This document shows, one piece after another, positions 1-64,000 of a DNA stretch of 64,000 bases. The notes under the pieces are model-generated. The model saw nothing but the letters and a program-made list of their open reading frames with translations, was not told the DNA's origin and did no database searches. This DNA comes from Kudoa neothunni (Eukaryota; Animalia; Cnidaria). The stretch lies in the NCBI GenBank assembly GCA_964304625.1, contig OZ199838.1, positions 8,205,550 through 8,269,549 of the forward strand. Direction: 5' to 3'. Numbering within the stretch: the first letter of the stretch is position 1; the number at the start of each line of letters is the position of its first letter. Position numbers and translations under genes: made by a program.

Positions 1-973
1 CATTCACTGTAATGACACCAGTGCCTTCTTTTAGAACAATGTCGGCAATCGCTGTCTTTCTGTAGCCAATACTTCTTATGCTGCCATCCTCCCCCTTCTA
101 TCAAGAAGGCTTATTACAACTTAGCCTCAGTTATTACTTGAAAAGTTTGAGAAGTAACATCAGTGGATTCTAACACCACCATAAATTTCGATATAAAGTC
201 CATAAATCGAAAAGATTTTTCATTTTTATATAATTTTTCGATGAGGTTAATAAAAAAAACATATTGATGTTTGTGTATTTCTTTGTCGCCTGTGATTTTT
301 CGAAGTTCTTCCTTAGTAACCCACCTCACATCCAAAGATTTGGGCTCAACGTTCACATCATCAGCACAGGTGGGATTGTTTGCATCAGTTGAATGTACCA
401 TTGACGATTGTTCGTCTTGATCTCTAAATTCGCCAATAAAAGACGTTCAAACACCACACAGAAATACACAAGGTCATCAATATCAAGACCTTGATATAAC
501 TGAGGAAATGTTTTATGGAGATCTTCAATACATGTAGACAACTCACCCACCGCATAAAGTCTTCTAAGGATTTCCTAATCGTTCAGTTAGCAAGAATTAA
601 ACCAACGCCACACAAATACATAGAGAATATCATTGTATCTAGGCGCGTTTGTGAAATAGCCATGACTTTTAACATTTCCATTCTTATCGAACATTTCTTT
701 CCAATCACTAATAACACAACCTGGGGGCGACAGAGAAGGTCTAGCATCTTTGAATAATAACGCAGACGGTAACAAGTATTTAATATGCTCATCTATTTCC
801 TTTGGTGTCATATTCTTTTTATCCAGCATTTTTTCAAGCCACAATTTCGAAATTCGGTACCAGTCTTCACTTTGCAAATCTTCACTTTCTTTTATAGTTA
901 GTAAGTTCCTTCTTGATTTAAACCCCAATATGCTCCTTTGATTTAATAATGATGCACATTTACGTACAAACAT
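1..973 (-). CDS. MRPS9: Mitochondrial ribosomal protein uS9m (MRPS9), 5' part; multi-exon, continues beyond the left edge
   Basis: Spliced peptides EIDEHIKYLLPSALLFKDARP, RWVTKEELRKITG...FINLIEKL and SIGYRKTAIADIVLKEGTGVITVN match metazoan MRPS9 motifs ([55 protein letters not shown]). Basic presequence-like N-terminus from ATG 973. Three ~40-45 nt GT-AG introns. Confidence 0.88.
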
Positions 974-1125
974 AGTTAATTTGTATAACCTACTCCAAGC
1001 GCTAAGCTATGATAGCTGATCTACTAACCGATGCGCAGACGCATGAGATGCAAAATAAAACGCATGGGGGTGCAGTTGTTAAAATACAAACAGTTTCATA
1101 AATTACTAAAAATGTTATAAAAAGT

Positions 1126-4100
1126 TTATTTTCTCCAGTACTAAAAAAATTTAAAAATGAAATGGAGTTATTTGTTACTTGAGCCCATTTATGAATTTGC
1201 TCTACAACGGTTGCAAAAACTGCTTTGACACTTTCATCTATGAGCCCCATCAAATAAATCGCAGCTTGTTCATCGTCAAGGTCGAGGCGGAATTTTTCTT
1301 CGATCTATTTTTAAATAAGACGGTCATAAAAGTTTGGGGCATGTATAGAACAACAACTTTTTGAATTGCTTTATCCGGCTCGAGAGCAATGTCAACAATA
1401 TCCGCATCCAGCATCAAGGCAAATAAGTTGAGAATGCTATTAGCATTTCTATAAATTGTATAAAGTATTTAATCGATAACAGAAAACAACCAACCTTCTT
1501 AACAAAATAAATACAGTGAAACAAAGGTTTTTAAATTGTTGGAAATGCTCACTGATTTCTCCACCCATTGCTTCAATCTAACAAACACCTCAGTCAACAA
1601 AAATAAATATCGAATGCTTATGGTTACCATTTCACGAGAGAGTTTCATAGGAGGAGGGAACGGCTTAGGATCTCTTCCAAGTATATACCCAAAATCAATG
1701 TGAAACAGTGTTCCTAATGAGTTTAAATTATTTATTAAATGTAAATATAATTTTCATTGCCGAATAAGGTAATGGCAAAGATTATGAGAGCTAAAAATTA
1801 GTCAATCAAAGACTAACCTGTCCTTGTCAGCAACAGATTATCCAAATGGCGATCTCCAATACCAAGAATATACGTGATCACACTGTAACCGGCTACATAA
1901 AACATATATTTATATATATTGTTCTAAAAAAAGCTACCGCAACTTTTGATGTAGTTGTCCATTACATCTGTTCGAATTCCATAAACATCTCTATTTGATG
2001 GCGCAACTTTTCTGAAAAAATTCTAGATGATACATACAATAAGATTTCGAGCAATAAAACAACCACAATTACTTGAATAGAGTTATCTCTAGACAAAATC
2101 TCTCCAATAGATTCAGATTCGACGAACTCGACAATTCCTATAGAAAATTAGACGTATTAAAACAGGAACAGTCGCACATTTTTATTAAAAAGTAATAATG
2201 TCGAAAGTCGATACAAATTCTATTAGATTCCCTATCAAAATCTTTAGCCTATTCCATGTATTTAATGGAGATACTTATTAACCAACTTTACAAATCTAGC
2301 ATGATTTTACAACATAAAAATCAATAAAAAATTCTTTCCTCCAAAACCTTCACTTTTTTAATGTCTCTTATATAGATTTTGAAACATTCATTCACTTTGA
2401 ATGATGACATAATTTAACATTTAAGCATTAACTATAGGGGGTGTTCCTTTTCGATCATAATTTATTCAAAACCAGCACGAACTACCCAGCTTCGCACAGG
2501 ATTGAGAATATTTTATCCTAGAACATGTATATAAAATAATGAAATATATCAATTCTTTCAATTAATTCCTGGAAGTTAAATTAACCTTGTTTTTTAAATT
2601 CATATTTTTAACGACTGTGATAAGTGCAATTAAAGTTAATAACATCTTAGGGAGATCATAAAAATAGCAAAAACTGTATAACTCGATGATAACTTGAGAC
2701 GACTAATTTTTATTGCGCAAATTAATATCTCTTTATCCGGGACATTTTCATACACTCTTTTCTCAAAACAACTGCGTAACCCCCTAACCCTCTAATGTAC
2801 TTAAAATCGACTTACCTCAGATGGATTTTGGGGTAAAAAATACAAAAGTTTTTTTCATTCCATATACAAGAAAAAATATAATTTTTTGAAATTATACAAA
2901 ATAGAATAATTATAGTGTCAGAACCAGTTGAAAATAAATAAATAATCCCTATAATCCTACGATAACTAGCTTTGTTGAACATCGCTGTTCTAATTTAAAG
3001 ATAATGGATAATTTTTTATTGTGCCTCATAGCTAGCAAAAATCTTTTTAGAAAAAATGAAAATATAATTTATTGTTAAATCAATTTATAAGCATTATAAA
3101 ATGAGAAGAACTAACGATAACAGTAATTGCAAACGTTTAATACATGATTTTTGTAACAATATCTACTACATTTGAAACAAACATTGTTTGTTTTTTTATC
3201 TAATTTCCTGGGCCAAAATTCGCACATTGACAATTTATTTCGGGAATTCGGTGTATTGGGTTGTTTTGCAGTGCAGGACGAAGGCCTTTTAATAACACTG
3301 TTATTTGCTACATTTCTTTCCATAAGTGGATCAAATAACAATTTAGCCAGTATTTTCAAAAATTTTCTTCAAATAACATTTCCATCAAATATTTTGTTGT
3401 ATACAGATATTGCATTTACCAGTGATAAATCGACTATATTAAAAAATACCATCATACGCCACCATCTGTAATGTCGTCTAACAGAAACGGATGACAACAA
3501 ATGGTCCACAGTATCAACACCGCCTTTTGTTGAATTATAATGAATAATAACTTCTGGTGTACATTTAAAATCATCATTAATATTATCATTCGTTGATCCT
3601 GAAGACAATAATATTACCGCTTTGTTTTTTTTCTTACATATCACGTTATCATGTTTCTCATGGAACAAAAATTGACTGCTATAAACATATTTAATTTTGG
3701 ATGGCAAAGCACAAGATGGAGTTTCTGTCATGTTATGTCGAATAGCATCCAACAGAGTCATATTTTTTTCGAGGGACTTAATCGATAGATTGTATGACGT
3801 AAAGAAATTATCCATTACAACATTTCTACCAGAGAAATAAAGCTGCTCACAAAGCTTCATAACGATATTTTCTCCAGCGTTTGTAAATTTTTCGGGTTCA
3901 GGTCCATTTTTACCAAGATACACATCAATGCTGTACACATAGCATCCAATGGGATCCACGGCTAAAAAAATTTAATTCCGTATTTAACAGGCTTTAACGG
4001 TATGTACTGCCGGAATGGGCATCTTCCCTTAAATGGTACAAAAGCATTTTGGTAAAATGTCTGTCCTCCATTTTCTTTCTTCTCGAATATTATAGTCGTC

Positions 4101-7100
4101 AAAATGAATCGCTATAGATATCTGACGAACTCGTTGGTAACTGAACAGTTTCCTATAAACACACTTGCCCTCGGAGGTACTAAAAAGTTCGCCAACAGGT
4201 TCACCGCGGTCTTTATGAATGGCCATAAGAATTAAAATCCCAAAAAACCTTTAAATTCAATTTCATCAACGTCATGTCATTTGTCAAATTTCGATGCACC
4301 AAACTGATTGGTATATTCTATTATCGTCGAAATGATTTCTTCCGTAAAAAATATAAAAAAAACAATCGAGTTTCGTTTTGAATCTTGACGTGCCATAGGT
4401 AGTAAAACCAGGTGCCGGCTGCATAATATTACATTTTGATGCTTTGGAAGTTGGTGGTTTTTGATAACTCCATATAATTCCTTTTTAACTCACTGTAAAT
4501 TGATCAAACGGTTCACACTCCAAAATATCTGATTCTTCTACAGATTCTGTGAAATTATTATCATATTCAATATTAGAAGTATCCGTAATATCATTGCAGC
4601 TGCTACCCAAATAATCCATTTTTGAAGGGGAGACGTGCACGAGTGTAATGAACTTAATGACGTGATGCGGTAAGAATTAAGAACGTTATATTTTAAAATT
4701 TACCCTTCAGTAAATTCTCGTCTTAATAAAAATAGTCCAGAACATTTTTATTTTTGCTTCTGAGAGAGAAAAAATTGGGGTATTTTTTACACCAAAATCC
4801 ATAGGAAGATGGAAATTCTATAACTCCGCTATTTTACTATATATTTCCAAAAAATTTTTTTAGACCATTCATCATGATATTTTGGAGGAATAGATGGAAT
4901 TATAAAATTTAGAAATATGGAGAAACTAGAGTAACAATATCCTATTGAGGTATTATTTTACCCCAAACCCATTAGAGGGTTAATATAAATTAAAATATTT
5001 CAAATAATTTGATAACGTATAATTTAAATCTATACACAAATCTTATCGCTTAAAATTAGGTTTAACGGACGGTTTAACGAAACTTGAGGACCTAGTTTCA
5101 GTATTTAAGGCTTGAATCTATCTGATTATAACATGCGCAATCGATTCTTCATTAATTTAAAAAATTTTCATATATTTGTAATACTAAAGACATCTATAGA
5201 ACTTTGATAGTGTTTTTATAATGGCAAATTTATTGAAAGTCCCAGCATAAGGAATGTGTCCAAGTACACATCCAAATAGACACACCTACTTTATATATAC
5301 AGATAGGTACGATATATAAGACGTATCTCGAAATCATGGATATAGAATTTAACTTTGAACCACTAAAAACATTCACAATGGCTTACAGAAGTTGAGTGCA
5401 GATAAATGTCGCCATGAAAAATAATATAATCCTATTATTGAAAACACGTAATCCGTTTAACAAATCTAACACCGAGAACAACACAATTCCCTACATTATT
5501 TTTGAATTCCTTCAATGTAATAACAAATAAAAGCATTTTTAAATTATCTTAAACTATTAAAAGTTGCACAAATATCTATCTATATGGAAAATTTTTGCCG
5601 CACGTGTGAACTTAGGGGCACACACGGACACTTCAGCTTTATAAATATAGTATCCATGCTGGCGCGCGGTCGTATTTTGTATTTAAAAATTACATTTTCT
5701 TTCTTATATTAATAATAACTCGTAGGTATTCAGCTGTTTTACCATTCTTTTACAAACCGTGTCTTATTTTACAGACGAAAAAGTCCAATTGTTTTATTTT
5801 CTAACACAGGTGTAGGTCATGAGCAAAAATATTTTCTCTTAATTTATTTAAATGCTTAATGACTTCATTAATGGAACAAATGATTCCAGTTTTTTTCATA
5901 ATTTTCATCAGTAAACGATTCACTCATTGCGTCGACTTCATTATTTATTGAGTTAACATATTTATCTTTTGGACCTTTAAATGGAGTAATTTCTTCTATA
6001 TTAACCTGACCTTCAGTTTGATTTATCTAGGGATTTACTTCCAATCGAAAGCATAATGCCTCCTGATCCACAATTATTAACAAGAATGATTTATTTTAAA
6101 TAGTTTTTGATTGTTTCTTCATTCATTAATTTCCACCCTTCTTTCATCGTGTATATATCTTCAAGTAAATATGGATGATCATTATTTAAATTTTTATCAA
6201 AAATACTAATGGAATTAACAATAAATTTATTTATCAAATAATTCATCAGACGATTTTTGTAAATGTATTAAAAACCGTTAATAATTCCTTGATCTGATTG
6301 TTGCAATACGCTAGTCGTTTCCTGTGGGATAAGCTGGGAAATTTTTACCAAATCATATGAGGTAATGGTGTACTTACCGGCTACCAAAATTCGGCATGAT
6401 GTCGTGATTTTGTTCGGCCGATTTTTTCGTAGATTAAGTTCATTAACTCTAAAAAGTTTCAGCTTATAAAAAGAAATCAATTTTTTTTGTTTCTAATGTC
6501 TCCTAAATTCGTTGTCATAATCCATTAACTGAGCATAACATAACACGTGACGCCAAATAAAAATACCCTCAAACTATATTTTCTCACATTTTATCACTTA
6601 AACTTAAGGATGCACGTTTTCAGAAAATTAGGCGGCAATGGTTGATATTAAATCAGACGATGAGTTTTTTTTGCTTATAAATAATAATGAGATTCTGTTT
6701 AACTTCTTGGTTTCGAAAAAAATCGTCCATCGCCTTCCAAAACAATGTAGAAACTGTAGAGGTTGCGACACAATGTACACCTCTACAAGAGAGAGAACGG
6801 AAACTAGTTAATTAATTTCTTCATTAAATAATGATGAAAACATAGTTATATACGTATGTAGAAAGTAACTGAAATACAATAAATGGTTTTCATAAAATAA
6901 GACCGATGTAAAACAAAACTATGTCCAAACAAAAAAACCTTTTTTACCGGAAATGAGGGAACAAAACAAAAATTATCTACCAAGAATATATTAAATATCT
7001 TGTATAATTGGTCTTTAGATAATACTATTGAATCAATCTCATCAATGGTTTCTGTCTCCAAAAAATCGATTATAAATTGGTTTATTAAAATTCGAACCAT

Positions 7101-10100
7101 TTGTACAAACCATTTCCTCAATCGACAAAAATTCGGCAGTGAAGGATACGTTATTGAAATTGATGAAAGTCTATTACATAGCAAAAGGAAAAATAACTGG
7201 GCCGTTAATTGAAAGGAGATTCTTGGAAACATTCTTCTACAAAAGAAATTTTTATCCCTGAGAATGAAATGACAATAATAAGAAAAAAATTTAATTAATT
7301 TATTATGTCTTCTAGACGGATGGAAGTGGAAGTGAGTATTGCCCCGATTGCGGAGAATTATCCGACGAATATATATATATATATATGTGTATATGTTATT
7401 TAACTATATGATAGTAAATTTTATTAATTAGCTCTATGTTCGAATTCTGAAAAATATGGGAATAGGGTGAGTGGACGGTCCCTGGGTTTTTGGTCTTTGC
7501 TTCTGCTCAGTTAATCCAGATGGAAAAAGGACTCTAAAAGAGGTAAGGTATTTCAGTGTTCAACGAAGAAATCATGAAACTCTGATACCAATCATTGAGA
7601 ACCAGGTCCTTAAAGGGTCAACTATTTACAGTGACGAACGGCCTGCTTACAATAAATTATCAGAACGAGGTTACAATCACATTCGAATCAACCATTCCCC
7701 AAGTTATTGTATTAATGGAGCACATTCGAATACTATCGAATCTTGTTGGGGTCAGCTCAAACTTAAGATTCTTAAAATTAAGAGAGGTGTGAGTCGATTA
7801 AATTTCGATAGTTACCTACATGAAGAATGGTTCCGACCTATTATGGGTGGGAAACTCAATTTATTTAACAACTATTTGAATGTTATTAATAAATATTACC
7901 CAACTGAATAAACCGTCTGATTTTTTGCGCAATAAAAGCATAATAAATGTCTAAAGTTGATTGGAATAATTTTCTCAATCTAGCATCATTAATATATAGG
8001 GATATTAATGATTTTATACGTGACATGTAAAATCAACTTTACCAAATAAGACTTTTATAAAAGAATAAACAACATTCAAATCATAAAACTTTAAAAATAT
8101 TGTAATAGAATATGTAATTCTAAGCTTTATATAAACCGATTTAGTTACGCCTAAGGTATATTTTTGAACGTTTTGTGAAAAAGATATATTATTGTTAAAA
8201 TGATTTTTAACTTTATGCATAAACAAGAAACATTTTGAGTAGATAGAAAAAGAAATTGCCACAAGATTTAAAAATTATTAGTTAAATAAAATAACACGTT
8301 TAGCTCATTTCGTAAAATGTAAAATATTATCTACTTTTTGGTAGAAAATTGTCTAAAAAAAAAATTTAAACTAAAAAAACCAAAATTCATTTGCAACATT
8401 ACTTATAAACTTAGATTTTTCCATTTTAAATCTGTGCATTGTGAAAATTTCCAAAATAGAATGATTCAATTTTTAATTGATTAAATCGGCAAATAAGTAG
8501 ATTCCACATATTTTAAAAATCATTTTTCAAAAATTAAATAGGATAACTTTACAAAATCATTAATTTAAATTGGTTAAAACAGGAAAACAATACCTAAAGT
8601 AGTACCATAAAGGAGATTAATACAGCATACAAAGGATTATGACAACGAATTTAGGAAACATTAGAAACAAAAAAAATTGATTTATTTTCATATGCTGCAA
8701 CTTTTTAGAGTGAATGAACTTAATCTACAAAAAAATCGGCAGAACAAAATCACGACATCATGTCGAATTTTGGTAGCCGGTCATTACAGACGAGTAAAAT
8801 GCTTCCATAAATGGTTCATAGTGTAATATTTCGAATGAAATTGCATTTGATATGAATTAACTCCATTATAACTTTTGATAATTCGGTTATTTACGTCATT
8901 CCAATGTTCCTGAAGATAATAAATGCTATCGAAATATATACGAAGATAAGGATGATGTTAATTGGTTTTCTGAGGAATTTCGAATAACTAAAAGCTCCAA
9001 AAAAATATTTTTCAAAACCTCAAGATTCACGTTGCTACGCTTCAAACAGAATCATTTCCTCAACTTATACATTCCTCATATTTTATGGCAAGTCTTTTTC
9101 TCAATTGTTATTTCAAATACTAACGAGTCTGACAATTATAACTATCGGCATTATTTAAAGACTTGGCAAACCAACAGCCATTGTCTTTATGTTAATTTGA
9201 AGATCTAAATTATAATCACTCAAATTTCTTTGTCGCGAGTGATGCTGTTATTGTTCAAGATCTCGAGACAGAAATGCGAAGAATTTTTTTTGTAGAATCG
9301 GTTGGAATAAAAGAAATTTTAAAGTTTTTTTGCGTGGTATATTGAAATATTAAAACCCATTAAATTAAAAAATAAAGTTAAACTCGTTAAATTAGATGCC
9401 TAATTTAGCCTTTTCAATGATTTGGTAATGATCGTTAACAACCGGCGGTGTCATAATTGTGACATTTTTCAGTATTTTATCGCTAGTTTTCTCAAATACT
9501 TTAGCAAATTACGTATTACAATTTTCCCCATAATTCAAGTTTAAAAAATGTGAGGTCCGTTGGACCTCAAAAGAAGGAATGTGTAAAGTCAGTTTTCAGG
9601 AGTTTGGAAAGTTAAGAAACGTATTTGTGCGAAATCTTCTCCAAGCAACGCTGGGCAGTTCCCGCTAGTATATATAAAGGAGGACTGTCGATATGTTTGT
9701 GTGTGCCCAGGGCTTGGATTTTTTATAATCACCTTGGGTTTTTATTGAAAGCCTATAAACATTAACCCTCTAAAGCAGGGGTCGGCAGGCCAGAATATAT
9801 TTAAATCCAGTAAATTTATATTTTGACATTTAAAAGAATATATTTTTATTTTAACGAGAAAAAGAAACATAACGAAAGTGAATGTTCGATATTTTTATTT
9901 CATAATTTACCTGATATTTTTGGAGTTGAATTTAAATGTTTATATGTTCAAATTATGGTTCTAAATCGTAAAGAGCAATAATTAAACGTTTCCATTAGCT
10001 ACAATAAAACTAATAGCGTACAATCAGTAAAAATGGGTAAGAAATTTGCTTGGGGAAAAATTTTAATCTTTATTTTTTTAAGCATTTTATGTTTAAAAAA

Positions 10101-13100
10101 GGGAATAATATTTAAGTAACATAGTTCACATTGCTATTAAGCTTATTTATATGCTGAAGAGATCGACATTAAAAGTTGGGGAAATTATACAAGCACCGTC
10201 AAAAAAATTAATGTTATCAACGACATCCCTTGCGGGCCGGTCGTTGCCGACCTCTGCTCTAAAGGTGTTGGGGTATATTCTACCCCAAAACGATTTTTAC
10301 ATAGCAATATCTCATTGTTTTCTATATGAAATCTCTTGAAATTTTGGGTATTCTTAAAAAAAATAATTTTAGTAAATTTTAAGTTAAAAATTTTTCAATT
10401 GATTAAAAAAGTTTCTATAAAAAAATTCTTCTGAAGTTTTTGGGGTAAAAAATACCCCAACAATTTTTTTGCTAAAATTGAGGGAAAAATTTTTGTATAT
10501 ATAAATAATCACATTTAAGTGATATTGTATGAGTAGTTATGGAGATAATCCAAGTATATTGCGCGTTTGTTCAAAAGGTGCATGCTCAAACCTTCACAAG
10601 CACCAGCATGAGCGATAGCGTTGACTTTAGTGACGATATTTCTTCATCCGGAAGTGAATTTTAAGATTATGTTATGGATGGATATGAATTAACGGATGAT
10701 GAGATTGAAGTTAACGATGTTCATCCTGATTCCTTACGTAGCAAAAGTGGTATTTCATGGAGCATTTTGAAGCCTACAATAACCAAAACATGTGCGGAAA
10801 ATATAATGGATTCTACCCCTGGATCTACTTGTTACACATCTCTAAAAATAAAAAATTTGTTTGACCGTTTTACAATTTTCCTTACCGCGGAAATTTGTAA
10901 TAAAATTATACACTTCACGAATATTTTTAGAGAACATAAATTCAAAGATAACTGGTGTGAAGTGGATGATATCAAATTTCAGGGTTATTTAGGTCTTCTC
11001 ATACTAATGGGAACTCACAAAGATAGACAAGAACTCATATGCGAGCTTTTTAGTATTAAAGAAGGGAAAGAAATATACCGGCAGTTGTTTTCTCTTCGAC
11101 GATTCAAGCAGATTTCGCGTGCCCTTCATTTTGATGACTTCAATACCAGAATGCAGCGCAGGGATGTCGATAAATTTTGTCCCATACATGATTTATGGGA
11201 TCACTGGGTTAAGATATTGTCTAAATGTTTCGATCCACATCAAGATGTAACTATCGACGAGCAACTTGTTTCATTTCGAGGTCGATGCCCATTTCGTCAA
11301 TATATGCGTATGAAACCAGCAAAATACGGTATCAAATTCTTTTTGTTGGTCGATCCAGTTTCAAATTATGTTTTCAACGTTTCCATGTATCTTGGCAAAA
11401 GTAATTTTGAAGCTTTGCGACAGTGTAACGTTGGAGAAAGTGTTGTTCTTTCATTGTCATCTCCATTGTTCTATTCCGGCAGAAATATCGTAGCTGATAA
11501 TTTCTTTTCATCATATTGACCTTCTTGGGAATTTTACGAAAAAACAAAAAAGAAATTCCAAATTATCTGTTTCCCTCAAAAAAATGAGATTTATAGTAGC
11601 AAATTTGTGTTTAACGAAAAGTTCATGTTGGTATCATATGTATGTCAGAAAGCCAAATGTGTTATCTTGTTGGCTACTGGTACATCAGACTACTATTTCA
11701 GATGAGGCATTAGAGTTCAAGCCCAAAATAATACTGGACTACAATAAATCTAAAGGTGGTGTGGACAATGTCGATAGGATGTTGGCTTCTGCTTCTGTTC
11801 GCCGATTCACCAGAAGATGGCCTTTAGTAGTGTTCTTCAACATGATGGATTTATCTTTAGTCAACGCCTTTGCAATATATAAAGATGTATTTAACGATGC
11901 GAGAAAGATTAGACGCTCTTTCTTAAAAGAAATTGCAGAGAAGCTTTATAGTCTATTGCTGATGCGAAATTCATCAGAAAAGATCATTAAGAGGAAATTA
12001 CCAATTCTTCCATTTATTAACAAAGTTCCACCTATTGATGTAAAGCTCTCAAGATGTGAATATTGTGAGCGAAAAAAGAACAAGAAAACTACAAAATGGT
12101 GCAAAACTTGCTATAAATTTTATTGTCCTATGCATGCCTCGAATACTGGTTAGAAATGTTATGAATAAAAATATACTTTAAATTTATATTATTTTGGTTC
12201 ATTATAAAGGGTGAAACTTTTTTAATCCTGGCGATAAAACACAAACTTATGTTAAAAAATACGATCGAATGTTGACGATGGGTGTCGTACAAATACGATG
12301 TGGATTAGCTTAGGATTAAATTAGAATGTTAATGTTTATTTCACGGGGATAAATTAAATAAAATAACTAGGGTATTTTTTGCCCCAAAGACTTACACGTA
12401 CGTTGTTTTTTCGATCCTTAGAGGGTTAAGCAATGATAAAATTAGAATCCACAGATTTATTAATTTTTACTAAATTTAAAGACACAACGATAAAAATTTT
12501 AATTGGTAAAACCAAAACAAAAATTAAGCTAAAATTAAAAATGTAAGAGATCTCTTGGAACTTCGATTTAAGATCGCTGCCTTATTGTATGGTATTTTTA
12601 AACCCCCTTTTCACAACAAAGTATTTCGAATAAAATAGTATGAAGGATAAAGTAATTTACCTTGTTCGGCACCAGTGGCAATCACCCTGTATGGTGTTAA
12701 CTTAAGATCTAGATTTTCTTTCAGTAGCATCTAAATTTGTTGTTAAAACTATTCACGTACCAATCGATAAATAGTATACATTGTTTATGAATGAAATAAC
12801 TCGAAGAACAAGTTGGTCCTGTCGAATATCATCGCCATTTTTAAAAATGACGGAGTATTCACTTTGGCGGTTGGTCAAAAAAGTCAATTTCAATGGCATA
12901 AGTTTGGAATTAAAAACAAATGATTTATCTAAACCGAGAATGATTTTTAATATGAATTAAGCTCAAACTGTTTGATTAAAGTACTGGGGATAAATCCGCA
13001 TATTTGAGTTCCGGGGAGCAAAGGTAAATATAGTGGATCTTTAAATGTATATTCACTTGAGAGTAGAGTTTGTTGTAACGCGGACATCTAAACAGGAATA

Positions 13101-15710
13101 AACACTGAATTTGGTGTATATAACTATTAGATTACTCTCTTTTTTCTTGAGTTGCCGGCACTTTCAATTGTAACACACAGACTGGATAGTATATTAATTA
13201 ATTTGAACTGTTTTCCTAGTAAACGTCGACGTTTTCTTGTCTCGTTAGATTTCTAACATAATTACACAGATACATACATTACATTCAAAAAGATAAAAAT
13301 ACATGCATAAGATAGAGAGAAAATTGTTTTAGGGTGTTGCTATAGACTGCTTTACGAATTGAGTCGTTGGAAGCGTTGATCTCAACCACCAAGTACCTTA
13401 AGATAAAAAAGTTAAATTATTAAACCATATCCACGTGATCTCACCAATAAAAGTAGGTCGCCAATACATCAGTTTGGGCGCATCTTTCAATCAAAAAATT
13501 TTTCAAATAATACTAAGGAAACATTCAATAATTTAAAATATATATCAATATAACAAAAAACAGATTAAAATAAAAAATTCCGCTTTACTTTTTCGTCATC
13601 TTCACGAAAGAAACAGTTGTTAGAGATATCTTCGGATAGTGCTTAAGTAAATAATTAATAGCGACCAATTGAATCAACCAATAGTTACAGTTGTGTTCAG
13701 TTTCGTTGTTCAACAAAATATCTGTTATATCATCAATGCTAAATTTTGTCTTGAGATCGGCATTCATCTCGATATCTTTTTCTATTGGTTTCGTTGTGGT
13801 TGTCGCATCAGACATTGAGAATCGAAAATTTTCAGGATTTTCGAAATGAAATATACACTGGACTAGTTGTTGCAGGAAGCTTGACAAGGTCTAAAAATAA
13901 AGATAAATAATCAAATAATTGTATATGTTAGACGAAGATAGCTACCTGATTGTTGGCCATTGATATTCTAGAAATTCCGTATTTAACAACTTTTCCACAA
14001 AAAACCGATGGTATAAGTAATTCCATTGCTTCCTCAGGCTTCAATGGATTCCACTGTTTCATCAGATATAAGGCCTACGAATTTGTTTCAAATAATAATG
14101 CAGCTTATTGAAATATGGAAACAAATATCGGGAGTAGATAGCTAAATCCTCACTTGTTCAGATTCATCCTCTCTACTCCAGTCAACAGCTTTCAAGAATT
14201 TGGTTAGCATCTAAAATGTTTCATTTTTAGCATCCCACAATGCAGAGTTAATAAAATGCCTGTCTATTATCTGTTATAGAATATCGGAATTGCCACACCA
14301 GATCTTTTTCTTCCGGAGTCAACTGAGCACTTATTGTGTACTTGCTAATAGCCTTAAATAATATTTAATTGTCATTGAAATTACAATTTCGGAGGTATTC
14401 TACCAGCAATCTATCTCTTATAATGGCACTTGGTTTGACATTGTGTTTTACCGAGCATGATCTTGTTAAAATATTGTGTTTAGCCTCCACTATATTATCC
14501 TAAACCACACAAATCATATCACAAATTGTGCAACAAATTCTCATTTTTGTACCATATGAAGCTCGTTATCTGTTAATATGTTGAAGGATGTTAACTGACC
14601 AATTTCTGGAAGAGTAACATCATCCTGATGTCAAAAAATTATTTTATTATAATAACTCCAAAAATGAATAATTAATTTATTAATACAATAATTTAGCTCT
14701 AGCACTAACAAAATATATTTTAATCCGATTTAGAAATGAAAACTTAGACAAAGATTCAAAAATTTACCTTATTATGAAATAACACACTAATAGGAGCGTT
14801 ATCCAGGTGAACTTTAGGGAATTCAATAGTTAGAAAAAGTATTTGAGATTTAACAAAAAGATTCTAAAAGTTTCATAAGACAAAAATCAAAGAATAAATC
14901 AAACTTGTTGTAATTCATCAAATTTATTAAATGTCAGCTTATCCAACCATCCATAATGTGGAATGAAATCCTCACCGTACATCCTCATCACATGATTTAT
15001 TTCTTCCATAATTTTTTCGGTCTTTTTATCTTGGTAAGTGGAATCGGCCAATAAGAGTTTTTTGAATTGGTCGGTTTTTTCAAGCTTAATTTCAACTATT
15101 CCAGTAAACATTTCTCTAAAAAGAAAAAAAATTAATGGGTTTTAAAATTTTATTAAAATTACCCAAAATAATTAAAGATCCTTTGTTGCGCAGAACCTAT
15201 GATAAAATGATCCGTTTCGTGGGGACTCACTCCGTACAATGTAATGTATAACTATGGAATAGATAATGAATTAAAAACCTAATAAATTCACTTGGTTATT
15301 TATAAAAAAACATACAATCGAATCTTTTACAAGCTCTTTATATCTTAGGTCGGTTAGAATCCATTCATTCCAACTTGAAGAACATTAATAATAAAAAATA
15401 TTTTGTACATTACAGTCATTACAATTACCTGGTATTATCAAACGATCTGAATGACGACTTACAAATCAATGAAGATTCATTCGTTGATTTGATCTCGACA
15501 GTAAAATACATCCAGACGCTTTCGATATTCGGAATGGACAAATTTTTCAGATTAACCAAAGAGCATCTAATATTTTATAGTTTAACCAGCAATAATAAGC
15601 ACATAAAAGTACACACGAACTTCAAAAAAATTTTCTAGATCACACGAATAAACATATTTCAATGTGAGATCATTTTCAGCAGGCCCACTAAACGAAACAA
15701 TAGAAGACAT
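1126..15710 (-). CDS. PIK3C3: Class III phosphatidylinositol 3-kinase Vps34, multi-exon
   Basis: ATG at 15710 (MSSIVSF...[10 protein letters not shown]), C2 motif WNEWI, kinase motifs [47 protein letters not shown], and C-terminus [22 protein letters not shown]|YWRK* (stop 1128-1126). Many short introns plus one at 2138-12660. Confidence 0.95.
2472..5652 (-). mobile_element. Non-autonomous Helitron-type element (hosts piggyBac 2788-4979)
   Basis: Minus-strand 3' hairpin CCTGTGCGAAGCTGGG then CTGG|T at 2472. CTATAT..TAAAG-type 5' ends at ~5650 and ~5306. Internal similarity to the copy at 28322-29314. Confidence 0.6.
2788..4979 (-). mobile_element. piggyBac transposon, disrupted transposase
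   Basis: TIR CCCTCTAATG...CATTAGAGGG, flanks CTAA/TTAA, subterminal GGGGTA..TACC palindromes. Transposase fragments 3111-4620 ([25 protein letters not shown]-terminal Cys-rich domain) with frameshifts and stops. Confidence 0.93.
5700..6760 (-). pseudogene. Degraded pogo/Tigger DDE fragment joined to a Helitron helicase-like fragment
   Basis: [21 protein letters not shown] resembles the DDE_1 motif LPPNTTSxLQPLDQGII. 6379-6460 is an ~85 nt inverted copy of 8699-8781. Confidence 0.5.
6770..7911 (+). mobile_element. Merlin (ISXO2/IS1595-like DDE) transposase pseudogene
   Basis: [69 protein letters not shown]. Frameshifted; ends not resolved. Confidence 0.85.
8690..9668 (+). mobile_element. Helitron remnant with decayed helicase-like sequence and intact 3' end
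   Basis: 3' hairpin CCAAGCAACGCTGGG followed by CCCGCTAG|T at 9665-9669, the same terminus as 29286-29314. Left boundary approximate. Confidence 0.55.
9766..12425 (+). mobile_element. piggyBac transposon, disrupted transposase; 5' TIR interrupted by a hAT MITE
   Basis: TTAA TSDs at 9762-9765 and 12426-12429; TIR CCCTCTAA(A)G...CCTTAGAGGG. ORFs 10674-11519 and 11584-12153 contain [49 protein letters not shown] and the CRD. Confidence 0.95.
9776..10256. mobile_element. hAT (Buster/Charlie-type) MITE, 481 bp
   Basis: TIR CAGGGGTCGGCA...TGCCGACCTCTG with perfect 8-bp TSD CTCTAAAG (9768-9775, 10257-10264). Confidence 0.9.
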
Positions 15711-16904
15711 TGAAAGTTTTCATCGGTCGTTATCGTTTATATCCTCGCAATTCGATTTTCCACTTAAAATTGGGTTTATTGATTTTTAGAAATTTCAGTT
15801 TGCCTTTTGATTGTAAATTCTATTACTGATGTATTAATACTCGGTTAATTTGATGTTTAACACATGTAAAACTATAAATATAACCTGACTTAATTAATAG
15901 ATAATAAATTTAATACGGAAAAAGTTACTTATGGATTATAATTTATTAAGTGACGATCAGTAGCATAGAATAAAACATAAATTTCGATATCAATACATTT
16001 ACCCATATGGGGTCAACGTAATCGTCTTTACGTTGTTATGCAGCTGGCCTGTAAATCAACAACGTTCAGTATCATACAATAAGATAGACTATTCTTATTC
16101 AACAAAGTATCATCTTGTGGATTACAGTAAATTTAATTTGTTCTATATTGAAGCACATATAGACCCTATAACTTTATTTTTGTTGAATCAGATAAGTCAT
16201 GAACTAACTTCAATTCAATATTCTTTATTAATAAATTAAATGGAAACAATAATTTTGTATTTATTGAAACAAAAATTTCCACTTTTCTAATAATACGACT
16301 TTTAAATTCATGTTTTTACAAAAATTCTTAAAAAGTATGCTAATTCCAAAAAATAACTTATATTGGATTTTTATAAGTTTCTAAAGTAAACTATTCGCAA
16401 CTATATTTGAAATATAGGATTTTAATTACGAATCACCTTATAGAAAATAGATACTCATTGAATAAATGCACCAATACGATTAAATACTATATAGGTTATT
16501 AGTGGTTTATCATAGCCGCCGCTCTCCTGTTTAATGTACGCGTAGTATTGTTACACTCCTCAAATTCGAAATAAACAAAACTACAGTAAGAAACCGATTT
16601 GAGGCAATCCCTTCGGGACAACGAAAAAAGTGCATGAAATCGGTCATGTCCAGGGCTGCCAGAGGGGTTTTATAAAAAACCAAAGATCGAGAAAAACGCT
16701 AGTTTAAAGTACAATACAAAATAGAATCGTACCTATTAAAGTTTTTAATCTTCTTTCGATTCTATGATTACGTCTTCAGATATTAGATTTAAATTGATCG
16801 TCGTATTATAGTTTTTTGGCGCGAACACTCACTCATACTTAATTTCTAATATAGATCAATATACTCTCAATTAATTACTTCATAATTCGAGACATATTTT
16901 AAAA

Positions 16905-19900
16905 CTAGCGCTAATGCCCAACTTTGCCTGGTATTGTGTGATGGAACATTTTAACTTTTAATTTTATTTTTGAATGGAGATATTTTATAGAAGAGTTAAT
17001 CTAATAAGCACGTTAAACGCTCTAAATTTCATTTTTATATTTTAATTGATGCATTTTAAAGCTTGTCATTATTGCAATGTGATAATTTAGACAAACAAAA
17101 TTATGCAAGCATTTTCCATTCAAATATAAATAGAGATATTGAGGAAAATTAATGAGAATTTTGAAGTTTATTTTACAAGTTATTTCTAAAAAATATAATC
17201 ACCTCAATTTTATGAGAAATTAAATGTAATTAACGATTAAAGTTCATTTATTTATTGAACAAAATCATTAAGTAACTCGAATAGGGCTTTTAATTCTTTT
17301 CAAAATTTTGCGGTAAAAATTAATCCCTCTAGTTATAAAATTTATTATTAGTCTACAAACGATAAAAAAATAAAATCGACCTAAGGTGCGTCAGAAACAA
17401 AAATATTAATTGTTACTCCTTTTTTTGCAATTTTAGAATGATGCCAACGATGTTTTAAAAAGCTTTGAGCAGTAACTTACGTATTCATTATTTTAAAGTA
17501 ATTTCCTGATTTTTTAATAAATGCAACCTATTTTTAACAATAATATTTACTGGTTCAAAAATTTATAAATTTAATTATCAAAATACGATTAAATCTAAAA
17601 TGTAAAGGTGTTCTTGGTTTGAAGAATTAGAGTAATGCTTAAATATCAACTGGTTTTCTCGAAGGAGTGACCCCTTTTTAAAAATAAACGTACTGTTTGA
17701 TTGTCCTATAAAATGTTCTATGTATTGAACTATTCTGCGATTAAAGAAAACTTTGTAAAAAAATCGGTTAGATCGAATAGACCAACAAATTATTATTAAC
17801 TTCATGACACGTATTGAGAGGGGACTGTATTTTGTGCAAAAGTGATAGTGAATATAAATTCTTAAACTACGTATAGAATGCGGTGTCGCATATTTTCTTG
17901 CAGTTTTTATATCATAATGAATTATTTTTAGCGACAAGAAAATTATATATTGATTTGAATATTAACCTTAGGGTTTGGGGGTAAGGAATAATTAGGTCAA
18001 TAAGAACTGAAACATCATTTAAAATTTATCTCATCAAATATAGAAACTTATCGAAAAGACGAATATAATTTCAATCTCAATCGATATATTTGATAAAAAG
18101 AAATTTTCACATCCCAGGAATTCCAATGGAACATAATTTTCATTTAAGAAGTTATCACAAAAATTTAATTATTTGAAAACTCTACACACATCTTACACCG
18201 TTTTTAGAATGCGTATAGAGACAAAAATTACTCCGTGACAACAACTTATAATCTCAAATTATGTGTTTTATTTAAAATAATCATGAGTCTTTTTGCTTAA
18301 AGTGTATCGGCTAATTTACACTGTAAATTTTACAGTCCAGTGGAATTCATCTTCACTTATCGGCGTCAATCGGAATTTATAGCGCGATGGAATTTACTTT
18401 CGAAAATATCGATGATTTTTTGTTAGAACATCTCTTTGAAATAAAGAATGACATAGAAAAACAAATATTACTCTTACAAAAACTTAAGCTTATACCTAAA
18501 GAGAGAATGTGCGATAATTGTGACGTGTTAATGTTGCTAAAAAAAGATTCTATTATTGATAAATATTTGTTCAAATGTCCAATGTGTAAGAAAAAAATTT
18601 CAATTAGAAGAGGGAAATTTTTCGAGGGTTCAAAACTAACGCTACGGCAAATCTATGCGTTGATGTATATAGAAGTCAATGATATCCACATGTCGTATCC
18701 ACAGCTGTCGAAACAACTGCAAATAGGTTCCGATCGTACAATTAATGACTGGAGGAATTTTATTAGAGAAATCTATATCGACTACTTTGATTTACATAAT
18801 GAAAGAATTGGAGGACATGCAGTGGTAGTACAAATTGATGAATCATAGATTTGTAAACGTAAGTATCACTGAGGAAGAGTTTTGGTAAATCAAAACATAT
18901 GGATCGTTGGTGGTATAGACTCATATGGTAATATATTTCAAGTGCTAACTACCATTCGAAATCAATCCACGCTTGAACATATAATCATTCAAAATGTTCA
19001 TCCTGGGTCAATACTTAAGACAGATTGCGGGGCTGGTTACAACAACTTGGGTGCAATTTACTATAGTCATGAGACAGTAAATCACTCAGTTGAATTTAAG
19101 ACACGAAGATGTGCATATTAACCGTATCGAAGCAATTTGGGGTGCAATAACAAAAAATACCGACACGTAACTCATAAAAAGTCGGAATTAATTGGTTCTT
19201 ATCTCGCAGAGTATCACTTTAAGAAAAAATTTCCTAAAAATACATTTTCGATGTACATAAAAACAATTAATGAAATATACTTACATTAAAATACGTTTAT
19301 CTTTTAAATTTGTTTTTTGTGAGCGCAGCCGAGCACACCCAATTAATTCACTGAACTATAAATTAGCCAAATGTATCTATAATGCTTGAAAAACGAATTT
19401 ATATTAAAAAAATGTAATTTGCTACAAATTTTAAGGGAAATGCAAAAACTCTTGTAAATGTAACGTTGATAGTTTTATTTTTCTTAAAATTACTCCAAAC
19501 AGGCATATGTAACCTTTTTGATACATTCTGTAATGCGCTAGATAAACACAACTCACAAACAAGCAATTAATCAGCAAATAACGCCGCCTTCCGATAACTA
19601 CCGACCGTAAACACCATAAGAGGATTAGCTACTACACATTCTAAACCAAATTTACAGATTTTCTTCGTATATAATGAGCGAAAGGTCATTCCAATTGACT
19701 GTCGCTCCGAAGTAAACTAACATCAATATTATTCAGGTACTTTTTAATCTGCTATTTGAGTAGACAATCAGAAAATTCTTTATTTCTGACTGCGATATTG
19801 ATTATATTTGCACTACTAAGTAAATGAACAATAATTATTAATGGTATCATCTATTCAAATTCAAACTAAAATTTGTATTTAAAAAAATTTTCTCTGTGGC

Positions 19901-19957
19901 AAATGCGCACTTATGGACACAAGCAGACAGACAAAGGATTTTATATATACATACAGA
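16905..19957 (-). mobile_element. Helitron-type element (hosts Merlin 18309-19368)
   Basis: Minus-strand 5' A|TCTGTATGTATATATAAAATCC at 19957; 3' hairpin CCAGGCAAAGTTGGG plus CTAG|T at 16905. Pairing of the two ends is inferred. Confidence 0.5.
18309..19368 (+). mobile_element. Merlin transposon with TIRs and TSD, transposase with stops
   Basis: TIR GGCTAATTTA...TAAATTAGCC; 9-bp TSD AAGTGTATC/AAATGTATC. ORF 18387-18848 has CxxC..CxxC and IGGHAVVVQIDES; 18882-19121 has WIVGGID and ETVNHS. Confidence 0.9.
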
Positions 19958-20576
19958 TTAGCCAAATTTATTTCATCTTAAAAGATTGGTTGCATTTTGA
20001 TCTCGAAATATTGTATTCAGCCGATTTTGCCTCCAGGCGGCAAGCGGAGTCCATGACAATTAATTCAGAGTTAATCCCAAGCTATGTTGTTTCACATGAG
20101 GAATTATTTATTCCATCGGACTCTAATCACGCAAGAAATCCGGGTGTTAACTTTCATATCTTTTGAAATTAAATTTTTTATTGAAATTTTATATTACTTG
20201 ATTTAAATTTAACGGCCCAAGAATTAAAGTTAACCGCACCAAATTATTATTGTTGTAAATGCGCACGTAAAGTTTAACAATAATACTCAAGTTTTATACA
20301 TAAAATATATCATTATCAATAAATTTACACAACAAAATACAAGAATTATTGTGAACGAAATCCCAAACTTTAAGTTGAGTAAGTATTAAGCTGTGATTCT
20401 TTTATTCAAACAAATAATGAAACTATAATTAACCCCAAAGTAAAATTAAAATCATTACTCTTTGTGCACTTTTTAAAATTTCTCGATTTCTTATCTATTT
20501 TCCTAAATTTGTGTACAGTATGCAATGATAAAATTAGGGGAAAAATAATCACAATAATAATATGTAAAAATTTTTT

Positions 20577-22890
20577 ATCTTCGGAGCACTTTTGGGGTCA
20601 AGTTGACCCCAAGTTTTTATTTTACGATATTATTATAAAAAAATTGTTGAAAGTGGAGACGTGTTTATTTTGAATTCTATCGACTCATTTTTTGGTAAAA
20701 TAGTGATTAATATTATATTTAATCCGGGTTAATACCTTACTAATAGTCTCGGATCCACTTCGCAAATTATCGTACAAAAAATAACACTTCGCGTATAATA
20801 TTTCAGTTGATAGATTGAAGATTAAACATTCCTCACGCAAAAAAAACTATATAAATTTGTAAAATTTTATACGGAGTATCTAACTAATTTAACAATTCTT
20901 ACATTTCTTTGATGAATGAATTGAGCGATAGTATTTATTGTAACAGGAGCATTTGGTTTCAGTTTTTTTTATCGGTTCCTCGAGGACAATATTCACATCG
21001 ACGTCTTTTTCGGCAATTTGGAAAGTGTTAGTTGGGGTCCCTAAATGGGGTGATTTTGCTTTGACAATTTTCCCATTCTGTAAATTACGATCTATGAGAG
21101 GTTGATAGAGAGCTTGTGCGATTTCTTTTAAAAATATACGACGTCTTTTAAATTTGCAATTTAAAATTATTTTATGTAATGAGAACGCATTTATAAGTGA
21201 CAAATCTATCACATTGAAAAATACGATCATTGGCCACCTATGAGTGAATCGACGTGTCGACCCCTCCTTTGGTTTTATTGTAATATGTGATAGTTTCAGT
21301 TTTTTTAGAAGAATCGTTCATAATTTTTACATTATTAGTTCCCGTAGACAAAATTATAACACTCTTATTCTTTTTACTCACTTAAGAGGTGAGCATGTTC
21401 TTTTGGAAAAATACAAATGTGGTGCTGAAAAGACTTCTATTTTTAGACGGAAGAACACATGGAGGGAGCTCCCCCTTATTGTGCCTTACAGTTCCAAGAT
21501 AGGTTAATTGTTTTTCCAACAGTTTAGACGCAAGACAAGCCGAGGAAAAAAAGTTGTCAACGACGATATTCCTCCCAGAGTTGAACAAAGGTTCCGACAG
21601 TGAAAACACAATATTTTCCCCAACTTTTGCATTGCGTTGATTTGAGTTATTATTTTTCCCGAGGTACAGTAGGATATTAATGATATACTTTTCAGCCGGA
21701 TCAACAGCTAGAAAAAATTTGATGCCGTATTTTGCCGGTTTGAGGGGCATACATTGTTTGAAAAGACACCTCTCTCTAAACGCAACTAACTGTTCATCGA
21801 TTGTCACATCCTCATTCGGCGAAAGATACTTCGGGAGTTTTCTTGACCAAATTTCCCATAATTCTCTTATAGGACAAAACTTATCCATTTGTTTCCTTTC
21901 CGCCCTTGTAGAATAATTGTCGAAATGGAGACATCTTGTGATTTGCTTAGAGCGCGTCTTCGAAAAAATATTTCGGCATATCTCCCTACCTTCTGATAGA
22001 CTGAATAATTCAGATAATGGCTCTTCAGGGTCCTTGTGTAGAGCTAATAGAATGAGGATCCCCAAATAACCGTTCAATTCGATAGAATCCATATCTATCC
22101 AGTCATCCTTCAAATAATGTTTCCCAGACAGATTTGTGCAATCGAGTATTTTTTACAGATAGTTTCTGAAAAAAATATGGAAAAACTGTCCAAAATATTG
22201 TGAAACCGTTGGTAACAATATGCGGTAGGACCAGGAGGGGGGTTCAAAATGTTTTCCGCCGAAGTGCGTTTTGTTTGAGGTATTTTGGGGTCCCGTGCAA
22301 TTCCTGATTTACTAAGATTTGAGCTTGTCAATACCGTTGTCTCCATTGAATCGGATGAATCTACTGATGAATCCAAAAAGCAGTCGTCAGGCTCGCTTCC
22401 TGGCGATTCTAATTCACTATTGAATTCGCTGTAATCACTCATCGACATTTGTTTAGTTAGAGTTTAACACGAGGTGAAAATATAAATTTGGGATAAAAAA
22501 CCAACTGAAAAAGTATTACGGCCTAAGTGAAAATAAATAAGAATTGTTATTTTCGGGTATGTATTAAGTTATTGTTTACCTAAACTTAAAATGAAAATAT
22601 TTTTCCAGAAATTGACCCCAAATTATTATTTTAAACAATAAATTAGCTATTAAACAGTGACTTACATGTACGATCATTTCCTAACAGCTTACGAATAATT
22701 ACGTAAAAGATTTAACAGGATTAATTTTTATGTTTCACATTGTTTTACTGAAAAACTAGTCGATAGAAATCGAAAATATCGGAAAATTGAATTGGTAACA
22801 ATTTTTGTAATTAGTTTAGCAAATAATAATCTGGGGTCAAATTGACCCCAAAAGACCTCCGAGGATGGTTTTTTTGGCGACTTTATAAGG
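20577..22890 (-). mobile_element. piggyBac transposon, left tip deleted, disrupted transposase
   Basis: Right end CTTTATAAGG|TTAA. Inverted subterminal repeats TCGGAG..TTTTGGGGTCAA.TTGACCCCA at 20581-20611 and 22832-22862. ORFs 20889-22448 carry [19 protein letters not shown] and GRNIVVDNFFSS. Confidence 0.92.
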
Positions 22891-23425
22891 TTAAATGTAT
22901 TAATTTTATTTCATAACAAAAAATAAGTACTAATTCTTTATGACTGTTGCAGACGTTGAGAAAACAGTTAACCACTTTAATCAGGAATATATTAAAGATG
23001 TATCCTCCGAAAAACGTGTTACAAGCATTGATGAAAAGTGTAAACACAAATTGTCCATCAGATGTGGTAATAATAATGAGAGTATATGGTTTAGATTTTA
23101 ATATCTAATCCTGTAATTCTTTTACTTATTTTCCGAATGGATAATTATAATGCTATATTGGGAATAAGATTAGAAATACAACTTTGAATAGTCATTTCTA
23201 CTTCAACAATTAATAAGTGACACCACATAGAAATGAGTGTTGTTCCACTATAGAAACATGATAACACTCAAGTTTGATAATTTTGCACATTTAAACGAGA
23301 AAATATCTCATTAGTTATTCTCTGTAACAGAAATTATAATTGAATATTTACAAAGTGTGAAAACATAACAAAAAATGAGTCAGCTAAGTTAAACCAAAAG
23401 CGCAAATTGGCGTCAAAGCTGATAC

Positions 23426-23434
23426 TCACGTGAC
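23426..23434. promoter_or_regulatory. E-box/CLEAR-like motif TCACGTGAC upstream of ALAS
   Basis: Exact TCACGTGAC ~65 nt before the ALAS ATG. Function is inferred only. Confidence 0.3.
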
Positions 23435-23496
23435 ACATGTGGATATCTTTATCCAATAATTTAACCGAACAAACTCGAGAGTTTGAAATTAGATTA

Positions 23497-25358
23497 ATGT
23501 CACGAACGCTTTCATGCCCCTTCTTAAGAAATGTCACCAAAGATGGTATATCAGATCTGGGGAGTGATTTGATGAAGCGTTTGATTCAGTTATGTCCTCA
23601 CATGAGAAAAATTTCCAATATCAACGGAAGTGGTTTATTTATTTGACATCGCTGTCGATTGAATCTGTTATATTCTAGATTCACTGATGAACCGGTTACC
23701 GAAAATAGCGCAGCCATCTGAAGAAGATAAGATTCCTAAAGAGGAGTCACCCACGGTTAAAAAAAGTTTTAATTATGAAGCATTTTTCGAAGAGAAAATA
23801 ACTGAAAAACAAAAAAATCGCAGCTACAGAGTTTTTAAGAGAATTAATAGGGTTACTGGTTTGTTCCCTATAGCGGACAGTTACGTAACTAGTGTGCCCA
23901 TTGAGAGAGCTTCATGTTCAACACCCACCAATGTACTGGTTTGGTGTAGTAATGACTACCTTGGACTTTCAAGGCATCCTGTCGTGCTAGAAAATGCAAA
24001 GTAGAGTTAGTTGATATGTCTGATATTTGATAAAGTGTTTAGAAAAACAATTGACCGTTATGGTGTTGGATCTGGTGGAACAAGGAACATTTCAGGAAAT
24101 CAGCTACTGCACGAAAAATTGGAGGATAAAATCGCCAAATGGTACATGAAGGAAGCTGGTCTGTTGTTTTCTTCGTGTTACGTTGCTAATACCACCACAT
24201 TGTATACGTTGGCTAAATTGATGCCTGGTTGTGTGATTCTATCCGACCAAGGGAACCATGCATCGATGATTGAAGGTAGATAAATTTAGTATGAGGGGTC
24301 TAATTTGATCGGTCGTTTAGGCATACGAAATAGTAGAGTACCTAAGCACATCTATCGCCACAACGACGTGGAACATTTGGAGTCGTTGTTACGACAACTT
24401 GACCCTTCCATACCCAAGATTGTTGCTTTTGAATCGTTGAATTCAATGAATGGTTCTATCGCTCCTATTAAGCAATTATGCGACGTTTCTCATAAGTATG
24501 GAGCTATAACATTCATTGACGAGGTAATATTGATCCTTTATTGTTCTCCTTATACGCTTTAATGTTGGTGGATCGATCAACTTGAATGAATTTTTAGGTT
24601 CATGCTGTTGGTTTGTACGGATTTAACGGCAGTGGGCAAGGAGAACATCAGCGAACTCTCGACCATATGGATATTATCAGTGGTACTATGGGGAAAGCTA
24701 TTGGATCAATGGGAGGTTTCATTGTTGGAACTAGAAGGTTGATTGATTTCATTCGAAGGTATCAACAACCGAAATCTCAGCATTAAGTTAAGTTTAATTT
24801 AATTAATTTAGTTATGGTTCTGGTTTTATTTTTACCACCTCATTACCACCTGTTCTGGCATCCACTGCTTTGACCAGTATCGATATACTTAAAAGTGACG
24901 AGGGAAGAAACCTCCGCAAGAAACATCAACAAACTGCTTTTTCGTTGCGGCGCCAGCTGACCAAGAGTGGATTTCCTATCTTTCACTCTCTGAGTCATAT
25001 TTTACCTGTTCACGTAGTTTTTTTAAATTGTTTAAATCGCATTAATGTACTTCGATTAATTTAGGTCGGAAATGCTGAAGTGTGCCGCAATATCTCCGAC
25101 TATCTATTGACCAATCACAGTATGTATGTCCAGGCAATCAATCACCCCACTGTCAAGCAGGGAACAGAACGCTTGCGAATCGCCCCAACCCCTCATCACA
25201 CCGAGAATGATATCGAAAATATGTGCGAATCGTTGAGTGACTCGTGGAAAGCTTGTGGTCAACCTCTTTTGCACAAAAAATGTTGCAACCAAGCTTGTTC
25301 CTGCATTTCTTCGTGTTTGTCACTAAACTCGCACGCCAAACCCATAACATGTGTTTAA
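23497..25358 (+). CDS. ALAS: 5-aminolevulinate synthase, mitochondrial, multi-exon
   Basis: N-terminal heme-regulatory CP motifs (SCPFL, LCPHM), [43 protein letters not shown] lysine in [27 protein letters not shown]. Short GT-AG introns. Confidence 0.96.
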
Positions 25359-25519
25359 CTTGGGAAAAAACGATTTCATTATTTTTAGCATGCAAGAAAT
25401 CCATATTTTTTCATTATTATAACAGTGTTTGATTTTATAAAAATTTATCAATAATATTCATGTTCACAAAATATTTAACAACCCAGCCTTTGATTGAAGT
25501 TATATGTGAACCAAACATT

Positions 25520-25800
25520 TCACCTGTAGTCGGAGGTGTTTGTGTAATCATTGTTGTTGGATACATGAGAGCTTTCATCGGAATCTAGATAAATTATTAG
25601 TGATATTTAAAACTCGACTAACTACCCCTATAATCAAAGTGATTGGCATTCTCCAATTTTTTTTGGATGATGCTATTGTAATACGCTGAAAGATGACTTA
25701 ATTCCACAATATTTATATCCGCAATTCCCAACTCATGCATTTTCTTTTCAGATTTCCGTTTTATATCGGTCGAATCGTTGTCTTCTTGCATTGCAAACAC
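25520..25800 (-). CDS. Candidate small two-exon protein of unknown function (~76-79 aa)
   Basis: ORF 25800-25618 can splice via a ~41-nt GT-AG intron (gtagttag...tatctag) into DSDESSHVSNNNDYTNTSDYR*. A CGCGCGCG tract lies just upstream. Confidence 0.4.
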
Positions 25801-26104
25801 TGATAATAATCCTTATTTGCCACGCGCGCGCGATGTAAACTTCCCCTATGATGTAATCGAATATAAGTCGCATTATTTTTTAAACAGATTGACTCTAAAC
25901 CTGGCATGAAACTTATTCATGGAATGGCAATTTAAAAATATTTCTAAGAAATAATAATATATGATTATACAGTAAGTAGGTAATGGTAAAGTATGTGACT
26001 CCGGGAAAACACCATCTTGCGTCCGGTTTTTATCGTTTTTTCTTTTACGATTATCAATAATAAATAAAAAAATAATGATTGCGAACATTGAGCTCAAATA
26101 AATT

Positions 26105-28124
26105 ATTTATAAATTTTTGCCTAATTCCTATTCGACTGCAGTCGGACACACGTGTAATCTACACCGTTTTGCAATAGGCACCGAAAAATAGTTAATTATT
26201 TACTTATTTCGTAAATTATCCCAAATTTCTGTTTTATATTATTCTTACTAAAAACGATACTAGATTTTTCTGTGTTTATTTATCACGTGAAAATCGCGAT
26301 AATTGAACTTTTAAGTTTACAGGGCACGATGACCTTTCCTGTTTAATTAATGATCATGATAGGTTATTTTCCAAATTAGTAACAAAGGGTTACCTTTAAG
26401 CTGCTACGAAAAGATGTTTTAATTGTTGGAATTTTGAAACCTTTACTTTAAAAAAGAGAAAATTACTTATCTTCTGCGGAATAACGACTTGATGTAGTTA
26501 AGATGTCAAACTAGTGTTCCTTTTGAAACCGTACTTTTTTCTCCACTATGGTTTCCGTTAGTTTAGCAAATAAATTAACGATAATAAAATATATATTCAT
26601 TTAGAAAATTCTATATTAAAAATTGTAGGAAAATATGAACGAGTAAACCTTCATAAAACTGGTCATACGTCCAATACATTGCGTAACACTTCAGCTGCGC
26701 ATTAACGGCATGGTAGTTGTTACAAAAAATGATTTGGGAGTAACATACAGATTAAAATTATAAATAATTTCACTTCAAAGTTTAATTATATATTATAACA
26801 ATAATAAAACATTATTTTATGATAACAACTAGCGCAAAAGCCCCTGTAGTGAATTAATTACTATTAATCCACGCAAGCGGATAAGGTTTAAAAAACTGCT
26901 GAACCGTGTTTCTTTTGCGCAAATAAAAAAAACATAAATACGAAATTTTTTATCGACAGCCCCGCTTCGCTTAGGCTTCCTTGCCCAGCCAAGGTCATAT
27001 GAAGTTCAAAGTAAATTAAGAGTATTTAAATAAATAGTACAAAGATTACCCAATTAACGGATGATTTATTTAATATTTTTAAAACCGAATAAACATTACT
27101 GAGCGTTTAAAATTTCCTATTTAGAGCACTTAAAAATAGATTTTCTCCCTGTTGTTTGCAGTAGTCTCGATATCATACCATATGAATAGGTCTAATCTTA
27201 TTAAACATCAACAAACGAAATTCATATTAATGCTTGACTACATAACCTACTATTACCTTCCTTATTTGAACTAATTCAATTACTAAATTACTTTTTAATA
27301 ATTTAAAATAAACACTATGGTGCGTTTAAGATTAACGTTTAAATCTTTAATGAAATGATCTATACCTTTGCATAAATCTTCAAATCAAACCAATCATACC
27401 ACGTGAAAATGTTTTTAGTCATTTTGCAGGATGCAAACCTTTTATAATTTATTACGTATTTTTCTGTGTTTAAATAAAATTTTATCTTTCCAAAAATGTG
27501 CTCAAATAGAGCGATATGTCTCTCTATAAAGAATGAAAAATGCGTACACACTGACACACACACGGATTACCGGTTGGCTTTATATAGTAGAATTATTGTT
27601 TCCCCAATAAATAGATATATATATACAATTTATTATTTGTAAAAGTTCTCCTATTTAGTCTCTCCAGATAAATAAAACACGTATTAAAGTATTTTAAATT
27701 AATGCTTTTCTTCTATTTTATAACCAACAATATAAATGTACGATTAATATAATTATCGTTAGTTTCAATTTCGCAAATAATTGGTGTATAAAAATTAGTT
27801 AACTATTTATAATGTACTAATAAAAATTAATAAACTAAAATAAACAATTATAGATGTTTTAAAGTGGTTTCAAAGTTAATTTGATATTTAGAAATAAAGA
27901 TAGATAACATATTACTTCTTAATATTAGATAAGCTTATTTAGAAGGTTTACTACGCTATATTTGGTGTGGAAATATTAATAAAATTTAAATAATGGTTAT
28001 AATATACTAGTTAGGATAAAATAAGAAAATAATCAGCTATTTTTCTGTGTTTATTGCAAAATGACGTGGATTACATGTGTATCCGACTGTTGTCGAATAG
28101 GAATTAGGCAAAAATTTAGAAATA
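26105..28124. mobile_element. Long-TIR (~100 bp) non-autonomous element, Mutator/foldback-like
   Basis: 26105-26210 (TAAATTTTTGCCTAATTCCTATTCGAC..CAGTCGGA.ACAC.TGTAATC..) is the reverse complement of 28020-28124. Outer tips and TSD are not resolved. Confidence 0.6.
26829..27591 (-). mobile_element. Short Helitron-type element nested in the long-TIR element
   Basis: Minus-strand 5' TCTACTATATAAAGCC..GTGTGTGT at 27591; 3' GCGCTAG|T at 26829. Confidence 0.45.
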
Positions 28125-28321
28125 CAGTCAGTGACCAGTTTTACGTACTTTTAAATATCGCATTTATTTTTCAAAATATACCATAAACAAATAAATAATA
28201 TATTTACTAATACATTTATTTATAAATTTCAATGAAAAAACTTTATATGCACCTAAATTTTGCAATCAAAATATCACGTGATTTACCAATTTTACGCACC
28301 TTTTCTGACCAAATTGGTTTA

Positions 28322-29314
28322 TCCTTTATATAGATAAAAGAGGACTGTCGGCATGTTTGTTTGTGTGTGTATGCCCCTAATTACGCATGTGCGGATAATT
28401 TTTTCCTTATAGAGAGTCATATGAAATTTTTTAAAAATCGCAATGTTTCAAAAAATCGTTAAATCGTTTTCACATTATCAAATGTTCATGAACTGCTGAT
28501 ATCTATCTTTATGTATAAGATTGGCGTTTCTATTTGGGTGTCTGTTTAAACACATTCCTTATTTGTGGAGTTTTAACGTATATGACTCGATAAGTATATT
28601 TTATAAGTTCTATTAATGGTTTTCAATGTGATAAAAAATTTATATATGTTTCATAAATAACGAATTCGTGGAGAATGTTGAAGTTACATTGATTGAAGCA
28701 TTATAATGGAAATACTGCATTCATAGGTTTCATTAAATCGTCCGCTAAGCTTTACGTGGTTAAATTCAATGCGGATGGTTGTACTTTTATTTCACCAAAT
28801 TATTTAAACTGTTTATGATAAAAGCGCATGTATGTTTATGCCGAGCTAAACGATGCTAATTTTAGCAATATCGATTAATTGTCATAAGTTTTCTTCCATC
28901 TCTTATTTTTTCTATTTTTTTATCTCTTAAAAAGTTAGTGGTGCACCCAGTTACCGAGCCAGGCCAGAATTCGACTTTAAAAAATCCTCCGGGTCAAAAA
29001 ATAACGTTTTAGATAACACTTTAACGGGATTTAAATAATTCGGAATGAAAAAAATACAACGTTGACCTTAACTTGTTTAGCGATGATGCCGAGCTACGAA
29101 ATTTTTAAATGGACGCAGGGATTGATACTTTCCTTCACAGAAATTATCATAATTTAAATTGCATAATCCAAATCGTTATATTAAGTTGCTTAAAATTTTT
29201 TAGTTATTTTGTTTCTATTGGTTAATTCGAGATTTCAATATTTTTTTTTGAATGCTATTACAAAATGCCTCTAGGCGAAATCTTCCCCAAGCAACGCTGG
29301 GCAGTTCGCGTTAG
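28322..29314 (+). mobile_element. Non-autonomous Helitron-type element
   Basis: A|TC 5' end followed by TATATAGATAAAAGAGGACTGTCGG..GTGTGT; 3' hairpin CCCAAGCAACGCTGGG then TTAG|T. No TSD. Confidence 0.65.
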
Positions 29315-29377
29315 TTAGTATTAAAAGGCGTTGGTGTCATATCACTTTGCTCTCGACCACGCATATGATTGGTGGAT

Positions 29378-29601
29378 TACAACCTTTATAATCCACATGT
29401 TAAATAGGATAAGTATTTTTTGGTCGGCATACAATAGATTATAAGGGGTTTTCTTTTGACGATGTTCGCACAATTTGATTGAGCGAATCTCCTTCTAGAA
29501 TATCTTTTCCTCTCTGTTTTTGCTCCAATTGAATTTATTCTGAATACCCTTTCTAAGTGTTTCTGACTCAAAATTTTTGGTCGAACTCCGAGGTTGCACT
29601 G
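29378..29601. mobile_element. Truncated pogo-like MITE (family of 50999-51426)
   Basis: Right end TGGTCGAACTCCGAGGTTGCACTG|TA. 29456-29601 aligns by eye with 51268-51426. Confidence 0.6.
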
Positions 29602-29856
29602 TATCTAGATTTTGCGTTTACCATAACAAGACTCTTCAAGTTTTTATTTCAGAGTAAAAACTAAGTCCAATTCTGCAAATGATTATGCATAATCTTGGTT
29701 TTTTAACATTTTTCATTTATTGCATTATAACTTAAAAGAAATAAATTGTTTGAATCTTATCAAAGAGTTGTAATGACTGAAGCCATTACAACAATCGTTT
29801 AAAATAAAGTACTAAATACTAATAATCATTCGATTGTTGCATTTATTTATGGCACT

Positions 29857-30080
29857 GGCTATTGACACGGAAATTTTTAATCCAAAATGACAAGTACGCA
29901 CGCGCAACGATCAATTTTAATCCCGGTAGCTCCTATTTATAGTTGAACTATAAAGTTTATTTCTCAGTATCTGCTGTGTTTAATTATTTTTTACCTTTCC
30001 CTACCGCTTCTAGGAGCCAAAAATAATTAAATGCAGTCAAAACTATACCTACCTGGATATTATGATCCGTGTCAATAGCC
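29857..30080. mobile_element. 224-bp MITE with perfect 15-bp TIR and 3-bp TSD (PIF/Harbinger-PHIS-like)
   Basis: ACT|GGCTATTGACACGGA ... TCCGTGTCAATAGCC|ACT. Confidence 0.7.
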
Positions 30081-30184
30081 ACTTCCTTTATATTATATTT
30101 TATTTATCTTGAATTAGCGAAGGAAAATCAATATATTTTTATAGGGAAACATTGTATTAAAAAATTGAAACATAAATGAAAAAT

Positions 30185-31559
30185 TTAACGTTCTTTTAAA
30201 CTATACAGTCTATCACAAATAAGTGTTATGAATATGATCCCAATTCCAAGACAAGATAAAAAGGTTAGGTGATGGTGATAGATGAAACTCGACAAGATAA
30301 CACTTATTATCTGTCTTGTAATCATTATGAGTGTAAAAATTATAGGGCCAAGTACAGCTATAGTGCGGTATACCATTAGCTGCCCTATAACAGATGCTAC
30401 ACCACTTCCTAGGATATGATAGCGGAATTCAGCGCTATTCCTCAATAGAAGGAATACTCTTGAGAGTTGTTTATTGGCCAGGATGGAGGTGAAGCTGAAT
30501 ATACTGCTTATGATACAGCTGTAGGTCATTGCAAGTACACTGTCAGTGCCATCATACTCCTTGAAAATTTTCGACTAAACAAAACCACAAGTGAACGTTT
30601 TTGAATTCATCCAGGTTCAAGCAAGGTACCTGCCATGTAGCAGTGAAGCTATCGAAAAGCAAGTAACCGACCGGAAGCAAAACAGCCCATACATTAAAAT
30701 TTGGATTTACCATCACAAGTGACAAACGTGTTTTATGTTTATTAATTGTGTTTCCATATAGAAACAAGCCAAGTCCAAAACATAGGATTAGCGCCAAAAA
30801 ATATTGTCGCCTCGAATAACTTTGTTTAGAAATTATAGTATTCATCACCATAACTGGAATTAATTTACACGCTTTAACTACAACCTATCGGTATATAACT
30901 TATTCCTATCAACATAATTTTCTACCTGAGTTGGAAATGATACATATTTTAGTGATTCATATTGGCAGAAACTGCTTATCAGATTGGATAAAGATGAAAA
31001 TCCGAATATATAGAATGGAGGCTTGGCTTTCTGGTTGTTATCATAGGATAGTTGGTTTTGCATCTGATATTTTCTTATTTGTAAGATAACAATACCAATA
31101 GTGAATGAGAAAACTCGATTCACAAAAATAACAAAATCACTATCTCGAAACTGGATAATAGTTGTAACATTCCCGTCGAGTAGAGTGTAAGTTTTTGTCA
31201 TGAGTCGTTCCTGTAGTAGACCCCATATTGAATAGCTTACACACAAACCAATCCAGCAGATAAATATCTGGAAGTATTTTCCTTTGAAAATGGATTTATG
31301 TTGTTTTAATTCGAGGTCTTTATCTTCCTTCTCTATCATATATTCTGGAATTAACTTTTCGCCAATAGAGTACCATGTAGCTAATCTTTTGAGAAAATCT
31401 ACACAGTTAATTACACTCAATTTTACGACTCAATAATGTACAGTTTTTAGTTGTCGAATCGTAACTTATTTTCAAAGCTAGCCTATAGAAAATATAGCCC
31501 ACTAATAGAATCGATCCATATGTAGCAGCTCTCACTAAAAGTTCGATTTCTATACTCAT
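30185..31559 (-). CDS. SLC35B2: PAPS transporter 1 (SLC35B2/slalom), multi-exon
   Basis: SYSIWGLLQERLMT, SDFVIFVNR, SSLSNLISSFCQYESLKYVSFPTQ|VVVKACKLIPVM, GYLLFDSFTATWQ, GQLMVYRTIAVLGPIIFTLIMITRQ. Probable ATG at 31559. Confidence 0.92.
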
Positions 31560-33645
31560 AATAGAAATGTTATTGACGAAAATTAATCGAGTATACGTAT
31601 TTGTCGGTATTGCTTAGGGATTTGATGTGACACCACAATTAAATTGAGATTTGTAAACGATTTTTTTCTATGGGTACCATTTTTGTTCCGACAGTAAAAG
31701 CTATAATTTCCCGCTGAATGATTCGTACATTTTTCATTGTACAACATTACGTACATAATTGGATAATGCAGAAACAATAATCGAAATCTATTATTATGAA
31801 AAATTTAAATATATTCGGGAATTCACTATTTGATATCAGCATGGGAATGTTTATACTAGTTATAAATTAAAATTGCTTATTTATTAACATATAGATCGCG
31901 CATAGACTATATTCATCCCAAACTTATTAATTGGAAGTAATACAATTTTTTAACAATATATAAAAATTTAGAGTCCGTTTAAGTTTTTAGTACATATGAA
32001 TCTTTTGTTTCCTAGACAAAATATTCCTTTAACTTCAAGACAACACAAAGCATAGCTATGAATCTTGCTGCAAATGATTTTGATCCCTTTTATTTTTGGA
32101 AAGGTCAAATCATTATAAATTCTCAATATAACCTATAAAATCACATTTTTTTGTTATGAATTACTGAAAATTAATTATATTAATTGTGGAGCTGCCATAT
32201 GAAAATATAGAAGCCATTTTTAATTGAAAAGTATTACGAATTGCGCCCATATATATTCTTAATGATATCAAAAAAGATAAATACAATATTTTAAAGTATA
32301 CTACATTGTAAATTCATATAAATAAACAGGCTGGTATGGATAAAAAAATACTTATCATTCGACAATATCTAATCATTAATTTCCTTGGATGCTTTTGTAT
32401 TAAAAAATAGTTTTATAAATAATTTAAATTATAATGAGTAAATATGATCATAATCCATTCTATAACTATCTTTAAAGGATAATATTGTTTTTTCAGAGTT
32501 CCTTCATACCGGCAACTTTAAAGATTTATATTAATCACAGATAAAATATATACAATAAAGGTTTTTAATCGAAAATTAGCAACAACTAATATAATAATCT
32601 CACATTAAATTCAATCAGATAATAAGATGGAAGTGATATTTGACACATTAATGTTACCTATAAATCTATAGATTTCTGCAATAATTCACCGAAAAAACTA
32701 AATTCTAAAATTGCTTTCTTATTATTTGGCTTGGAACTGATCTAATATTTCCGGTTTCATCCTCAGCATTATTATAATAACATTTGATTTAAGTTAATTA
32801 TTTCAACAATTGACATTCAACTGGATTCTAAGTATTGTAACAATTTGACATCAAAAATAAATACTATATTTGTGTTTCAAAAAGTGACCGCTAAATCATA
32901 TTGATGAGACCTGAGAAAATTTTGGTAGGTCTCGAAATTCCTCTTAATTAATAGATAATATTGGGTGGCTGTGAGTCACGATTAGGCAGGCATAGCAGAA
33001 CAGTGTGGGACAGGTGTAATTCTTTGTATTCTAAATTTTTGACCTTTTCTGTATTTATGTAACTATTAAAATAACATTAGTTTATTGTTTATTTGAACAA
33101 TTTGGATCTTTTGAATTGTTTTGGCGGATTTTTATTATTTCAAAGATGAAATCCATCGTAAGGTGTGTAGAAAAAAGTGCGCGTGGATTTCCTTTCATGA
33201 TTAAACATTGTATACAATTTATGAATTTCTTTCAATCTAGAATTATAGCCAGCTCATTGGTTTAATCGAAATCTAAGTAATTTTTTCTTGATCCTAAAAA
33301 TCTTTAATTTCAAAATTTAATCTAAAGGATATGACCAATCACATCACGCATAATAGTATATTTACTATTAGCGCGAAACCCCGGCTTCGCCACATAATGG
33401 GATTATTTATTTACAAAAATACAAATAATCTTTATCTTTTAACTGGTCCGTCGATTAAAGTATTCAACGCATATTTTAATCTTAATATCGTTCTTTTGAC
33501 GACGGTGTTATTTGACATACAATAGGTAACCGATTTTTCGTACTTTTTATGCGCGCGCCACGGGGAAATTTAATTTGGCACTACAAATTTACACAACCAT
33601 ATTATTCTAACCCCATCTTATTTAAATTATATTATTAAATAAATA

Positions 33646-36600
33646 CAGTAGGTAACCGATTTTCGGTAACTTCAGACTTTCTTCCCTTAACCCTCTAACT
33701 ATCCAAAAAACATATACCTCTAACACTTTTGGGGTGTAAAACACCCCACTTTTTTATTGCATAATAATACTTAGATAAATCGAATGATCATAATTTTAAG
33801 ATAATGCCGAAATTGCCGGTAGCGAACAGGAAAATACGCCTTAGCTTCAAGCATTCAATCTCTTCGTAACAAATCGTTTGATATTACGAGTCAAGTTAAT
33901 GTTTATAAATAGGTTTTTTGCCCAAAATAATTAACTAGAAACACGTATTAATGAGAATACAACCAAAAAAGAAAAAAATATTTTACCAATTGCACTTAAA
34001 ACAAATGTTTGAGGAGTGATCTAAACAATAATATTTGTAGCATCTCTGGCACCATTTATTTGTTTTTTATCTTTACTTCGTTCACAGTACTCACAACTAG
34101 ATTATTTGGAGCTCATAGGAGGATTCTTTTTCGGACGAATTTCTTGCCAATAAGGGATTGTAAAGTTCTTCGGACATCTGTTTCAAAAAATTACGCCTAG
34201 TTGTGGTACTATCATTAAAAACATCCTTAAATATTGCAAATGCATTAATTAGAGATAAATCCACCATGTTAAAAAACATTAGAGACCAGCTTCTTGTGAA
34301 TCTGGGTACAGAAACCGACGCTAGCATCCTATCGAAGTTATCGACATCCCCTTTTGTTTCGTTATAGTTTAGAATCACTTGGGGCTTACACTTAGTTGAC
34401 TCGTCGCTAACAGAATCATCAGTAGTACCGCTCATCAACAGAATTACTGCTTTCGACTTATTACAAACATAGGAAGTCAGCATGAATTTTTCGTAATACA
34501 CAAAAGTACTACTGTAGAGGGTTCTTTTTTTGAGGGAAGAAAACAAGGAGGTATCTCTTTTTTGTTTTTCCGAACTGTTCCCAGGAAGTTAAGCTTTTTC
34601 TGCAATAAATTTTTCGCAAGGGAGAGTGATGAAAAAAAATTGTCCGCTACAACACTCCTACCTGAATGGAAAAGTGGCGTAGACAGTGAGAGAACAACAC
34701 TTTCACCCAATCCGAATTGTCGAATGGTTTCATAGTTATTTTCCACTGGATCAACTAAGAGAAAAAACTTTAGGCCATATTTTGCCGGCTTCATCGGCAT
34801 GTATTGTCGGAATGGGCACCTTCCCTTGAACGAAACAAGTTGCTCGTCTACGGTTACTTCTTGATTTGGTGGAAAACATCAGGGTAATAAATCAACCCAT
34901 TGATTCCATACATCACGGACTGGGCAAATTTTTTTTTTCGTTCCAATCGTGTATTAAAATCATCGAAATGGAGTGCTCGAGTGATTTGAGTGAATCGAAG
35001 GAGTGAAAAAAGCTTTCTGTATATTTCCTTACCTTATTTTACACCGAAGAGCTCGCATAAAGGCTCTTGTCGGTCTTTATGAGTAGTCATTAATACGAGA
35101 AGACCAAGGTAACCTTTAAATTCCACAAGGTCTAATTCAATCCAATCTTCTTTAGAATGGTGCATTCCAAACACGTTGGTAAATGAAATAATCTGATGGC
35201 ATATATCATTGTTGAAAAACAGAAGGAAGCAATCTAGTAAGCATGGTATCTTTGACGTCGCATAAGCTGTAACTCCAGGTAAGGAATTTATAATGTTTTC
35301 TTGGCATGTTTTAGTTGTAGGTGGCTTGGACAAGCCCTACGTAATTCCGCATTTGCTTGTTAACATGTTGCTATGTTCTTCCGGAATTTCAGCTTCATCA
35401 TCAGTAATTTCATCCTCTTCTATAATTTGATCCTCTAATTCGCTTCCAGATGAACATAGATCGTCACCATACTCAATAAGACCGCTCATTTCCACACTGT
35501 CAAATATACAAGGCGTGCGCATTTATTATATCGGATAACGATTGCGCAGGCGAACTCATGTAACTGCCTTACGAATCTCATGATTTTGGAATAACTATGG
35601 ATTTCATGCCATTAATATTACGTATCCGTAACAAATATATTTATTCCTATTATTTAAGCAAAAAAATCTGGGGTGTTTTTCACCCCAAAAGTGTTAGAGG
35701 GTTAAAATATTATTTTATTTTGTTCGTCGGTTGTAATAATAGTTTACATCATTTTAAATATTGAAAATTAGAAAGTGGGGGTTTCCTATTATTAGCGCTT
35801 AACCGATTTTCCGTAACTTTTCAGTTATAGGCGGATTTAGTGGTGTGCCTTTTTTTACATTTATAATATCTGGAAAGTTTAAAAATGGGGAAATAATAAA
35901 ACTAAAATATAAATTTATTTATTTTTTTAGTACATTAAACAGGAGTGCAAAAATACTACTTTTCGTAAATTTAAACTCTCTTCTATTTCTACTCTAGATA
36001 TCATCTAGAGTAGGAAGGAAGATATAGTTTTATCTTATAAACTGGCTTGGCTTCTTCAGACAGAAAAAAATTTAAACAGTGTTCAAATCACGACATCGAT
36101 ATTTTAGTACATGATTGGGTGAATTATTCGAGACAAAAAAATTGAACTATCTGCTCATGATATCATACATGAAAGAGACCAATTGTCAAAAGAATTGAAC
36201 CTAAGCGTAGTAATGACCCTTGATTGATTTCTTGGTCTTAAATCCCGATGGAATTTAAAAATATTACTGCCCATGGTGATGCTGCTTATGTTTACTACAG
36301 TTTTGTAGAAAATTGGTAATCTGAATTGAATGACTAAGTCAAAAGTAACAACGATGACTGTATCTATAACCTTGACGAAACCGCACTATTTCACTAACAA
36401 CATGGTGTCCATTATTTTTAAAGCTATATTTTGTCGAGAGAAAAAAATCTACAAAATAGTTACTGTTTTGCGGCATGCATCTGTGCCTGGAGGTTGCATT
36501 GAATCTCTTGCGATTGAAAATCACAAAAATCGGGTTGTCTTAAAATGCTAAAACATTTCTAGTAAAATACAAATCGAACAGGGAAGAATAGATGACTAGG

Positions 36601-37200
36601 GAAACATTGAACAAATATCCTTCTAATTTTGACAAGGTATTCAAAACGAAGTACAAGAAAGTTTTGCTACTTCTTAATGATGCCACTTGTTACTCCAAAA
36701 TTCATTTGTCCAATATCTCTCTTATATTCCTTACAAAAAAATTCATCTAGAGTTTTGCCACCATTAGACCATGGAATCATTTTCTCATTCAAATCAAATT
36801 ACAAAAATAATTAAATACAAAGCCATATTGATGCAGTTAGCAATGATATAAATACATCCCTTCCAAGATTCGCTTAAAATATTGTTCCCAATTAAATAAT
36901 CATGGGACGGTGGGCAGTATTCCAAAGGGTATTGCATTTAATTGTTTCAGAAAATATGGGTTTCCTGAAGCCAATGAGTGCGAACGTTCATCAAATATTA
37001 ATTTTAGAAATAAAGAATTCTCAGCTAGAAATTCCGAGATTATTCAAGAGGAAGTCGTTATGCCTACATCAAAACACTTTGACGAGCTTGCTCTTTTGAT
37101 TGTTGAATCTGCGGATTCTGAAACTGAAGATTTAGGAGTGGCAGAATTTATATCAGAAAAGGATGTATTTAAATATTTAAACATGTAGAATAAATATACG
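33646..37200 (+). mobile_element. Degraded pogo/Tigger element (hosts piggyBac 33691-35701)
   Basis: TA|CAGTAGGTAACCGATTTTC left TIR, same family as 55340. DDE_1 remnant KVLLLLNDATC...VLPPLDHGIIFSFKSNYK at ~36660-36810. Right end not found. Confidence 0.6.
33691..35701 (-). mobile_element. piggyBac transposon, disrupted transposase
   Basis: TTAA|CCCTCTAAC...GTTAGAGGG|TTAA with TGGGGTG..CACCCCA palindromes. ORF fragments [37 protein letters not shown]. Confidence 0.95.
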
Positions 37201-37350
37201 ACGGAGAGGAATTGATTATCCGGGCGAAATAATGAGTTAACATCATAAAATTACGACATACATGTTCAAAAATATAAATACAAATAACATAAATAACGTA
37301 TTGTTTTCAATAAAAGTAGATGATTGTATATATGAAATTAATTTCTTTAA

Positions 37351-39646
37351 CCCTTTCGTGCCGGAATTTTTCTTTATCCTTGAAAAAATTTTGTTTGGCT
37401 AATATTTTCAAGTTGTAAGTTTTATTCAGTAGACTAAACAATGGGACTTTGTGGTAATGAAAACGCGCAAAAGTGAAATCGAATTATTATAACAATAACA
37501 GATAGAGTTATCAATAAAACAATAATTTTAAGTATTATGGTACACATAAAAACAATTTCTACCTTTTACAAGACAATAAGGAGCGCCACATTTTAAGCAA
37601 ATTATTTGAGTGTTTTTTCCACAACTTCTGCACCTACTCGGCGTAGATACTACCTCTGGAAAATGGCCTACATTATCATATCTAATATTATCTGATAAAT
37701 GAGTGTTTCTCTTGTGTTTTGATATAGTAGATTCCATTGTTTTGTGAATTAGAATCATTAACCGGACGACTACGTTTTCGAGTTTGTATTAATGTTTTGT
37801 TTTTATACAATAATGATTCACAGATTGAATATGTGAACAAAAGCATATCGAGAACTTTACTCTTGTTTACATTATTCATGGAATTTCGCCTCCAATACAA
37901 TAACTACGAATTAGTGATCGCGGTGTTGATGCCCCACAAGAATATCCGCATGTAAAATTTTTTGCATTTATGATTTAATCTATATAATGATATTAGCATA
38001 TCGGACAAATCAACACCGCTCATGTTTTTGTTATATTCCGATACAACAGCTGGACACTCGACTTTAACGCGCTTTTTTGTCGCCTATCATATCTATTTAC
38101 AGTTATTAGAGGTTCACTGCCAGACTGAGTGGATTATAAAGTCACAACAGAGCTATCATACCATCGAGTTAATACTAATGCATCATTAAATCTTTTTTAC
38201 CAAGTAAAGGACATCCTTTAATTCTATTATTTCTAATAGTCCCCACCGAATATACCCCCTTTTTTCAATATAAATTGCATCCGGAATGATGTGAACCAGT
38301 TGTCGAAATACAATAGATACATCCTATTCTTTAGAAATTGTTCACATAATTTTATTACAAAATCTCCAAAAACCGAACCACAGCTTTCTTGTACAACGTG
38401 CGATTTTCCATCATACAAATGAAAATCATGCACTATCCCACTTATTCCACACCTAGCAAAAACTTTAAACCATCACTTTGTAGGTTTATTTGGGATATAT
38501 TGTTTTGCTCTACATTAATCCTTGAATGGAATCATCTGTTCATCCACCGAATACCGAATTGATAGTTTCAGAACTGATTTTTAAAAACGACATTCTCAAA
38601 TGTTCCAAAAAAGGTCGAATCTTTGCAAATCGATCAAAGCATCGAGAAGATTGATCATTTGTAATATTTTCGTTGTCGTTAAAATGTAAATATTTTGATA
38701 TCTGCACGAATCTATCTCTCGAAATGACATCATAAATGGGGGGGGGGATAATTAAAATATTTAGACCAATAACATCTGTAACGAGGCATTCGAACAATCC
38801 CCATCAAGATCAGAACTCCAAGGTAGCTTTCGATTTCTGGAACAGAGGTTCTAGATTTTGAATTATTCTGGATTGTGTATCGATTTAATTCGACAACAAT
38901 CAATTCAAGCAATTCATTATCAAATAATCTATTAAAATAATCTATGGGATAAATTAACCCGTTTAGATTTTCAAAATGATCGTTATCGTTGGATAATTCC
39001 TGTGGCAAATTTATGTTGCTCAAGGCTTTTTTCCATTTTATTTCTGAATTAATTTCGGAATCAATTTCAGTGTCGGAATCATCTGATGACATACATTCTT
39101 CTCTTTTCATATTTGATGATATAATCATTGGAACGTCGTCAGAATACGTATCTGGTTCAGATATGTCAGCATCAGGTAGAACAATGATTTCTGATAGTTC
39201 GTTTTCATTTCCATCATTACTAGTCCGAACGTCATGATCCATTGTAGCTAATCCAAATCCAGTTCACAAGTGCCGGATGTCCGGTATACGGACACGTGTT
39301 AAACATTGTATTATTTCCAAAATCGTGCGCCTGGTTCGTTTATAAATCTATCTATTTAATGAAATTGATTATTTACACTACGTAAAATTTTTATTTTGGT
39401 AAATCATGAAAACCCTAAATGTTATGATCAAATTCTTTTGAATGCTACAATGGTATGGTAGTTCTAACTTTAAATGCCTAGTTTAATGATTATAATGTTT
39501 AGTAACAATTGTGAAATCTATTATTACTAAACAATTACTTTAATATATTATACCGATATTTATCACATTACGAAATTTCGCTTAAGTAAGTTTCAGAATT
39601 AGAGACAAGTTGCTGTCCTGTATACCGGACATCCGGCACGAAAGGG
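37351..39646 (-). mobile_element. piggyBac transposon (PGBD3-like family), disrupted transposase
   Basis: TTAA|CCCTTTCGTGCCGGA...TCCGGCACGAAAGGG|TTAA; internal inverted repeat at ~39270. Fragments LYFDNWFTS, ISRDRF..ISKYLHFND and CRD (RCRSC..C.KC...CL...RNCFYVYH). Confidence 0.95.
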
Positions 39647-39650
39647 TTAA

Positions 39651-42084
39651 CATGACATTAACTCTAAAGAAAAAACCGCTTTCATGACTTCCGACGGTTT
39701 GTACCAATTTAAGAGAATGCCGTTTGGGCTATGTAATGTTCCAGTAACGTTTCAATCTGCAATAAACAATGTATTGAATCCAGTGATAAACAAATTCTGC
39801 ATGGTGTACATGGATGACATCATTATATACAGTAAGTCGAAAGAGGAACACTATGAGCATATAAAATGCACCCTTAAGCCACTAGAGAAAGCCGGTTTTA
39901 CGATAAAAGAGCAAAAATACAATTTTTTGCGGAGGAAATAAAGTTCCTCAGGTATGTCGTTTCTACAGATGAAATTAGACCTGACTCGGAAAAAATTGTT
40001 GCCGTAAAACGTTGGAAGAGACCTGAAAACGTTAAGCATATGCAGCAATTCCTGGGATTTACATCTTACTACAGAAGATTTGTCAAGGATTTTCAGAGAT
40101 ATCAAAGCCCCTGTACAAGTTAACAAAAAAGAATCAACAATTGAACTGGTGCCGTGAATGCGAATTGTCTTTAATTGAGTTGAAAAGGCACTGTGTGAAG
40201 CCCCGTGTTTGACACTGCCACATTGGAAAAAACCCTTTATAGTTGATTATGATGCGAGCAATTATGCAATAGGTGGAGTTCTGTCGCAAGAAATAGACGG
40301 CATTGAACGACCTATTTACCATTGCAGTAGGTTGTTGTCTGAACAAGAGAATAATTGTTCAACGACGACGAAGGAGATGTTGGCTCTTGTATGGACAGTA
40401 GAAAAACTACACCCATATTTATTTGGAAATTATTTTGTTGTCAGAAGTGACCATATCTCTTGGAAATGGCTAGTGAATTTCAAACACCCGACTGGGACGA
40501 TAACGAGATGGCTAAAAAAGCTCGGACAGTACACGATTTCGGTGTGAAGTACAGGAAAAGAATGCTTCATGTTAATGCCGATATTCTTCTGGGATACGGA
40601 TGCGCTGTGTTAGAAGTGGCCTACATGAAAACTGCCATAATGGAGCAAAAGAACGATTTGGACCTGAAACAGGTAAAAACTGGCTAATACATAACATATT
40701 TCCCACGACACCTACTAGAAGGAAATCTGAATATGTGAAGATATTGTGGAGCGTTCGGAACAATCTTGTTATAAAAAACGACGTATTGTTCAGAAGATCG
40801 AAAGTTGATGACAAAAACTTTTACGATGGAATTGTTATCCCGAAATCTCTTATTAATACCGTGTTAAAACAATTCCATGATGTTGGACATCTAGGCTATG
40901 AAAAAACAATATTACTGATCCAGAGAATGTTATTAGCCTCAACAAAAAAAAGATGTGAAATCTTGGTGTGAATCTTGCCTTAATTGCTCTCGGAGGAATA
41001 GGGAAAAACTCCCCAAAAAAACATGGACTTTTAGAAAGTACTACCACATCTTCCTTGGAGCGAATAGGGATGGATATTGTCGACCCCTCACAGCTAACTA
41101 CACATGGAAATAGGTTTATTCTGGTTTTATGTGATTACTTCTCTAAGTTCTGTGACGCATATCCTATACCCAACTAAGAAGCCATGACGGTTGCAAAGAA
41201 ATTATTTGATGAATTTATATCAAGATTCGGAGTGCCCAAAACGATACACAACCATTAGAGGGACTAATTTTGAATCAACCATATTCTCGAGCTTGCTAAA
41301 GTATCTCGGAATAAACAAGACATGGATCACTGCGTTTTATTCACAATCCAATGGACTTGTGGAGCGATTCAACAAGATTTTGATTGACATGATTGCCAAA
41401 ACAGCTGAAAGTTCTGAAGAATGGGACGAGATTATACTCGCGGTCCTTATGGCTTATAGAAGAGCCAAGCATAAGAAAACAGGATATTCCCCGAATTTTT
41501 TGCTGTTTGGAAGGGAATTGCCGACTGCGATGGATACATACGATGATATTGGTTGTGATAATAACAGTTATGGTAAGTTTTTGGAGACGATAAGGCGTAG
41601 AACGAAACATTCAAAGGAAACACTGAAAAAGCTTGAACAGAAGAGCGCCTCCAATAAAATTAATAAAGATATAACTTGGTTTAGTGAGGGCGAAAATGAT
41701 TTGTGAGAAAACACATACGTAATGGGAAACTTGATAGTTTTTGGATTGGACATTACCAATTGCTGAACGAATTAACCCATATCTCTACAAAGTTGAAATT
41801 GGGAATAATATCGAAACAATAAATCATTATAATCTTAAAATATCGAACGCTAGAAAATCATGTTTTTATTCCAGTGAATTAGCCATTAATACGCCTTCTG
41901 CCTCCACCCAACCTTATGTGATATACTCAAGTCTCGTTGACGTTCCCAGTAATTGTGACAACAACGAGCAAGTTGAAATGTCTCCTCCTGTGGAACAAAT
42001 TACATAGAAAAGACGAATACGTAGACAACCCGATAATATCGATGATTATGTTGTTAATAGCGTCCATTTTCAAAGAAGGGGCAG
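39651..42084 (+). mobile_element. Ty3/Gypsy LTR retrotransposon, 5'-truncated pol pseudogene
   Basis: RT KTAF..GLYQFKRMPFGL and YMDD; RNase H DASNYAIGGVLSQ and SDH; integrase H..GHLG, MDIV, SNGLVERFN; order RT-RH-IN. Polypurine tract AAAGAAGGGG at ~42072. Confidence 0.93.
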
Positions 42085-42413
42085 TGTTAGATGAGTAATA
42101 ATTTATTCGTGCTTTGAAAACTATGTAAATCTACTTATTCATATTTATGAGCACAGTATGCTACTACTTACCTAGTTCTGGTTGTGTGACGTCATCTCTA
42201 CCCATCCTACCTTCGCCTGGACTACATTTAAACGTTAGCTCCTATTAGTTGTCGTTGTGTAATTAGTGTTGGTTTTTGCTATTTGCGCAATGTCTAATTT
42301 TGGCGATGATTCAGGTAAGCTTACGTCACTATATATTTAAAACATCTTGTTGATTTTTAAATAAATCCAATTAAAATCAATTCAATATATTAATATTACT
42401 ACCAAATCCATTC
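42085..42413 (+). repeat. Probable 3' LTR of the Gypsy element
   Basis: Starts TGTT directly after the PPT and contains TATA-like and AATAAA motifs. The 3' boundary is a guess because there is no second LTR to compare. Confidence 0.5.
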
Positions 42414-43655
42414 ATTTGTAGCCGATTAAGCTTTAAGCATTGAGCCAATAAGCATGCTTATTTTTTAATTGCTCGGTCTTGAATTATAATAATGAAATTA
42501 ACATCAGCGATGTAAATAGACAGAAAATATTTTACAGTATACATTTTTTATGTGTGAGCAAAATTAATCCAGCATCCTTATATTATACACTTGGTTTAAG
42601 TAAGAGATTAATTTAAAACTTCTCCAGGGATTTACTCAAGATTTAAACCAACAATAATGTATCGTCCTATCAAAATCGCAACCAAAGAAGCTCATAAACT
42701 ATTCCATATAGAAACATTAAGTGTAAATAGAACTTGATTTTTTTTGTTGAAATTTTGGTGGGATGTACGTTAGCATCCAATAGTTAATAAACAATCTAAC
42801 ATATTAATAGGTGAATTATGTTAGCTAGTCAGTCTAATAGAGTCCAAATAGGAATGATGGGTTGTTAGAGTCACGAGCTTTCCAAGATGAATCATATTAT
42901 TAAATGCTATTAGCCAGATTAGCCTTCGTTTTAAATCATTTCGGTATCACGAGTAAATGAATTTTTGTTATTCTTGATGGATTTATTTATTAAACAAACA
43001 GACATTATATATTAATTGGTATAATGTCAATGGTTAATCACTAAAACTTGAGGACGCACAATGAAAGCCAGGAAACCACGAATAATATTATAAATCGAGA
43101 TTATTTTAATTACTTATTTGCCTAAAATCAGGTGATCTAATATTAGTAAGGTAGTATTGACACGAATTGTTAAGGTGCGAATAGAACGAATTGAAGCACC
43201 ATTAACCAACACGGATATAGTTTGAAATTATCGGCAATCTATTGACAATCATAAAACAAATTGGTTTGTGGGCGTATTTCACAGAAAAATAACTACTTAA
43301 ATATTTATCTAAATTGATTACTGAGAAAAGATATCGCATAGTTGTTTCTCCATCGACGACAATCACATTCGTTTAAGTACGTATTAAGGATCAGTAAATA
43401 GGCGTAAACTATAGATAGGTGTATGCTACAGGGAGATGGCATGCGGTAATCATTAGAACCACGTATTCAACCGATTGTATCGAACATCCACTGTGAGGCA
43501 GTGCATGTAGAGTGAGTAGGAAAGCGGGAGTAAGGCCGACAACTAATCCACGATGGTAGTCGTGAGCAGATTACGGTGAGCATCCCTTCGACGTTGAATT
43601 GTATGTTAACCTGAGTGTCTCTAGATACTAATTACCACGTAGATACTTGACAATT

Positions 43656-45303
43656 ATGGGGCAGTCATTAGAAAAACCGGCCGTCGACAAACATTTCGAT
43701 AATGGAGTTGGTAATAACTTACAATTTGCTGCTTGTGGAATGCAAGGATGGCGTATCAATATGGAAGATGCTCATACAGCTATTACATCGATAGGTGATG
43801 GATTTGAAAATGTAAGCTTTTACGCAGTGTTTGATGGCCATGCTGGAGCATACACAAGTAAAGTTGCCTCTCAAGAACTTTGTCACCATTTCAGGGAGTT
43901 GCTTCGGTCCCGCAACATAGATAAAGTGCCTGAAACGATACAATCAGAAGAGATGGAAAAGTTTAAAGAGGCATTAATCGACTCATTTGTAACATTTGAC
44001 GATCAACTCAAAGATTCTGAGCCGTATAAGTCTCTACGTGAAGCATGTGGTAGCACGGCTTTGGTGGCGTTGGTGACATCAAATTATGTGATATTTTGCA
44101 ACTGTGGTGATTCAAGAGGATTTCTATCGAGATCCAATAAAGTTGAATTCCAAACACAAGACCACAAACCATCAGATCCTGCTGAAAAATCTCGAATCGA
44201 AAAATCTGGTGGTTGTGTTATAATGGATCGTGTCAATGGTAATCTAGCTGTGTCACGAGCTTTGGGAGATTTTTCCTTCAAAGACAAGACAGAGCTCGGT
44301 ACCAAAGACCAAGCTGTATCTCCGGAACCAACTGTTACAGTTCTTGAGAGATCGTTCGAATCGGACCAGTTTATGGTACTTGCATGTGATGGCATTTGGG
44401 ATGTGATGTCGTGTGATGAAGTCCGTAAATTTGTTCACACAAAACTTCTCTTAACTGATGATCTCAAATCGATTTGTGGTGATCTGATTGACACATGTTT
44501 TATGAAGGTGCTAAGTTAGATTGTTTGAGTTGTTTGTGAAGTGCTGTTTTTCTATAGGATAGTAGAGATAATATGACTGTGCTTATAGTCATTTTTCCTG
44601 GTGCTCCTAAGGTTGATCCTGTTCAGCAGGAACATGTAATAGATTATCGATTCGTTGTGTTGTATTCGATTGTTTTATTGTTTTAACGTCTTAGGACAAA
44701 CAATATGAAAGGAATATCAAAGAACATGTGCAAGGTACCTAATTATTATAACTCTGGGAACCGTTTTATTTTAATTGATCGACGCAAGCGCACCATAAAT
44801 TTTTGCCGGAATTAACGACAAATTATTAACATAATGTGTTTTAGAAATAATGGAGACGCAAGGGCATAATGTTCCTCTCATTACCGTATTGAATCAACTT
44901 GTTGAATGCGATCTTTCGCCATCACCTGATTGTGCATCCGCTCAGCTTGATATCTACTCTAAGTACGATCTTTCATTGATCAATAAATTAATTTTCTTCT
45001 ATTAAAGAATTGTTTAATTTTTTCATGTTTTTGATTATCTTCCAATTTAGGAAAGGTTTTGTTGAAAATCTAATGAATAGTATCGATCCCAGCCGGGAAA
45101 CCGACCGAGACTATTCAACAATTTCAAATCTTCCAAACGCTCCTATCGCTCTACAGGCAATACAACAACTTGTTAGATCTGAACATGTAGAAAATTTTAC
45201 TGGAGCTTCAATCTTCGATTCGGCTACACCTGAATCTAGTCCCAACAAATTGGATACATCGAATGACGTTGAGTCTGATTCGAGCTCCACAAATGATCAC
45301 TAG
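43656..45303 (+). CDS. PPM1A/B: Protein phosphatase 2C, PPM1A/PPM1B-type, multi-exon
   Basis: MGQSLEKP N-terminus, MQGWRINMEDAH, FYAVFDGHAG, NCGDSRG, DHKP, RVNGNLAVSRALGDF, LACDGIWDVMS, SRDNMT..FPGAPKV plus a C-terminal extension. Confidence 0.94.
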
Positions 45304-45535
45304 AACTACCAAGCAAACAACTATTTTAATTATTAATTTCATATAAATATGTATTACTATGTATTCATATGCATATCATCACCACAACTACCACAGCGTT
45401 GAAATTCTATCATATTGGTCATATAGGAATAGACGGACCACAAATAAGTTGTTTTTGTCGTTTATTGTAGTTATGAATCTATTTTTTGTTTTTTTAAATG
45501 TTGCATGCGTGCGCGCGTAGCTTAAAACATTCGCC

Positions 45536-47438
45536 ATGCTGAGGTTGTTAATTGCAGTTGGTAGGTCAGGTATACCGAATAGTTTCAAAGATAGAATAGG
45601 AGGATATGATTGTATCAGAACTAAGAAAAAGGGTAGAATGGCCAAAAAGTTGGCTAAGTTAGCTAGAGAGAAGCCAACCCACGTTAGTCCATTCTCTGGA
45701 CTGGGGAAAGTATCGGCGTCTACTCGCGAGGCGGTCGAAAGAAATCTAGAATTGGCTTCACTTTCGAAAACCAACGTCACTAATCTCGAAGTTATACAGG
45801 CTCGACTTGATCGACGAGCTGCAAGAGCTGCTAGAAAGGCGGAAAAAAGACGCAAAGGAAGAGTTAAATTAGATCCGGAGGCTATTCGTGCTGAAAGAGA
45901 ACGTAAACGTGCTCTAGAAGTAGAACCAATCACCGCCTACCCTGAGAACAAAGATGTGCAGGAGTTGATTGTACGGAGATTCTTACGATTACAGAATGTT
46001 GACATGGAAACTATATTCAAAAATCCGTCCAAGTCGGTGTTCGATTTCCATAATATCAGGCAACCTTACTTTTTAAGTCTCCCTCATGAATCCCAAATAA
46101 ATGATATTGATAAACAATTAAAGTAGCTCGAATCACTGTTGGATCGATCATTTATCGTGTAATTTTGATATTTAGACAATTAACGATGTTAGTAAACCAA
46201 TGCTGTAATCAATCAACACCAAAAAAATCGTTGATTGACGAGTTGGCCTTTCTTGATGCATACAAAGGGGCCGTTGAGAATAACAATTGGTGGGTATCAC
46301 TTGGATGCCCAATCAAATTGCAATACGAATGTCACAATGATTGGATATTGGGAATATATTTGAAATATGGAATTGTCAAAGATCCATTTAGAAATAAGAA
46401 GGGTTACGAGGAACAAATAGTGAACGACTACAATCAGAAACTTATTGAGCAGGCTATGTAGTTAGCAGTCTGTGTGTGTTGAAACTATTACAGTTGATGA
46501 GTTTAGATCTTCTGGTATTGTAGATATTCGTGATATGATTACATATGATATTATGGATCAAATTAAGACACTCTCAAAACAAGATGCATCAAATGATGAT
46601 TATGTGTGGACTATTAATGGTGATCATTTTGTACAAGTTCATAAACAATTGTTCGATGGAAATCCAGGCCATTGCAGAGCTTCACTTGAGGGTATTACAC
46701 TTTAATCGAATTTAAACTACATTTATGTTAAAACATTGATTAGATCCACCTGAAAAACTTCATCCAAACGTTGAATTTATCTTGAGGTCATCTAGAACTG
46801 TATGGGATGGTCAAAAATGGGTTCTTCCAACAATGTCTCAACCAGCGGTGGATTGCTATAGAAAAAATTATGTTAAAAACGGTTACGAGTGGCCAGACAC
46901 CACAAACCGTTGTTTACTCCCCCTAAAAGAAGAGTTGCATTACTGCAATTTCAATTTTAGAGTGTGGAGAAAAATCATCGCCCATGATCCTGTTCGTCTT
47001 GAAAATTATCGTAAATATATGAAAAATGTAATAGAACGTGCTATTGTTCCTCGAAGAAAAATGTCTACACTATTCAAACGAGTTTTCATGAGAGTCGCAG
47101 GAAGTTTTGCTGCTAGTGTTGCCAACAAATCTATGAATGATGCATTCTATTTCTATAAAAATTCCCCGAAAGTAAAGCTCTGCTACGTTTAAAATAACTA
47201 ACAATAATGCTGATGTTCGGTCTTTTAGATAAAGAGGCTGGTGATTAATGGACTTCGAAAAGAATGCAAAAAATATCCCGATGTATTCAAACTATACATT
47301 ATGAGAAAAGTAAGATCTAACCACTACTCAAAAACACCCAAAGACCTTAAAAAGTCCAAAAAACAAATCCGGGAACGCGATCATCCTCTCGATGATTTTT
47401 TTGTCAAAACAATCAATTCTAGTGAATCTTCTTTATAA
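45536..47438 (+). CDS. Unrecognised five-exon protein (~560 aa), basic, presequence-like N-terminus
   Basis: ORFs 45536, 46165, 46472, 46782 and 47241 join in frame through four ~50-57 nt GT-AG introns with no internal stops. GCCATG start context. Confidence 0.8.
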
Positions 47439-47885
47439 AATTAATTTTATTACCGTTATTAACTGTTATGGTATTTTAAATTTTACTTTTTCAGTATTTG
47501 ACATTTATATAGTATGCGTGTTGGCTCAAATCAACTGGAAATCGTTTTAAATTTTAGTTGAAGGGATTTTTTAAAAATGTAAATATTCAAACTTATGTCA
47601 TCAGAAATAAAAATGCAACGCAACTAAATTACAATTAGGCTATGTGATTTTCTTCATTCATTATGCACATTGATTATACAAATATATTTTTGGATGTTTT
47701 TTCTACTTTATGAATTATCCAGTGTACTGAAGAATTGGTGACTTAGGACTCATGCCATATAAGGTTTTATGAGGGTTAGTAATGTGTGAAGTGACACTTT
47801 TTCTCCGGATATAACGTGTCAAACCATATAATGTTTTAGGAATAAATTTATTACAATTGTTTGTTTAAATTTACTTAAAAAAACT

Positions 47886-47943
47886 CTGGGGTGAATTTCA
47901 CCCCAAAATCATGGGTGCTAGTTCGTTTTTTGATACCTTAGAG
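47886..47943 (+). mobile_element. piggyBac 3'-end remnant whose TIR is interrupted by hAT insertions
   Basis: TGGGGTGAATTTCACCCCAAAA + spacer + TTTTTTGATACCTTAGAG has the same layout as the 3' end at 12370-12425 (TTTTTTCGATCCTTAGAGGG|TTAA). Confidence 0.75.
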
Positions 47944-49558
47944 CAGTGTTCCCAACCTTTTTTCTATCGCGCCCAACTTTTTCTTGAAAATAAGTTCTGC
48001 GCCCCACCTTTCTCAAATGTAGGGGTTAAGATCGGTTCGGTTTTTGACAAAACCGAAACCGATGTTGAAAATGTATTTTTTAATTAATATGAATTAGCTT
48101 TTATTATTAATTAATACAGTCTTAAATAAGTAAACTCGTTTTTAAAATAGTAAAATGACATAAAATGTTGTTGAATGACGTGTTTTAACAAGGAACAAAT
48201 TTTGTATTTAGTATTACAGGAATTGTATCTGGTATTTGTAGCTATTTCGTTAGGCTTTCTAATAAAAGAGAAAAATGTAATAAATGTGACCTCGTACTCA
48301 CCAATACAATTGAGGATTTCTCACGTGTCGACGGAACCATTTCAGAAATTTTAAAAAGGAAATTTTTCAAACGTTGCTTTGCACTACGCATCATTTGGTC
48401 CGATATATTTGTTTTTAAGATTCGATTCAAACAGTTATATAAAAAATATTTTCTACAGAAGAATGTAAATTTGGAGCCAGAAGACACACTTAATTTCATC
48501 GAATTGAACGATCAAATCAAAAACTATGAATCTTCTGAATCCGAGATAAATTGAGACAATTTGATAAATTACATGCCAAGACCAAACATTTTAAAATATA
48601 GCTCGCATTTAGTGAAATTACAAATTTTATTAATCACAGTGTGATGCTAGATCATTTAGAAGGGGTTCGTAAAACTCTTTCTAATGCTAGACCTACGAGT
48701 ATTGACTCAGATCGATGTTTTACCTTATACAACCGTCCTATTTCCCAATTGAGAACAAAATTGAGCGACTCAAAACTTGAAACCATTGTGTTTATCTATG
48801 AAAATAGAAATAATTAAATTGAAATTTGAGACATGAAATCTTTTATTAGTGTTTAACACCATTTTATCGTAAAAGATTTCTAATCATTTTTACATATTTT
48901 TTGCATGGAAAAAATTGACATTGATAATTGGAAAAATTATTTACAAAACCGAAACCGAACCGTCGTAACCCCTACTTAAATGTATTGATTTTTTAACTTA
49001 AACTGCTTATAAGTTTGAATCAAGCTTCATGCCACATTAAAATTATAAAATGACAAACATATATTTCTTTTTCATTAGAATTAAAATGTATTCGATTAGA
49101 TCTAATTCAATTTGTAGATTGACTTTAAAAATTAACATTTATACTTCTTCATTCAGTCAAAAACCGCATTAAGTGAAACTTGTGATAATCCAATCCACAG
49201 CAGGCATAACTTTTCTGTATTCGGGCTTATAAATTGAAATTAAATAATTAATATTGACAATTAATCAATATTGTTTTTGAATAAGCCAAAAAAAGTGAAT
49301 CACCGTTATAAATGATAAATGTGACAACATTGGAATTATAACCATTCCGATTCTATTGAGCAAAAACCATGTTAAACGTTTTTATATTTTTTATATAAAT
49401 TAATCAATGCTTTGGTATTGTTTTTAATATTCATATTCGCTTAAAAATAAAAAATATCAAAAATCGAAGTATTTATTTCAATGTGCGCCATACTGCCCAA
49501 TTATCTCACCATTATCCATGCCCCACCGGTGAAGCGTCGCCCGCGTTGGGAAACACTG
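47944..49558. mobile_element. Non-autonomous hAT (Buster/Charlie-type) element containing a nested hAT
   Basis: TIR CAGTGTTCCCAAC...GTTGGGAAACACTG; perfect 8-bp TSD CCTTAGAG (47936-47943, 49559-49566). Confidence 0.9.
48020..48974 (+). mobile_element. Internally deleted hAT (TAGGG-type) with dimerisation-domain remnant
   Basis: TIR TAGGGGTTAAGATCGGTTCGGTTT...AAACCGAACCGTCGTAACCCCTA; TSD CTCAAATG/CTTAAATG. 48644-48817 encodes RPTSIDSDRCFT....SQLRTKLSDSKLETIVFIYEN*. Confidence 0.88.
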
Positions 49559-49566
49559 CCTTAGAG

Positions 49567-50155
49567 CAGGGGTTTTCAACCGGGGGTAAATTGAGTAACA
49601 TCAAAATTAGATAGGGGAAATATTTGCATAATGCGGTTTGTGACTTACTTAAGGACGTCTAAGGAATTATATTATTTAGAGCTATTAAACGCAATTAGAA
49701 ATGGTCAGAAATTCTCAAAATGTTTTTAGGAATAATTATTTAACAACAATTTATAAAGCTACTACCAGTTGCTTTCTTTTATATCTCGTTTATCTTTCAG
49801 GAATGTAGCCAAATAATAATACTTAAAATAGCTACTTTCATAGTAAATAATCTTCAGGAGCCACGTATGGTGACTATTTTTAATTATTGCTGATCTCTAA
49901 GGGCGAAGAACTAGGTCAAAAATAATTTAATGTAATCAAATCTAAAAAATAAAATATGTAGACAACTTGTGAATAAGGACCGCTGGGATTAAAAATTGTC
50001 AATACACAGGCGGGTATGCCTTTTTAGATTAGAATTTATCATGCAAATAGCCTCTGCCTTAGTTAAAACAGTACGTAACCTTAAACCAAATATGGATTTG
50101 GCTTCCAAGTTAAGGGGTAAATTTCGATTTTTCACAAGGCCGAGGGAGTAAACGC
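49567..50155. mobile_element. hAT (Buster-type) element, right end lost
   Basis: Begins CAGGGGTTTTCAACCGGGGGTAAA directly after the CCTTAGAG TSD. GGGGTAAA-type subterminal motifs recur at ~50113-50152. No right TIR seen. Confidence 0.65.
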
Positions 50156-50998
50156 CCAGAATTGCGTTGTGTAGTAATCGTCCAATTGTCTTATCCTATC
50201 CGTAGTAAAATTTATCGAAAATATTAGTTCAAAAAACCCATTAACTTCAGACATTCATAGTGGAAATCTGTTGGTTACGAGTTGACGAAATTCTACGTTA
50301 TATTTTATTCGTTCATTCATTGTATGTGTATGCATATATAAGGATTTAATAATTTTAATATCGCAACTTCTAATTTGGTTTTCGTAACAGGCAATGTAGC
50401 AGTTAAGCAGTATTAACATGCTTGATTTCTACAATATTAATTTTGAATTTAATAAATAATAAAGAATTATTGTTTGCTTCATCGATCAGTAGTTAAACTA
50501 TTTTTAATATTTACGTAATTAATACCTTAAATGAAACATAAAGAGAGAGAAGAAAATTTATTCTTACTAACGTTTCTAAAAAATCAAGGATGATTGTTAT
50601 TTATCTGACGATAATTATTTAAATCCTGATTAAATTTGCCTAATTATTATTGTTGTTTTATTTACTATATTTTAAATATATTTTAATACATTTAGATAAG
50701 CTTCATCCTTGTAAATATTTATTTCTGTTAATATCTAAAATTTTAACTAATAGGATCACAATATATTATAAAGAAAATAAGTAAAACATTTGAAAATTTT
50801 AGCAATAATATTTAAATTAAAAATAAATCTTTATATCTATGTAATTTTTTATGGCAAGGCATTTACAAAATACAGAAAAATTAAAATATCATTGAACGGC
50901 TGTGCTTTAATACGAAAAATGACAAAAGAAACGGTGAAAAAGTATGGAGACCATTTAGATGAAAATAAGTTTCTATATTCATTAAAAGGAATGACTTA

Positions 50999-51426
50999 CA
51001 GTGCAACCTCGGACTTCGACCATAATCCGTTCTAGAAGTGTGTTCAAACTCCGAATTATCTTATCTCGTCCAAAATAATGAAAATTAGTTTAATCCGTTA
51101 CCGTGAATCAAATAAATGACTGTTTTTATTCTTGCTTATAAAAAAACATGCAAACCTTGCGTTATACAATATAATAAATAAATATTAAACATAATAATAA
51201 AAATGAAATATAGGATATATATTTCTTGGTTGTCAAACGATAGATTATAAAAGTTTCTCTTCATCTGACGATCGCACAATTTGATTCAGCGACTCTATTT
51301 CTAGAATTCCTTTTCGTCTCTTTTTCTTTCTTCAACTGGACTTGTTCTGAATACCTTCTCTATATGTGTACGAACCCCAAAGTGTTTCCGACTCGAAATT
51401 TTTGGTAGAACTCAGAGGTGGCATTG
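50999..51426. mobile_element. pogo-like MITE
   Basis: TA|CAGTGCAACCTCGGACTTCGACCA ... TGGTAGAACTCAGAGGTGGCATTG|TA. Confidence 0.75.
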
Positions 51427-52731
51427 TATATTTTAATGAAATTAATTATTCCCCCGTATCAAAAAGCATGTTCGTTTTAAATGATTTCCAATTTTGTTAT
51501 AAAAGAAATTTATGACAATCAATAATTTTGACACAAATTTAGGATTTCTCATTACTAGACACGTTTTCATTTATCTTTGTTGTTCCAACCCATGATTGAC
51601 CCAGACTAAAAAGTATCTTTCAAACTAAAAGATTATGAATTAACTACGTAATATAAAATATCATTTTAAAATAAGAGTAACAATTACAATTATACGTTAA
51701 ACATTTATTTTTAAAGAGGCTACTTACCCTGGATAAGTTATGGAATATATGCTTTGCAGATATAAAGTTAATTGTATTCGCAAATGAAAATGTTCTAATA
51801 ATATTTTGCAATTTCTTCCATTTTTAGCGTTATCGGTATAATCTTTATCATTCAATTTTGTGCTAAAAATTTGTTATCATTAATAAAAGTACTCAGAAAT
51901 AGCTTTAGAAGCAATTTTAAGAAAATAGATCAAATCATAACAGCGACTCAAGAATGTAATACTATAATTAGACCAAGTAATTATTTTATACGCCAGTTAT
52001 ATAAAATATAAAATCACGTTTTCCTTTCATCTTACTACCGATATCACTCAAAACATATTTTTTATAACTGTTTTTGCTGCTAACAGTTATAACAATATTG
52101 TATTATTTTGGGATATGTTTCATGATTCGTTGGTATAAATTAAAAATTATGTTTCTTTATTTAAAAATATCTCTGAATTTAAAAGTAAACATTTTAATTA
52201 CATATTTTCAATACACACCTTTACTTGATATTATTTATTTACGCAAACGCATTACAGAATTGACAACAAGCCTCGGCTTATAACTTATAATTTATCAAAT
52301 ATAAATTTATAATAACTTCCAAAAAATTTTTAAATATATTTTAAGTTGTTCTATTAAAATAAGTGTGCAGTAGAAAGATAATTCAATTTTGCATGTAGAG
52401 TAAATATTCCAATTACTTATAATGTTTAATATGTATATTAAACTTTGTAAGATCTATTTATATTTTAATTTAAAAATAATTATTGTTGAGGGTGAAATTA
52501 TATCGAAAATGACATTGCAATTCAATTTTCTGGCGTATTCTAAAATTAAACTAAATTTACGGTTAAGGTTTAATCACACATAATTTTGTTAGAAATTTAT
52601 GAAATTTAAAGGTAAAATTTTATTAAATTAAGGAAAAATGTAGAATAGGGATGTGGCCACGTAACGCATCGGAAATACGTTAACAACAAAAGGACCCGAA
52701 ACGTGACCGAAGAATTTCCTACGTAGTGAGT

Positions 52732-53746
52732 ATGGGACTGTGCAAATGTTCCAAGAAAATACTTACATCACAATTTTGTTTTCAGCACCAAGTAAATGTG
52801 TGTGACTTTTGCATAATAAATTCGCATTCAAAAGTAAGTGTGAATAAAATAATTCATATGTGGTATGTTAGTTTTGTTAAAGTGTCATGTTAAAACATTA
52901 ACCGAATGGTTACATTCAAATAACTATCCCACTGTGTGTACTTTGTGTAATAAGTTGCTTGAAGAGGAGGAATGTGTTCGTTTATTAGATTGTTATGGTA
53001 TTTTATTGGTGAATTCACCCTATAAGTATAAAATTAATGACTAGATCTGTTGCATAGAAAATGTCTTATTGATTGTCTGACGAATTCCAAATTATTCGAC
53101 GATTTAAGTTGTCCTGTTTGTTTGGTAAATTTTTTCCACAATTTCATATACGATTATTTCGTATTCATCATTAATCAGAATTTATAGCAAAAGATTGTTA
53201 TCAACAATTCTTCCGATTCCCCATTGGTTTCTCGTCTTGTCGATATTTTAAAAGATATACCCTTGTTTGATGAGTACCTTAAACAAAATGCAATCAATGT
53301 ATCACCAAAGGAATTCACATCGCCATTTTCTCAACCCTCAAGTGCAAATTTATTACCCAGGAAAAGTTGTTTATTTCTCCTGATTTACAACTCTAATCTC
53401 TTTTCAAATGCAGATGCTGATGAGGAATATGTAAAAAATAAAGTCAATGATATTTGCATTTCGCTTGAGTCTCTCCCTCCTCAACCTCTTCCTCAACATC
53501 ACGTCTATCAGAAAATTAGCTCATTTTATAATCACGGTGATATGTATAGGAAGCTGAATAGATTTTCAATTGATTGTGCAAAAAAATTAAAGTAGATGAA
53601 TTATTTTGGTCGTTTGTTGACATGTCTTTAGATTAAATTGCCCCTCATTTTGGCGTTACAAAACCATCCTTATGGTTTGTCTCATTATTTTTCTAATTTT
53701 TATTATTTATGTGAAAGCATCTTCGACTAATGAAAATGATTATTAA
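52732..53746 (+). CDS. ZFPL1: Zinc finger protein-like 1 (Golgi, tail-anchored), multi-exon
   Basis: MGLCKCSKKILTSQFCFQHQVNVCDFCIINSHSK|CHVKTLTEWL..CTLC..CY|DLLHRKCL matches ZFPL1 ([27 protein letters not shown]). Last exon encodes TM segment ILMVCLIIFLIFIIYV. Confidence 0.92.
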
Positions 53747-53858
53747 TTGTTTCTATTGTGTCCTTATTCTGCTAAAAAGTGGCTTATACGAAATTCAAAT
53801 ATATGTTGATCATATTTGAACCTTGATAACCAAGAAATGGTAAATCCACATATACCAC

Positions 53859-54894
53859 CAAGGATGGCCAAATCATGACTCATGAATAAAATTTTTTTGA
53901 ATCGAATTTTTGTTTAATTCAATCAGCACGTTACTTCATGAAAATAAAGAATTTAAATTGTTTAATCACGTGAAGAAATGAACTTTTTAATCGTAAACTA
54001 GATAATATTTTTGCTTAGAAAACATAGTTATAAATTACCATATAGTTTTAATATTCGATGCAAACTAAAATTTTAACTAGTTTCATTAGGAAGTACAATC
54101 AGAACTAGTTTTTATCCATTACCAAAGTGATAGGTATCGAGAGAACAAAACACGTATTAAAACTTTCAAAATGATTCATGATTCTAACACACCAAGAGAA
54201 TTAGGAAATACGTTCCAGAAACTAAATATTCAGAATTAAATGAAATTTTCATCAAACTCGTTTCCATCTTTGTGAAAATTTATTGCTGTGAGTCTATTTA
54301 TTCAACGATGAAGTTTGTAAAATCGAGGTATCGCGGATCCCTCCGTCACAAACAAACACCTGATGGATCTAATTCGTACAGCGTTAACAGCATATGAACT
54401 AGATTATCGTCAGCTCACTGATAATATGGAAACATAAAAAACTTTTTACATTAGAAATAATTTCTAGAAAAGTTTTTTTCGAAAGCATTAAATACTTGTG
54501 TTATTACCTTATCCGTAAATATTTAATTTTATTCGTTGTCAGACTACCATGTATAATTAGATACGACAAATATTTTATTATTTTTGCGATCTTTTTCGAA
54601 AAGAACAAGTTTCTTGGATTATTAACAACTAATTTACTTTTTTGAAAAGCCATCATAAATTATACCTGTAAAAATTATATGTAAGTTTTTCAGCGATTAA
54701 TTGAATAAGGAAATGATAAAAAACCTTTATTCATAATTCTAAAACATTTTATTTCACTAGTTACCAAAAATTTTCCAAAAATGTAAGTTTTAAATAAGGA
54801 AGAGTCAAATAAATGATTTTGATGCCTTGTGGTTCTTGAAAAATTGGGAAACCATAAAATTGGCTTCCGATCTGGACACCTCTGGCCACCCCTG
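53859..54894 (+). mobile_element. Degraded Buster/SPIN-type hAT with transposase C-terminal remnant
   Basis: Ends CAAGGATGGCCA...TGGCCACCCCTG. ~54205-54437 encodes VPETKYSEL...YCCESIYSTMKFVKSRYRGSL..HLMDLIR. TSD is degenerate. Confidence 0.7.
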
Positions 54895-55339
54895 TTATAG
54901 TATGAAAATTACTGGGCACTATATATAAAACAAAGGGTTTTTATAATATGTATGACTTAAATAATTGAAGATGCCTTATGCAGGGTATAATGACGTTATT
55001 GCCATTGCGTAGTAATGCTATAATAAACTAAAATTGTGAAATAATGAGAGTTTATTAAATATAACCATTTTAACCTAAAATAAAAATTCCAGTAATCTAT
55101 AATTTTAGTAAATAAGCGGTGTAATGTTTTTTTAAATATTTTATTGTCCATTTTATACGTTAAATTATTATTTCTTAAAAAATATATTGATAGTTTATCT
55201 TTTTAATTCACAAAGAGTACAAATATTGATTTTAGGTTATGAGAAATGTGCTTTTTATTTCTTTAGGAAACGCTAATTTAATTGATTACTAAATTAACCT
55301 TGGCAAATCTAGGATAAACTAATTGATTTGATATACATG

Positions 55340-57596
55340 CAGTAGGTAATCGATTATACGTACTTTTACTTTTTCTTCGCTTATATATAATTATCAGAGT
55401 TAAAACTATTTCTGTTAATTAAAAAAGTTTATTTTATGCAATTAAAATTAAAATAATAAAAAAATAATTTATAAAGGAGTATTTTATAAAAATAGGGATT
55501 ATCGATTCTACGTAACTTAAAGGCTCAAACCCTAATTTCCAAAATCCTTTGTTTTATAGGGTTTCCCGATATAACTCGGCACTTTTGCAACCAAGATATG
55601 GGTTTCAACACGCATTCTCGATTGACGCTGCGCATTGATTTTGAACAAATTTTTGTTAATTTAATTGAATTTAAATATGTGCGAAGTTTCGAGTGACTCA
55701 GAAGTATAGTTTCAGAGCAATTCGATTCGGCTAGATCGACATCAAATACGCAACCTAAAAGGAAACAAAGAAAAATCATCTCTGCCGATTTAAGGGAGCA
55801 AATGTGCAATTTTTGCTTTGATGGAAAAACTGATAGATATATCGCTTCGGAAATGAGGTTACCGAGATCAACGGTTTGGTCGATATTGTTTAAGTTTAGA
55901 CGCAACGGCACTCTTGATCCAAAACCCAGAGGGGGAGACAAACGATCACTTCTTTCGATTGATCAGAAAGGAAAAATAATCAGTTGGATTGATGAAAACT
56001 CATTAATCTCTTTAAAAGAATTAAAATAAAAGTTCCAGGACGAATTTGGAGTTACCGTATCCCTCAGTACAGTAGATAGAGTAATCGGAGAATTCCATTA
56101 CACTCTCAAGTCTGTTGTAAGGGTTCCTGAAAGAAGGAATTGTTCTACAACAATAGAAAAGCGGTTCCTAAATGCAGAAAATTTAGCCGTAAAATACCTG
56201 CCTCCATATTCACCCTTTCTCAACCCTATTGAGAATGTTTTTTCTGTCTGGAAAAACTTAGTAATAAGGAGATAGTGTAAAGACGAGAAAGAGCCGAAAT
56301 TAGCTATTGTTTAATGTTTCGACGAAATAACACATGCACATTGTGATGGGTTCTATCGAAAAATGCTTGGCTATATCACAAGGTCTTCTCAAAGAGAGGT
56401 AATATTAGATTAAATAACAGTGATGATAGTAATTATGGGTTTGATTGCAAAAGTGCCGAGTTAGATCGGGAAACCCTATAATTAATCACATCCATGATAA
56501 AATTGTAAATAATTTAGACATAAAGGATGGTTTATTATTTCTCCATTTAAAAAGAATTTCGAATAAAACCGGTAAATCTTTTACATTCTTTGGCGTTTTT
56601 GATCTCGTACCTATTTCTGCTTTGAAAACTTCTGAAACAATGATGCTGAATCGGTTTCCTCGTGTAAAATAAGCTTGGATTCACTCATAAGAAACCTTTT
56701 GGACGAGAAATAAAAAAATAATTTTTAAGCTATAGTTTATAATTGGTTAATGACATTAGAGTAAAGAAAACCGATTTATTTTAGATGATAAAATATGTAA
56801 AAACATTCGTAAAGGAATTCAGTTTAAAAAAGGTCAATTATCCTGGGTGGTCATTTATGCACTCAAAACTTATCATAACTAGTACAACAAATTGAGTGCT
56901 ATTGTTGCAAAATCTTCTAACGGCCCTTTTTGTACAATTTATATAAGATTACATTATTCAATCAACGAAACAATGTCAAATAATTTTATGTATATATTTT
57001 TCAACATAAACTTTGATTTACGTCTGCAATCCAATTCATATCTAGAAAAGACATCTAAAATTATTAATGAACTAGTTTTATACGTCCACTTCTGGTGGTC
57101 GTTCAGATCGTTCTTTGATTTGTCATCATAAGAATTATCGAGTTTTAATTGTAATAAAAATTTACCCATTTAATTTGAGTAAAATAAGAAAGCAAGAATG
57201 ATGATGAAACCTTTTAAATATATCTAATTTATTAAAATGGTATCTTCAAAAATATTGCTAACAATTTATGTTTGTCTCCATAGTTCAACTTTAACCATGA
57301 GATTAAATTATATAACGTCATTCGTGTATTTTCCAAATAATTCATCATATTAACTATTATCTCTCAATAAACAAGTAAATTTTTTATAGTCCAACTACAA
57401 AAGTATTTCGGTTAAACCTGCATTATTGAAAATGATAGCGATCTAAACGCATAGCCAACAGATTTTATTAAATTTATGTTAAAAGGATAATATCTTTCTA
57501 AAAGTTAATAATTGTGAACTTAATTATATTACATCAATACAAAATACTTTAACGGTACGCGTACGCATCAAAAGTACGGAAATCGATTGCCTACTG
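55340..57596. mobile_element. pogo-like element (hosts Tc1-like 55557-56478)
   Basis: TIR CAGTAGGTAATCGATTATACGTACTTT...AAAGTACGGAAATCGATTGCCTACTG|TA. Confidence 0.75.
55557..56478 (+). mobile_element. Tc1/IS630-like element with internal deletion
   Basis: TA TSDs; 34-bp TIR TAGGGTTTCCCGAT.TAACTCGGCACTTTTGCAA with one mismatch. HTH ORF 55802-56029 (PKPRGG) and C-terminal YLPPYSPFLNPIENVFSVWK. The central catalytic region is missing. Confidence 0.92.
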
Positions 57597-57834
57597 TATA
57601 TATAAACGTTAATAAAATATGATGCAATATGTAACGAACTTCACGCACTTTTTAAAAACCAATTTATTTAAAATGTTGATTTTCTTTTATATTCATCTTT
57701 CAAGGTTTCAACTTAATTTTTATAAAAATAATTCTAAAAGCTGCTAAATAATGTAACTTAAAATAACGCAGTCAGCCCATTTTACTCATTTTTTGGGAAC
57801 ATTTCTTGTTTTATATTGGTTAAATCTATGCTTA

Positions 57835-59097
57835 CAGGGTATTCCAGAATAAATCGGACACACTACGTAAACAAAAGGATTCGTTTTTAATCAGGTTAAA
57901 GTAATTTATTTTTTTATAATTAATTAGGTTTATGAAACTATGGTGTAGTTTTGTCAATACATTATTAAAGCATAATGGATGAAAGAAAAAATATAAGGCG
58001 ATTGATCAAACATTAATTATCAAATTAAAAAACTCCTAAACAATAATCCGTCAAAAAAATATCCGAAATTACTGATTTGGGAAGGTCCCAAATATATAAA
58101 ATCAAATCTTTCATTGAAACCAACCCAAAAGTCCACAGCTACGATGCGTTTGCAAAATAGGGGCGCCATCCGAAAAATAACACGATTTTAGAAAACAAAA
58201 TGAGAGAAATCGTTGGCCGAGATAATAGCCTAACACAAGTCGGCATAAACAACTTCTGGCGAGAGATGAGCACCTGTCGTCCAACAGTACTGTATGCCTA
58301 CCGGTAAATCCGCCGGACTAACGAGAAAACGATTTAAACTAAAGGTCACCGTTATTTTGACGGATTCTCACAAAAGAACAGTAGCAGAATATGCTTCCAA
58401 GATCATAGGTCTGAGGAGAAAGAACATTGTTTTTTGGGCGAATGTGGATTCAATCTCCACGTATCGAATAATTATGGTTACTCGGAACCCAATAAAGATG
58501 CCATCGTCATGGTACGCCCTTCTAGAGGACGAAATAGATCGTTATGCGCGGTTTTTCCATCCAAGGAATAATTGGCCATAAAATTCTTGATGATGGATTT
58601 GATAGGATCCAATTTCTTGGATTTCTCGAACAAATGATTTTGGAACGAAAAATATCTTCTAAAATTGTTCTTGCCACGGATAACGTTGGGTTCCATCATG
58701 TACAAGAGGTAAAAAGTCTGATGAATACAAACTCAATTGAATGCTTATATCTGCCGCTGTATTCTCCTAAGCTAAATCCTATTAAGAACGTGTTTTCTGT
58801 TTTAAAGGCATAAGTCTCAAGTTACCGCCAAAGAGCGCAAAGTAGAGATGTTTTGACTGATTATATCGTAAAATCCACGGATGAATTTAACAGAAACGAC
58901 TCTCAATTTTTTTAAACTTTTTCAGAAAAATGTGGAACAATGTGTATGAGGGGTTAAACAATTAAATAAAGAAAACAATATTAGCCATTTTCCTTATTTT
59001 CGAGTCTACACATATAACCATTATTTTTCCTTCAAATTATGTCTACCACGTTTTTGACTAATTTTGAAATGTGTCCTATTTATTCTGAAACACTCTG
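57835..59097 (+). mobile_element. Tc1/IS630-like element, degraded transposase
   Basis: TA|CAGGGTATTCCAGAATAAATCGGACACA...TGTGTCCTATTTATTCTGAAACACTCTG|TA; motif LATDNVGFHH...YLPLYSPKLNPIKNVFSVLK. Confidence 0.88.
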
Positions 59098-59099
59098 TA

Positions 59100-59670
59100 A
59101 TGCGAAAAAATAATCATACAACTAGAACTATCGCCGAAAAATACAATATTAGATTTTATGAAAGTCTTCCAGGTAATGGTGTCAGAGTTGCTACAGTACA
59201 CATTTTAAAATAACCACTATCTCGACCCTGAATGGCATCTCACAGATGAAAAATAAAATAGTTAAAATCAATGAAAATGTTTTAGAATCTAAAAATAAAA
59301 AATATTCTCATGCTGGGCACCTTTATATTGTTGAAGAAGAGATATATAGGTAGACTGAGTAGGCACCGAGCACTTTTTGATTAAAGTAATCGCCGCCATT
59401 ATAATGACCAAGAGAAATTAATTGTCAGAAGAAAAAGGTTTATCTTCAGATTCAATTCGTGGGTGGTTTCGTTGTTTAAAAAAAGGTCTAACATTAGGAA
59501 ATAAAATTTTATTAGCTAGTCCGCTGATGCTCCGCCTGAAACTATTTCAAAATGGATCAATCAAATCAAAATATTTTGTAAGATACCCTCTAAATTACGT
59601 TTTCAATGTGGATAAATGTGTCTTATTCTACCTACAGAAAAAAGTTAAGTATTTCATAGTGTTCTGAAAA
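59100..59670 (+). pseudogene. Tigger/pogo (CENP-B-like) transposase remnant
   Basis: SIRGWFRCLKK and YPLNYVFNVDKCVLFY resemble S.GWL..FK.R and IFNxDETGLFY. Confidence 0.5.
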
Positions 59671-60112
59671 ATAGCTGTTCTTAACGTTAACACATTTCTC
59701 GAGTTTTGATTATCTTTTAAAAATTAATGCACAGCTATCTGGCCAGTTATTAAGGATCAATTTTTCCAGAATAACTGAGCACGCAAGTACATGAAATTGA
59801 ACGTTAACAATTTGACGCACTTTTTCCTTGATCCCAAGAGGGTTATTTGAAATTGGTTTCGTATAGTATAATATCAGGCTAAAATATCTATGAGATAGGT
59901 TTGGTAGTTTCAATATATCAGTTAAATCTTGAAACAAAATATTTTCAGATCAACAGAGAAGGATCACAACTGACTCTACATTCGGTTCGAGAATTTCAAA
60001 CGAGAATACTTGTCGCGTGTAGTAGTCGCCCCCGATTTGTAACGATTCAACACACAGTGTTACTTTGACTCTTGGCGCATGCGTGTGTCTTACACTATTT
60101 TACTCTTTCGAT

Positions 60113-61266
60113 ATGGTAAAATTATTTTTTTCACACATTTCCCTAATTTTGTGAACTATAGCCGCAAAATGAGCATATTGAGTTATCGATTAAACGTAAA
60201 GGTCGCCGTTTAGACCACAGCGAACGACTGTACGCACACTTTTAGTGTTGATGTTAGTTTAATGATGTTTTCTTAGCCGAAAACGTGTTGCTCGTCTTCC
60301 AAATAGAGTTTCTAAACAAGCTAGAACAATAACTGGTCTCAAGTATTACATTAATTGAATAACTCGGCATGCCACTATCTCATATTTAATTAGGGCTAAG
60401 TTATTGAATAGAAAAAGACGTCTTGAAAAAATTCAGCTTAAAAACACGTATGTGATTTTTTTCGCGAATAGCATTTCACTTTTAAAAGGATGAAACAACA
60501 TCAACAAAAAGAAACCAAATCCAAAGAAACCACATCGGTCGAGGGAGCTCTTCCTTCGTATTTGCTGGATCGTGAGAAACAGAATAGAGCAAAAATATTG
60601 AGTAATTCTATAAAACAGAAACGAAAAGAAAAAGCGGTACGTACTTTTACGGTTTATTTTGATAAGATTTGATCAATTTTATTCAGGGTAAATGGGATGT
60701 TGCTCTGCCAAAAGTTAAATCTGTTGGTGAAAATGAAGTATTCAAAGTGATAAAAACTGGAAAAAAGCAAAGTTATCCACGTTAACACAGAGAATAGTTT
60801 CTTATTTTTTTATATTTTAGAAAAATGTTGGAAGCGAATGGTTACTAAAGTCACATTTGTGGGGGACAATTTTACAAGAAAACCACCGAAATATGAACGA
60901 TTTATACGTCCTATGGGACTTAGATTCAAGAAAGCTCATGTAACTCATCCAGAAGTATGTTAAATTCATTTGAGCGGGGGACTCAACTAATTTCTTATCC
61001 AAGCTAAAAACTACATTCCATTTACCTATTATTGGTGTCCAAAAAAATCCACAATCTCCATTATTTACCTCTCTGGGAGTTATCACCAAAGGAACTGTTA
61101 TAGAAGTAGACTTTGTTTCGGTGTTAAGTTTCTATTTCTTTCTAAGGTCAACGTAAGTGAGTTGGGAATGGTTACTCAAGGTGGGAAAGTTATCTGGGGA
61201 AAATACGCCCAAGTTACCAACAATCCTGAAAATGATGGATGTATCAACGCTGTGCTTTTAGTTTAG
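60113..61266 (+). CDS. NSA2: Ribosome biogenesis protein NSA2, 9 exons
   Basis: ATG|[34 protein letters not shown]|[63 protein letters not shown]. Eight 41-51 nt introns. Confidence 0.97.
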
Positions 61267-61476
61267 GATTATTCTTTTGTGTATAGTGTTTTGTATATTT
61301 TTACGTGGTTTAACTGTGTATTCAATGTTTTCCAGTATTGTTCTCATCATAATATCATTAAACTTTCATTTACGTTAAATTTTTTCTTTATTTGAGTGAA
61401 CCGGACTCAAATTGATCAAACATTCCAGAATTTGGTGCTGGTTACAGGGTCGCATAGGCTATGAGTCAGCATTTAG

Positions 61477-63949
61477 CACTTGTACTTATACTCTGGGTTC
61501 AATGGACCCAGAGCATGGTTGTTGTTTATATTATGGCTCTCTCAATAGTCAAAAAGTTAAAATTTAGTGTAGCTTCCTAAATATTTATGTTGTATTTTTA
61601 TTCATATTTACATGATCTAATAATGTCTGAGTGGTTTTTTATTTAATCGAAAAAAGTTGCACCCTCATGTACAAACTGGGTCCAATGGACCCAGTAGAAT
61701 AACTTGACAATTAACGCTTTTATACAAATAAAAACCAATACGAACAATAAAACAACAAAATATATTTAATGGAGAAATCTGAAAATCCAGATTTGACGGT
61801 AACAAAATAAAATATCTCTAAGTAATTGCACCTTTGTTTGTTTCGAGCCATGTTTAAAAATTATAAGTTGTTGCATACTTTACAATTATTTCTAAAATTT
61901 CTAATTATAATATTAATTTATTATAAATAAAATTATAGTTTTCTACGTTGAAATATCTAGGCATAGTTATTATTAAGGATAGTAACAAATTAATCCTTTT
62001 TCGCCCTCGTGTAACTTCTAATCTGTGTAGAACGTTAACCCTTGATGATGCAATAAAAATCATTATGGAAAACTCAGAAGATTCTAACGTGGATGAGAAT
62101 CTGTCTTCTGATGAAGAAATAGACAACGTTATAGAAGAACCAGTTTCAAGCGATTCGGAGAATATTTCTGATATTGAATAATCTCAAGAGGAAACACTGT
62201 TCTCAAGAGACAAATTAATTAAATGGGAGACAAAAATACCAACTAAAGCGGTTAGAACACGCAACCACAATATTGTACAGAATTATAAATCTAGAATACC
62301 AGACGAAGTTAGGGAAAAAATATCTTCACCATCGACTTCATTCAAAAGTTTTATTGGAGATGATATTATTTCAAAAATAATAATTTCGACAAACACATTT
62401 ATGGAAAAGAGAAACAAAAATAAAACTTAATGATTCTGATTTTTGGAAATGGATAGGTGCTAATTTATATCTTGGAATAATGAAAAACAAAAACTCTTCA
62501 TTACAAGATTTATGGAATAAAGAAAAAGGTTTACCGTTTTTATCGAAAAGTAATAAATCTTTAATAAAATTTAAATATAAACATGTGGAAATAACATTTA
62601 TATATTTTATAGTAATATCATATCGGAGATATAGAGTTATCTCTGAAAATATTCGTTTCGATAACCGTGTAGAGCGTGACCCTCAGAGAAGATTCACCAA
62701 TTAGTTTTGTATGGGATTTATTTATAAATAATTGCCGAAATAACTACATACCATCAGAGCAATTAACAGTGGATGAACAGCTTTGCACAACAAGGGGTCG
62801 TGTGAATTTTAAAATTTATATACCGAGTAAACCCAGAAAATATGGCATCAAAACTTGGGTCTTGGTGGATGCTAAAAATGCTTAATTGTGTAATACCCAA
62901 ATTTATACAGGAAGATCATCAAATGGTCCGGAGGTAAATCAGGGGAACGAGTTGTCAGAGAACTCGCAAACCTTTATCTAGATAAAGGTAGAACTATAAC
63001 AACTGACAATTTTTTCACAAGTTTAAACCTGGAAAAATATTTAAGAGGCCGTAAGACAGCCCTAGTTTGAACTGTGAGAAAGTCACGTAAATTTTTACCT
63101 ACGTGCTTTCAACAGAATAAAAAAGAAGTTGGATCTCAGTTTCTTTTTCATGATAAAATCACTCTTGTTAAGTTTTGTGAAAAGCCAAATAAGTCTGTTT
63201 TGCTTCTCAGTTCTCTATACAATGACAATAACATTGAGGAAGATGGGAAGCCCGAAATACCACGTTACTATAACCAAATTAAGGCTGGCGTCGATGTTCT
63301 TGATCAGCTTATTCGATTCTGCACTGTAAGGAGAAGAACTCTGAGATGGCCACTTACAATATTCTATAATATGATTGACATTGCTGGTTATAACTCAATG
63401 GTTGTATATTTGGAAAAGTATATTGAATTTAAGTTAAAATACAAAAACCGTACAGGGCGGCAATATTTACAAAATCTAGTTGATGAAATTGTTGAATCAT
63501 ACGGTAACGATAATAGTGACCCTTCGCTTATCGAACCATCAAAAATCTATAGAAGAGTGAAAAAAGAAGTTGCCGGTTGTGCTCCTATATAGCAGACATA
63601 AAAACTAAGACGATCTGTTCTAAATGTGGAAAAAACGTTTGTAAACGACATTACTCAGTTTTATGTAAGAATTGCCATTGATTCTTTATGTTTATTATAA
63701 AACTAAAAATTCACACTAGTATATTTGTGCTGTCATCCACGTCAGTGATGGCGTCGTGTTATATCTTGTTTTTTACAGCTTTGCGATAAATTATTAACAT
63801 GATATTAAAAATAAACCAATAGGAAATTTTCTCTTATAATTATGACATATTTATAATCAGTTGGACAGCGTTAAGTCCAATTTTACCGACTGGGTCCATT
63901 GGACCCAGTTTGTACAGTAGTGTGATTTTTTGGGGCGTACGTATGAGTG
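61477..63949 (+). mobile_element. piggyBac transposon (CACT-tipped), disrupted transposase with apparent introns
   Basis: TTAG|CACTTGTAC...GTACGTATGAGTG|TTAA; TGGGTCCA.TGGACCCA palindromes at ~61494, ~61677 and ~63891. Motifs [45 protein letters not shown]. Confidence 0.92.
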
Positions 63950-64000
63950 TTAATCTAAATAAAGACAGTAGCTATTCTCATGGAAACGAATAACTCCTCC

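Follow-up and report, generated by a model that had tools for sequence, protein, structure and literature searches.

The window analyzed here is a stretch of 64,000 nucleotides of Kudoa neothunni DNA. At site 1, read on the forward strand of the window sequence, a host piggyBac transposon starts with its 5' TTAA target duplication (9762–9765), which is followed by CC (9766–9767). This dinucleotide constitutes nt 1–2 of the piggyBac terminal repeat and lies outside the hAT insertion. Nucleotides 3–10 of the repeat, CTCTAAAG (9768–9775), form the first copy of a perfect 8-bp hAT target duplication, the second copy of which stands at 10257–10264. Enclosed between the two is a non-coding hAT MITE of 481 bp (9776–10256; family A), with arms starting CAGGGGTCGGCA and CAGAGGTCGGCA. 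Right after the second copy, the piggyBac sequence resumes at 10265 as GTGTTGGGG and runs from nt 11 of the 5' terminal repeat to the 3' terminal repeat (10265–12425), where it is closed by TTAA at 12426–12429. The ends, TTAA+CCC at 9762 and inverted at 12429, are those of the piggyBac superfamily. The transposase gene is broken into two ORF fragments of 281 and 189 aa (10674–12153, forward strand), which match PF13843 (DDE_Tnp_1_7) with E values of 5e-45 and 1.7e-8.

This layout is exactly the one claimed in the initial annotation, a hAT MITE at nt 3–10 of a piggyBac 5' terminal inverted repeat (TIR). Removal of the MITE and one duplicate in silico yielded an empty end that is found uninterrupted at three other loci with one mismatch; within three mismatches, 25 loci were obtained in the assembly and none in the control. 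The rebuilt end had also been said to match the ends at 4979 and 35701, and this part did not stand. These ends belong to other piggyBac families; the mean column identity is 59%, and only CCCTCTAA and a later GGGG block are in common. The former belongs to an unhit copy of a different family at 2784–4983, with the transposase on the reverse strand and ends reading CCCTCTAATG, and the latter to an unhit copy of a third family at 33687–35705 (reverse strand; ends CCCTCTAAC). The initial annotation was correct in counting seven CCCTCTAA-type ends in the window and two hit ones among them. A short-read contig from a public run spanned the left junction of site 1 without mismatch, and no empty-site joint indicating an empty allele was seen in the public short-read contigs.

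Site 2 contains stacked hATs, all on the forward strand. The subterminal part of a piggyBac 3' end (47860–47935; the end of this family is CCCTCTAAGG, then TATCAAAAAAC) is followed by the target duplication CCTTAGAG at 47936–47943, which reads CTCTAAGG on the piggyBac strand. The 1,615-bp element hAT1 (47944–49558; arms starting CAGTGTTCCCAACC and CAGTGTTTCCCAAC) has a perfect duplication, with the second CCTTAGAG copy at 49559–49566. Nested within it, and outside piggyBac ends, is a 955-bp hAT-like element (48020–48974; arms starting TAGGGGTTA, duplication CTCAAATG/CTTAAATG). The second CCTTAGAG copy is common to both stacked hATs: a family B hAT MITE (49567–50155) starts directly after it, at 49567, with CAGGGGTTTTCAACC, and its decayed far end lies at about 50155–50180. 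Two hAT hits had been claimed at 47936/49559. For hAT1, the perfect duplication and the piggyBac left flank bear this out. The second hit rests on a single junction, because the family B MITE has a decayed far end, beyond which the outer piggyBac tip, GGTTAA, was not found. Only the terminal ~80 bp of the left flank are piggyBac-like. Comparison of the host body (44000–47943) with the site 1 piggyBac by blastn and tblastx gave no match, and the ORFs in this interval showed no Pfam match.

Perfect 8-bp duplications, as at 9768–9775/10257–10264 and 47936–47943/49559–49566, also flank most family A and B copies elsewhere. The arms start with CAGGGGTCGGCA, CAGTGTTCCCAACC or CAGGGGTTCTCAACC, in line with the CAG or TAG that begins hAT terminal repeats. 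Among 27 duplications outside piggyBac ends, T4 and A5 were invariant and T2 and A7 were present at 65–88%, and the consensus of the non-end duplications of families A and B was nTnTAnAn. The non-end insertions of these families had no flank motif in common, and neither a C-rich nor a TTAACC-like flank was seen among them. In the literature, the 8-bp duplications of Buster/Charlie hATs have the consensus nnnTAnnn (versus nTnnnnAn). Judged by the duplication consensus and the end motif, the inserted elements are probably Buster/Charlie-like. The hAT at locus L093, which is sited in a piggyBac end octamer, matched the hAT dimerization domain (PF05699) at 29.4 bits (cut-off 21.4) and gave a sub-threshold DUF4371 match at 21.3 bits (cut-off 32.1). 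The assembly holds at least 149 PF05699 matches and three long hAT ORFs of 531–594 aa.

Occupancy was determined genome-wide in the 40.26-Mb assembly. Ends of the form TTAACC+CTCTAARG (TTAACCCTCTAARG) occurred 94 times, compared with once in the control, and a hAT terminus (CAG) stood directly after the octamer in 13 of them, all with different genomic flanks. The octamer itself has 1,628 copies, of which 30 are followed by CAGNG; 15 of the latter belong to exact piggyBac ends and a further 7 to decayed ones that read TTAACT, TTAACA, GTAACC or TTATC. Counted strictly, and as surviving insertions like all counts given here, 13/94 octamers were occupied in piggyBac ends versus at most 15/~1,519 elsewhere (Fisher odds ratio 16, p = 7e-10). 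Upon reading of the flanks, 7 of the 15 outside hits proved to be decayed piggyBac ends; therefore, the odds ratio rises to about 58 (~22/103 versus ~7/1,503, the denominators for decayed ends being estimates). The initial annotation had named equal occupancy of the octamer inside and outside TIRs as evidence against a hotspot; we found 14–21% inside and at most 1% outside. The piggyBac end context increases the use of the same octamer 16- to 58-fold.

The hits extend beyond one piggyBac family. The wider pattern TTAACC+NNNTANNN+CAGNG, which covers many piggyBac end variants, gave 47 matches, compared with 4 in the control. Most of these are hATs with the octamer repeated at the far end and piggyBac subterminal sequence thereafter, and 8 further hAT-in-end events were detectable from the inner junction only. 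TTAA+CCC piggyBac ends number 547 in the assembly (9 in the control). At least eight hAT end-types are represented among the hits, in both orientations and in several piggyBac end variants, and stacked hATs occur at three places (site 2 of the window, L047 and L134). Some candidates were discarded: L094 and L119 are false positives in which the piggyBac family's own end reads CAGCG past the octamer, L107 and L130 are probably chance matches, and L131 and L146 belong to another repeat.

The bias is not uniform across the hAT families, because family A, which has at least 40 relatives in the assembly, has none of its 27 other delimited copies in a piggyBac end. It is carried mainly by families other than A. 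In family B (~600 bp), 9 to 11 of the best 40 copies, about 1 in 5, are located in piggyBac ends, the ranking being based on similarity to a query copy from such an end. About 9 family B copies lie in two end octamers and only 1 in a piggyBac body. With ~20% of the sampled family B copies and 0/27 of the other family A copies in piggyBac ends, the pattern is a hotspot and not strict specificity.

Descent of all hits from a single duplicated insertion, raised in the initial annotation as a way in which the hotspot could fail, is contradicted by the differing genomic flanks of almost all hits, the diversity of hAT end-types and orientations, and the scatter of the end-located copies in the family B tree. 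A related possibility is that a few ancestral hAT-in-end composites were multiplied later, through segmental duplication or through mobilization by piggyBac transposase. The latter might be feasible because the target duplication leaves nt 1–10 of the end unchanged, and the rebuilt outer tip matches the intact 13-nt tip at all but 2 positions. Multiplication did occur to some extent: the pairs L063/L069 and L093/L115, which have common outer flanks, look like duplicated events, and seven family A copies have both flanks in common within a larger repeat. These are the only two such pairs among the hits, however, and the outer flanks are unrelated in almost all others. The several octamer and inner-flank variants, the presence of both orientations (13 versus 7 for family B relative to the piggyBac tip, not significant, p = 0.26) and the family B tree, which needs at least 6–7 changes compared with 8.8 for shuffled labels, also speak against it. 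Moreover, no pair with the same hAT, orientation and host at different TTAA flanks was seen among the hits. We consider this account very improbable. Spread of a single insertion to other piggyBac copies by gene conversion was rejected on reasoning, because the outer side provides only 14 bp of homology.

A plain 8-bp preference, by which hATs would like the octamer anywhere and piggyBac ends would merely carry many copies of it, draws on the agreement of CTCTAAAG with the nTnTAnAn consensus of non-end insertions, on the higher occupancy of CTCTAARG ends compared with ends differing in the last two bases (13/94 versus 14/453, p = 1e-4), and on the absence of any other copy of the window MITE's family (A) from the ends. 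The octamer fits the general hAT taste, but this taste alone does not explain the bias: it would not produce the difference in occupancy of the same octamer inside and outside the ends, and many hit ends break the consensus at position 7 (AAGG, AACG, AATG). This makes the plain preference extremely improbable. Retention could also shape the distribution, if insertion were even and either the harmless copies in repeat ends survived or hit piggyBac copies, unable to excise, accumulated. All data are survivors, and the genome may be gene-dense if it resembles a published myxozoan genome of the same size (40 Mb, about 15,000 genes). Retention leaves the exact register unexplained, however. It does not fit the distribution of family B, which has about 9 copies in the two end octamers but a single one in a piggyBac body, nor the neighboring TA-centered octamer that spans TTAA (NNTTAACC), which was hit once compared with 27 times. 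It is also hard to reconcile with one-fifth of the family B copies occupying roughly 550–700 sites among millions of TA positions, and we regard it as improbable.

A more serious contender, although still unlikely, is that the target is an end being processed by piggyBac transposase, with a bent, nicked or hairpinned tip to which the hAT complex is drawn; the register at nt 3–10 would then be set by the first duplex TA beside the tip. A TTAA hairpin is an intermediate state of piggyBac ends, whose first 16 bp are gripped and whose DNA is kinked by the transposase. The related RAG transposase has a strong preference for hairpin tips and distorted DNA as its targets. The tip itself is the only constant feature among the hit ends of different piggyBac families, and the near-absence of hits in the TTAA-spanning octamer is also consistent with such a target. 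On the other hand, a lasting chromosomal target is suggested by the stacked second insertions and by hits in piggyBac remnants that are tiny or decayed. A bound transposase might equally shield the site, and the account presupposes piggyBac activity when the insertions occurred.

Our preferred reading is that of the initial annotation, a piggyBac TIR acting as a hAT hotspot, which is supported by the octamer occupancy and the independence of the hits. The hotspot is reasonably likely to be one TA-centered octamer at nt 3–10 of piggyBac terminal repeats (TTAA, CC, CTCTAAnn), and site 1 is a true nested insertion and probably one case of this genome-wide pattern. For the window copy, an ordinary hit on a well-fitting octamer is conceivable, given the lack of end bias in family A. 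In the mechanism we propose, the hAT transposition complex would select the target by reading piggyBac-tip sequence or DNA shape beyond the 8 bp, and the piggyBac end would be a standing, chromosomal, high-affinity target. Direct recognition of this kind has to be weighed against the finding that no flank motif was common to end and non-end targets. If the genome is gene-dense, selection outside repeats would inflate the ratio, though hardly 16-fold. A binding motif common to both elements was considered, as GGGGTAAATT is present in family B ~15 nt from either end and GAGGGTTAA or GGGGTA blocks occur in piggyBac ends; we dropped this idea because hAT families without the motif hit the same register.

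The insertion interrupts the piggyBac end after nt 10 and places 136 bp to several kb between the tip and the inner part to which the transposase binds. By analogy with moth piggyBac, the element would thereby lose its mobility. Because an octamer is regenerated on each side by the duplication, the position stays available for further insertion, and such repeated hits produce tandem hATs separated by a single octamer, of which site 2 is an example. For the hATs, the end may offer a safe harbor, a harmless landing site in a gene-dense genome. We advance only tentatively the idea that a hAT transposase clade evolved to seek piggyBac tips, read directly or as ends distorted by piggyBac transposase.

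We found no eukaryotic precedent for a transposon targeting the ends of another in the literature searched. The closest analogues are the bacterial IS4321/IS5075, which likewise have a preferred target at a fixed position in the terminal repeat of an unrelated transposon; look-alike sequences at other places can be hit as well (Partridge and Hall 2003). The likeness is functional only. IS4321/IS5075 have an IS110/IS1111-type recombinase, produce no target duplication and are near-strict, with RNA-guided targeting known in the wider IS110 group, whereas the hATs here make 8-bp duplications over a broad TA-centered range and only about one-fifth of one family lies in the ends. TcBuster and its relatives resemble our elements in the 8-bp nnnTAnnn duplication, the CAG ends and the hAT dimerization domain, which is found here in coding relatives, but a preference of Buster/Charlie elements for another transposon's ends is not reported in the literature searched. 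Dada in small RNA genes and Pokey, a piggyBac in 28S rDNA, also use a multicopy harmless landing sequence; their targets are host RNA genes, and Dada is strict, while here the target is a transposon end and a strong hotspot over a broad range. Double insertions of Drosophila hobo, P element and R1 likewise form head-to-tail pairs that are separated by exactly one target duplication; the explanation given is that the duplication restores a preferred site, which is then used again. They involve same-family copies, whereas different hAT families stack here, and within a piggyBac end.

Strict or strong targeting is rare among eukaryotic DNA transposons and has long been known mainly from retrotransposons. 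Eukaryotic cut-and-paste transposons are usually thought to choose their targets by a few bases and chromatin state. Here, at least eight hAT end-types have a common hotspot that is defined by the terminal repeat of another transposon. This provides a natural system for hAT target choice beyond the 8-bp duplication, including that of the Buster relatives used as gene-transfer tools. For repeat annotation, such sites are a warning, as they yield chimeric consensus sequences of the type "hAT with piggyBac caps". The hotspot also exemplifies, within a compact genome, conflict or commensalism of one transposon superfamily with another. If tip-seeking were true, it would amount to eukaryotic transposon-on-transposon parasitism, in which hATs gain harmless sites in a compact genome and a rival transposon is disabled as a by-product.

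The piggyBac end at 9762–10290 consists of TTAA (9762–9765, the piggyBac target site), CC (9766–9767), a first copy of the TA-centred octamer CTCTAAAG (9768–9775), an AT-rich insert of 481 bp (9776–10256), and a second copy of CTCTAAAG (10257–10264), directly followed by GTGTTGGGG and the rest of the end. The ends of the insert start with CAGGGGTCGGCA and, on the opposite strand, CAGAGGTCGGCA; it shows the characteristic features of a hAT MITE. A matching inverted piggyBac end (TTAACCCTCTAA) was found on the minus strand at 12418–12429, and two ORF fragments (281 and 189 aa) between the two ends match PF13843, the family of piggyBac transposases (E = 5e-45 and 1.7e-8, respectively). This identifies the host as a piggyBac copy of approximately 2.2 kb whose transposase gene is broken. 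Deletion of the insert and one octamer rebuilt an end of 25 nt. Three other loci carry this end intact with one mismatch, and 25 carry it with at most three mismatches; the control, a reversed-pattern search of the same assembly, yielded none. This confirmed the layout proposed in the initial annotation, a hAT inserted at nt 3–10 of a piggyBac end. The left junction was spanned mismatch-free by a contig built from the short reads of one public run, and no empty-site joint was reported in the public short-read data. The ends at 4979 and 35701, previously taken as intact matches to the rebuilt end, have in common with it only its first eight bases and a later GGGG block; they belong to two other piggyBac families, with a mean column identity of 59% over the elements. 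Three piggyBac copies of around 2 kb, from three different families, lie within 33 kb (2784–4983, 9762–12429, and 33687–35705); transposase-like sequence is present in all three, in two of them on the minus strand. Just upstream of the interrupted copy, a summed contig depth of ~2,350 in public runs at 9606–9707, as compared with 15–120 nearby, marks a very high-copy short repeat.

The insertion parts nt 1–10 of the piggyBac end from nt 11 onward, and the duplication re-creates the octamer on both sides of the hAT. The outer tip then matches the intact 13-nt tip at all but two positions. This anatomy shows that the octamer site can be hit again after an insertion, giving stacked hATs. Different hATs with one octamer between them were found at two further loci of the assembly (L047 and L134) and at the second site of the window, where the same register had been annotated as hit twice more. 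The first of these two hits held: a 1,615-bp hAT (47944–49558) carries a perfect CCTTAGAG duplication, and the sequence to its left aligns to the 3′ subterminal part of a piggyBac family present at many other loci. The second was upheld in part, as this hAT starts at 49567, immediately 3′ of the common octamer, but its far end is decayed near 50155–50180, with the outer GGTTAA tip of the piggyBac missing. A 955-bp hAT-like element (48020–48974; ends starting with TAGGGGTTA, duplication CTCAAATG/CTTAAATG) is nested in the 1,615-bp hAT, and the site is therefore three hATs deep.

To compare octamer occupancy inside and outside piggyBac ends, we searched the window's assembly (40.26 Mb, four contigs). 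All counts come from exact-pattern searches, which miss decayed junctions; for decayed ends, we used estimated denominators. TTAACC followed by CTCTAARG occurred 94 times (once in the control). CAG, the start of a hAT end, directly followed 13 of these, and the genomic flanks differed in all 13; for most, we located the other hAT end, then the same octamer, and then piggyBac subterminal sequence. The octamer totals 1,628 occurrences, and the octamer directly followed by CAGNG appeared 30 times versus 10 in the control. The strict table (13/94 at ends, 15/1,519 elsewhere; odds ratio 16, p = 7e-10) treats every match without an exact TTAACC before it as a genuine insertion outside an end. Reading the flanks showed that seven of these 15 are piggyBac ends with TTAACC decayed to TTAACT, TTAACA, GTAACC, or TTATC, one of which retains piggyBac sequence on its inner side; of the others, one is a chance match and about seven are true non-end hAT insertions. 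After this refinement, the table reads ~22/103 versus ~7/1,503, with an odds ratio of about 58. Searching for the inner junction (CNCTG plus octamer) added eight events at piggyBac ends in which the outer junction has diverged from the pattern. Among the 547 ends that read TTAACCCTCTAA, 27 carry a hAT at nt 3–10 by the strict criterion, as compared with one in the neighbouring TA-centred octamer spanning TTAA. At this register, insertions are far more frequent than at other copies of the octamer or at the adjacent TA site, and plain target preference is insufficient to account for this excess. Occupancy reached 14% for octamers ending in RG, compared with 3% for the remaining octamers (p = 1e-4), and the effect is therefore modulated by the sequence of the octamer itself. 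The single TTAA-spanning insertion (L120, G000:C3:10162455-10165515; duplication CTTTAACC/TTTTAACC) is an exception to the nt 3–10 rule.

A looser pattern, TTAACC with any TA-centred octamer and CAGNG, gave 47 matches versus four in the control, including octamers ending in CG, TG, GT, TA, CA, TT, AC, and CT. When read, two were false, a few were ambiguous, two pairs were duplicated loci, and the rest were hATs of at least eight end-types. One end-located hAT carries transposase remnants (PF05699, above the cut-off); in the whole assembly, PF05699 matched at least 149 times. L094 and L119 were rejected as hAT junctions, since the piggyBac family's own end reads CAGCG there. With L104 and L148, they represent a family whose end continues (C/T)(A/C)GCGAAAA after the octamer, and their mimicry is a trap for automated pattern counts. 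At L048/L063 (G000:C2:4136024-4137179; near-identical duplicate, L069), the host is a tiny piggyBac MITE with only ~40 bp from the hAT to the other GGTTAA end, resembling a hAT with piggyBac caps.

The 481-bp MITE belongs to family A, which has at least 40 copies and whose duplications fit nTnTAnAn; of the 27 further copies that were delimited, none is inserted in a piggyBac end. Seven copies (L005, L006, L007, L011, L012, L013, and L016, on G000 C1, C2, and C3) have both flanks in common and no matching duplication, and appear to derive from a MITE trapped within a larger repeat, which then multiplied. One of these flanks ends in CCCAACAC, followed by a 6-nt insert and CTTTAGA, and is piggyBac-end-like. 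Another copy (L025, G000:C1:15859200-15860350) lies one base outside a sequence ending in GAGGGTTAA, adjoining an apparent piggyBac end from without. Family B (~600 bp, ends starting with CAGGGGTTCTCAACC, 381 first-look candidates) includes the second hAT of the stacked site. Of its 40 best-scoring copies, ranked by similarity to an end-located query, 9–11 occupy the end octamer of a piggyBac, corresponding to ~8 independent events once the query and a duplicated locus are discounted. Outside these ends, the duplications of family B have in common only their TA centre and a weak T2 and A7; no common flank was found among those of the sampled copies, of which just one was located in a piggyBac body. 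In a maximum-likelihood tree, the end-located copies were scattered (at least 6–7 changes versus 8.8 with shuffled labels), with terminal branches like those of other copies. Orientation relative to the piggyBac tip was 13 versus 7 (p = 0.26).

The insertions at this one register are recurrent and independent. Descent from one duplicated ancestral insertion is excluded, because flanks, families, orientations, octamers, and tree positions differ; multiplication of hAT–piggyBac composites can have made no more than a small contribution. In a gene-dense genome, retention bias may raise the occupancy ratio, but it does not explain the register at nt 3–10. We infer, with moderate confidence, that the hAT complex reads beyond the 8 bp at the resting piggyBac tip. 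The main rival, which we regard as unlikely, is that the target is a piggyBac end distorted by its own transposase. In the moth piggyBac, the transposase grips the first 16 bp, the end passes through a TTAA hairpin, and the DNA becomes kinked; hairpin tips are preferred by the RAG transposase, which is related in mechanism. However, the stacked hits and the hits in tiny or decayed piggyBac remnants favor a lasting chromosomal target, although not decisively. Together, occupancy and independence support the initial proposal of a hAT hotspot built into piggyBac ends. Insertion at nt 3–10 would also disable the host, because the moth element needs contiguous bp 1–16 and 17–33 (minimal ends, 35 and 63 bp). 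The copy at 9762–12429 is already broken in its transposase gene, whatever the effect of the insertion.

The inserted elements show the defining features of hATs, with duplications matching the Buster-type consensus, and the hosts show those of piggyBac. The full-text literature on hAT–piggyBac nesting, myxozoan transposons, target-specific DNA transposons, and preferences in nested insertion yielded no report of such a hotspot, which is weak evidence, since most subscription journals lay outside the search. The closest documented parallel in behavior is that of bacterial IS4321/IS5075, which insert into Tn21-family terminal repeats and look-alike sequences; their enzyme is unrelated and their targeting near-strict, so the likeness is functional only. 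Dada and Pokey are strongly targeted eukaryotic DNA transposons, but their targets are host RNA genes. For tandem "double insertions" in Drosophila, the same logic of site reuse has been proposed as for the stacked hATs. The hAT hotspot in piggyBac ends falls within the known class of target-preferring transposons.
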